From a virus (Duplodnaviria; Caudoviricetes), in the IMG/VR virus record IMGVR_UViG_3300026543_000090, positions 1-37,296 of that record: a stretch of DNA of 37,296 nt. One strand, given 5' to 3'. The notes under the pieces are model-generated. The model did not search any database. It saw nothing but the letters and a program-made list of their open reading frames with translations, and had not been told where the DNA came from. This document shows, piece by piece, positions 1 through 37,296 of this stretch (the stretch's first letter is position 1; each line of letters opens with the position of its first letter). Position numbers and translations under genes: made by a program.

Positions 1-2
1 AA

Positions 3-605
3 GTTACACCCCCTATATATAAGGATGAGAATAGTAGTTTAGAGAAAGAATATGTCCCATCATCTCAGCCTTTGGCTTCGTCGATGAAACTTTCTCTCCT
101 TCTTTTCCAAAAAATCAAGTCATACAATTCATCGTTCAGAGAAAACGTCAACCTCAAGGTCTGGGCTAAACATATTGAAAAGATGATGAGAACACAGAAG
201 AGATCTGAAGAAGATGTCATTAAAGTGATTGAATGGTGCTTTGGACCTGATCCAGATTGGGACTGGGCTAAAGTCATTCAAGGTCCAGATAGTTTAAAAA
301 ACAATTTTGATAAGATGATGTGTCAAATTTTACATCCTTCAAAAAAGAAGATAGAGCAGCAAGAAATATCAAATACGATCAACGTAGAAAATGAAAATAG
401 AATTTGGTTACAACCGATTAAGAATATGGAGTTTAACCACCCAAATAAAATAAGTGTTGGAGAGCATGGAATTTCAATGACAACGGCAGAAGGGTATCAA
501 TGCATCACTTATCGAGAGTATGGAATCAAAGAGCGCGTAGAGAAACAACTCAGATTATTGAATCAATGGGAAGAATTTAAAAAAATAAAAGTGAGATTTA
601 AATGA
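3..605 (+). CDS. Phage replication initiator, C-terminal part (5'-truncated by the window edge)
   Basis: The frame of ORF 72..605 is open back to position 3 (VTPPIYKDENSSLEKEY...). It has a WAKHIEKMMR...VIEW...W.KVIQGPDSLKNNFDKM segment of the kind found in phage O/DnaD-like initiators. The matching N-terminus is at 36982..37296. Confidence 0.65.
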   Translation, partial: VTPPIYKDENSSLEKEYVPSSQPLASSMKLSLLLFQKIKSYNSSFRENVNLKVWAKHIEKMMRTQKRSEEDVIKVIEWCFGPDPDWDWAKVIQGPDSLKNNFDKMMCQILHPSKKKIEQQEISNTINVENENRIWLQPIKNMEFNHPNKISVGEHGISMTTAEGYQCITYREYGIKERVEKQLRLLNQWEEFKKIKVRFK

Positions 606-919
606 GATTACATCTACTAGAAAAATGCCTTGAAGATGTTCATAACCAGATAGATGAGCTAAGTTTTTCTGAGTTGATACGACAATGCAGAGATGTCTTG
701 GGTATCAAGCAATACAGAGCAGGTGAGTTCATGGGTATTAACCACCAACGGCTCAACAATCTTGAAACAGGATATTTTAGAAACGTCCCCACCCAGGATG
801 AGTTGAATGGTATTGGAAATTTATTTGATCTCGAGGTCTCAATGTTGGAATCGAAGGCTCAAAAACATATGAAAGAAAGAGAATTAAAAAAAAAGATAAC
901 AACTTTACATGATGGATAA
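602..919 (+). CDS. XRE-family helix-turn-helix transcriptional regulator
   Basis: LIRQCRDVLGIKQYRAGEFMGINHQRLNNLETG is a typical HTH_3 pattern; ATGA overlap with the upstream gene. Confidence 0.8.
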   Translation: MRLHLLEKCLEDVHNQIDELSFSELIRQCRDVLGIKQYRAGEFMGINHQRLNNLETGYFRNVPTQDELNGIGNLFDLEVSMLESKAQKHMKERELKKKITTLHDG

Positions 920-1106
920 GAAAAAATGTAAAATATGTTTTAACAAGAAAGACATAGAAAAAGATTTTTACAAATCTAAAAAAGGACAGATCAATCGGTG
1001 TAAGAGCTGTCACGATAAATATACAAATGCGTGGTACGAAGATCACAAAAAAAAAATCAAAGATACAACTGATACCTTTGGATTTGCTCGAAGAAGAGCT
1101 CGTTGA
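909..1106 (+). CDS. Zinc-finger (CxxC...CxxC) protein; probably the N-terminus of a gene frameshifted into 1027..1527
   Basis: KKCKICF...FYKSK...RCKSCH motif; A10 run at 1047-1056. Confidence 0.55.
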   Translation: MMDKKKCKICFNKKDIEKDFYKSKKGQINRCKSCHDKYTNAWYEDHKKKIKDTTDTFGFARRRAR

Positions 1107-1527
1107 CGATCGTGAAGATCTCAGGGATACGATTGATAGAAAACTTATTTTTGAGTTATGGGATAGGGTTTTTGTAAAATGCGAAAAAATAGACAGAACA
1201 ATGATTAGAAACTTTGAGATGGCGATTGATAGCTTTGATATTCCAATTGCAGATGATTGGTATGATGAATACCAAGTCAAAACAATAGAATTGATAGAAA
1301 GAATATTTACCAAAGGCATCATACCAGAAAAACCCGAGTGGATTAAACTGATATTTAAGGAATATATTCCATATTTAACAGCCTCTTCAGAACATATATT
1401 AAAAATAAGACCTGTTACAAAAAAAACTTATGACGCTTGGATGAAAAAATCCCTGAAAGAATATGAAACTGATACTAAATCTTTAAAAGAATATGAAACT
1501 GATACTAGAAGAAAACCCAATAGCTAA
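1027..1527 (+). CDS. Hypothetical protein (probably the C-terminal part of 909..1527)
   Basis: 166-aa ORF with no obvious RBS before 1027; it overlaps the zinc-finger ORF by 80 nt across the A10 run. Confidence 0.5.
   Translation: MRGTKITKKKSKIQLIPLDLLEEELVDDREDLRDTIDRKLIFELWDRVFVKCEKIDRTMIRNFEMAIDSFDIPIADDWYDEYQVKTIELIERIFTKGIIPEKPEWIKLIFKEYIPYLTASSEHILKIRPVTKKTYDAWMKKSLKEYETDTKSLKEYETDTRRKPNS
1447..1507 (+). repeat. 30-bp tandem duplication
   Basis: aaatccctgaaagaatatgaaactgatact followed by aaatctttaaaagaatatgaaactgatact; encodes KSLKEYETDT twice. Confidence 0.9.
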
Positions 1528-1894
1528 AGCACGCCATCGTCTTGGGAGGGGTCAAGTGTACGATCCACAGAGCGAGAAGAAAAATATGGACAGGATGATC
1601 TTCAGATCTCAGATGTTTGATAAACGCATTCTAAAGCTTCCTAAGGGACCTTTAGAGTCTACCCTTCACTTTGGTATTAGTATGCCTAGATCGTGGAGCA
1701 CAAGGCTTAAAAACAAGTTCAGAGGCCAACCATGTATAGCAAGACCAGATCTAGATAACTATATGAAGTATTATTTCGATGTCCTGAACGAAATAGCTTA
1801 TCAGGACGACGCTCATATTTCAAGAGTATGCGCAGAGAAATTTTATGTAGATGAAGGCTATGTGGAGATAAATTTAAATTCTATCAATGAGTAA
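1493..1894 (+). CDS. rusA: RusA-family Holliday junction resolvase
   Basis: NPIAKARHR N-terminus and catalytic RPDLDNYMK...DVLN.IAYQDDAHI motif. Confidence 0.9.
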   Translation: MKLILEENPIAKARHRLGRGQVYDPQSEKKNMDRMIFRSQMFDKRILKLPKGPLESTLHFGISMPRSWSTRLKNKFRGQPCIARPDLDNYMKYYFDVLNEIAYQDDAHISRVCAEKFYVDEGYVEINLNSINE

Positions 1895-2168
1895 AGACTT
1901 TTTTATTTTTCTAGCAACTCATGAAAATGCAGCTTTAATAACATTTCGAGGAGAACTAGAAGGAATATTAATAAAAAATACCAATGATTTTTTTAAAAAT
2001 GCTGACGCACTTCAAGAATTGATGGTACACGTAATGAAAAGAACAAGCTCTCAAGAAGGAAGGTGGATATGGAAAATAAGCCAGAGATGGGAAAGCATCT
2101 CAGGATGGGAATTAAATGAAGGAGACGGAGGATCAGATGAACTTCCAGATGGTGTGTACCACTTGTAA
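1887..2168 (+). CDS. Hypothetical protein
   Basis: 93-aa ORF overlapping the rusA stop in a tightly packed operon. Confidence 0.55.
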   Translation: MSKDFFIFLATHENAALITFRGELEGILIKNTNDFFKNADALQELMVHVMKRTSSQEGRWIWKISQRWESISGWELNEGDGGSDELPDGVYHL

Positions 2169-2337
2169 GGATCTTGTTTTGGTTAATGCAACAGGAACTT
2201 GCCTCGCATGTCAAAAAGGATTTTGTTCATCTCCCCAAGAAGATTCATGGAAATATCATCAAAACAAACTACTAGAACTAAAACTACAAATAGAACTACA
2301 AAAAGAAAAAGGGAAAAAAAATGAGTACAATCGATGA
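2116..2337 (+). CDS. Small zinc-finger hypothetical protein
   Basis: CTTC...CLAC motif; start uncertain. Confidence 0.5.
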   Translation: MKETEDQMNFQMVCTTCKDLVLVNATGTCLACQKGFCSSPQEDSWKYHQNKLLELKLQIELQKEKGKKNEYNR

Positions 2338-2635
2338 TTTTGTAAAAATTAAATTTACTTATAAAGACGATAAAGAAGTTAATATAAATCTATTAAGGGA
2401 TAATCTTGAGTCATTTATAAGCCATTTACATGCTAATAAAATATTTTGGGGAAAGGAAAAAGGAATGCCAGATAAAGGATTCTGGACAAATATAGAAGAC
2501 ATTCGATTGTATGAAATAGAAACTATCAAAGGATCAGAAAATGAGGGAAAAAAAAGCCTTACTGATAAAAGCCCTACAGAAATATCTAGAGTTAAAAATA
2601 AAGCTAGAGAAGGAAATCCTACAGCTAAGAAGTGA
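2321..2635 (+). CDS. Hypothetical protein
   Basis: 104-aa ORF in the operon, purine-rich RBS. Confidence 0.55.
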   Translation: MSTIDDFVKIKFTYKDDKEVNINLLRDNLESFISHLHANKIFWGKEKGMPDKGFWTNIEDIRLYEIETIKGSENEGKKSLTDKSPTEISRVKNKAREGNPTAKK

Positions 2636-2771
2636 AGAAATTAAAGCTCTTACAGATCTCACTATGGTATTTGATATAACAATGGAAGAAGAAAAAGATA
2701 AAGATTTCTTACAAGGTATTTGGCGAGGGCAAGCTTATAATACAATATTTGATGTTACAAATAAAAAATAA
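2541..2771 (+). CDS. Hypothetical coiled-coil protein
   Basis: 76-aa ORF with AAAGGA upstream; heptad-like Leu pattern. Confidence 0.5.
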   Translation: MREKKALLIKALQKYLELKIKLEKEILQLRSEEIKALTDLTMVFDITMEEEKDKDFLQGIWRGQAYNTIFDVTNKK

Positions 2772-2792
2772 ATTCCATATATAAAATGGAGT

Positions 2793-3311
2793 ATGAAATG
2801 GAATCTAGAAAAAAGAGATATTAGTGAGATTTATTTAAATGAATACAACCCAAGAACTCTTTCAAAGAAACAAGAAAAAGAACTCAAAAGATCTCTTAGA
2901 AAATTCGGACTATGCCAACCCATTATCATCAATACTATTGGAAAAATACTGGGCGGACATCAAAGAGTTAAACTCCTGCAATCCATGGGATATAACTCCA
3001 TTGATGTATACGTTCCCCAAGAACCACTTACAGAGAAAGAAGAAGAAGAACTCTCTATCCGCCTTAATAAGAACACTGGCTCGTGGAATTTTGATCTTCT
3101 TGCTGATTGCTGGGACTGTGAAGATCTTATCTCATACGGATTTAGTATGGAAGAACTTGAAATCGAGTCTATACCAGATCAAAAAAATCCTCCCACTAAA
3201 TTTATGATAAATATTAAGTGTAATAATCAAGATCAGCTAGAGAATATAGAAAGACTTATATCTGAATATATAAATCTAGAGGGAGCCACTTATAAGGTCA
3301 AAATCAGGTAA
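2793..3311 (+). CDS. ParB/Srx N-terminal domain protein (phage packaging-region type)
   Basis: NEYNPRT...LKRSLRKFGLCQPIIIN...ILGGHQRV ParBc motif; GGAG RBS. Confidence 0.85.
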   Translation: MKWNLEKRDISEIYLNEYNPRTLSKKQEKELKRSLRKFGLCQPIIINTIGKILGGHQRVKLLQSMGYNSIDVYVPQEPLTEKEEEELSIRLNKNTGSWNFDLLADCWDCEDLISYGFSMEELEIESIPDQKNPPTKFMINIKCNNQDQLENIERLISEYINLEGATYKVKIR

Positions 3312-3315
3312 AATA

Positions 3316-3660
3316 ATGAGCAAATGGTTACTTTATAGAGAGAGCAAAAGAAAAATAAAATTATTAAATTTAAACGCAGCTATATCTATAAATATTAATA
3401 AATTTATTATCGATTTTTATGGTGATTTTTTGACCGTAACTACTGAATGTGAAAGTATTAATAATGAAAATATTAATAGATGTATATGTATTCTATTTAT
3501 AGATGGATCAAAAGAGAATATTATATATGGATGTAAAGAAAAAGTTTATAATAATTTTTTCAATATAAATGAATTTTTAAAAGATAATAGTCGATCATTT
3601 TTAGAATTACAAGAAGAGGAAGAGGATGAAAAAGACAGGAAGGCCCAAAGCAGTAATTAA
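3316..3660 (+). CDS. Hypothetical protein
   Basis: 114-aa, very AT-rich ORF filling the gap between ParB-N and the TerS-like gene. Confidence 0.5.
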   Translation: MSKWLLYRESKRKIKLLNLNAAISININKFIIDFYGDFLTVTTECESINNENINRCICILFIDGSKENIIYGCKEKVYNNFFNINEFLKDNSRSFLELQEEEEDEKDRKAQSSN

Positions 3661-4018
3661 CTGGGAAGAGGTAGATAAATTATTAATAGCTGGTTGTATT
3701 GGTACTGATATTGCACATCAATTTGGGATGCATGCAGATACTTTATATGACAACTGCGTTAGAGATAATAAAGTATCTTTCTCCCTTTATGCACAACAAA
3801 AGCGCTCCCACGGTGATAACTTACTTCGAATGGTACAGTTTGATGAGGCCGTTCGTAAGAGGGATAGAGGGATGCTTATATGGCTCGGTAAGAACAGATT
3901 ATCCCAACATGATAAATCAGAAATAGCACACAAAGGAACTTTTCCAATTGAAATAGTAAACTTTGGTGATAAAGACATTACACCTTGGAAAGATGAAAAA
4001 AAAGGAAAAATAAAATGA
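3626..4018 (+). CDS. Putative terminase small subunit (HTH)
   Basis: GRPKAVINWEEVDKLLIAGC.GTDIA..FG...TLY and MLIWLGKNRL.Q.DK motifs, typical of phage small-terminase-like HTH proteins; GAGGA RBS. Confidence 0.65.
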   Translation: MKKTGRPKAVINWEEVDKLLIAGCIGTDIAHQFGMHADTLYDNCVRDNKVSFSLYAQQKRSHGDNLLRMVQFDEAVRKRDRGMLIWLGKNRLSQHDKSEIAHKGTFPIEIVNFGDKDITPWKDEKKGKIK

Positions 4019-4236
4019 ATGAAAATGAAATCAACGGACTAGAAACTATGGAATATGAACCAGATTACTCTATCTGTATGAATCTCCCTTTTGAGATATG
4101 TGATATTATGCATCGAGAAATAGGTTCAAAAGCAAACTATGTCAAGAAAAATGAATGGATTAAATATAGATTTATAGAAGGCATTAAAATGCATATAACT
4201 AAACAATTTGAAAAATCATTGAAGGAAATAAAATAA
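4015..4236 (+). CDS. Hypothetical protein, paralogous to the C-terminus of 4238..4981
   Basis: MNLPFEICDIMHREI...KNEWIKYRFIEGI aligns with IDIPKEIMNLISQEI...KSEWIYKRFMSGV. Confidence 0.6.
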   Translation: MNENEINGLETMEYEPDYSICMNLPFEICDIMHREIGSKANYVKKNEWIKYRFIEGIKMHITKQFEKSLKEIK

Positions 4237-4237
4237 T

Positions 4238-4981
4238 ATGAACCGATTTAATAAATACGAATTTTTTAATTATAAAGAAAAAAATAGTAAAAATTATGAT
4301 GAAATATATAAAGACCCTGAGATAAATGCAACTACTCTACATAAAGTAAGAAAAATACTTAAAGAAGGAGACTATGAATCTTTAAAACAAGCAAGATCTG
4401 GACAGTCAACTATAAATAGAATCTATTATAAATTGAAATCTGTAAAAACTAAAAATAATGCTACTGGAACAAGAAGAGATCCAAGAACTGCTGAAGAAGT
4501 TCAGAATATATTTAAAAAAATTAATGAATTTCCCTATGTAGATTATATACATTTTTCAACAAAAGATTTAATAAAACTAGAATTTTTTAACTCAGATGGA
4601 CAGGCAGCATCGATGAGACGTAGAGAAGAAGGACCTGGTTTTTATAGAAATGAATTAGGAAATATATATTATAAAAGAGAAGATTTTATAAAACATTTAG
4701 AAGAATTATATCCATTAGATAAAACAAACAAAATTATTAAGGTAGATGATCATATTAATGAGAAAAGACAGCTTGTTTTTCCTATTTTAGAAAAAAATAG
4801 AGACTCACGTTCATATATAGATATTCCCAAAGAAATAATGAATCTTATCTCTCAAGAAATAGCTGAAGACTGTAATCAATCTACTAAAAGTGAATGGATT
4901 TATAAAAGATTTATGAGTGGTGTTGAGGAATATCTTAATAAAAAAATAGCTAACATGTATATTAAAAAGAATTGTGCATAG
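4238..4981 (+). CDS. Multi-domain putative DNA-binding protein with a central AlpA/excisionase-like HTH
   Basis: FSTKDLIKL...RRREEGPGFYR..GNIYYKREDFIKHLEE resembles HTH_17/AlpA. Confidence 0.55.
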   Translation: MNRFNKYEFFNYKEKNSKNYDEIYKDPEINATTLHKVRKILKEGDYESLKQARSGQSTINRIYYKLKSVKTKNNATGTRRDPRTAEEVQNIFKKINEFPYVDYIHFSTKDLIKLEFFNSDGQAASMRRREEGPGFYRNELGNIYYKREDFIKHLEELYPLDKTNKIIKVDDHINEKRQLVFPILEKNRDSRSYIDIPKEIMNLISQEIAEDCNQSTKSEWIYKRFMSGVEEYLNKKIANMYIKKNCA

Positions 4982-4996
4982 AAAAAAAGGAGAACT

Positions 4997-5308
4997 ATGA
5001 AATACTTAATAACACTATTAATATTTATATCATTTGTTACAATATCATGTACAAATAATTCATATAACTTAAGAAGAACAACTATTTATCCTCCTATAGC
5101 ATGGGAATTAAAACCTGTAACTTCAACTAATTGCGAATGTATTAAAAGAGAAAAAATCTCTTTAGAATCCGCTGATATCAGTACAGAAAGTGCTGATGAA
5201 AAGGAGATTCGTCTTGAAAGATTTAAAGTAAATCCTGGAAAGAACATACATCAATGTATTTGGGAACAGTTTAATACAGATCTTAAGAATCTTAGAAAAA
5301 ATCCCTAA
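4997..5308 (+). CDS. Putative lipoprotein
   Basis: Signal peptide MKYLITLLIFISFVTISC with lipobox-like Cys; AGGAG RBS. Confidence 0.6.
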   Translation: MKYLITLLIFISFVTISCTNNSYNLRRTTIYPPIAWELKPVTSTNCECIKREKISLESADISTESADEKEIRLERFKVNPGKNIHQCIWEQFNTDLKNLRKNP

Positions 5309-5312
5309 AAGG

Positions 5313-5483
5313 ATGAACATATCCGATAAAGAAAGTCTAAAATATCCATACCCGTGCCGACATAAAATATGTAGAAAATTAGGCTACTGCGTCTGTATAG
5401 TCAAAAACATCAGAAGCTGGTTTGAAGCAAGAGAACAGCGTTATGATGTGGATGACGAGTCGAATTCTTTAGAGGATAAATAG
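5313..5483 (+). CDS. Small Cys-rich hypothetical protein (56 aa; not in ORF track)
   Basis: MNISDKESLKYPYPCRHKICRKLGYCVC...; fills the gap between neighbouring ORFs exactly. Confidence 0.45.
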   Translation: MNISDKESLKYPYPCRHKICRKLGYCVCIVKNIRSWFEAREQRYDVDDESNSLEDK

Positions 5484-5489
5484 AAAAAT

Positions 5490-5696
5490 ATGACGTGGAT
5501 TTGTGTTAAGGACAGACTACCAGGTAAATGCTGTAGAGTTCTAGTAAGCAGTAATATTGATGGAACTGGTTGTATAGTATGTAATTATGATTCTATAAGA
5601 AATAAATTTGTAGATAGTCGTACATTATTTAAGGAAGATGAGATATTAACTCCTAATTTCTGGGTAGAAATGAACTTACCCTATTTTGATGAATGA
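5490..5696 (+). CDS. DUF551-like phage protein
   Basis: MTWICVKDRLP...VLV...FWVEM.LP pattern. Confidence 0.7.
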   Translation: MTWICVKDRLPGKCCRVLVSSNIDGTGCIVCNYDSIRNKFVDSRTLFKEDEILTPNFWVEMNLPYFDE

Positions 5697-5710
5697 ATAA
5701 AGACTAAAAT

Positions 5711-5815
5711 ATGAATCCGAAGTTGTTTTTAGGTTTTGTTGTATCATTTATTATATTTTATATATTAATTGAATATATTAGAGATTTAATATTTAATTTT
5801 AAAATTAAAAAATAA
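5711..5815 (+). CDS. Small single-TM peptide (34 aa)
   Basis: MNPKLFLGFVVSFIIFYILIEYIRDLIFNFKIKK; weak RBS. Confidence 0.35.
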   Translation: MNPKLFLGFVVSFIIFYILIEYIRDLIFNFKIKK

Positions 5816-5851
5816 ATACAAAGCATCCCTTACGGTACGCCCGTGAGGCCG

Positions 5852-5876
5852 CCACGGATCCGTACCGTGGTTTTTT
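5852..5876 (+). terminator. Rho-independent terminator
   Basis: CCACGG-atccgta-CCGTGG followed by TTTTTT. Confidence 0.65.
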
Positions 5877-5960
5877 ATTTATAAGACGTTAAATTTTAAT
5901 ATCTAAAGTGATTTAGGGGGGGAATTTGGTTAAAAGTTAATAGAAGACGAATCAGACATT

Positions 5961-6089
5961 ATGGCTAAAAAAATTATCAAACAAATCAAAACCATTCAGA
6001 AAAAAGAAAAATTAACTTACAAAACTCGTAAAGGTAAGACCGTATCAATTAAGGCCACCAAAACCAGCGCTAAAATCGACAGTAGTTGA
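5961..6089 (+). CDS. Small basic Lys-rich protein (42 aa)
   Basis: MAKKIIKQIKTIQKKEKLTYKTRKGKTVSIKATKTSAKIDSS. Confidence 0.45.
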   Translation: MAKKIIKQIKTIQKKEKLTYKTRKGKTVSIKATKTSAKIDSS

Positions 6090-6102
6090 TATAATATGAG
6101 AC

Positions 6103-6222
6103 ATGGATTGGATAAGACACCTGCTGGATATAAATTTAGAACCAACTGTACTTATAGTTATAATTTTATTTATAGGAACATACGGATTAATAAACCTGAT
6201 CACTTATTTGAAAAAAAAGTAA
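6103..6222 (+). CDS. Small single-TM peptide (39 aa)
   Basis: MDWIRHLLDINLEPTVLIVIILFIGTYGLINLITYLKKK. Confidence 0.35.
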   Translation: MDWIRHLLDINLEPTVLIVIILFIGTYGLINLITYLKKK

Positions 6223-6247
6223 TCATTAGTATTTAAATTTATAACTA

Positions 6248-6499
6248 TTAATAGTTTAGTTCTTTAAAAATAACTTTCTTCATTTCATCCAGAACCTCCT
6301 CTATCTTCTCTTTTTCTTGCTTACTAAAAATAATGAAACTAATAAACATATCTCTAACAGCTATTGAAGCTTCCTGTGGTGTAAAGTTATTTACCTTTGC
6401 ACAGTCAATAAATAGAAATCTACATTCCTGGACTCTTTCCAATAGTTCTATTTCTTTAGTTCTTATTTGTATTTCTTCATCTGGTATTCTTTTTGACAT
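6248..6499 (-). CDS. Hypothetical protein, tandem paralog 3
   Basis: Shares ECR...IDCA..N.FTP.EA..A...F with the two upstream ORFs; AAGGA RBS. Confidence 0.65.
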   Translation of the reverse strand: MSKRIPDEEIQIRTKEIELLERVQECRFLFIDCAKVNNFTPQEASIAVRDMFISFIIFSKQEKEKIEEVLDEMKKVIFKELNY

Positions 6500-6752
6500 G
6501 TTCCTTATCTCTTTTGTCTATTCCTTTTAAAACGTCTTTTTTCAATGCATTTATAGACCTATTTGCTTGTGCTTTTGAAAAATCCATTCCAACAACTATC
6601 CTACTGTATAGCTCCGCACAAGCGAGAAAAAGATCTCTTTCTGTAAGTTTGTTTTCCTCAGCACAGTCAATGATTAAATCTATTGATTTATTAATTTCTT
6701 TAGCTTCTTTGGTAATGAGTTTTGTTTTTTCTTTTTCTTGTTTTTTTGACAT
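6477..6752 (-). CDS. Hypothetical protein, tandem paralog 2
   Basis: IIDCAEENKLTERDLFLACAELY segment. Confidence 0.65.
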   Translation of the reverse strand: MSKKQEKEKTKLITKEAKEINKSIDLIIDCAEENKLTERDLFLACAELYSRIVVGMDFSKAQANRSINALKKDVLKGIDKRDKEHVKKNTR

Positions 6753-6991
6753 GATTTTCTATTATTATCTAGTTGTTTAAATATAAATTCTTTCAGTCTA
6801 TCGATTGTAAACTCTATTCTATCTTTTGTAACCTCGTTCTGGATAAGTAAACTAGCAAAAATCTCTTCGGTAGCCAGAAGAGCCTCGAGTGGTTCAAATC
6901 CGTTTACTTGTGCAGATTCGATCATCACATCCCTGCATTCTAGGGCTCTTTTTATAAGTGGTTTTGGGAGCATTCGCATTCTTTCTGACAT
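6680..6991 (-). CDS. Hypothetical protein, tandem paralog 1
   Basis: ECRDVMIESAQVNGFEPLEALLATEEIF segment; AAGGA RBS. Confidence 0.65.
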   Translation of the reverse strand: MSERMRMLPKPLIKRALECRDVMIESAQVNGFEPLEALLATEEIFASLLIQNEVTKDRIEFTIDRLKEFIFKQLDNNRKSCQKNKKKKKQNSLPKKLKKLINQ

Positions 6992-7068
6992 CTAATTTCC
7001 TTCAAGTTAAAAAAAGATATTATAGAAGAATATATCATTTAAATCAATAAATTTGACATAACAGAATC

Positions 7069-8385
7069 ATGGAGAAGCTAACAATCCCTGCTTTTAAGCC
7101 TCGTGAGTATCAGTTGCCCTTCTTGGCAGCTATGGACTCAGGAATCAAGAGATCGTTGCTTGTATGGCACCGCAGAGCTGGTAAAGAGATCACCTGCTTC
7201 AATGAGATGATTAAACGTGCTTATTGGCATCGAGTTGGAACATATGTCTATTTTTTTCCGACTGCTCGTCTTGGACGCCGTGTATTATGGGATGGCATGG
7301 ATAAGACAGGTAAGCGATTTCTTGACTATATTCCATCACAAATCATCGATGGTAAGGTAAATTCCGTAGAGATGAAGATAAGACTAGTTAACGGAAGTAA
7401 TATCCAGATTATTGGGACTGATCAGATCATCAATGTAGGGATTAACCCGGTTGGATGCATCTTTTCTGAATTTGCTCTTCAAGATCCCTATTCATGGAAC
7501 TATATTCGTCCTATTTTGAGAGAGAATGACGGCTGGGCTATCTTTAACAGTACGCCAAGAGGACGCAATCATTTTTTTGATCTATATTTGATGGCTAAGA
7601 AGAATCCTGACTGGTTTTGTCAAAAACTTACAATTGAAGATACCCATGTAATCAGTGAAGAAGACATAGAAAAAGAAAGATTGGAGGGAATGAGTGATAT
7701 TCTCATTCAACAGGAATTTTATTGCTCTTTCGATCAAGGAGCTGAGGGATCGTATTATGCTAAATATGTTAATAAAGCCGAGTTAGAGGGTCGTATTTCA
7801 AAAGTATCCTATGATCCTATGGCTAGTGTTAGCACATTTTGGGACCTCGGGGTAGCGGATTCTACTGTAATAATATTCACACAGAATATTGGAAAAGAAA
7901 TTCATTTAATTGATATGTACATAAATCAGGGGGAAGGTTTAAATCACTATTCAAAAGTCGTTCAAGACAAAGCTAGGGAAGGTAACTGGACTTATGGCGA
8001 CCACTGTGCACCTCACGACATCCGGGTAAGAGAATTGGGGACAGGAGCACAGAGTCGTCTTCAGATAGCAAGAGAATTAGGCATCAATTTTCTTGTGGTG
8101 CCGAATCTTCCGATAGCTGAAGGTATTGAATTGACTAGAGGAATCTTTCCCCGCCTTTGGTTTGATTCGGATAAATGTTCATATTTAATAAAGGCTCTAG
8201 AAAATTATCACAAGCACTATAATGAAAAACTTAATGTTTACAGCGATCGCCCCGTTCATGATTGGTCTTCACATGTGGCGGATGCTGTTCGGATGATGGC
8301 CATCATGCAGAATAAGAAGCGTGGGGGAAGTATGTCTGAAGAAGACGCGGATCGTATGGAATCCTTATACGTTAAAAAGTTTTAA
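7069..8385 (+). CDS. terL: Terminase large subunit
   Basis: Walker A WHRRAGK, Walker B CIFSEFA, motif III NSTPRGRNHF, QQEFYCSF, nuclease WDLGVADST and HDWSSHVADAVR. Confidence 0.95.
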   Translation: MEKLTIPAFKPREYQLPFLAAMDSGIKRSLLVWHRRAGKEITCFNEMIKRAYWHRVGTYVYFFPTARLGRRVLWDGMDKTGKRFLDYIPSQIIDGKVNSVEMKIRLVNGSNIQIIGTDQIINVGINPVGCIFSEFALQDPYSWNYIRPILRENDGWAIFNSTPRGRNHFFDLYLMAKKNPDWFCQKLTIEDTHVISEEDIEKERLEGMSDILIQQEFYCSFDQGAEGSYYAKYVNKAELEGRISKVSYDPMASVSTFWDLGVADSTVIIFTQNIGKEIHLIDMYINQGEGLNHYSKVVQDKAREGNWTYGDHCAPHDIRVRELGTGAQSRLQIARELGINFLVVPNLPIAEGIELTRGIFPRLWFDSDKCSYLIKALENYHKHYNEKLNVYSDRPVHDWSSHVADAVRMMAIMQNKKRGGSMSEEDADRMESLYVKKF

Positions 8386-8468
8386 TAATAGATAGTAATC
8401 AGAAGGAATAAATCTAGATTTGTATGATAAGAATTTTTTAATTTCTATAGAAGAAATATTTATGTATT

Positions 8469-8660
8469 TTGAAAGATATGAAAAATAAAAATAAAAACTA
8501 CAATATTAGTTTGAATAAAGAAGAGATAGAGAACTGTAGAACAATTCTAGAATTTGTTAGTTGTTTGCCGGAAAGTAAATCTATTACAGAACAATATTTA
8601 AAAAATATGGAAATAAATAATAAATTTAATACGAGTTCAGAAGAAGATGTCTGTAGATAA
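8469..8660 (+). CDS. Hypothetical protein
   Basis: 63-aa AT-rich ORF; start uncertain. Confidence 0.3.
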   Translation: MKDMKNKNKNYNISLNKEEIENCRTILEFVSCLPESKSITEQYLKNMEINNKFNTSSEEDVCR

Positions 8661-8716
8661 GGGATTTGCAAGGACGCTTTAAAATCCTGGAGGTGTCTTC
8701 TTCTTTTTAAGGAAAT

Positions 8717-9472
8717 ATGACAGATATGATTAAAACAGGATTTAAAGATTTAGACGATCAGATTTCAATTCTTAAGCCAGGTCATTTGATAGTCGTTGCA
8801 GGACGTCCTGCAATGGGGAAAACAGCTTTTGTTATTAGTATTGCTTCCCATATAAGCATAGATATTAATAAAAAAGTTTTATTTTTTTGTTTAGACATAC
8901 AACAAACTTCTAAAAGAATAATTTGTAATACATTTGATTATGGAATTGATGAAAAGAATTATGAAGAAGTTATTACTAAACATGAAGAAATGGATGTTTT
9001 TAAGATATTGAAGAATTTTTCAATAGATGATCGTCTAGATTTAAATTCTATAATATTCCGTAGTAAAAAGGAAATTATAGAAGAAGATTTAAAACTATTG
9101 ATTATTGACTGTATTCAACTTGTTAAATTTGATAAGGATATAGATATATCAACTGTATTAAAAAATCTAGCTGTAGAGTTAAATATTCCTATAATTTGCA
9201 CATCTCAAATGTCCCGTAAATCAGAAGAAAGATTTGATAAAAGACCTGTAATTACAGATCTTATAGATTATTCTCCAATAGAACAAAATATAGATACATT
9301 TATTTCTATTTATAGAGAAGAATACTATAATGAAGATAGTATTTCTGAAAATGTAGATATACATATATCAACGGTTGAAAACAATATAGCTAAAGATGTA
9401 GATATTAATTTAAGTTTTAAAAAAGAAACAGCATCTTTTAAAAAAGAAACAACCTCTTTTAAAAACTTTTAA
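8717..9472 (+). CDS. DnaB-like helicase C-terminal domain only, with degenerate motifs
   Basis: TGFKDLD...PGHLIVVAGRPAMGKT, LKNLAVELNIPIICTSQMSR, DKRP...IEQ; no N-terminal domain. Confidence 0.85.
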   Translation: MTDMIKTGFKDLDDQISILKPGHLIVVAGRPAMGKTAFVISIASHISIDINKKVLFFCLDIQQTSKRIICNTFDYGIDEKNYEEVITKHEEMDVFKILKNFSIDDRLDLNSIIFRSKKEIIEEDLKLLIIDCIQLVKFDKDIDISTVLKNLAVELNIPIICTSQMSRKSEERFDKRPVITDLIDYSPIEQNIDTFISIYREEYYNEDSISENVDIHISTVENNIAKDVDINLSFKKETASFKKETTSFKNF

Positions 9473-9487
9473 TGTATAAGGAAGTAT

Positions 9488-9712
9488 ATGATACAAGGAA
9501 AACCATACAAATATAAAAAAGCCGATCATCATAAGTATGGTGATGGGTTTTCAACACAGGCCACTCCAGACAGTTTCAGTGATCAAGAGTGTTGTAAAGG
9601 AACGCCTGGATTCCGTACAGATTATTCAATGACGATGCAGCCAATTCGTGGTCCAAGGACTTATCCAAGTGTTGTAGTTATTATGGGACAAACAAATAAA
9701 AGATCGGTTTAA
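9488..9712 (+). CDS. Hypothetical protein
   Basis: 74-aa ORF with AAGGA RBS. Confidence 0.6.
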   Translation: MIQGKPYKYKKADHHKYGDGFSTQATPDSFSDQECCKGTPGFRTDYSMTMQPIRGPRTYPSVVVIMGQTNKRSV

Positions 9713-9735
9713 TTCAAATACTAGCTGGGGGGGAA

Positions 9736-9885
9736 ATGGCTGGAAAATATAAGCATCTTAAATCATCCAAGATGGATAAAAGTATGGGGATGAAGTCAGT
9801 AAAATCATCTAGTAAGAAAAAGTCTGGTCATAAGACATCGACTGGCATGAAAAAATCTAAGATGAGTAAAGGATCATGGGGATAA
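9736..9885 (+). CDS. Small Lys/Ser/Met-rich basic protein (49 aa; not in ORF track)
   Basis: MAGKYKHLKSSKMDKSMGMKSVKSSSKKKSGHKTSTGMKKSKMSKGSWG; G-rich RBS. Confidence 0.6.
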   Translation: MAGKYKHLKSSKMDKSMGMKSVKSSSKKKSGHKTSTGMKKSKMSKGSWG

Positions 9886-9920
9886 CCCCCAAGCTTTTGG
9901 AGGATAACCCCCAAGCTTTT
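9880..9920 (+). repeat. 19-bp direct repeat, period 22
   Basis: GGATAACCCCCAAGCTTTT at 9880-9898 and 9902-9920. Confidence 0.9.
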
Positions 9921-9930
9921 AAGTAATATC

Positions 9931-10212
9931 ATGGTAAAAAAAACAACGATCGCCAAGGGCGTAAAAGTATCTCCTAAAAAAGCCTCTAAGATGAGGAAGC
10001 GTGCTGGTGGTTCAAACGTAGGAAAGTATAAAAATGTTCAAACCTCAGACATGGCTGGAAAAGCTGGTGGAGCTCCTAGTGGATCATATCCCATCAATAC
10101 ACGAAAAAGAGCCGTTGCTGCCTTGGCTTATGCGCACAATGCTCCCAATCCATCAGGGATAAAGAAAGCAGTCTATAATAAATACCCAAGTTTGAAACAA
10201 TCAAAAAAATAA
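9931..10212 (+). CDS. Small basic phage protein
   Basis: K/A/G-rich; YPINTRKRAVAALAYA...IKKAVYNKYP motif resembles proteins near phage head genes. Confidence 0.7.
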   Translation: MVKKTTIAKGVKVSPKKASKMRKRAGGSNVGKYKNVQTSDMAGKAGGAPSGSYPINTRKRAVAALAYAHNAPNPSGIKKAVYNKYPSLKQSKK

Positions 10213-10223
10213 AAAGGAACGTC

Positions 10224-10454
10224 ATGGAATGGATAAATGTAAAAGATAAATTACCTGAAACAGATTGTTGCGTATTAATGAGAACAGATGCTTATCCATT
10301 TGATTCCATTATTGGATTATATCATCCCCCTACTTCTAATTATCCTCATGGATACTTTAATGAATATAATCCAGATAGACATCATCATTATCCTTTAGAT
10401 ATTAATCACTACATAAAAATTCCAGATCCTCCTATGGATAAAATAGAAATTTAA
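10224..10454 (+). CDS. DUF551-like phage protein
   Basis: MEWINVKDKLPE...VL...INHYIKIPDPP pattern; AAGGA RBS. Confidence 0.75.
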   Translation: MEWINVKDKLPETDCCVLMRTDAYPFDSIIGLYHPPTSNYPHGYFNEYNPDRHHHYPLDINHYIKIPDPPMDKIEI

Positions 10455-10524
10455 CTATCTATATTCTTTATTTTTATCAAATGATTGTAAAATAATATTT
10501 TATTAATTAAAGTAAAAGATTAAC

Positions 10525-10561
10525 AGCTCATATGATTTTAGAGCTTATTCAAACCACACGC
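10525..10561 (+). promoter_or_regulatory. Conserved leader motif, copy A (upstream of portal)
   Basis: AGCTC-ATATGAT-ttta-GAGCT...AACCACACGC, ending 8 nt before the ATG. Confidence 0.6.
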
Positions 10562-10569
10562 GAGATTTA

Positions 10570-12678
10570 ATGTCAGTTGTTACAGGTGTTCAAGGACTTG
10601 ATGTTGTCCAAGACTATGATAATTACTATGAAGAGGCATATTATGCCTGGAGTCCTTACTATCCACTAGCTGAAAGAGATCTTCGATTCTATATAGGTGA
10701 TCAATGGGATGAGAAAGAAAAACAATCTCTTTTTGAACAAGGCCGTAATCAATACGTATTTAATTATGTACGTAGAAATATAAATCTTATTGATGGATAC
10801 CAGCGTAAAAATCAATTAAGTTCCGTCGTTATTCCTGTTGAAAACTCTGATCAGTATACCGCAGATCTAAGGACAAAACTTCTCCTCTATGTCTTAGAGC
10901 AAGCTGATGGATATCATAAAATCTCCGACTCTTTTTCTGGAGCCCTTAAAACAGGTCTTAATTTAGCTACTTTATGGATGGACTATAGAGATGATCCTGT
11001 TAATGGAGATCTTAAAATAGGAAGAGAGCCTTATTCTGGGGTTATAATGGACCCCTATTTTACAAGTCTTGATTGGAGTGACTGTGCATATGTTATCAGA
11101 CGCAAATACTTAAACCCTGAACATGCAGCGTCTCTATTACCTGGTATGGAAGAAGAAGTTTATGACTTACATAAAATGGGATGGTCTCGAGACGACAAAT
11201 TCACCTGGTTACCTTATCAAAGACAGCCCAATGGTCAAGACTTAATCGCTTACAATGAATTTTATCAGCAGAAGTGGAAAAAAGTATCCATGTTAGTTGA
11301 TACCGAAACGGGTGAGTATGCTGAATGGCAAGGAAATCAAAGTACTTTAAAGCAGTTTACTAAACTTTATCCCCAATTAAAGATCGTTCAACGTTCTACT
11401 AGATACATTGAAAAACATATCATTCTGAATGATAGATACATGAAGACAGATATTAATCCCTATGGAATGAATGAATACCCTTTTGTTCCTTTTGTAGCGA
11501 TCTGGGAGCCTGAGTCTGATCTATGGGGACTTAAACTGCAGTCGTTGATCCGTTGCATGATAGACCCCCAGAAAGAGAGCAACAGACGTCGTTCTCAGAT
11601 GAGTGATATACTTGATTCACAGATAAACTCCGGTTGGATAGCTGATGAAGACTCTGTTGTAAATCCCCGTTCTTTATTCCAAAGCTCTCAAGGAAAGGTC
11701 ATCTGGAAAAAAAGAGATTCATCTCCAGATTCATTAACAAAAATACCCCCAGCTCAAATTCCCCCTTCTATGTTCCAACTCCAAGAGCTTTATGATAAGG
11801 ATATGATGCAAATTGCAGGTATAAATGATGCTGCTTTTGGTGAGACTTCAAATCCTCAAGAATCTGGTGTGATGTTTATGCTACGTCAAGGTGCATCCGT
11901 AACTAGTTTACAGGGAATCTTTGATAATCTTCGATATAGCCAAAAGATGCTAAGTAAGAAAATACTGAGGATGATTCAATCTTGGACGCCAGAAAAAATA
12001 GAAAGAATAACAAATATGAAGCCCACAGAGGCTTTTTACGATCCGGATTCTGTAAAATATGATGTCGTTGTTCAAGAAGGAACCCTTACTAATACTCAAA
12101 AACAGATGTACTTCCATCAACTCGTTGAACTCCAAAAATTGGGAGTCCCGGTCACTGGTAAAATGCTATCTGAAGCAGCACCGATTCAAGGTAAAACAGA
12201 TTACAATAATCAAATTGCTGAACAAGAAAAGCAACAGGCTCAAGAAGCTAAAGAACAAGCCGATCTTCAAAAACAGATTCTTCAAACACAGAGTGAGATG
12301 GCCCAAGCCAAGTCTATCAGTGATATTGCTCTATCTAAAGAAAGATTTACAAGAAGTATAGCTAACCTAGGACTCCAAGAAGAGAGGAATAGTGAAGCTA
12401 TCCAGAACAGAGCTCAAGCTGCTTTAGATCGTACAAGAGCCATGAAAGAATTGGATGGTATAGACGACGACAGACTAGTTAAGTATCTGGGAATCGTTCG
12501 TATGATGGAAGAAATGAATAAAGCAGAGGAAGAAAAGAATAAAGCTGATGACCTTGCTATAACAGAGCAGTCTGAAAAGCTTAATTCTGCTTTTCCAAAT
12601 CCTGTATCGATGCCAAATAGCCCCGATTTAATGGGAAGCACTACAGGAACACAACCAAATCAACCGTTGGAGGTTTAA
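10570..12678 (+). CDS. Portal protein (P22-like podovirus)
   Basis: 702 aa; DLRFYIGDQW...FNYVRRNINLIDGYQR, YPFVPF, LIRCMIDPQKESNRRRS; Q-rich C-terminal coiled coil; position after TerL. Confidence 0.9.
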   Translation: MSVVTGVQGLDVVQDYDNYYEEAYYAWSPYYPLAERDLRFYIGDQWDEKEKQSLFEQGRNQYVFNYVRRNINLIDGYQRKNQLSSVVIPVENSDQYTADLRTKLLLYVLEQADGYHKISDSFSGALKTGLNLATLWMDYRDDPVNGDLKIGREPYSGVIMDPYFTSLDWSDCAYVIRRKYLNPEHAASLLPGMEEEVYDLHKMGWSRDDKFTWLPYQRQPNGQDLIAYNEFYQQKWKKVSMLVDTETGEYAEWQGNQSTLKQFTKLYPQLKIVQRSTRYIEKHIILNDRYMKTDINPYGMNEYPFVPFVAIWEPESDLWGLKLQSLIRCMIDPQKESNRRRSQMSDILDSQINSGWIADEDSVVNPRSLFQSSQGKVIWKKRDSSPDSLTKIPPAQIPPSMFQLQELYDKDMMQIAGINDAAFGETSNPQESGVMFMLRQGASVTSLQGIFDNLRYSQKMLSKKILRMIQSWTPEKIERITNMKPTEAFYDPDSVKYDVVVQEGTLTNTQKQMYFHQLVELQKLGVPVTGKMLSEAAPIQGKTDYNNQIAEQEKQQAQEAKEQADLQKQILQTQSEMAQAKSISDIALSKERFTRSIANLGLQEERNSEAIQNRAQAALDRTRAMKELDGIDDDRLVKYLGIVRMMEEMNKAEEEKNKADDLAITEQSEKLNSAFPNPVSMPNSPDLMGSTTGTQPNQPLEV

Positions 12679-12679
12679 A

Positions 12680-12970
12680 ATGGCTGCAATGTACACCAAA
12701 ACTAGGAGTGTAGAAAGCCCTTATCATATGGAATCTGGCGAAAGATCAGGCCGTAGCGCAATGATGAAGGGAAAAAAGCCTTATGGCTGGGATAACGATA
12801 GTTATCAACGTATGCCTATGGGGAATGTAAAAGAGCTAAAAGATAGCACTCAGTCTCCTTATGTATATGATATTCCAACTGATACTGAAAAATATGATAT
12901 GGGACGTATGAAATATGACTCCATTGGAATGAAGGGATATGCGCGACAAGCATATGACTACGATTACTAA
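12680..12970 (+). CDS. Hypothetical protein (head region)
   Basis: 96 aa with GGAGG RBS, directly after the portal gene. Confidence 0.7.
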   Translation: MAAMYTKTRSVESPYHMESGERSGRSAMMKGKKPYGWDNDSYQRMPMGNVKELKDSTQSPYVYDIPTDTEKYDMGRMKYDSIGMKGYARQAYDYDY

Positions 12971-13019
12971 AGAATTTTCTCGTAAGAAGAAACGTCTGAT
13001 AAATCTTTAAGAGGTTAAA

Positions 13020-13391
13020 ATGTATCAAGAGACGGGTGAAACCAGAGATGCCATCATTGAAGATGACAATAGGATAATTCAGAAGATATTGGATGCTAAT
13101 AAGCATCTAAAAGAAAACTACTGGATAGTACTTTTTGCCAAGCCTTCAAAGACAAAGATTAATGGATTTCCAACGCTTAATAAATACATCCAACCTTATA
13201 GAAAAAAACCTACTTCACAAGTAGGGCTAATTATTGGAGAAGTTGACAACAAAAAAGGCACCCTTGAGTGGGAAGTCAACATGCCACAAAGACCTTTTGA
13301 TTTTGATGCTCTTGCATTAGTAGGAGCCAAGTCTTGTGATGAATTAGTAACTGAAACCAGTACAATTCCCGAGGCTTATATAACTAGATAG
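13020..13391 (+). CDS. Hypothetical protein (head region)
   Basis: 123 aa with GAGG RBS. Confidence 0.7.
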   Translation: MYQETGETRDAIIEDDNRIIQKILDANKHLKENYWIVLFAKPSKTKINGFPTLNKYIQPYRKKPTSQVGLIIGEVDNKKGTLEWEVNMPQRPFDFDALALVGAKSCDELVTETSTIPEAYITR

Positions 13392-13412
13392 TTAAATAGT
13401 GCCGCCGACTTG

Positions 13413-13480
13413 GAGTTAATATGATCTCTCTTTCATTGAAAGAAAGCTAACTCGAACGGGCGTTAAAGGAAACCACACGC
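13413..13480 (+). promoter_or_regulatory. Conserved leader motif, copy B (upstream of scaffold/capsid)
   Basis: GAGTTA-ATATGAT-[inner hairpin]-TAACTC...AACCACACGC, ending 1 nt before the ATG. Confidence 0.6.
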
Positions 13481-13481
13481 A

Positions 13482-14150
13482 ATGATTCAAGAAGAAGCAA
13501 CCAGCGTTTCGGGCGTACATGAGGAGGTCGCCGCTCCTGTATCTGAACCAGTAGTTGATGAACAACCAGAACAGGCTGCTCTTCAGGAACGACAAGTTCC
13601 TTTAGCAGCTTTGGAATCTGAAAGAGCACAACGACAACAGATTCAAGACGAACTCAAAATAATTAAAGAAAATCTTACCCTTATGCAGATGAGGCAAAAT
13701 CAGCCTCCTCCTGTTCAAGAACCGATTATTAATGATGACGATGTTATGACGCACGGCGAATTTAAAAAAGCCGCTCATCAATTTCAAAGTCAAATTGCCG
13801 GTCAGTTAAATGAAATGCAGATGTCTAAGAAATTTCCTGATTATGACGAGGTCGTCCGAAAGTATTTACCAGAAATAATTAAAGATGATCCAAGTATTGC
13901 CACAACTTTGGACAATTCAAAAGACTATAATTTAGCTTATCGCTTAGCAAAAACCTCTGAAGGTTATCGAAGAGATCACACGAAGATACAAAAGAACTCA
14001 GATGCTCAAAGAATTCTATCTAATTCGGAGCAAACAGGGAGTTTATCTTCTGTTGGTGGGACTTCACCAATCAGCATGGTAAAGCGATACAAAGATATGT
14101 CAGATACGGATTTCCTTAAAGAGATGGCAAAAAACGTGGGTCATGCATAG
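13482..14150 (+). CDS. Putative capsid scaffolding protein
   Basis: Acidic N-terminus, VPLAALESERAQRQ coiled coil, KKFPDYDEVV, C-terminal YKDMSDTDF; directly precedes the capsid gene. Confidence 0.75.
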   Translation: MIQEEATSVSGVHEEVAAPVSEPVVDEQPEQAALQERQVPLAALESERAQRQQIQDELKIIKENLTLMQMRQNQPPPVQEPIINDDDVMTHGEFKKAAHQFQSQIAGQLNEMQMSKKFPDYDEVVRKYLPEIIKDDPSIATTLDNSKDYNLAYRLAKTSEGYRRDHTKIQKNSDAQRILSNSEQTGSLSSVGGTSPISMVKRYKDMSDTDFLKEMAKNVGHA

Positions 14151-14166
14151 ATAAAAGAGGAAAAAA

Positions 14167-15566
14167 ATGTCAAGTATTACGACAGTCGCGGTTTTGCCGC
14201 CGGCGGTCAGAGAGTAAAAATTTTAATTATCATATATTGCTCTCTATAAATCTTCTCTAATTGACTTGGAAGCCTAAAGCGAAAGCCATGGTGACAAGGG
14301 GCAAGCACAAGATGAATATCTTGTTGCAGCCTGAACGACTTAACGAGAAGATCTCGAAAGAGGAAGCGAAAGTCTGAACTAGATTGTAAAGATCTAGAGG
14401 AAGATCCGAAGAGATTTTCCCGCTTACATTTATGTAAGTCATTAAAAAGTAACAGATTGATTATGACCGTCTTCTTCTGATGACAGCGTATCCAACTCTT
14501 GTGCATACAAAATTTGCACAAAAACGAGTTTTACCCGAAAAAATGGGCGATACCATAGTTTTCCGAAGATACTCACGGCTTGATACAGTACCTGTACCGT
14601 TAGTTGATGGAATCACTCCACCAGGGAGTCCATTATCTGCGACGGACATAAAAGCAAGGGTCGATTTTTACGGTAATTTTGTGACCGTAACCAACCAAGT
14701 GGAGCTTACCGTTGAAGATCGCGTTTTAAACGAAGCCGCACGTTTGCTAGCACAGAACCTGGCTCAAACACTCGACGAGGTCACTCGAGATGTCTTAGCT
14801 AGTACAAGTTCAGTGTTGCAATGTGCAAACGGGGTAAATGGTAACACACCAACTGAATTAACGAAAGCAGATATTGATATTTCTGTCAGGACCTTATTAG
14901 GGCTTGATGCAGAAATGATTTCTGAAGTCGTAGTTGGTAGAGATGCATTCGGTACAACTCCTGTAAGACCAGCATTTTGGGCTTATATTGATACCGACTT
15001 ACTAGATGACTTAGAGCAAGTAGCAAACTTTGCTCATTCATCACAGTACGCGAACCAGCAGAGCGTTCTAGACTCAGAATGGGGAGCAACGGGTAGAAAA
15101 ATTGCTCGTTTAAAACTAAACCTTATTGACTTGGAAGCCTACGGCGATAGCTATGGTGACAGGGGCGAACCCGAATGGGACGTTGAACGACTAAGTGGTT
15201 TGGCTGCGTAAGCAGAAGCGATAGTCTGAACTAGGTTGTAAAGATCTAGAGGAAGATCCGAAGAGGTTTTCCCGCCTAGAGATAGGTCATGAAAGTAACA
15301 GAATGAATGTAAGATGGCTTTACACTTCAGTAGGAAGTAAAAGCGGTGCATCTCCAAACGTATTTAATAATTTCATAATTGCAAAAGAAGCGTATGCAGT
15401 TGTTCATTTACGATCAGAAACAGGCGAATTCTATGTAGAGCCACTTGGTTCTGCTGGAAGCGCCGACCCCCTCCACCAGAGAGGGAGTGTTGGGTGGCAA
15501 CACCCATTTGTATCTAGAATTTTAAACGACGACTTTATGTTGTCTCTAACTTCAACCCATAGCTAG
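14167..15566 (+). CDS. Major capsid protein (N4-gp56 type), join(14167..14215,14460..15094,15306..15566), 314 aa after splicing
   Basis: GAGGA RBS, then MSSITTVAVLPPAVRE|YYDRLLLMTAYP...GDTIVFRRY...FYGNFVTVT...SEWGATG|NVRWLYTS...DPLHQRGSVGWQ. The exons total 945 nt in one frame. Confidence 0.9.
14216..14459 (+). ncRNA. Group I self-splicing intron 1 (244 nt, no ORF)
   Basis: 5' exon ends in U and the intron ends in G. P1: AGAGAGU(14209-15)/GCUCUCU(14239-45) with U.G at the splice site. P3: CUUCUC/GAGAAG. P7: GACUU/AAGUC. GNRA-capped P8. Excision restores the frame. Confidence 0.9.
15095..15305 (+). ncRNA. Group I self-splicing intron 2 (211 nt, no ORF)
   Basis: P1: AACGGGU(15088-94)/GCUCGUU(15104-10) with U.G. 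P3: CUAAACC/GGUUUGG. P7: GACUA/UAGUC. Ends AGUAACAGAAUG. Excision gives ATG|NVRW (amino acids) in frame. Confidence 0.9.
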
Positions 15567-15575
15567 GAGGGAAAA

Positions 15576-16175
15576 ATGGCACAGATTAAAACAATTAATT
15601 TCACTAATCCTTCTACTGCAATTGCTCGCGATCTAGATATAGGATTCACCATAAGTGAAATCACTAGTATTGACATCAGTAATGGTGGTTCATGGCAGTG
15701 GGTATTTGGAATGGCAAGTGGATCGTCTTTAGACGTAGACGATGGAAGTATTTCTAATACAAATGGATTTACACCATTTTCACAAGATTCAACTTATGGA
15801 GCAACCATCAGTGGATTTACAAATGCTGGTTCAGGAGTAATTTCAGTAAATGACACAACAGTGTTTGGTTTTACTGTAGGAGATACTATTCGAGTATCTG
15901 ATCTTGCTGATGATGGAGCATCCGCTTTATTAGGACTAAACGGTGATTATATAATTGCGGCAGTTAGTCCAACTAGTATTACTGTTACTGTAAGTACAAC
16001 AGCTAGAAATTCTTATGTTTCAGGTGGAGTAGTAACACGTGTCAGCGATGCTGATGGTTTTTCGATTCCAACTGAAAACTTTGCTGTTCAAGGGGTGACT
16101 CTTGGAACAACGGTTGTAGGTGCAGACGATGCAAATATGGTCGTCATTGTTAAAGGACAGAACCCAGTAGTTTAA
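15576..16175 (+). CDS. Virion structural protein (head decoration-like) with an E1-FCCH-like beta domain
   Basis: GGAGG RBS directly after the capsid gene; ISGFTNA..GVI...GFTVGDTIRV...LNGDY segment. Confidence 0.65.
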   Translation: MAQIKTINFTNPSTAIARDLDIGFTISEITSIDISNGGSWQWVFGMASGSSLDVDDGSISNTNGFTPFSQDSTYGATISGFTNAGSGVISVNDTTVFGFTVGDTIRVSDLADDGASALLGLNGDYIIAAVSPTSITVTVSTTARNSYVSGGVVTRVSDADGFSIPTENFAVQGVTLGTTVVGADDANMVVIVKGQNPVV

Positions 16176-16178
16176 TTT

Positions 16179-16217
16179 ATTTTGGGGAATTTTCCATAAA
16201 TAGATAATTTCCCAAAA
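16179..16217 (+). terminator. Hairpin, possible terminator after the head genes
   Basis: TTTTGGGGAATT...AATTTCCCAAAA inverted repeat. Confidence 0.4.
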
Positions 16218-16234
16218 TTAACAAAAGAATAAAG

Positions 16235-16588
16235 ATGATAAAAGAAAACACAGTTAAAAAAAAAGATTACTCAAAACTTCCTATTGGTGGAGAACAGCCT
16301 AAAAGTGAGAAAGAAGAGAAGTATTTAAGAGAAATCGGAGAATATGAATTTTTAAACTTAGACGATAATGGTCTTCGTATAAGATTTCCATATGGAAGTA
16401 CAAATACACATGAGATTTTTACTTTTTTTCATGGTGGAAAGTATAAAATTCCCAGGCATTTAGCAAGACATGTTGAAACAAGAACTGTTCCTAATTATTC
16501 ATGGAGACCAAATGGCCTAGGACAGCTTGTAAAACAGCAAACAGGAACTAAACCTAGATTCCAAATGCGTCAAACTTATAGTGAATAG
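16235..16588 (+). CDS. Hypothetical protein (head-tail region)
   Basis: 117-aa ORF abutting the next gene. Confidence 0.7.
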   Translation: MIKENTVKKKDYSKLPIGGEQPKSEKEEKYLREIGEYEFLNLDDNGLRIRFPYGSTNTHEIFTFFHGGKYKIPRHLARHVETRTVPNYSWRPNGLGQLVKQQTGTKPRFQMRQTYSE

Positions 16589-17515
16589 ATGACTGAATGG
16601 ACTCTTTCTGACATCAGAACAAAATTTCGTCAAGTAACGGGTAGATTATCTCCTCAAGAGTTGACGAATAGCCAAGTTGATGATCGTATTAATAAATACT
16701 ATCAGTATACCTTTCCATCAGAAGTAAAACTAGAGAGACAGCATACGTTCTTTGATTTTTTAACTTCAGCAAATCAAGCAACTTATGATTTTGAAGAAGT
16801 TACAGCTCCAAATGTTTTTACTAATGTAGAACCACCAGCGACTATTGATAATCTTTCTTTGATTTATTACCAAGATCCTGGTCGTTTTAATGAAGAAAAT
16901 CCATTTCAAGTAAATCGTCGTACAATGGGCGTAGGAGATGGATTTACAACAGTATTTACCACTACCATCACAGGATTTCCCATTTTACCAGCTAGCACAG
17001 TCGTCACTGATGATTCATTTTTAACTGATAATGTGACTCCCATTGTGGTGAAAGACACCAATGAGATTTATAGAGAAGACACTATTTCTATGACGGGTGT
17101 AGGTGTTTCAGGAAATGTGAACTATTCAACAGGAGTTGTAGATGTAACATTTATAAATCCTCCTGAGAATGGTCAAAATGTTTTATTAACTTACATTATT
17201 TTCCAAGCTGGAAGGCCTACAGCTGTATTATTTTATGACAATCAATTCAAGTTTTTTGTCCCGCCAAATACAGCTTATCGTTTCCGAATGAAGGGGTATA
17301 AAGTAGTTGATGCATTAGTAAATGCTACAGATACACCTATATATTCACAGTGGGGGCCTGCAATAGCTTATGGAGCTGCAAGAGACCTACACTCTGACTT
17401 TGGTGAGATAGAAGCGTATGGAGAAGTTACAGCGCTTTACAATGAACAAATTGATTATGTTATGACACGAACAGATCAAAATCTTTTAAATACAAGGGCT
17501 CAGCCCTTCTTTTGA
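16589..17515 (+). CDS. Putative head-tail adaptor / tail tubular protein A
   Basis: WTLSDIRTKFRQVTGR N-terminal helix and C-terminal QWGPAIAYGAA motif; podovirus synteny. Confidence 0.65.
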   Translation: MTEWTLSDIRTKFRQVTGRLSPQELTNSQVDDRINKYYQYTFPSEVKLERQHTFFDFLTSANQATYDFEEVTAPNVFTNVEPPATIDNLSLIYYQDPGRFNEENPFQVNRRTMGVGDGFTTVFTTTITGFPILPASTVVTDDSFLTDNVTPIVVKDTNEIYREDTISMTGVGVSGNVNYSTGVVDVTFINPPENGQNVLLTYIIFQAGRPTAVLFYDNQFKFFVPPNTAYRFRMKGYKVVDALVNATDTPIYSQWGPAIAYGAARDLHSDFGEIEAYGEVTALYNEQIDYVMTRTDQNLLNTRAQPFF

Positions 17516-17522
17516 GGTAAAA

Positions 17523-18098
17523 ATGACTTGGGATCCAACACAGCCAACGGACAACACTAAGATAAGAAACCTAGGAATTGTAATTCGTCCAAATTGGGAA
17601 GCTATAGAAAATGCTGATAGCTCTTTCAAGCCGATTGGCATTAATTTTAATAATCGAACTCCTCTAATAGTATCAAATGATCCTACTGCTATCTCAGATA
17701 GTTATATCCTATATAGCAAAGAAGATAGTGATGGGAGTCCTCAGCTTTTTGGAATCGATGAAAACAGCGTTACTTCTCAATTTACTTCCACTGATTTTGA
17801 TATATCTTCTCAAAATGGACATGCGGTGATTCCACCTGGTTTATTGCTTGAATGGGGAAGACAGACTGTTATTACTCCAGAAGGAGGAACATTTGCAGTA
17901 ACTTTTTCAAAAGAGTTTGGAGCTATTCCCTTTTCAGTTGTCATGACTATATATGCGCAGCCCGAAAGTGATGCTTCAAGAGGATTTGGAATTCAAAATA
18001 TTGGAACTCTGACTACTACTGGCTTTACAGCTCAGAGCTTTAATTCTGAAGTACCTGGTGGAACAACGATGGGATGGATGGCCATAGGATCTTTATGA
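17523..18098 (+). CDS. Small tail/fibre protein with gp53-like C-terminal domain
   Basis: NGHAVIPPGLLLEWG...VTFSKEF...WMAIG pattern; GAGG RBS. Confidence 0.7.
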   Translation: MTWDPTQPTDNTKIRNLGIVIRPNWEAIENADSSFKPIGINFNNRTPLIVSNDPTAISDSYILYSKEDSDGSPQLFGIDENSVTSQFTSTDFDISSQNGHAVIPPGLLLEWGRQTVITPEGGTFAVTFSKEFGAIPFSVVMTIYAQPESDASRGFGIQNIGTLTTTGFTAQSFNSEVPGGTTMGWMAIGSL

Positions 18099-20218
18099 GT
18101 GATTTCACATCTATTTTGATCGCTCCCTTTCAAACAGGCCTCGATACTGATCAGGAGCCCTGGATAATTCCCCCTGATGCTTTTAGTGAATTAGATAATG
18201 TTCATATTCGTCATGGAGTGATTGAAAAAAGAAGTGGATTTCGTAAGTTTGCTCAGCTTATTCCTAGTGCGGATACGGTTACTATTACTGATATAACCCA
18301 AGCAATAAATGGAGTAGTCACAACTGATGCTGCACACGGATATACGACTGGAGATGTAGTATATATTCTAGAGGTAGTGGGAATGACAGAGGTTAATGAT
18401 ACTCTGTTTACTATTACCGTGCTCACTACCACAACCTTTGAGTTGAATGTAGATACTTCCTCATTTATTGCTTATGTCTCTGATGGAACTGTTCAATTTG
18501 TAGATCCTGTCGTCGATAGAGTTATGGGATTGTGGAGATATATTGACGACACAAATGCCAAAGATCTATTGGGTTTCAACACGACTCAAGCGAATCTTTA
18601 TAATGGAGCTGCTAATGCATTTACTGAACTTGATGCAGGAACTCCGATTATGAATGGTGGGGAATTTGATTATATATGGGCTGTTAACTGGCAAAGTTCT
18701 GATCTTCCAAACAGGTTATATTTCACAAATGGAGTAGCGTTTAATGGAGCTTCACTGAATGGCATTCGATTTTATGATGGCGATGGAACTACTACTACAG
18801 ATTTTAACTCAAACTCTCTAGGAGGAGGTAGAACCCTTTATGGAGGAAAGCTTCTTTTTGTCATTAAACAGCGATTAGTGGTCTTAAATACTTTTGAAAA
18901 TAATGGAGGCACTAGCAATTTTCCTCAAAGAGCACGATGGTGCCAAGCACAGGGACCGAGTAACTGGGATGATCTAACGGCAGGAGGAGGGGGATTTGTT
19001 GATGCTCCTACTGGTGAACACATTATCTCTGGTCTAGCATTACAGGACATAATTATTGTTATGTTCACCAATAGTGTTTGGACATTGAGACCCGTTCCAG
19101 ATCCAGCTCTTCCCTTTAGGTGGGATAAAATCAATGATTTCAGAGCCTGTGATGGAAAGATGGCAACTGTAGGATATGATCGTGATATCCGTGCTGTCGG
19201 AGTACGAGGAATCACTGCTACTGATGGTGTTGAGACAAGAAGAATCGATGGTAGAATTCAAGACTTCACAATCGATGAGATAAACTTTGATTTCTTTGAA
19301 AAAGTATTCTGTCTTAGAAGTTATTCTAATACTCGATGGTGGACTCTATATCCTGCTATGGAGGATGAAGAAAACTCAAAGGCATTGATTTGGGACGATG
19401 ATTCGTCTTCTTTTTCAACTTATACAATAGCTATGAATTGCCTTGGATATGGTAATTTTGGCAAGGATTTTACTCTTGCTGATTTCACTGAAGCCAATGA
19501 TCTAGATCTAGCTATTAATGATTTTGCTGAAGAAACACTACAATCTTATTTCTGGCAAGAAAACCAAGAAGCTCTTTTGGGTGGAGATATACATGGCACT
19601 GTTTTTGTTTTAGAGAGTGGAACTACTGATAATAATGAAGACATTTCTTCTAGAATTTTTTCTGCTGCTTGGAATCCTTTCAAAGATCAAGGTATAGAAT
19701 GTCGTATGAATTACATAGATTTCTTTATTGATACAGATCAGGTTACTACTGGAACAGTTGAATTTTTTAAAAACAATGATACGAGCGCATATATTACTCA
19801 AAACATTGACTTTCTCCCTAATTTAGATTTTATTGCCAGAATACAGAATATTTCGATGACAAATCCTGTGAGTGTGAATGCTGCAGGACATGGATTATCA
19901 ACAAGCGATATAATTTTCATCTATTTAGTGCAGGGAATGGTAGAAGTAAATGGAGGTCCCTATACAGTGACAGTTACTTCAGAAAACTTCTTTACATTAG
20001 ATGGAATAGATGGAACTTCTTTTGCTGCGCATACAAGTGGTGGACACGTAGTAAGAAGACAGTTTTATAAAAATAAAACATGGAAGCGAGCTTATGCAGG
20101 TGGCATTGGATATCAACATCGTATCAGACTTACTTCAAGTGGTGAGGATACTCCTTTTCGTATCCATGCATTTAAACCCTCTTTTAAAGCCGTAGGAAAA
20201 AGGACTATTGATAGATAA
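18095..20218 (+). CDS. Putative tail nozzle / tail tubular protein B (P22 gp10-like) with two FCCH-like inserts
   Basis: About 707 aa, beta-rich; ATGA overlap at 18095; two ITxITxAxxxVVT.AHGY.TGD...V.GM.EVN domains. Confidence 0.7.
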   Translation: MSDFTSILIAPFQTGLDTDQEPWIIPPDAFSELDNVHIRHGVIEKRSGFRKFAQLIPSADTVTITDITQAINGVVTTDAAHGYTTGDVVYILEVVGMTEVNDTLFTITVLTTTTFELNVDTSSFIAYVSDGTVQFVDPVVDRVMGLWRYIDDTNAKDLLGFNTTQANLYNGAANAFTELDAGTPIMNGGEFDYIWAVNWQSSDLPNRLYFTNGVAFNGASLNGIRFYDGDGTTTTDFNSNSLGGGRTLYGGKLLFVIKQRLVVLNTFENNGGTSNFPQRARWCQAQGPSNWDDLTAGGGGFVDAPTGEHIISGLALQDIIIVMFTNSVWTLRPVPDPALPFRWDKINDFRACDGKMATVGYDRDIRAVGVRGITATDGVETRRIDGRIQDFTIDEINFDFFEKVFCLRSYSNTRWWTLYPAMEDEENSKALIWDDDSSSFSTYTIAMNCLGYGNFGKDFTLADFTEANDLDLAINDFAEETLQSYFWQENQEALLGGDIHGTVFVLESGTTDNNEDISSRIFSAAWNPFKDQGIECRMNYIDFFIDTDQVTTGTVEFFKNNDTSAYITQNIDFLPNLDFIARIQNISMTNPVSVNAAGHGLSTSDIIFIYLVQGMVEVNGGPYTVTVTSENFFTLDGIDGTSFAAHTSGGHVVRRQFYKNKTWKRAYAGGIGYQHRIRLTSSGEDTPFRIHAFKPSFKAVGKRTIDR

Positions 20219-20221
20219 ATT

Positions 20222-20779
20222 ATGACACTGCCAAGCCACATCATTTTTCCCTTAAGAAAAGATCTCTCAGATCCCAGTGACATCAATCGATATGTAGTAG
20301 ACTTAACTTATGTTCTTCAGCGGATGTATGAAGATCTAGCTCAAGGGATCAATGGAGACATAAGAGCGAACTCTTTTACTGAGAGAAATCAATGGACTCC
20401 TGTGTTGAAGGGCACCACAGCAGATGGAACTTTTACTTATAGTCATCAAGTTGGATGGGCATTACGTCAAGGTCTTCTTGTGGATACTTGGTTTGATATC
20501 GAATGGACCGCATCTGGTGGAGCAACAGGGAATCTCTATGTTGAACTTCCTTATAAAGTGGCTATCACAGATCAGAAACCATTCAGTAGTGCCTTACAGA
20601 CCTCTACGATTGATTATGGAACCGGTATGACTGTTCTTTCTGTAAATGCGATATCAAATACCTTCCGAGGAGAAATTTGGTCATCAGGATCAGGGGTATC
20701 AACAACAAACATAACAGTAGAAACAGCTGGTCAACTGATTGGTCACATAAGATATATTGGAACTCAAAATGAAGTCTAA
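20222..20779 (+). CDS. Putative tail structural protein
   Basis: 185 aa; WTPVLKGTT..GTFTY...LPY beta-domain pattern. Confidence 0.6.
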   Translation: MTLPSHIIFPLRKDLSDPSDINRYVVDLTYVLQRMYEDLAQGINGDIRANSFTERNQWTPVLKGTTADGTFTYSHQVGWALRQGLLVDTWFDIEWTASGGATGNLYVELPYKVAITDQKPFSSALQTSTIDYGTGMTVLSVNAISNTFRGEIWSSGSGVSTTNITVETAGQLIGHIRYIGTQNEV

Positions 20780-21320
20780 AAAGGAAAAAAGAGGAAACAT
20801 TGAAGAGTTAAGTTGGCAGAGAATTTTATGTAGTATTTTTATTCCAATATATCTAGTAGAACAAATTGCAAAAAGAAGTTATTCAGTAGATGATTTATAT
20901 ACTTATATGGAAGAAAACCTTCTAATTGGATCTTATGATAGTTGGATTATAAATCCATTATTTCATGTATACGGATTAATGAATCCAGAAAATTTAATGA
21001 AAGGATTTCTTTGGTTTAATATAGATCCTTTATCAAAAGATATATTCATTCAAGTTTACAGTGTAGATAATCATTACTGGGGTTCAAAAGATGCCATATT
21101 AAAACTTATTGATCATGTTAAAGAGATAAGAAAAACAGGTAATTTAAAAAAAGTATATTGGATAACAAAATTTCCAAAACATTCTATTAAATATGGATTT
21201 AAAAATTCTAATTCGACCCTAATGGAATATAACTACGAGGAGAAAGAAGATGGGCGGAACAATGATGGGATCACAGGGGACGACGAGTCTTCTGACACCC
21301 CAGCAACAACAGTACTTTAG
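20769..21320 (+). CDS. Hypothetical protein, possibly GNAT-like (T7 gp13 position)
   Basis: KGFLWF...IFIQVYSVD..YWG...KKVYWIT...KYGFK pattern; lies before the ejection proteins. Confidence 0.5.
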   Translation: MKSKKEKRGNIEELSWQRILCSIFIPIYLVEQIAKRSYSVDDLYTYMEENLLIGSYDSWIINPLFHVYGLMNPENLMKGFLWFNIDPLSKDIFIQVYSVDNHYWGSKDAILKLIDHVKEIRKTGNLKKVYWITKFPKHSIKYGFKNSNSTLMEYNYEEKEDGRNNDGITGDDESSDTPATTVL

Positions 21321-21780
21321 TGGAGCACTTGGCTCTGGAATAGGAGGGCAATCAGGACAAGCTTATAGTCAGTTTCTTCAAGGTCAGTCTCCCCAAGAGA
21401 TGCAGTCTGCTTTTCAGACAGGAGTTGTGGATCCAATGCAGCAGATTTATAACCAACAAATAGTACCTGGAATTCAGCAAAGATTTACTGATGCAAATGC
21501 TTCTTCTTCTTCAGCATTAAATCAAGCTCTTGGACAAAGTGCTCAAGATTTAACTACATCTCTTGGATCACAGTATCTTCCATTTATGCAAGGCCAACAA
21601 CAAAATACTTTATCTGCCTTAGGACAGTTAGGTAGTTTAGCAGGGCATCAGACGATGCAACCTTATCAACAGGGTGGCATTTCAGGTCAATTAATTGGAG
21701 CTTTAGGAAATATTCTTGGTGCTTATCTTGGAGTTCCTGGATCACAAGGAAATCTAAGTGCATTAGGAGGAGGCCAATAA
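21250..21780 (+). CDS. Putative DNA ejection / pilot protein
   Basis: G/Q/S/A-rich 176-aa protein starting MGG; podovirus synteny. Confidence 0.65.
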   Translation: MGGTMMGSQGTTSLLTPQQQQYFSGALGSGIGGQSGQAYSQFLQGQSPQEMQSAFQTGVVDPMQQIYNQQIVPGIQQRFTDANASSSSALNQALGQSAQDLTTSLGSQYLPFMQGQQQNTLSALGQLGSLAGHQTMQPYQQGGISGQLIGALGNILGAYLGVPGSQGNLSALGGGQ

Positions 21781-22685
21781 TGTCTATTCAATATTTTGAA
21801 CATCCTCTTGCTCAGGGAATCTCTACATTGGGATCAGCTATTGGCAAAGGAATAGAAACTTATGGGAAAAGAAAGTATGAATTAAATCAACAACAACAAA
21901 AAAGACAGCTTCAGTTTCAACAAATGGGTGCACTATCAGATGCTAATCAAGTAGCTATTGAAACAGAGGGTGATGGATTTGCTAAAGTAGGTGCTTTTCA
22001 ACAATCTATAAAGGATTCTGGTGTTTATATTGATCCAGCTAATTATATTGCTTATTCAAAACTTATAGGGGATTTATCAACTAAACAACAAAAAGAAGCT
22101 CAAAGAGATCCAGTTGAAAGACAAACTCATAAAGAAAATACTAAATTAGTAGGACAACTTTCAAATCAATCTCGAACAGCTCAAGGATTGCTTAATCAAG
22201 TTCCAACAATAAGAAAAGCTATTGAAAGTGAAGATATTTCAGGTGAATCACTTATAGTAGGAGGCGGCAAAAGATTAAAGAGAAAAATATTTGGAGGTAC
22301 TCCAGCAGCTGAACAGACTCTTATTACTAGTGCAAAACACGCCCTTCTAACTTTAGGTGAAGGAAAGAATATGCGTATTGGCGCTAATATGAAAGATTTT
22401 CTATTAAGTGGAATATGGGATCCAAAAAAATCTAAAGAAGCTAATTTAGCCGCTTTAGATTTCTATGAACAACAGCTTAATCATATGGTAAATTATCCTA
22501 AAGAATTAGAAGGGTTACTCGATGAAAATCCAGATGCTATGTATGATCCTACTTTAGATTTAAGGATTACTAATCAATATGAAAACTTTAATCCTGAATC
22601 AGGATCTTCTAATATGCAAAATGGAGAATTAAATCCTATAGATTTTGCTGAATTAGTAAGAAAAAGAGGTAAGAAGAAAAAATGA
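21780..22685 (+). CDS. Putative DNA ejection (internal virion) protein
   Basis: LAQGISTLGSAIGKGI amphipathic N-terminus, Q-rich helix; GGAGG RBS. Confidence 0.6.
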   Translation: MSIQYFEHPLAQGISTLGSAIGKGIETYGKRKYELNQQQQKRQLQFQQMGALSDANQVAIETEGDGFAKVGAFQQSIKDSGVYIDPANYIAYSKLIGDLSTKQQKEAQRDPVERQTHKENTKLVGQLSNQSRTAQGLLNQVPTIRKAIESEDISGESLIVGGGKRLKRKIFGGTPAAEQTLITSAKHALLTLGEGKNMRIGANMKDFLLSGIWDPKKSKEANLAALDFYEQQLNHMVNYPKELEGLLDENPDAMYDPTLDLRITNQYENFNPESGSSNMQNGELNPIDFAELVRKRGKKKK

Positions 22686-25117
22686 GTTTTTCTACAGAAA
22701 TTAAAGGATTAATTGATGAAGGCTATGATTATGATGATATTCTTGATACTTTCATCGAAATATCTTCTCCAGAGATGAAAGATCAAGTACAGACTCTTCA
22801 AAAAGAAGGTTTTTCATCTGAAGATATGGTTTCTACTTTGCTTGAAACAGAACAAGATCAAGAACCAGCTCCTCAAGATCTAGTATCTAAACTTTCAAGA
22901 GGTGTAGCTCAAGGTACAGTAGGATTTGGACATCTTATAGGGTTGGGAGAAGCTGCAATTCAAGCTCCATTGACATATGGTGTACTTTCTCCAGAAGAAC
23001 GAGAAATAGCTGCTACACCTGGTATGGAGGCTCGTACAGAGCTTGAAAAGCAACCTGATCTCACTGAATTCGAAAAAGTAGCGTTATATGGAGATGAAGA
23101 CGATCTCATAAGTCAACCCATACTTCCTGGACAAAGAAAAGTATTCGAAAAATTACAAGAAAAAATTCCAGAGGGAGGAAAAATACAAGAAAGCGTAAAT
23201 AGAATAACAAGAAGCCTTCCTTGGTTAGCTGGTGGACCAGTACCTTTCCTTATTGCTGTAACCTCTGAATTCACTGGATTAGGATCTAGCGAAGTAGCTA
23301 AAGCGTTGGGATTCGGTGAAACAGGGCAATTGATAGCAGATGTTACAGGCGGAATATTAGGACCTGCTGGAATTGAAACAGCTGCTCAAAAACTTACTCC
23401 AAAATTGGCGCAAAAAGTTGCTCAAAAGCTTGCTCCAAAAGTTGTTCCAACAGCAGAGAAAGCAGTAGAAAAAGCAATTCCACGAATAGCTAAAAAACCT
23501 ATTACAAAAGGTGAAAAAGCTATCACTAAAGCTGAATTAATCACTAATCCTAAAAAAGTGCAAAATGAAATAAATAAGTTAAGTACTTCTAAAATAGAAG
23601 AATATCAAAGAGATGTTTCTAAACTTTCAAAAGATAGTTTTTCAAAACCAGAATTTAGTGCACGTGAGGTAGAAGATGTCATCTTACGAGAAACAAAAGA
23701 TGCTGCTATCAAAACGGTTTCACCCACAGTAACTCGATCTGAGGAAGCATGGAATATAGTGGCTGAAGGAGTAAATAAAAATTTAAGAAACGCTCGCGAT
23801 CAATATAGAGGAATTTATAAAACAGTAGAAAAGCAAGCGGAAAAGCTTGATTATGGATATGTTAAAACGAATGAAGCAGCAAAAAATCTTTTACAAAAAT
23901 TCAATAAAATTGAGACACAAGCAAAAGGTCAAGCTACTGTAGAAAAAGCTTTAAATACTCTTATTCGGGATCTAAAAAAAGGAAAACCTATTTCGGTTGA
24001 TAAAGGAATTGCAGCTAAAAGAAATTTGAGTGATATCGTTAATTATGAAGATCTTTCTCCAAGTGTTAAAGATTTACTACGTCCCATAATAAGAACTTTG
24101 AAAAGCGAGAATCTTCAAGCTTTAGAACAAAGGTCTTTATTAAAAACATCTTATCAAAAAGCTGAAACGCAATTTGCTCAAACGGCTGAGACGTATGGAA
24201 AAGACGCCATTAGATTCTTAAGAGCAAAAGATGCACCGGAAACGGCAGCAACTCGTTTTTTAACGGGATCAAATCTGAAGTACCTCAAAGAATCATTAAA
24301 AGGATCAAAGGAAGCTGTGGAAGCTCTCGAAGGTCAAATACTTCAAGAAATATCTAAAAAATCAGTTGATGCAGGAAGAGAAATATTAAAAGAAACATCT
24401 CCATATTTATCTAATAAAGCTAAAGATGTTGCAAACGATATTATCCAGATGGGAGATAAGCTTACTTCTCCAGGATCTCAGGCTTTAATGAGAGGTAAAT
24501 TGCTTGAAAGTGTGCAAAAAGCAGCAGTATCTGGAGAAAGACCTGAATATGCACTTAAATTAATGCAAAATCCAACCGGTTATAAAATAACAAAAGATAC
24601 ACTTTCAAGATCTCCAAAAGGGAAGAAGATATGGGAAGCTCTTCAACATCAAACAGTTGAAGATATTTTTAAATCAATAGAAACTTCAGGAGAAGGAATT
24701 AATTGGAACAAAGCTAAAGATTTATTAAAAGATCCACATACTAAAAAAATAATAAAAGATGCTGTTGGAGAAGAAGGTCTTAAGTTTTTTGAAATTCTTT
24801 CAAAACAAGGTGAAAATATAACTAATAATTTTGAACAATTTATTAAACAGACTCCTCAATCTTTAAGAGAACAAATAATAGGAACGATGGGATATAGTTT
24901 AAAATCTATTATTTATCATTCAGCAGGAGGTAAAGCAGCTTGGCTTGGATATCTTGGACTTAAAGTTGTTCCTAGGATATCTAGTGGTTTGTATTATAGA
25001 ATGTTAGCAAGTCCAAAAATAAGAAATGGAATTACAAAATTATTGTCTTCAAAAAATTGGAAACCAGAAGTAATTAGCCCTATAATAGAAAAGTTGAATG
25101 AAGATATAAAAGAATAG
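22682..25117 (+). CDS. Putative large DNA ejection (internal virion) protein
   Basis: 811 aa, alpha-helical, with Gly/Ala-rich hydrophobic segments; third gene of the trio. Confidence 0.6.
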   Translation: MSFSTEIKGLIDEGYDYDDILDTFIEISSPEMKDQVQTLQKEGFSSEDMVSTLLETEQDQEPAPQDLVSKLSRGVAQGTVGFGHLIGLGEAAIQAPLTYGVLSPEEREIAATPGMEARTELEKQPDLTEFEKVALYGDEDDLISQPILPGQRKVFEKLQEKIPEGGKIQESVNRITRSLPWLAGGPVPFLIAVTSEFTGLGSSEVAKALGFGETGQLIADVTGGILGPAGIETAAQKLTPKLAQKVAQKLAPKVVPTAEKAVEKAIPRIAKKPITKGEKAITKAELITNPKKVQNEINKLSTSKIEEYQRDVSKLSKDSFSKPEFSAREVEDVILRETKDAAIKTVSPTVTRSEEAWNIVAEGVNKNLRNARDQYRGIYKTVEKQAEKLDYGYVKTNEAAKNLLQKFNKIETQAKGQATVEKALNTLIRDLKKGKPISVDKGIAAKRNLSDIVNYEDLSPSVKDLLRPIIRTLKSENLQALEQRSLLKTSYQKAETQFAQTAETYGKDAIRFLRAKDAPETAATRFLTGSNLKYLKESLKGSKEAVEALEGQILQEISKKSVDAGREILKETSPYLSNKAKDVANDIIQMGDKLTSPGSQALMRGKLLESVQKAAVSGERPEYALKLMQNPTGYKITKDTLSRSPKGKKIWEALQHQTVEDIFKSIETSGEGINWNKAKDLLKDPHTKKIIKDAVGEEGLKFFEILSKQGENITNNFEQFIKQTPQSLREQIIGTMGYSLKSIIYHSAGGKAAWLGYLGLKVVPRISSGLYYRMLASPKIRNGITKLLSSKNWKPEVISPIIEKLNEDIKE

Positions 25118-25122
25118 ACTAA

Positions 25123-25182
25123 TTAAAGTTCACAATATAGATATACTATAGCTGAAATAACAAAAACAGTTATCAAAGACAT
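25123..25182 (-). CDS. 19-aa hydrophobic peptide
   Basis: MSLITVFVISAIVYLYCEL; GGAGG RBS at 25189-25193, overlapping the upstream stop codon. Confidence 0.45.
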   Translation of the reverse strand: MSLITVFVISAIVYLYCEL

Positions 25183-25192
25183 ATAAAACCTC

Positions 25193-25414
25193 CTATTTTT
25201 TTTCTAAAAATCGTTGCATCAATTGATAATACCTTTCTTCTAGTTTACAAATTCTTCCATGAAATTCTTTAGTTTCTTTACTAGTTTCATCATGAAATTT
25301 CTTTGTTTCTTTACTAAATTTATCAAGAAATTCTTTTGTATCTTTTCTAATGAAATACATAAAACTCATAACAGCAAAGAATAATGTTAAAAGTTCTATT
25401 AAATGAATATCCAT
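25193..25414 (-). CDS. Small membrane-anchored coiled-coil protein (moron-like)
   Basis: N-terminal TM helix, then KDTKEF/KETKKF/KETKEF 11-aa repeats; AGGAG RBS; opposite strand to the virion genes. Confidence 0.7.
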   Translation of the reverse strand: MDIHLIELLTLFFAVMSFMYFIRKDTKEFLDKFSKETKKFHDETSKETKEFHGRICKLEERYYQLMQRFLEKK

Positions 25415-25533
25415 AAAAAAACTCCTATAAAATAAAATTTATGTTATTGTTTAAATAAATATAAATAACTTTCCAAAATCATATACTGTAAGCGATTTAT
25501 ATTCAATTAATAGAATTATTTTTAAAATAATTC

Positions 25534-25574
25534 GAGTCCATATGATCCTTTTATAGGGGGACTTAACCACACGC
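25534..25574 (+). promoter_or_regulatory. Conserved leader motif, copy C (upstream of the tail fibre operon)
   Basis: GAGTCC-ATATGAT-[cct..agg]-GGACTT-AACCACACGC immediately before the AAGGAG RBS. Confidence 0.6.
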
Positions 25575-25587
25575 AAGGAGAACCATC

Positions 25588-26973
25588 ATGGTTAAACTCA
25601 ATCAAACATATGGATTGGGTTCACCTGTCCAAAATAGTTATCCATTACCTGTTATATCAAATAGAGATCCAACAACAAGAGATACTAATTTTGCTAGAGG
25701 TCAATTATGGGTAAATAAATCTTCTAATACTATTTATTCATTATCAGATGTTGTATCTGCAGCAGCTAATTGGGTATCTTTAGGAAGTGGAACTGGAGTT
25801 GAAACTTTTCCTATTACTCCATTTGTAGTAGGTCTTGGAGGAAATGCAGGTTTTACAACTATTCAATCAGCACTTGATGCTGCTGATTCAGCAGGTGGTG
25901 GAATGGTATATTTACAACCTGGTACTTATACTGAAGATCTTGTTTTCTTTGATAAAACTCAATTAGTGTCTGTTGAATATGTAGATGTTGGAAATACTAT
26001 TGTAATAGGAGTTCATACACCTCCTACTAGTGGAACAGTTGCTATTCGAGGGATAAGAGTTGTAAGTCCATCTAGTGTATTTTTTAGTACAGAAGCAGGT
26101 TCTACTGATATTTCATTCATAGAGTGTACTTTTGGAGTACAAGATGGATGGGTATTTGATCTTGAAAATTGGACAGGAACTTTCAATATTAATGACTGTG
26201 GCTCTCAATCTAGTATTGAAGATGGAGTAATTAATAATACAGGTGGTTCAGATATATTTACAAACAATTGTCAAGTAGGAGCTGGAACAACAAGAGTTTT
26301 TACTTCTAGTGGAGATGTTAGACTTGATCTTACTTTTATGGATTGTCCCATAAGCATTTCATCGGGAGCTATTTTCATAAACTTTGCTCTTTTTGCTAAG
26401 ACTCTGACTATAGAAGGAGATGCAACAGGTTCCATTGTACTAGGAGACTTCTTTCCAGGATCAGATCCAGCTATCGTCATGGATTCTACTGGAGATGTTT
26501 CTATAGCTAATACTTCCATAACTTCTTCTAATGATCCTGCTATTGATGGATCAGGATCAGGAACTCTTACATTAGGGCAACTTACTTTTTTAGATAATGG
26601 AAATATATCAGGATCTTTAACTACTGATTTTGGATCAGAGAGTTTCTTTGGTCCTATGACGATCAATGGAAATATTTTGATGCCTCAACCATCTACTCAG
26701 TTACAAATGGAAGGAGGTGCAGATACTGATTTTATAGGACAAGTAACTTTAACGACTGGAACAGCAACAGTTTCAAATACTAATATTTCTTCTACTGACA
26801 AAATATTTCTTCAAAGAGAAGGAATAGGTGCTTCTACAGATCTTGGAGTATTAGATATCTCTATTACTGATTCAACTAGTTTTACTATTACCTCTCTTCG
26901 GCCTGGAAATCCAGGATCAACAGAAACAGACGATCTTTCTATTATAAATTACTTCATCGTAAGGCAAAATTAA
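25588..26973 (+). CDS. Tail spike/fibre protein with putative beta-helix middle domain
   Basis: N-terminal RDPT.RD...RGQLWVN anchor; FTTIQSALDAA...GGGMVYLQPGTYTEDL beta-helix cap. Confidence 0.75.
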   Translation: MVKLNQTYGLGSPVQNSYPLPVISNRDPTTRDTNFARGQLWVNKSSNTIYSLSDVVSAAANWVSLGSGTGVETFPITPFVVGLGGNAGFTTIQSALDAADSAGGGMVYLQPGTYTEDLVFFDKTQLVSVEYVDVGNTIVIGVHTPPTSGTVAIRGIRVVSPSSVFFSTEAGSTDISFIECTFGVQDGWVFDLENWTGTFNINDCGSQSSIEDGVINNTGGSDIFTNNCQVGAGTTRVFTSSGDVRLDLTFMDCPISISSGAIFINFALFAKTLTIEGDATGSIVLGDFFPGSDPAIVMDSTGDVSIANTSITSSNDPAIDGSGSGTLTLGQLTFLDNGNISGSLTTDFGSESFFGPMTINGNILMPQPSTQLQMEGGADTDFIGQVTLTTGTATVSNTNISSTDKIFLQREGIGASTDLGVLDISITDSTSFTITSLRPGNPGSTETDDLSIINYFIVRQN

Positions 26974-27010
26974 AAATATTTATATATAAAATAAGTATAA
27001 GGAGAAATAA

Positions 27011-27472
27011 ATGGTTAAACTTAACCAAGTATATGGAATAGAAAAACCTCTACAGAATGCTTATCCATTACCAATTCAAACAAATAGACGACCAACAGTA
27101 AATGATAAGAATGCTGCTAAAGGACAGATGTGGATAGATACTTCTACAGGAGCAGTTTATATACTATCTGTTGTTATTGCTGGAGATGCTATATGGACTC
27201 ACATAGGGACTGGTAGTAATGATACTGGAACAGCAACTCTAGATGAAGGGGTAGTATCTGTTGCGGATACAACTATCAATGCTTTTGATCTACTTTTTGT
27301 TACAAGAATAGTAGTAGGAGGTGGAGGAACAACAGCTCTAGGAAATCTTGTAGCTGTAACACAACCGGATACTGGCTTTGCAGTTGATTCTTTTCAAGAT
27401 GCTGCACCACAATCTATAGAAACAGGAGATAACTCTTCTTTTGATTATCATATTATAAGAAAAGTGAATTAA
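27011..27472 (+). CDS. Short paralog of 25588..26973 (N- and C-terminal domains only)
   Basis: Same MVKLNQ.YG...QN.YPLP start and ET.D.S...Y.I.R end; AAGGAG RBS. Confidence 0.75.
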   Translation: MVKLNQVYGIEKPLQNAYPLPIQTNRRPTVNDKNAAKGQMWIDTSTGAVYILSVVIAGDAIWTHIGTGSNDTGTATLDEGVVSVADTTINAFDLLFVTRIVVGGGGTTALGNLVAVTQPDTGFAVDSFQDAAPQSIETGDNSSFDYHIIRKVN

Positions 27473-27476
27473 TAAT

Positions 27477-27776
27477 ATGTCTAGAAGCACACAAAATAGA
27501 CCTTTTAAATTCGGAGAAAGAGATCGTCGTATTTTAAATGTTGAAAATTCTGAAGTAGCGCTTCAATCAGAAAATGATGGTAATGGAAATTCCATTATTC
27601 TTGGACGTGCAAAAGTTGGTACTTCAATAAGTGAGAATAAATGGCAAATTAGAGCTATTGCATATGACTCAAATCAAGGAGTTACTGATGTAACATGGCC
27701 TGAAAACGACGAAGGAAATAATTCTTCTGAATTTGAATTTACTTGGAATGATAGAGCAACGTATACATTTGGATAA
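27477..27776 (+). CDS. Hypothetical tail-associated protein
   Basis: 99 aa; LGRAKVGT....KWQIRAIAY...F.FTWNDRATYTF. Confidence 0.65.
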   Translation: MSRSTQNRPFKFGERDRRILNVENSEVALQSENDGNGNSIILGRAKVGTSISENKWQIRAIAYDSNQGVTDVTWPENDEGNNSSEFEFTWNDRATYTFG

Positions 27777-27784
27777 TATAAATA

Positions 27785-30280
27785 ATGCCTTATAAATATA
27801 ATCCTTTCACAGGTGATTTAGATAGAACAGACGGTGGTGGTGGATCAGGAGGAATATATTCTATTGACACTGATTCTGGAACTGTAACTCCTGTAGGTGG
27901 TGTTGTAGATATAGTTGGAGATGCAACCCAAGGAAGCACTACATCAGGATCTGGAGATACATTAACTATTACTAATACTGATGCAAGTGAAACTCAAATA
28001 GGTGTCAGTGAATTAGCTACGGATGCAGAGACAATTACCGGCACTGATACAGATAAAGTTATTGTAGCTGCTGCTTTAAAAGCAAAATTGGGATCTCAAA
28101 CAGATAGTGGAATTGCTTTTGGAAATTCAGATAGTAATGCTATTGAATGGACGTCGGCCTTAACTGATGGGCAAATAGCCATCGGAAATACAGCTGGATC
28201 ACCAGCAGCAGCTAATATAACGGGGGGAACTGGCATAGATATTACCAATTCTTCTAATTCTATAACCATAGACGCTTCTGGAGCTACTGCACTGAGTTTT
28301 CCAACAGACACTGGTACTTCCACTCCAGCTGCAAACGCTTTGACGATAGCAGGCGGTACAGGGATGGATACGACTGGTTCTGGTTCTACTGTCACTATTG
28401 ATTTTGATGTTAGTGAAATAGCTAACATAGCGACCTCATTTTCAGGAGATATAGGAACGGCTACTCCAGCTGCGAATTCATTAACAATGTCTGGGGGTAC
28501 AGGAATAGATACTAGTGGTGCTGGATCCACTATGACTATAGATTTTGATATTACTGAAATAGATGATATAGCCACTTCATTTTCAGCAGACACAGGTACA
28601 GCAACACCGAGTTCAAATGCTTTAAATATATCGGGTGATGCAACTCAAGGAAGTGTAACTTCAGCAACTAGTGATACAGTTACTATTACAAATACTGATG
28701 CTACTGAATCGCAAATTGGAGTTAGTGCATTTGCAACAAATTCTGAAGCAATTTCTGGTACTATATCCAATAAAGTATTAGTTCCTTCTTCTCTAGATGC
28801 AAAACTAGGAACAACACAACCGACTAATTCACTTGCTTATAGCCAAGGAGATACTTCTGCTTTTGGATGGACATCTGCTTTAACGGATGGACAATTAGTA
28901 ATTGGAAATACAATAGGAAGTCCTACAGCTGCTAATATAACTGGTGGTACTGGAATAGATGTTACGAATGCTGCTAATTCTATAACTTTAGATATATCTA
29001 GTACTACTGCCCTTAGTTTCCCAACAGACAGTGGTACAGCGACACCAGCTACAAACGCTTTGACTATGGCCGGTGGAACAGGAATAGACACTAGTGGATC
29101 TGGATCTACAGTTACTGTAGCATTTGATGTTACTGAAGTCACTAGCATAGCAACCTCCTTTTCAGGGGATACTGGTACAGCAACACCTGCTACAAATATT
29201 TTAACGATATCTGGAGGTACAGGTATAGATACTAGTGGTTCTAGTTCTACTATGACCATAGCGTTTGATGTTACTGAAGTAGCTAGTATTCCTACTTCCT
29301 TTTCTACAGATAGTGGAACCGTAACCCCAGCTATTAATTCTTTATCAATATCAGGTGGAACGGGTATGGATACGAGTGGGTCCGGGTCTACTATAACTCT
29401 TGATTTTGATGTTAGTGAAGTTTCTAGTATTCCTACTTCTTTTCCAACAGATAGTGGTACGGCCACACCAGCTACAAATGCTTTAACCATATCTGGTGGT
29501 ACCGGAATTAGTACTAGTGGTAGTTCTTCTACAGCTACAATTAGCCTAGATACACCTGTAGTCGTTGCAAATGGAGGATCTGGAAGATCTAGTACAACAG
29601 CTTACGCAGTGATCTGTGGAGGAACTGGTTCTACTACAGCCCATCAATCAATTGCTAGCGTTGGATCTGCTAATCAAGTCCTTACTAGCAATGGAGCATC
29701 ATCACTGCCAACTTTTCAAAATGCAGGTTCAAGTACACAAGACTTTGAATTGATTGATACAGAAGTTGCTTTTTTTGATTCTACAATTGTATTCACAGGA
29801 TTAAGTAGTACTTATTATAGATATGAAGTAATAGTAACGGATCTTAATAGCTCGTCTTCTAGTGTTAATTTTCATATGAGAACAAGTACAAATAATGGAA
29901 TCAGTTATGATTCAGGAACTACTGATTATGGATGGTTATCATTAGGAGCATATGTAGATGGAACAGGAGTTGTTCAGGTTAGTTCAGGAGATTCTTCAGA
30001 TACTTCTATGATATTAAATGGAGTAGATGTAGGAACAGATCTTGATGGAGCTACTAATGAAGAAAAAACATTTCATATTAATATATATAATCCAGATGCT
30101 AATACATATACACATGTAATGGCAGAATATGATGGATATGATAATTCATCTAATTTCATTCAAGGTGTTAGTACTAAAGCTATGAGAAAATCAGCTAATG
30201 ATGTTAATGCAATTCAATTTTTTATGACTTCTGGAACTATTGAATCTGGAACTTTTAAATTATATGGAATAAAAGCTTAA
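27785..30280 (+). CDS. Long tail fibre protein with 47-aa repeats
   Basis: 831 aa, T/S/G-rich; MPYKYNPFTGDLD start; GQ..IG and V.NGG.G fibre motifs; C-terminal NAIQFF.TSGTI.SGTFKLYGI domain. Confidence 0.85.
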   Translation: MPYKYNPFTGDLDRTDGGGGSGGIYSIDTDSGTVTPVGGVVDIVGDATQGSTTSGSGDTLTITNTDASETQIGVSELATDAETITGTDTDKVIVAAALKAKLGSQTDSGIAFGNSDSNAIEWTSALTDGQIAIGNTAGSPAAANITGGTGIDITNSSNSITIDASGATALSFPTDTGTSTPAANALTIAGGTGMDTTGSGSTVTIDFDVSEIANIATSFSGDIGTATPAANSLTMSGGTGIDTSGAGSTMTIDFDITEIDDIATSFSADTGTATPSSNALNISGDATQGSVTSATSDTVTITNTDATESQIGVSAFATNSEAISGTISNKVLVPSSLDAKLGTTQPTNSLAYSQGDTSAFGWTSALTDGQLVIGNTIGSPTAANITGGTGIDVTNAANSITLDISSTTALSFPTDSGTATPATNALTMAGGTGIDTSGSGSTVTVAFDVTEVTSIATSFSGDTGTATPATNILTISGGTGIDTSGSSSTMTIAFDVTEVASIPTSFSTDSGTVTPAINSLSISGGTGMDTSGSGSTITLDFDVSEVSSIPTSFPTDSGTATPATNALTISGGTGISTSGSSSTATISLDTPVVVANGGSGRSSTTAYAVICGGTGSTTAHQSIASVGSANQVLTSNGASSLPTFQNAGSSTQDFELIDTEVAFFDSTIVFTGLSSTYYRYEVIVTDLNSSSSSVNFHMRTSTNNGISYDSGTTDYGWLSLGAYVDGTGVVQVSSGDSSDTSMILNGVDVGTDLDGATNEEKTFHINIYNPDANTYTHVMAEYDGYDNSSNFIQGVSTKAMRKSANDVNAIQFFMTSGTIESGTFKLYGIKA

Positions 30281-30301
30281 TTATTAAAAATAGGATATAT
30301 T

Positions 30302-31714
30302 TTGACAAATCAACCGGTTGGAATTCCCTTTCAAAACCCCACTGACTACATAGGTCCAAAGATGGATATTGTTCCTATAAAACGATTTCCAAGGGAGCCT
30401 TTAACCACAGATAAAAAATACCGTGTAGGACAATTAGCTATTCTTGGTAAGAATCCCAGTACAGGAAATGAAGGAGAACTTTTTTATCTTGCACGATTCG
30501 AGTCAAATGGAGATGCTACCTGGGTTCAATTTGACAGTGGAACTTCTGGTATTGGTATTGAATCTCTTCAAACAGATGATGGAGCACCACCAGTAGTCCC
30601 TGATATAACTGGAGTAGTTGGTGTTCTAGGGGGAATTGGAATCACTACCTCTGGACAAGATCCTGAAACAGATGTGACTATTGATATAGATAACTCAGTT
30701 GTGGGTCAAACCATTACTGGAGATGATTCTAATGCACTTAGTCCAACTTTAGGCAACTGGAACATCTTGGGAGGTATTGGAATTGATACCTCTGGATCAG
30801 GAAGTGATCTGACTATAGACATGGATGGTAGTATAGTCACATCGCAATATGATGCTGATTCTGGTACTGCCACACCAACAGCTGGAGTTTTGAATATCAT
30901 TGGAGGAAATGGAACTGTCACTTCTGCTACAGGAAATACTGTTACTATAGAAATGGATTCACCTTTTGTAGGGGATTTTTCCTTTGAATCCAATACTGGT
31001 GGAGAGATAGAGACTCTCACAGTTCAAAATACAGTGGATGCAGCTGATAGTGGATCAATGATTCAATCCTTAGTAGCAGGATCAGATTCTACAGGAAATC
31101 CTGTTATACAAGTAGCTAGCACAGGACAAAGAGCAGTTGGATTTGATATTGATACTTCAACTGGAAATCCTAGATTTATGAGAAGTATTGATGGTTCCAC
31201 TATTCTTAGTGAGATGATATTTTCAATATTCGGAACAGATGATAATGCACGTCTTGATTTAATGGCACCGGGAGGGACTTTTATTACACGTACAAATTCT
31301 TCAGGAAATACAGCAACTTTGAATATTTTAAATGCTTCTTCTGAAACTGGTTCAGATGCGAGAATACTTATACAATCAGCTGATCCAACTGTAGGTGACG
31401 GTGGTGGAAATCAATATATTATATGGGGAGCTGAGAATCAAGTACAGTTCAGCCTAGGTCAAGGAAGAGATGCTACTCCAAGCACACAACCTTTAGAGTT
31501 TAAATCTAATGGATTTCCTAGTGGGGATAATATTATGCAATTACATCCAGGAGCTGGAGGAAATATAACTCTCAACAAAGTAGGCGCTTTAACTCTGCAT
31601 ACAGGAACAACAGCAGAAAGACCAGCGACTCCCATAAATGGCATGATCCGATACAATACAACCATAGAAAAATTTGAAGGTTTTGAAGATGGTGCATGGG
31701 TTAATCTAATTTAG
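30302..31714 (+). CDS. Tail fibre protein
   Basis: TTG start after an AGGA RBS; REPLTTDKKYRVGQ anchor; DSGTATP repeats; C-terminal GTTAERPATP.NGMIRYNTT..KFEG motif. Confidence 0.8.
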   Translation: MTNQPVGIPFQNPTDYIGPKMDIVPIKRFPREPLTTDKKYRVGQLAILGKNPSTGNEGELFYLARFESNGDATWVQFDSGTSGIGIESLQTDDGAPPVVPDITGVVGVLGGIGITTSGQDPETDVTIDIDNSVVGQTITGDDSNALSPTLGNWNILGGIGIDTSGSGSDLTIDMDGSIVTSQYDADSGTATPTAGVLNIIGGNGTVTSATGNTVTIEMDSPFVGDFSFESNTGGEIETLTVQNTVDAADSGSMIQSLVAGSDSTGNPVIQVASTGQRAVGFDIDTSTGNPRFMRSIDGSTILSEMIFSIFGTDDNARLDLMAPGGTFITRTNSSGNTATLNILNASSETGSDARILIQSADPTVGDGGGNQYIIWGAENQVQFSLGQGRDATPSTQPLEFKSNGFPSGDNIMQLHPGAGGNITLNKVGALTLHTGTTAERPATPINGMIRYNTTIEKFEGFEDGAWVNLI

Positions 31715-31744
31715 AAAATAAGAGTAAAAATAGAGATATGAAAC

Positions 31745-31963
31745 ATGATTCTTGATAAGATTGGAAAATTATTACAAAATACTCCCGAAGAATTCTTGGT
31801 ATTTATGAAGGTATGGACGGTTATTCTGATATGTATTTTTGCTGCATGGGGTTGTTATTTATGGAAAAACTTTCAGGAAAAGAATAAGATTAAAAATTAT
31901 TCTAATACAGTGATTCAAGAAGAATCAAATTTAAAAGATTTGATAGACAAACATCCCAAGTAA
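31745..31963 (+). CDS. Small single-TM protein, possible holin
   Basis: One hydrophobic helix; last gene of the late operon. Confidence 0.45.
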   Translation: MILDKIGKLLQNTPEEFLVFMKVWTVILICIFAAWGCYLWKNFQEKNKIKNYSNTVIQEESNLKDLIDKHPK

Positions 31964-32103
31964 CATAATACATATTATCCGACTCACAATTTATAAAGTT
32001 TAAAGTTTAAATTTGATATAAAATTTTAATTTTATTATAATGAAAATGCGAGAAATTACTACAACTACTCTAAAAAATAATAATTTTAAGCAAAAAATTG
32101 ATG

Positions 32104-32135
32104 AACCCTATTTTGTCATGGAATAGGGTTTTTTT
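32104..32135 (+). terminator. Rho-independent terminator ending the late operon
   Basis: AACCCTATTT/GAATAGGGTT stem plus T run; a second hairpin CCTATCTT/AAGATAGG lies at 32166-32184. Confidence 0.75.
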
Positions 32136-32223
32136 ATTGTGAAAAAAAAGGTGGAGATGAGAGAACCTATCTTTAAAAGATAGGGTTGTTTTTGATATCA
32201 GATCTACAAAACATAGGATTGTT

Positions 32224-32916
32224 TTAATTTTGTAAAACAACACTAAGATTCTTCTTCACGAAAAAATTAGCTATCGCTGTATATGGAGCAACCAGAAATA
32301 TGATGATGAATTTTATCAACAGAGTAAACATGATGACATGCCATACATTGCCCCATATATCTTCAAAGAAGCTCATCAATCCATAGAACACTAAAGTGTC
32401 TATCGTTTGAGACATGAAAAGAGATATCATAACTCTAGTAGTAAATTTTTTAGATCCAAATCTCTGTTGAAGCCATGAAAAAAATCTAATATCTAATAGC
32501 TGAATAAATATAAATGTGATGAAAGAGACAGCTGTAATGGTAGGCATACATGAAAATATAGCTCCATAGTGCGCTTGAGTTGTATCATATCCATTAGGGA
32601 TAAAGAACATATGTAACTGCTGAAGAGTGACAAAGCCAAAGGTACACAGAGCTGCAATAAGGACATGGATACGAGCGGATCGTCTACCATAATACTCTTG
32701 CATAAGATTAAGGCCTAGAATGTAGCAAACTCCAAGAGCCTTGCAGGTCGTTACATCCAGGCCAAAGATATTTACTTGCTTCAGGATCATTAGATTTAAT
32801 GAAATAGCCACTACAGTAAGCCACGCATTAACAGCTTGCTCGCCTATTTTTAGACAAAGCATTGTGATCCAAGAAATAGCAAATATCTGTATCAATAGAA
32901 GATAAAAATTTAGCAA
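32224..32916 (-). CDS. yhhQ: Queuosine precursor transporter (YhhQ / Vut_1 family)
   Basis: About 7 TM helices; NL..LKQVNIFGLDVT, LNLMQEYYGRRSAR, Q.LDI..F, R...SLF.SQTIDTLVF motifs. Confidence 0.85.
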   Translation of the reverse strand: MLNFYLLLIQIFAISWITMLCLKIGEQAVNAWLTVVAISLNLMILKQVNIFGLDVTTCKALGVCYILGLNLMQEYYGRRSARIHVLIAALCTFGFVTLQQLHMFFIPNGYDTTQAHYGAIFSCMPTITAVSFITFIFIQLLDIRFFSWLQQRFGSKKFTTRVMISLFMSQTIDTLVFYGLMSFFEDIWGNVWHVIMFTLLIKFIIIFLVAPYTAIANFFVKKNLSVVLQN

Positions 32917-33293
32917 AAATCTTCCCAGTCAGTTGCTTCTACATCATCTCCTTCACATACATATATATATCCATCGGTATCTAGATATTTCTCTTGTACC
33001 CTATAGGGATGAGCTGCAAGCATGCATTGATATTTTTTACTCCACCACATATTGTGGCCTTCTTTCCAGGATTTTCTTCTTACTTTTACACTATATTTAG
33101 TTTTTTCAGATGCTTGTATAAAATCCATTATTCCTTCCTCTGTATTTAATAATTTTAAATTTTGAAATTTTCTAATTACGGATCTTCTAATTTGAATGCA
33201 CTCATTCTTAGACAAAATTTCTTTGCATTTTGTAATCGAAGATTGTAAAAAACCATTGTAATAACTGTCAAATAAAAAAGTTTTTACTATCAA
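32910..33293 (-). CDS. Hypothetical protein with DUF2829-like C-terminus
   Basis: KVRRKSW...DDVEATDWE motif; TTG start after GGAG. Confidence 0.55.
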   Translation of the reverse strand: MIVKTFLFDSYYNGFLQSSITKCKEILSKNECIQIRRSVIRKFQNLKLLNTEEGIMDFIQASEKTKYSVKVRRKSWKEGHNMWWSKKYQCMLAAHPYRVQEKYLDTDGYIYVCEGDDVEATDWEDFC

Positions 33294-33635
33294 TTTATTT
33301 CTCCATTTAATTTCTTTTGTAAATATATTTTATCTACTCTAGGGTTCATTTTTAGACCATATAATACGAGGATAAAAATATTCGTTTTTGCGGTGAAATT
33401 CTCTAATTTAATCATATCTCAAAGTCGTGATTCGTATCGGTTTCAAAGGCCATATTTCTCATATCAATGGATAAATTGAGCATATATCAAATATAATATT
33501 TAACATAGATTTTTTTATGACGATATTCTGCCTGATAGAAAAAATGAAGTTTACATCATTATGATTTTATTCGTAACTCTTTGAAACATATATTTTTAAG
33601 ACTGATTTTGTATACTAAAAAATAATTTAATTTTA

Positions 33636-33664
33636 TTGACTGAAATGGAATTATTTGAAATAAT
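33636..33664 (+). promoter_or_regulatory. Putative sigma70-type promoter
   Basis: TTGACT-17 bp-AATAAT with an AT-rich upstream region. Confidence 0.5.
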
Positions 33665-33753
33665 TAAGATTGGAAGTTCAAAAATTGAATTCGTTTGGAT
33701 GGCTTCTTACTATTGAATGCTGAACTTCCATTTTTTTAAAAAAAGGATAAATT

Positions 33754-33957
33754 ATGAAATATTTATTATTGATTATAATCGCATTCACGACGGTAAGTTG
33801 TGCTGATTATCGTTATCATATTATTCCTAAGTATTTTAGATCACACGAACGTAAAAAATCATCCACAAGGGGAGAACTTCAGTATCCTGAAAAAAAAGAT
33901 ATTGAGATATCGATGCCTAAAAAAAATATGAACGATGATGATTTCTATAAATGTTAG
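33754..33957 (+). CDS. Putative small lipoprotein
   Basis: MKYLLLIIIAFTTVSC lipobox-like signal; AAGGA RBS. Confidence 0.65.
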   Translation: MKYLLLIIIAFTTVSCADYRYHIIPKYFRSHERKKSSTRGELQYPEKKDIEISMPKKNMNDDDFYKC

Positions 33958-34019
33958 ATTTTTTTTGACTCAAAAAATAAGATATCCTAGTCTGTTTTCA
34001 AACCCTATTTGTTCCATAT

Positions 34020-34051
34020 AAAAACCGAGTAAGCAGTAAACACTTACTCGG
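34020..34051 (-). terminator. Rho-independent terminator (minus strand)
   Basis: CCGAGTAAG/CTTACTCGG 9-bp stem with an A run on its left. Confidence 0.65.
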
Positions 34052-34103
34052 CTCTATGGGATGGTTATTCATGTTATCTTATGTTTTGATCGTATAAGAT
34101 ATC

Positions 34104-34132
34104 ACCCACAGATATTTTTCTGTGGGTTTTTT
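34104..34132 (+). terminator. Rho-independent terminator (plus strand)
   Basis: ACCCACAGA/TCTGTGGGT 9-bp stem plus T run. Confidence 0.7.
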
Positions 34133-34165
34133 ATCTAAATAGACCCTCAGTCACTGAGGGTACAT

Positions 34166-35017
34166 TTAAAAGGAAAGCCTCCATACTAGAGATGGATTTC
34201 CCCGATAAATTTCTAAATCAACATCCTTAAGCTGAGGAATTTTACTGTAATTTATGCTTCCTTTTCTCATAAATCTTGTATATTTAATTCCATGACCCTG
34301 TGCATTTTGTTCGTTGCATATTTCCTTAAGAAGTTTCCTGTCTTCTTCATCTTCATTTTTAAGATCTTTTATCTTTGAATATCTAGAGATACATCTACTA
34401 GAAATTTCCTTCCATATAGATGATTCACTCATATCTTGATAATCTCTATCAGTCAATGTTGGCTCTTTAAAATTAATCATCATATCCCAGAACTCTTTTT
34501 CTTCTTTTTTGAGATACTCTAGATATTCATCATCTTTTTCAAATTCAACGAGAGCCATATCTCCATTTCTTAAAGAAAAATAATGTCCTATTTCAATGCC
34601 TAAATGCTGTACACAAGCCAGCTGATGTTGGACTTGAGGGATATATTTTTCTGGAATCTTTCCCGACTGAGCAATCTGATGATCTTTTTCACCAGGATTT
34701 TTCAACTCAACCATTCTTTTCTTTTTACGGGAAATACCATCTAAAGATGCTCCCATATATTTAATGCTTGGATTAAAAACGATATCAGGCTCAACAGATA
34801 TACCAGTGTATACCTGATAAGCTAATCTGGAATCTTGCTCACTCTCAATTCCATAGCGCATAGCACTATTTTGTTGTTGTGCAGGACCTAGACCAAGCTT
34901 CTCCCTCCATAGTTGATTCTGAGTCCTCCATGGAGACACACCGACTATTATCGGTGCATCTGAAGCCATGATATGATTTTTCCTCATGTCAATCCATTCT
35001 TGTGTTCTTTGTTTCAT
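34166..35017 (-). CDS. YqaJ-like viral recombinase / lambda-type exonuclease
   Basis: QRTQEW...RK.HI.ASDAP.I.GVSPW, AMRYG...E, MGASLDG, VELKNP, Y.PQVQHQL motifs; GGAGG RBS. Confidence 0.92.
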   Translation of the reverse strand: MKQRTQEWIDMRKNHIMASDAPIIVGVSPWRTQNQLWREKLGLGPAQQQNSAMRYGIESEQDSRLAYQVYTGISVEPDIVFNPSIKYMGASLDGISRKKKRMVELKNPGEKDHQIAQSGKIPEKYIPQVQHQLACVQHLGIEIGHYFSLRNGDMALVEFEKDDEYLEYLKKEEKEFWDMMINFKEPTLTDRDYQDMSESSIWKEISSRCISRYSKIKDLKNEDEEDRKLLKEICNEQNAQGHGIKYTRFMRKGSINYSKIPQLKDVDLEIYRGNPSLVWRLSF

Positions 35018-35025
35018 ATGCCTCC

Positions 35026-35739
35026 TTAAAATGGTAGTGCTGGTTCTTCTTGTGATAATCGTGATGCTCTTTCAAGTATAAGTGGATATGCATCCGTAGA
35101 TAATTTCTGTAGAGAATCTAACTTATAATATTCTAAAACATTTTGTATGTATTCTTGATTATCTCCAATTAAACTATACAATTCCTTTGCTTGTTCAAAT
35201 GAGATAGTATCAGATTTTTTTTCAGAATATTTTCCTGATGTAGAACCATTCCATGGATCACCCCCTTCGAATAAGACATCCAAATTGACTGGATTTTCTT
35301 TGATAGCCTCCTGAATAGAAGAGTCTAGTTTTTTGTGAGGAACGGGTGTAACCATATATTTAGTCTCTTTCCCATTTCCACTTTTATTAATTTTCACGTC
35401 ATATTCTCTAAAATCTCCCCATTCAACATCATTCCCTAAACTGGATAGAGTCTTCAAAATACTATTTTGAGTAATCTCAAGAATAAATAGAGCTTTTCGG
35501 TGATAGTCCCATACATTTAATGTCCAAAAAGCACGAATTGGCTTATCTGGATTGAAACTGTTTAGAGGCTTTTCATCAGCTCGATATCTGTAAGGTTTAT
35601 TTTCTTTCCAATCTATCCATCCACAAATAGGACGTTGCACGATACGAAGGCGATTATCACCCTGTTCCATTTCTTTCATCCTCCAATATGAATGAGGACT
35701 TTTTAGCTCTTCAAAACCGTATGGTAAAAATTGATTCAT
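35026..35739 (-). CDS. Putative ssDNA-binding/annealing protein
   Basis: GDNRLRIV...LEITQ.SI...WGD...YDVKI.KSG.GKETKY.V.P pattern; SSB-like tail EEPALPF; adjacent to the exonuclease. Confidence 0.6.
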   Translation of the reverse strand: MNQFLPYGFEELKSPHSYWRMKEMEQGDNRLRIVQRPICGWIDWKENKPYRYRADEKPLNSFNPDKPIRAFWTLNVWDYHRKALFILEITQNSILKTLSSLGNDVEWGDFREYDVKINKSGNGKETKYMVTPVPHKKLDSSIQEAIKENPVNLDVLFEGGDPWNGSTSGKYSEKKSDTISFEQAKELYSLIGDNQEYIQNVLEYYKLDSLQKLSTDAYPLILERASRLSQEEPALPF

Positions 35740-35750
35740 TGTTTTCTCCT

Positions 35751-36059
35751 TTAATTTTTAAATTGTTGTAAATGGACTGTATTATATTCTTTCCATTCAT
35801 CTAGTATTCGATTAATTTCTTGTTTTTCTTGGATTTTATATTTCTTTTCCATCTTTTCTATTTTTTCTAGTAATGGTTTACCTTCAGGAATACGTATATC
35901 AAAGATGCCTAGCACTTCTTCAAGGTGATATTCCATATCTTCAATGGAGCCTTTGTCATAAATATCATTCACAAGACCCATCAAATGGTCATATGCATGT
36001 TCATATTCTTCTTTGTTTAATGTTGATATTTTATTGTATTGGTTTTCAGAATATATCAT
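35751..36059 (-). CDS. Hypothetical protein
   Basis: 102 aa with AAGGA RBS; first gene of the leftward operon. Confidence 0.65.
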   Translation of the reverse strand: MIYSENQYNKISTLNKEEYEHAYDHLMGLVNDIYDKGSIEDMEYHLEEVLGIFDIRIPEGKPLLEKIEKMEKKYKIQEKQEINRILDEWKEYNTVHLQQFKN

Positions 36060-36280
36060 GATATTTGTCCTTTCATGCGGTTTTATTATATATTATTTGA
36101 AAATAGTTTTGTCTTTTTTTATGTGCAAAATTAAGGTTTATTATCTACCATAAATGGTATGATGAGATGAATGTAGGATATATGGAATTTTATGTCAAAC
36201 AAACAATCAATAAAATATGTTTTCAAAAAATAGAGTCCTATGCAATATGATGACCCCATATAGAAAAGGAGATATTTTTG

Positions 36281-36487
36281 ATGGATTTAGATTATTACTT
36301 ATGGAAGAACAAGATTAAATTTAAAGACTTTGCAAGAAAGCTTGGAATTGATCCCTCTCATGTTTCAAAGTTGGTACAGAAAAAAACAACTCCAAGTTTG
36401 ATTGTAGCGATGAAAATTCATGAAGAGAGTAAAGGAAAAATTCCTTTTGAAGAAATGATCTCATTCTCTGATAAATTAAAAAATTAA
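36281..36487 (+). CDS. Cro-like XRE helix-turn-helix protein
   Basis: MDLDYYL......KDFARKLGIDPSHVSKLV....PSLIVAMKI...SKGKI pattern; AAGGAG RBS; divergent from the recombination operon. Confidence 0.85.
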   Translation: MDLDYYLWKNKIKFKDFARKLGIDPSHVSKLVQKKTTPSLIVAMKIHEESKGKIPFEEMISFSDKLKN

Positions 36488-36614
36488 AGATATAGATAAG
36501 ATATAAAGATAAAAAATAAATATAATTTTATTCTGGATTCAAAATAATATAAGTAGTATACCGATAAGAGTGTGAATATTTTGATGGAGAAAAAATATGT
36601 TGTCAAGGAAAAAG

Positions 36615-36655
36615 TTCCCTTGACAGATATGATACCATCAAGGGAAACCACGCGC
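36615..36655 (+). promoter_or_regulatory. Conserved leader motif, copy D (variant, upstream of the initiator)
   Basis: TTCCCTTGA-cagATATGATacca-TCAAGGGAA stem running into AACCACGCGC. Confidence 0.45.
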
Positions 36656-36771
36656 ATCGTGTGCAGAAGCCAACGATGACTCATACCAAAAGATATGAGA
36701 TTTATTAACAACATTAGATCTTCCTTCAAACCAAGACAGAAGATCTAAACGAACTGGTAAGAACCAATCCA

Positions 36772-36927
36772 ATGTACCAAATCCCGTATTTTCAGTCACT
36801 TCTTTTTTTCCTTTCTTGGGAATTTCTTAAAAAGATATTTAAAATTATTTTTAGATTGGGATTTGAGTACGATAAAAAAATGGCATCCACATGTGATAGA
36901 TGCCAATACCGAAAGGGGTTCTTATGA
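36772..36927 (+). CDS. Possible small protein (51 aa)
   Basis: MYQIPYFQSLLFFLSWEFLKKIFKIIFRLG...TCDRCQY; no clear RBS. Confidence 0.25.
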   Translation: MYQIPYFQSLLFFLSWEFLKKIFKIIFRLGFEYDKKMASTCDRCQYRKGFL

Positions 36928-36981
36928 AAATTACTCCTTTTATATCTAATATAAAAATTAATGCAAAGAAAAAAGGAGAAA

Positions 36982-37296
36982 ATGATGAATCGTGATTTTA
37001 AAGGAATATATATAACAGCTAAGATGTGGCTTATGAAAAAATTCATTTCTTGGAATGAAATTATTTTATGGTGTGAAATTGACTCTCTTTATGATCCAAA
37101 AAGAGGAGGATGTTACGCCAGTAATGAATATTTAGCAGAATTTATGGAATTAAAAGAACGTCGAATCCAGCAAATGTTAAAGAAGATGAAAAAATTAAAA
37201 TTTATTATTGAAGTTAGTGGAAAAGATGAATCAAGAATATTAAAAGCTGTATTTCCAATAGATGATCTTACTGAAAATGAAGAAGATAAGAACATA
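36982..37296 (+). CDS. Phage replication initiator, N-terminal HTH part (3'-truncated; not in ORF track)
   Basis: AGGAG RBS; MMNRDFKGIYI...EIDSL....GGCYASNEYLAEFM....RRIQQMLKKM.....I winged-HTH pattern; open to the window end. Confidence 0.8.
   Translation, partial: MMNRDFKGIYITAKMWLMKKFISWNEIILWCEIDSLYDPKRGGCYASNEYLAEFMELKERRIQQMLKKMKKLKFIIEVSGKDESRILKAVFPIDDLTENEEDKNI

What the first reader, a model, noticed from the sequence alone, without database searches (positions are those of the whole stretch)
14167..15566. Major capsid gene interrupted by two compact, ORF-less group I introns
Seen in the sequence: the capsid ORF is in three pieces. Removing 14216-14459 and 15095-15305 gives a continuous 314-aa protein (..AVRE-Y-YDRLL.. 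and ..EWGATG-NVRW..). Both inserts follow group I rules: exon-terminal U paired to G in P1, terminal G, and P3/P7 pairings with compensatory changes between copies (P7 GACUU/AAGUC vs GACUA/UAGUC; P3 CUUCUC/GAGAAG vs CUAAACC/GGUUUGG; P8 CUC-GAAA-GAG vs CUGC-GUAA-GCAG). I see no P2 and no P7.1/P7.2. Unspliced RNA meets a stop (T|AA) at the first splice site. Established knowledge: phage group I introns mostly sit in DNA-metabolism, terminase or lysin genes, and the Azoarcus intron (about 205 nt) is among the smallest. Inference: making the most abundant virion protein needs two ribozyme reactions, which could act as a timing checkpoint.
Basis: partly seen in the sequence, partly recalled or inferred. 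Interest (0 to 1): 0.88.

Follow-up and report, generated by a model that had tools for sequence, protein, structure and literature searches.

The report
Site-hopping mini-introns in phage capsid gene
This phage's capsid gene is split by two small gene-less inserts that have the full group I ribozyme fold and likely splice themselves out; they come and go between close strains and have near-copies at other spots in the same gene, so they are likely selfish hoppers rather than a timing switch.

Summary
Observation confirmed. Removing 14216-14459 and 15095-15305 gives a 314-aa capsid protein, 295/314 identical to an intron-less homologue and colinear with 117 of 119 homologues at both junctions. 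Rfam finds nothing, but a model built from 22 other introns scores them 157 and 162 bits, and 34 of 49 pairs covary. They belong to a large phage family: 174 of 246 copies sit in N4-gp56-type capsid genes, at about 59 automatically called sites. The checkpoint idea is not supported: site 1 is filled in 2 of 77 and site 2 in 0 of 79 close relatives, and near-identical strains lack intron 1. Capsid-gene introns are published (LittleE, crAss-like phages), and this scan found similar ones on other DNA. The new point is site-hopping. Intron 2's nearest kin sit at codon 291 and, about 95% identical, at codon 144 of sister strains; one clade of codon-228 introns is rejected (p-AU 0.0025). Its guide fits the other sites too, which suggests reverse splicing. 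Splicing is untested (no RNA data). The host is possibly a chlamydia.

The parts
14167..14215 (+). Major capsid gene exon 1 (16 codons + 1 nt); 14209-14215 is the exon strand of P1
14216..14459 (+). Group I intron 1, 244 nt, ORF-less. Guide 14239-14245; P3 14251-14258/14343-14351; P4 14265-14268/14295-14298; P5 14272-14292; P6a 14305-14327; P7 14335-14341/14370-14375; P8 14353-14362; P9 14379-14397; P9.1 14399-14420; P9.2 14422-14439; terminal G 14459
   Evidence: (156.9 bits)
14460..15094 (+). Exon 2 (codons 17-228), N4-gp56-type major capsid protein (PHROG 1357 E 1e-30; Pfam PF25209)
14842..14843 (+). Empty insertion site after codon 144; in sister strains it holds an intron about 95% identical to intron 2
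15095..15305 (+). Group I intron 2, 211 nt, ORF-less. Guide 15104-15110; P3 15116-15123/15195-15203; P4 15130-15133/15160-15163; P5 15137-15157; P6a 15170-15179; P7 15187-15193/15222-15227; P8 15204-15215; P9 15231-15249; P9.1 15251-15272; P9.2 15274-15287; terminal G 15305
   Evidence: (162 bits)
15306..15566 (+). Exon 3 (codons 229-314 + stop); holds the empty sites after codons 255 and 291 that are filled in relatives

Best explanation
The capsid gene is interrupted by two gene-less inserts with a complete group I ribozyme fold that likely splice themselves out of the late mRNA, and they are likely near-neutral selfish elements of a capsid-gene intron family that likely reaches new sites by guide-directed reverse splicing. 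Shown: junctions, helices, covariation, patchy occupancy, and near-copies at other sites. From established group I chemistry (not tested here): P1 sets the 5' splice site at a U.G pair, guanosine bound in P7 attacks it, and the freed exon then attacks after the terminal G, helped by P10. Inferred: (1) between phages, ORF-less copies ride along when an endonuclease-bearing family member at a nearby codon homes, or are spread by ordinary recombination; (2) between sites, an excised intron inserts where its guide already pairs, after which guide and P10 adapt. Intron 2 likely came from a codon-291-type intron, and it and the codon-144 copy in sister strains likely derive one from the other.
For: Ribozyme: 34 of 49 pairs change on both sides, 94% of cells paired against 39-44% for slid controls, in 22 family members. 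P7 pairs in 174 of 175 parsed cores with three variants, and the G-site triad follows A-C-U 136, G-A-C 27, U-C-A 7, C-A-G 4, other 1. Guides track their own exons at dozens of sites. The splicing-proven BAKA intron matches the model weakly (27.6 bits). Dispensable: 115 of 119 top homologues are uninterrupted. Among the 80 closest exon-2 loci, site 1 is filled in 2 of 77 evaluable, site 2 in 0 of 79, and any family intron is present in 9 of 80. Contigs of runs X1 and X4 join across intron 1 while X2 has it. Homing members exist: 39 of 47 long capsid introns carry an antisense LAGLIDADG motif. Hopping: intron 2's core is 93% and 88% identical to codon-291 introns L555 and L556, but over full length only 61% and 70% to other codon-228 introns. 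It groups with L556 at 100/95, and one clade of codon-228 introns is rejected, p-AU 0.0025. One 414-nt contig (X4) spans exon-intron-exon at codon 144 with 10 differences in about 206 nt; the same junction is in X2, X3 and X6 (four studies), and an X3 contig links it to intron 2 on one molecule. The shared stretch starts at 15100, inside P1, so more than the core was copied. The first four guide bases of intron 2 and L555 are the same and pair with both exon ends. A codon-228 relative (P0031) reads into its intron with the same K-M-S-A as the codon-291 intron, whose bases form a P10 fitted to the codon-291 exon (peptide-level inference).
Against: No RNA evidence of splicing was available. No reverse transcriptase was seen among the 51 window ORFs scanned, and Hausner 2014 (PMC3984707, passages) says reverse-splicing mobility has no direct experimental support. 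Site 144 is common (17 calls) and site 228 is also filled in distant phages, so replacing a resident intron by DNA recombination could mimic hopping. Across the family, same-site pairs are more alike (mean 0.74) than different-site pairs (0.66), and introns sharing a locus are no more alike than random (0.66); the nearest neighbour is at the same site for 33 of 77. So vertical descent and homing also shape the family. Introns 1 and 2 are only 68% identical overall but 87% in one 3' block, which looks like local gene conversion. The exact guide of the codon-144 copy was not displayed. The tree uses 191 columns and has many open forks; L555 and L070 dropped out of it.
Confidence: 0.62

Rival explanations
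1. The introns are real and selfish, but every site is an old homing site. The cross-site likeness comes from DNA-level gene conversion between introns that share one gene, which swaps ribozyme cores and leaves each site's guide in place.
For: The 87% identical 3' block shared by introns 1 and 2 against 63% in the 5' half. Sites 144, 228 and 291 are each filled in distant capsid clades. Genes with 2-4 introns are frequent. No reverse transcriptase is needed.
Against: The codon-144 copy matches intron 2 from 15100, inside the P1/P10 strand. P0031 keeps a codon-291-like P1 loop at codon 228. Conversion cannot create the first occupant of about 59 sites, only 17 of which show a long member.
Confidence: 0.25
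2. New sites arise by off-target cutting by the family's antisense LAGLIDADG or endonuclease-VII-like enzymes, followed by repair from a resident intron, or by collaborative homing with a free-standing nuclease. RNA plays no part.
For: Endonuclease-bearing members are common at codons 83-132 and near 276. Hausner 2014 names relaxed endonuclease specificity and collaborative homing as routes.
Against: No long member was seen at sites 16, 144, 228 or 291. No homing nuclease family was found among 51 window ORFs, including the genes flanking the capsid gene. It does not explain why donor and new sites share guide complementarity.
Confidence: 0.1
3. One reading: the introns are kept as a splicing checkpoint that delays or meters capsid synthesis.
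For: Unspliced RNA cannot make capsid protein. The family is strongly biased to head genes: 174 of 246 in N4-gp56 genes, and 25 of 31 identified other hosts are capsid or portal genes.
Against: Both sites are empty in nearly all close relatives and intron 1 is polymorphic among near-identical strains. Positions are scattered over the gene. No aptamer or other Rfam element lies nearby. LittleE splices its capsid intron efficiently.
Confidence: 0.03

Closest known systems
Mycobacteriophage LittleE capsid-gene intron and the ORF-less 265-nt BAKA/Optimus tail-gene intron (Pope et al. 2013, PMC3706429)
   Same: Group I intron in a virion structural gene, RT-PCR-confirmed there. LittleE's endonuclease is antisense, as in 39 of 47 long members here. 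A near-identical intron segment occurs at two different sites. BAKA shares the P9-P9.1-P9.2 3' layout, lacks P7.1/P7.2 and scores 27.6 bits on the family model.
   Different: BAKA has extra sequence between P1 and P3 and a different P4. LittleE's intron was not detected by the model. One intron per gene there; here two, in a family with dozens of capsid sites.
Multi-intron capsid genes of Delta/Zeta crAss-like phages (Yutin et al. 2021, PMC7886860)
   Same: Capsid gene split by several group I introns.
   Different: Found there through endonuclease domains in large gut phages, with no RNA structure given in the passages read. Here the introns are ORF-less, in a 37-kb phage whose near relatives are in marine sediment and seawater runs.
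Azoarcus pre-tRNA-Ile intron, 205 nt (PMC13168695 for the size; subgroup IC3 and fold recalled)
   Same: Similar size; GNRA-type L9 and a receptor-like P5 (receptor identity recalled, not tested).
   Different: Azoarcus has P2 and a 6-bp P4 and lacks P9.1/P9.2 (recalled). Here there is no P2, P4 has four pairs preceded by an unpaired UGA, and P9.1/P9.2 are present. Family members are called as short as 196-199 nt.
Phage IA2 introns (T4 td/nrdB/nrdD; Twort orf142, three introns in one gene; recalled)
   Same: Phage mRNA introns with a similar 3' end; several related introns in one gene.
   Different: IA2 is defined by P7.1/P7.2 (recalled), which are absent here.
Reverse-splicing spread among fungal rDNA sites (Bhattacharya et al. 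2005, PMC1299323, abstract read)
   Same: Related introns at different sites of one abundant RNA, inferred from phylogeny.
   Different: Nuclear rRNA and older events. Here a phage mRNA, with about 95% identical copies in co-occurring strains.

Membership tests
Group I intron | Exon-terminal U paired to guide G in P1 | tested here: met
   7-bp P1 for both; guides covary with exons across sites
Group I intron | Terminal G; removal restores the host gene | tested here: met
Group I intron | P3/P7 pseudoknot with G-binding site | tested here: met
   P3 99% and P7 100% of cells paired with compensatory changes; G-site triad covariation
Group I intron | P4-P5-P6 domain | tested here: met
   P4 4 bp, P5, P6, P6a supported. 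P4 is short and nearly invariant, partly because the search patterns contained it
Group I intron | Self-splicing with guanosine and Mg2+ | not testable with these tools
   needs in vitro transcription or RNA reads
Rfam RF00028 Intron_gpI | Score of 50 bits or more | tested here: not met
   0 hits at E<=1; relatives and BAKA reach only 27-31 bits; model gaps noted in PMC11878797 and PMC6125680
Subgroup IA (IA2/IA3) | Extra P7.1(/P7.2) between P7 and P3 (recalled definition) | tested here: not met
   P3' follows P7 directly
Subgroup IC3 (Azoarcus-like) | P2 present, 6-bp P4 (recalled) | tested here: not met
   5 nt between guide and P3; 4-bp P4
GISSD subgroups IB/ID/IE | Match to subtype covariance models | not testable with these tools
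   GISSD models are not held here
Mobile (homing) intron | Encoded endonuclease | tested here: not met
   none in either intron; present in family members at other sites
Collaborative homing pair | Free-standing endonuclease beside the host gene | tested here: not met
   no such family among 51 scanned window ORFs; divergent nucleases could be missed
N4-gp56-type major capsid protein | Homology to the family | tested here: met
   PHROG 1357, PF25209, homologues named 'N4-gp56 family major capsid protein'

The most novel reading that the evidence does not exclude
A large, undescribed subgroup of minimal group I ribozymes (no P2, no P7.1/P7.2, four-pair P4) has specialised on phage capsid mRNA and treats it as fungal introns treat rRNA, spreading to dozens of sites by reverse splicing into the most abundant late transcript. 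The codon-144/228/291 trio in co-occurring strains would be a very recent, directly testable case of RNA-mediated group I intron transposition in a phage.
Probability: 0.35. Interest if true: 0.75.

Novelty: new variant of a known kind. Interest (0 to 1): 0.5.

Why it matters
For this genome alone it is an annotation fix: gene callers truncate the capsid protein to 243 aa (P0002). The family matters more. Hundreds of phage introns that Rfam misses (about 460 stored stretches for one pattern) shift the view that phage group I introns prefer DNA-metabolism genes (stated in PMC12350094). They offer ribozymes of about 200 nt with an unusual P4 for structure work. They also give near-identical introns at different sites of one gene, a test bed for the unproven reverse-splicing route to new sites. 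A cultured phage (SRB7757, PV062637) carries a family member (129.7 bits), so splicing can be tested in vivo.

Tried and rejected
Rfam scan of the window: 0 hits. BLASTN against 50,697 GenBank phage records: intron 2 no match; intron 1 12 records, only the two SRB7757/7757 records substantial. The short phiEL hit scored 8 bits and was not followed. No RNA holder listed among sequencing runs, which is no evidence either way. A third intron in the window: the only other model hit (6815-7021, minus strand, 15 bits) overlaps an ORF and is taken as chance; BLAST of the own genome finds only the two. The metagenome pattern scan gave only 3 loci. Pfam named only 3 of 20 long-intron ORFs because the longest open frames picked were mostly shadows of antisense genes; a motif search resolved this. 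The protein atlas gave no result. One clade of site-16 introns is not rejected (p-AU 0.07), nor is grouping introns 1 and 2 clearly rejected (p 0.05). The 'no P2' spacing tally over the family is partly circular because the guide search window was fixed. Assembly artefact rejected: both introns are also seen in independent runs. Literature searches for a description of this family listed none, but subscription journals and supplements were not seen and the GISSD models could not be run.

Full report
Context. The window is a whole 37,296-base virus record with a terminase, a P22-like portal, the capsid gene and tail genes. No cultured phage has a capsid protein above about 33% identity. The host is uncertain. 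An 88% identical capsid gene lies on a 36-kb contig binned in a Chlamydiae MAG, but two other hits are binned with an archaeon and an Ignavibacterium. Eleven of 400 genomes of that phylum have a match, one of them a 68-70% identical fragment inside a 223-kb chromosomal contig. A chlamydial host is therefore possible, not shown.

The observation. Removing 14216-14459 (244 nt) and 15095-15305 (211 nt) yields 314 codons plus stop. The product is 295/314 identical to intron-less P0001, and 117 of 119 homologues align without gaps across each junction; 115 of the 119 are uninterrupted. The sites are after codon 16 (+1 nt) and after codon 228. Rfam returns nothing.

The family. A 14-base motif shared by both introns occurs in about 1000 stored viral stretches, many by chance; a longer pattern occurs in about 460 and a 3' pattern in about 150. 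Only the first 120-124 of each were fetched. Profile searches of 455 loci gave 329 complete hits and 246 unique introns, 174 of them flanked by an N4-gp56-type capsid gene. In the least selective sample the share was 35 of 52. For the 72 others I scanned 54 of 61 usable flanking frames: 22 other capsid families, 3 portal, 2 ribonucleotide reductase, 1 tape measure, 3 unknown families, 23 no hit. The sample is seeded from this window, so the capsid bias may be overstated. Automatic junction calls with a good P1 place 145 introns at 59 sites, 24 with two or more members; some calls are visibly off, so the count is approximate.

Structure. In 22 non-redundant ORF-less members, excluding the window's own, 94% of cells pair and 34 of 49 pairs change on both sides, against about 40% paired for slid controls. 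In 175 parsed cores P7 pairs in 174, and the first P7 pair covaries with the bulged base as expected for a guanosine site (the rule is recalled). A model from those 22 scores the window's introns at 162 and 157 bits, the cultured phage SRB7757 nrdD intron at 130, the splicing-proven BAKA intron at 28, and does not find LittleE's. The fold lacks P2 and P7.1/P7.2, has a four-pair P4 preceded by an unpaired UGA, and carries P9, P9.1 and P9.2. It fits neither IA nor IC3 as I recall them; the subtype models could not be run. PMC11878797 (passages) says current models and subgroups under-cover phage introns.

Not a checkpoint. Using exon 2 as the query, which is blind to both sites, site 1 is filled in 2 of 77 evaluable loci, site 2 in 0 of 79 (one contig ends at the site), and 9 of 80 have a family intron somewhere. 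That ranking disfavours genes with introns inside codons 24-228. Contigs of near-identical strains join across intron 1 in runs X1 and X4, while X2 carries it. All 145 called introns put a stop in the unspliced frame, so the T|AA is not special. Capsid introns are published: LittleE, confirmed by RT-PCR and N-terminal sequencing (PMC3706429, passages), and crAss-like phages (PMC7886860, passages). Earlier notes of this scan reached similar verdicts on other DNA.

How they spread. 39 of 47 long capsid introns carry an antisense LAGLIDADG motif, mostly at codons 83-132, and others carry an endonuclease-VII-like gene near codon 276. None was seen at sites 16, 144, 228 or 291, and no homing nuclease was found among 51 window ORFs. 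Riding along during homing at a neighbouring codon is an inference.

Site-hopping. Intron 2's core is 93% and 88% identical to codon-291 introns, the latter in a capsid gene only 47% identical. Over full length it is 84% identical to the first of these but 61-70% to other codon-228 introns. In a 54-intron tree it pairs with a codon-291 intron (100/95), and one clade of codon-228 introns is rejected (p-AU 0.0025), as is one of codon-291 introns (0.004) (L555 and L070 fell out of the set). In four runs from four studies a copy of intron 2 sits after codon 144. One 414-nt contig spans both junctions with 10 differences, and an X3 contig joins its 3' half (1 difference in 109 nt) through the exon to intron 2 itself. 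The match begins inside the P1 strand. The exon ends at codons 144, 228 and 291 all finish in GGU, the commonest end in the family (51 of 145), and intron 2 shares its first four guide bases with the codon-291 intron. A relative at codon 228 still reads K-M-S-A into its intron like the codon-291 intron, which hints at a direction from 291 to 228. This is the pattern used to infer reverse splicing in fungal rDNA (PMC1299323, abstract), a route with no direct proof (PMC3984707, passages).

Against this: same-site introns are on average more alike than cross-site ones (0.74 vs 0.66), co-resident introns are not (0.66), and the nearest neighbour is at the same site for 33 of 77. Introns 1 and 2 share an 87% 3' block that suggests conversion. 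No reverse transcriptase is known here. Unitigs from metagenomes can mix strains, and the guide of the codon-144 copy was not displayed.

Verdict. Real and well supported as two group I introns (about 0.95 that they splice). Ordinary as a kind, and not regulatory. A new structural variant in a large family that my seven searches did not find described, with unusually fresh evidence of movement between sites. Interest 0.5. Other papers seen: PMC12350094, PMC6125680 and PMC13168695 as passages; no supplements were read.

Noticed in passing
L458:1499-2357 (phage SRB7757, PV062637, unannotated record): A cultured Desulfovibrio phage has a family intron (130 bits) in an nrdD-like gene, with an HNH-like ORF starting in its 3' part and an intein-like stretch upstream in the same gene (gene names read from the translation).
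   Followed up: partly
L067:413-1340 and L078:1574-2500: An unrelated group I lineage with a canonical-looking P4 and a long insert sits after codon 36 of close capsid homologues, the same codon where L398 has an ORF-less family intron.
   Followed up: partly
G172:C4:208656-209414 (L461): An isolated capsid-gene fragment (codons about 37-282, 68-70% identical) lies among non-phage-looking genes on a 223-kb contig of a genome of the Chlamydiae MAG's phylum; it begins next to the codon-36 intron site.
   Followed up: partly
L346, L398, L342, L338, L118, L466, L470: Single capsid genes with three or more family introns or intron pieces.
   Followed up: no
run X6, window 15484/14239 joint: A related strain appears to carry another family intron after codon 291.
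   Followed up: no
window 32224-33293 (minus strand): A Vut_1 transporter gene (E 2e-24) and a weak Tad2-like anti-defence gene (E 4e-5, below cut-off) lie side by side.
   Followed up: no
window 5826-5880: A GC-rich inverted repeat followed by a T run in an AT-rich intergenic stretch, terminator-like.
   Followed up: no
window 25588-27472: Two adjacent putative tail proteins with K1-lyase C-terminal domains.
   Followed up: no

Follow-up and report, generated by a model that had tools for sequence, protein, structure and literature searches.

The two small group I introns in the major capsid gene of this phage are probably mosaics: in the history that we favour, homing or conversion at the DNA level, site by site, followed by loss of open reading frames (ORFs) and recombinational exchange of modules, with each site keeping its own guide, gave rise to the ORF-less introns seen today. 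An earlier note on the same DNA had described them as sisters with re-targeted guides. The sequence comparisons indicate instead that introns 1 and 2 are not sisters, and that they have in common only one RNA domain, which was likely swapped by recombination. Throughout, the window denotes the whole stretch of DNA that was analysed, 37,296 bases in length, and its features are collected in Table 1.

Table 1 Coordinates of the capsid gene, its two introns and the sites discussed in the text.
Feature	Position	Strand	Remarks
Window (whole virus record)	37,296 bases		CheckV 100% complete
Major capsid gene	14167-15566	+	three exons, two introns
Exon 1	14167..14215	+	16 codons + 1 nt; last 7 nt are the exon strand of P1
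Exon tip	14208..14215	+	3 silent differences from the intron-less allele; joint 14207->14460 with 8 letters between in X1, X3 and X4
Intron 1	14216..14459	+	group I, 244 nt, ORF-less, inside Tyr17
Intron 1 address module	14216..14250	+	P1 loop, P10, guide 14239-14245
Intron 1 catalytic core	14251..14375	+	P3-P4-P5-P6-P7-P8
Intron 1 P9/P9.1 module	14376..14425	+	94% identical to that of intron 2; contains the 30-nt block
Exon 2	14460..15094	+	635 nt; N4-gp56 family major capsid protein
Site after Gly144	14842..14843	+	empty in the window; near-identical intron 2 copy in relatives; joints 14844->15100 and 15305->14843
Intron 2	15095..15305	+	group I, 211 nt, ORF-less, after Gly228
Intron 2 address module	15095..15115	+	guide 15104-15110, the same as in L120 at codon 228
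Intron 2 catalytic core	15116..15227	+	
Intron 2 P9/P9.1 module	15228..15277	+	common to intron 1
Exon 3	15306..15566	+	ends at the stop codon

Searches against PHROGs and Pfam showed that the window encodes a terminase, a P22-like portal and a major head protein. Exon 2 alone scored 147 bits against TIGR04387 (curated cut-off 60), which places the capsid protein in the N4-gp56 family. Removal of 14216-14459 and 15095-15305 gave a 314-aa protein that is collinear with unbroken capsid proteins, with identities of up to 87%, and no third intron was found in the window. Among the best 80 of 128 viral loci, eight contain a related intron somewhere in the capsid gene; in the remaining loci of these 80 the gene aligns unbroken, with a few cut by contig ends. 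The nearest capsid proteins of GenBank phages are 28–34% identical, and intron matches in these phages were limited to a single weak one (E 0.7), to intron 2, which occurs in two records. Two of the seven genome matches to capsid relatives are Chlamydiae MAGs (L214; L215:2501-3073), with one relative (85%) on a 36-kb contig and the other (69%) within a Rhabdochlamydia contig of 223 kb, a hint that environmental chlamydiae may have tailed phages or prophages of this kind. The five other matches sit in unrelated MAGs and may be mis-binned.

Several further genes of the window deserve mention. A DnaB C-terminal ATPase domain stands alone (8717-9472, 251 aa) between the terminase and portal genes, and the region 32224-33293 contains a Vut_1 family transporter-like gene and a weak Tad2-like match (Thoeris anti-defence), just below the Pfam cut-off. 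Products encoded at 34166-35739 and 1493-1894 are an exonuclease of the lambda type, a single-strand binding protein resembling gp32 and a RusA resolvase. No RecT/Erf-type recombinase was identified in the window; an assignment of the 35026-35739 protein as RecT-like proved unsupported, as it looks gp32-like.

Both introns adopt the group I architecture. A fold comprising P1 and P3 to P9.2, without P2, was drawn by hand from intron 1 and counted on 33 ORF-less introns of the family described below, where 94.7% of 1868 cells were paired and 42/57 pairs showed compensatory change; slid controls reached at most 49% pairing. In this fold with its P3–P7 pseudoknot, covariation was found for 7/7 pairs of P3 and 5/5 pairs of P6, while P7 was 100% paired and contains an invariant G-C, the G-binding pair. 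The U-G pair of the 5' exon U with the guide in P1 is present in 31/33 aligned introns, the two exceptions being rows misaligned in P1. Both window introns have a 7-bp P1 and end in G (G14459, G15305), and their removal restores the host frame. No P2, P7.1 or P7.2 was seen in the family alignment A1. The Rfam scan of the whole window returned 0 group I matches at E<=1, but an Rfam match is a database criterion rather than a mechanistic feature, and the family is compact and devoid of P2. Single-sequence folding gave z-scores of -4.5 for intron 1 and -1.3 for intron 2, the second value being uninformative because of the pseudoknot. Because of the group I structure and the need for a full capsid protein, both introns are predicted to self-splice.

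The resemblances from which a sister relationship had been proposed are largely real, and they differ in what they say about this pair. The 17-nt block is identical at 14260-14276 and 15125-15141, as described, and occurs in 46/73 other family introns, a count that is inflated because the search pattern contained most of the block. The similar 3' ends are likewise present, but the AGTAACAGA end is a family motif found in 49/73 other introns and thus fails as a trait specific to the pair. The 30-nt block, identical at 14384-14413 and 15236-15265, is private to the window introns (0/73 other family introns). Each guide (GCUCUCU in intron 1, GCUCGUU in intron 2) pairs 7/7 with its own exon end, in agreement with the note, and cross-pairing with the exon end of the other intron reaches 5/7 or 6/7. 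Both introns are indeed free of ORFs, the longest stop-free frames spanning 48 (intron 1) and 38 (intron 2) codons in sense and 81 and 50 codons in antisense. Skipping of the 635-nt exon 2 is out of frame, as had been stated, and translation then halts after 16 codons. If the P9 blocks of the two introns recombined with each other, exons 1 and 3 would be fused in the wrong frame and selection would remove the product; in contigs, an exon-2 deletion by crossover within the shared block collapses into the repeat, and no such joint was among those listed for close relatives.

The catalytic cores tell a different story from the P9 domain. Between introns 1 and 2, the P3-P7 cores are only 62% identical and rank 63rd and 46th of 72 related introns for one another, and a core tree joining the two introns was rejected (p-AU 0.034); they also differ in their P3, P6 and P8 types. 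The core of intron 1 finds its nearest relatives at codons 257, 291 and 169, the closest being L223 at codon 257 (86%). The core of intron 2 groups, with full support, with those of introns at codons 291 (96% to L227, 94% to L102, and 89%) and 141 (87%), and shares only 69% and 63% with the two other codon-228 introns. The cores are short (113 columns), and the trees are therefore weakly resolved. The 50-nt P9/P9.1 domain is the only mutual best match of introns 1 and 2, with an identity of 47/50 (94%) and rank 1 of 72 in both directions, followed by relatives at 80-82%. In a triplet test with L227, informative sites split 0:33 for the core but 12:2 for P9 (Fisher p 2e-9), and the ancestry changes abruptly where P7 ends.

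A direct sister relationship arising through guide re-targeting could claim the 79% identity over aligned columns, the mutual best P9 match and guides that differ at only two positions, but given the core ranks, the tree test and the different helix types we find it hardly credible; it survives only with a later replacement of one whole core, which is itself module exchange. The shared P9 block, in turn, may come from a circulating pool rather than from the neighbouring intron, because 4/2226 pairs from different phages and sites also reach an identity of >=94%, i.e. at least 94%, and L223 contains the same P9 hairpin as the window introns. A search of viral contigs for the shared P9 hairpin pattern gave 0 matches.

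The family context was obtained with a motif from the shared P4/P5 block, which retrieved 107 viral loci, mostly N4-gp56-like capsid genes; targeted scans added more, and the sample is biased toward introns resembling those of the window in P4/P5. Boundary calling, in which candidates below the score and P1 thresholds were dropped, kept 75 distinct introns at 27 sites, 55 of them short (195-320 nt) and 20 longer than 600 nt. Later on, one intron without a core, one unsegmented and three mis-segmented introns were dropped, and the neighbour comparisons of address, core and P9 use 70. Long introns occur at codons 83, 104, 261 and 299, none of them at the two sites of the window. With the window included, codon 17 holds six complete introns (one more is cut by a contig end) and codon 228 holds three, all ORF-less.

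As a general trend, the modules of an intron have different nearest neighbours. The closest match sits at the same site in 49/58 introns for the address, 26/58 for the core and 17/58 for P9, and core and P9 have a common nearest neighbour in only 10/70 introns. Same-site pairs are nevertheless more alike on average (core 0.72 vs 0.67). General concerted evolution of co-resident introns was considered and rejected: 16 co-resident pairs were no more alike than background (core 0.64 vs 0.67, P9 0.65 vs 0.64, p 0.31). Host capsid relatedness showed no link with intron similarity to the window (Spearman p 0.25-0.99). Some members stand out individually. In L114, five family cores lie within or close to a single capsid gene, some 30 pattern loci (L088, L110, L111, L148 and others) have a family core without a match to the capsid protein of the window, and in L232, L234 and L235 it is P8, not P6, that contains an insert. 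L082 has, in its codon-299 intron, a sense ORF (1031-1711, minus) with CxxC motifs and without a Pfam/NCBIfam match.

The alternative named in the note, in which each intron is closest to ORF-bearing introns at its own site, fails as well: tree tests rejected same-site clades (p-AU 0.009 and 0.002), and neither codon 17 nor codon 228 yielded an intron with an ORF. In its general form this account assumes two ordinary homing events with subsequent ORF loss and no module exchange, the shared blocks reflecting constraint and sparse sampling. It would accommodate the family-wide occurrence of the 17-nt block and 3' end, the greater average likeness of same-site pairs and the existence of family members with a homing endonuclease gene (HEG). 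However, the P9 and P9.1 stems vary freely with compensation (13/14 pairs), so that constraint does not account for the P9 identity observed, and the 96% core match to L227 across sites 228 and 291, between phages whose capsid proteins are 46% identical, needs a transfer. We therefore consider this account very unlikely; the population contigs presented below, the triplet test and the same-site tree test have already largely refuted it.

The note had recognised no HNH, GIY-YIG or LAGLIDADG gene, and profile and six-frame searches of the 37-kb genome bear this out. Neither the 50 ORFs compared with PHROGs nor the 55 compared with Pfam (of 88 ORFs) gave a nuclease, six-frame HNH and GIY-YIG searches of the window returned 0 matches at E<=1, and the LAGLIDADG profile of the family reached a best E of 0.39 against 530 stop-to-stop frames. 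Neither window intron encodes a homing endonuclease. The proposed search for ORF-bearing relatives did find LAGLIDADG-bearing introns, at other sites only. Among 73 relatives 20 introns are long, and 17/20 gave an antisense ORF in the P6 loop with a single LAGLIDADG motif, with nuclease ORFs at codons 83, 104 and 299. Pfam LAGLIDADG_1 was detected in 9/17 antisense ORFs at E<1e-3, five of which exceed the cut-off, and the best solved relative is I-MsoI (one ORF tested). Free-standing LAGLIDADG_1 genes were found in 0/5 related records, a count to be read with Pfam missing about half of the nucleases of the family. The antisense P6 genes (L084, L116, L123, L217 and others) are each shadowed by a long open frame in sense orientation, and a few profile matches are themselves in sense (L101, L118, L147, L232).

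Close relatives of the window phage were found in sequencing runs from marine sediment, namely in X1-X4, the four with the largest share among eight runs, from three studies; their contigs are about 95% identical to the window, and the listed runs with such relatives included no RNA run. The evidence consists of short assembled contigs, none spanning the whole capsid gene. Intron 1 is present in X2 and absent in X1, X3 and X4. Silent changes tied to its presence number three in the last 8 exon bases vs one in the next 164 (X1), and this exon tip is likely a co-conversion tract, co-conversion being a known mark of homing (PMC2988022). The empty allele mispairs with the intron 1 guide beside the splice site, and only 6/63 intron-less alleles pair fully with this guide. 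These three silent differences of the intron-less allele, and its mispairing with the guide, speak against reverse splicing, one of the routes suggested in the note, as the origin of intron 1. As far as the contigs tell, the pattern fits DNA-level conversion, be it gain or loss, and not reverse splicing or loss through spliced cDNA. Presence and absence among close relatives, together with changes in the flanking exon, are traits that intron 1 has in common with mobile (homing) group I introns.

In X2, X3 and X4, a copy of intron 2 follows Gly144. It differs from intron 2 at 10 positions in 208 nt in X4 and at 4 in 133 nt in X2, and a 414-nt contig of X4 bridges both of its junctions. The four listed core differences of the X4 copy form two compensatory pairs (P7, P8), none is listed in P9, and the 4-5 unlisted differences presumably lie in the guide region. 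Three of the first five bases are not those of intron 2, and the divergence is concentrated at the 5' end (Fisher p 3e-4, with a boundary chosen after seeing the data). Since these first bases diverge while the body barely differs, the address appears not to have been copied together with the body. In X1 and X3, contigs that start in the 3' end of a codon-144 intron continue across a 252-nt exon into the codon-228 intron, and both introns are thus on one molecule. The idea that one ribozyme body occupied two similar sites of the gene therefore holds for intron 2 and the codon-144 copy, which has a near-identical body and is its closest relative, and fails for introns 1 and 2. A codon-144 intron with the core of intron 2 was not among the four codon-144 matches or the three core matches in viral contigs. 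The exon between codons 144 and 228 (window 14843-15094) keeps the reading frame, which would allow relatives with both introns to lose 84 capsid residues by skipping or deletion, and a crossover of this pair would likewise be in frame. Other loose ends of X1 and X3 contigs correspond to family introns of other phages, in exon contexts matching codons 88, 181 and 291.

For this second pair, true re-targeting has to be weighed. Reverse splicing or ectopic insertion would have copied the whole intron from one of codons 144 and 228 to the other, a small guide change would have fixed the copy, and intron 1 would have arrived independently and acquired the P9 block afterwards. The almost identical bodies, both on one contig in X1 and X3, would be expected from such a copy; the exon ends are alike (AAACGGT and AACGGGT), a one-base shift turns the codon-144 guide of other phages (GCCGUUU) into the codon-228 guide, and the other codon-228 introns have unrelated cores. 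The address of intron 2 matches codon-144 addresses in length and one of them at 81% identity, which fits an older re-targeting. A recent copy sits less well with the 5' bases, which differ while the body is nearly unchanged, with L120, where the codon-228 guide precedes a different core and a resident address was hence available, and with the occurrence of the same core at codons 141 and 291 behind addresses typical there. The diverged 5' loop and L120 weigh against re-targeting as the latest event, less so as the first, and overall we regard it as unlikely. It is similarly a bold and rather improbable proposal that a nuclease-free intron jump has been caught between these codons through a one-base guide shift, with an address of about 20 nt and exchangeable modules forming a kit. 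If true, this kit would let ORF-less introns colonise dozens of capsid sites, and the contigs would be a living record of site gain.

The mosaic history that we prefer could proceed in three steps. To begin with, each intron would be a compact P2-less group I ribozyme that splices itself out, a structure established by covariation and an activity predicted from it. Homing by an antisense single-motif LAGLIDADG nuclease in the P6 loop would then spread members of the family, and either the ORF would be lost later or the intron would ride on conversion tracts started elsewhere; for codons 17 and 228 themselves, homing is extrapolated from other sites. Finally, the conserved P4, P7 and 3'-end blocks may act as crossover points, a putative mechanism for the mosaicism seen in the alignments, by which cores and P9 domains would move between introns at different sites. 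The outcome would be P9/P9.1 common to the introns at codons 17, 144 and 228 and a whole body common to codons 144 and 228. The lambda-type exonuclease, gp32-like protein and RusA of the window could take part in these exchanges.

In this family a single gene offers many insertion sites, the address is separable, and the same ribozyme body occupies two sites in a natural population, where conversion and re-targeting can be told apart. It also serves as a warning that similar neighbouring introns need not be sisters. Introns of 200-250 nt that Rfam misses lead to mis-called capsid genes, and the introns of this family are candidate small ribozymes. The family is compact and undescribed, and behaves as known phage group I introns do. 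A search of the openly accessible literature found no description of this capsid intron family; Supplementary Table S1 of PMC11878797, which covers split phage genes, may bear on this novelty.

Among known systems, orf142 of Staphylococcus phage Twort is a gene for a virion structural protein that is split by several group I introns (PMC10136302, PMC11878797). It resembles the window in having two highly similar introns and exon skipping as a possible by-product; however, Twort introns 2 and 3 belong to subgroup IA2 and flank a skipped 23-nt exon, whereas here the exon has 635 nt and the likeness is confined to P9. Mycobacteriophage LittleE has a capsid intron with a bottom-strand LAGLIDADG-like ORF, and a 156-bp segment is 98% identical to the ORF-less tail intron of BAKA/Optimus at another site; splicing was demonstrated by RT-PCR (PMC3706429). 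Those sites lie in different genes and phages, while the sites of the window family lie in one gene. Two profiles of the window's intron family found no match in the LittleE and BAKA introns, which thus represent a different ribozyme family, although the nuclease profile of the window's family gives a weak match (E 4e-8) to the ORF of LittleE. Group I introns were also described in the MCP genes of Delta/Zeta crAss-like phages (PMC7886860), which are large gut phages with introns found via protein domains, in contrast to the ORF-less, Rfam-missed introns of a 37-kb phage.

Module exchange itself has precedents. At the omega site in the mitochondrial 21S rRNA of yeast, gene conversion was given as the explanation for chimeric group I introns and for the gain or loss of HEGs (PMC4059233). 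That exchange took place at the same site in different strains, whereas here it would link different sites of one gene. In phage T4, domain shuffling at conserved core blocks reportedly produced hybrid ribozymes from td, nrdB and sunY, a laboratory observation in genes of DNA metabolism. The introns described here differ in that their mosaics arose in nature and involve many sites within a capsid gene. Ectopic transposition of sister introns has been inferred for fungal rDNA (PMC1299323). Over the ribozyme core, introns 1 and 2 are not each other's closest relatives, whereas intron 2 and the codon-144 copy are, be it through transposition or conversion. The latter pair shows with unusual clarity, in a natural population, a single ribozyme body occupying two sites within the same gene.
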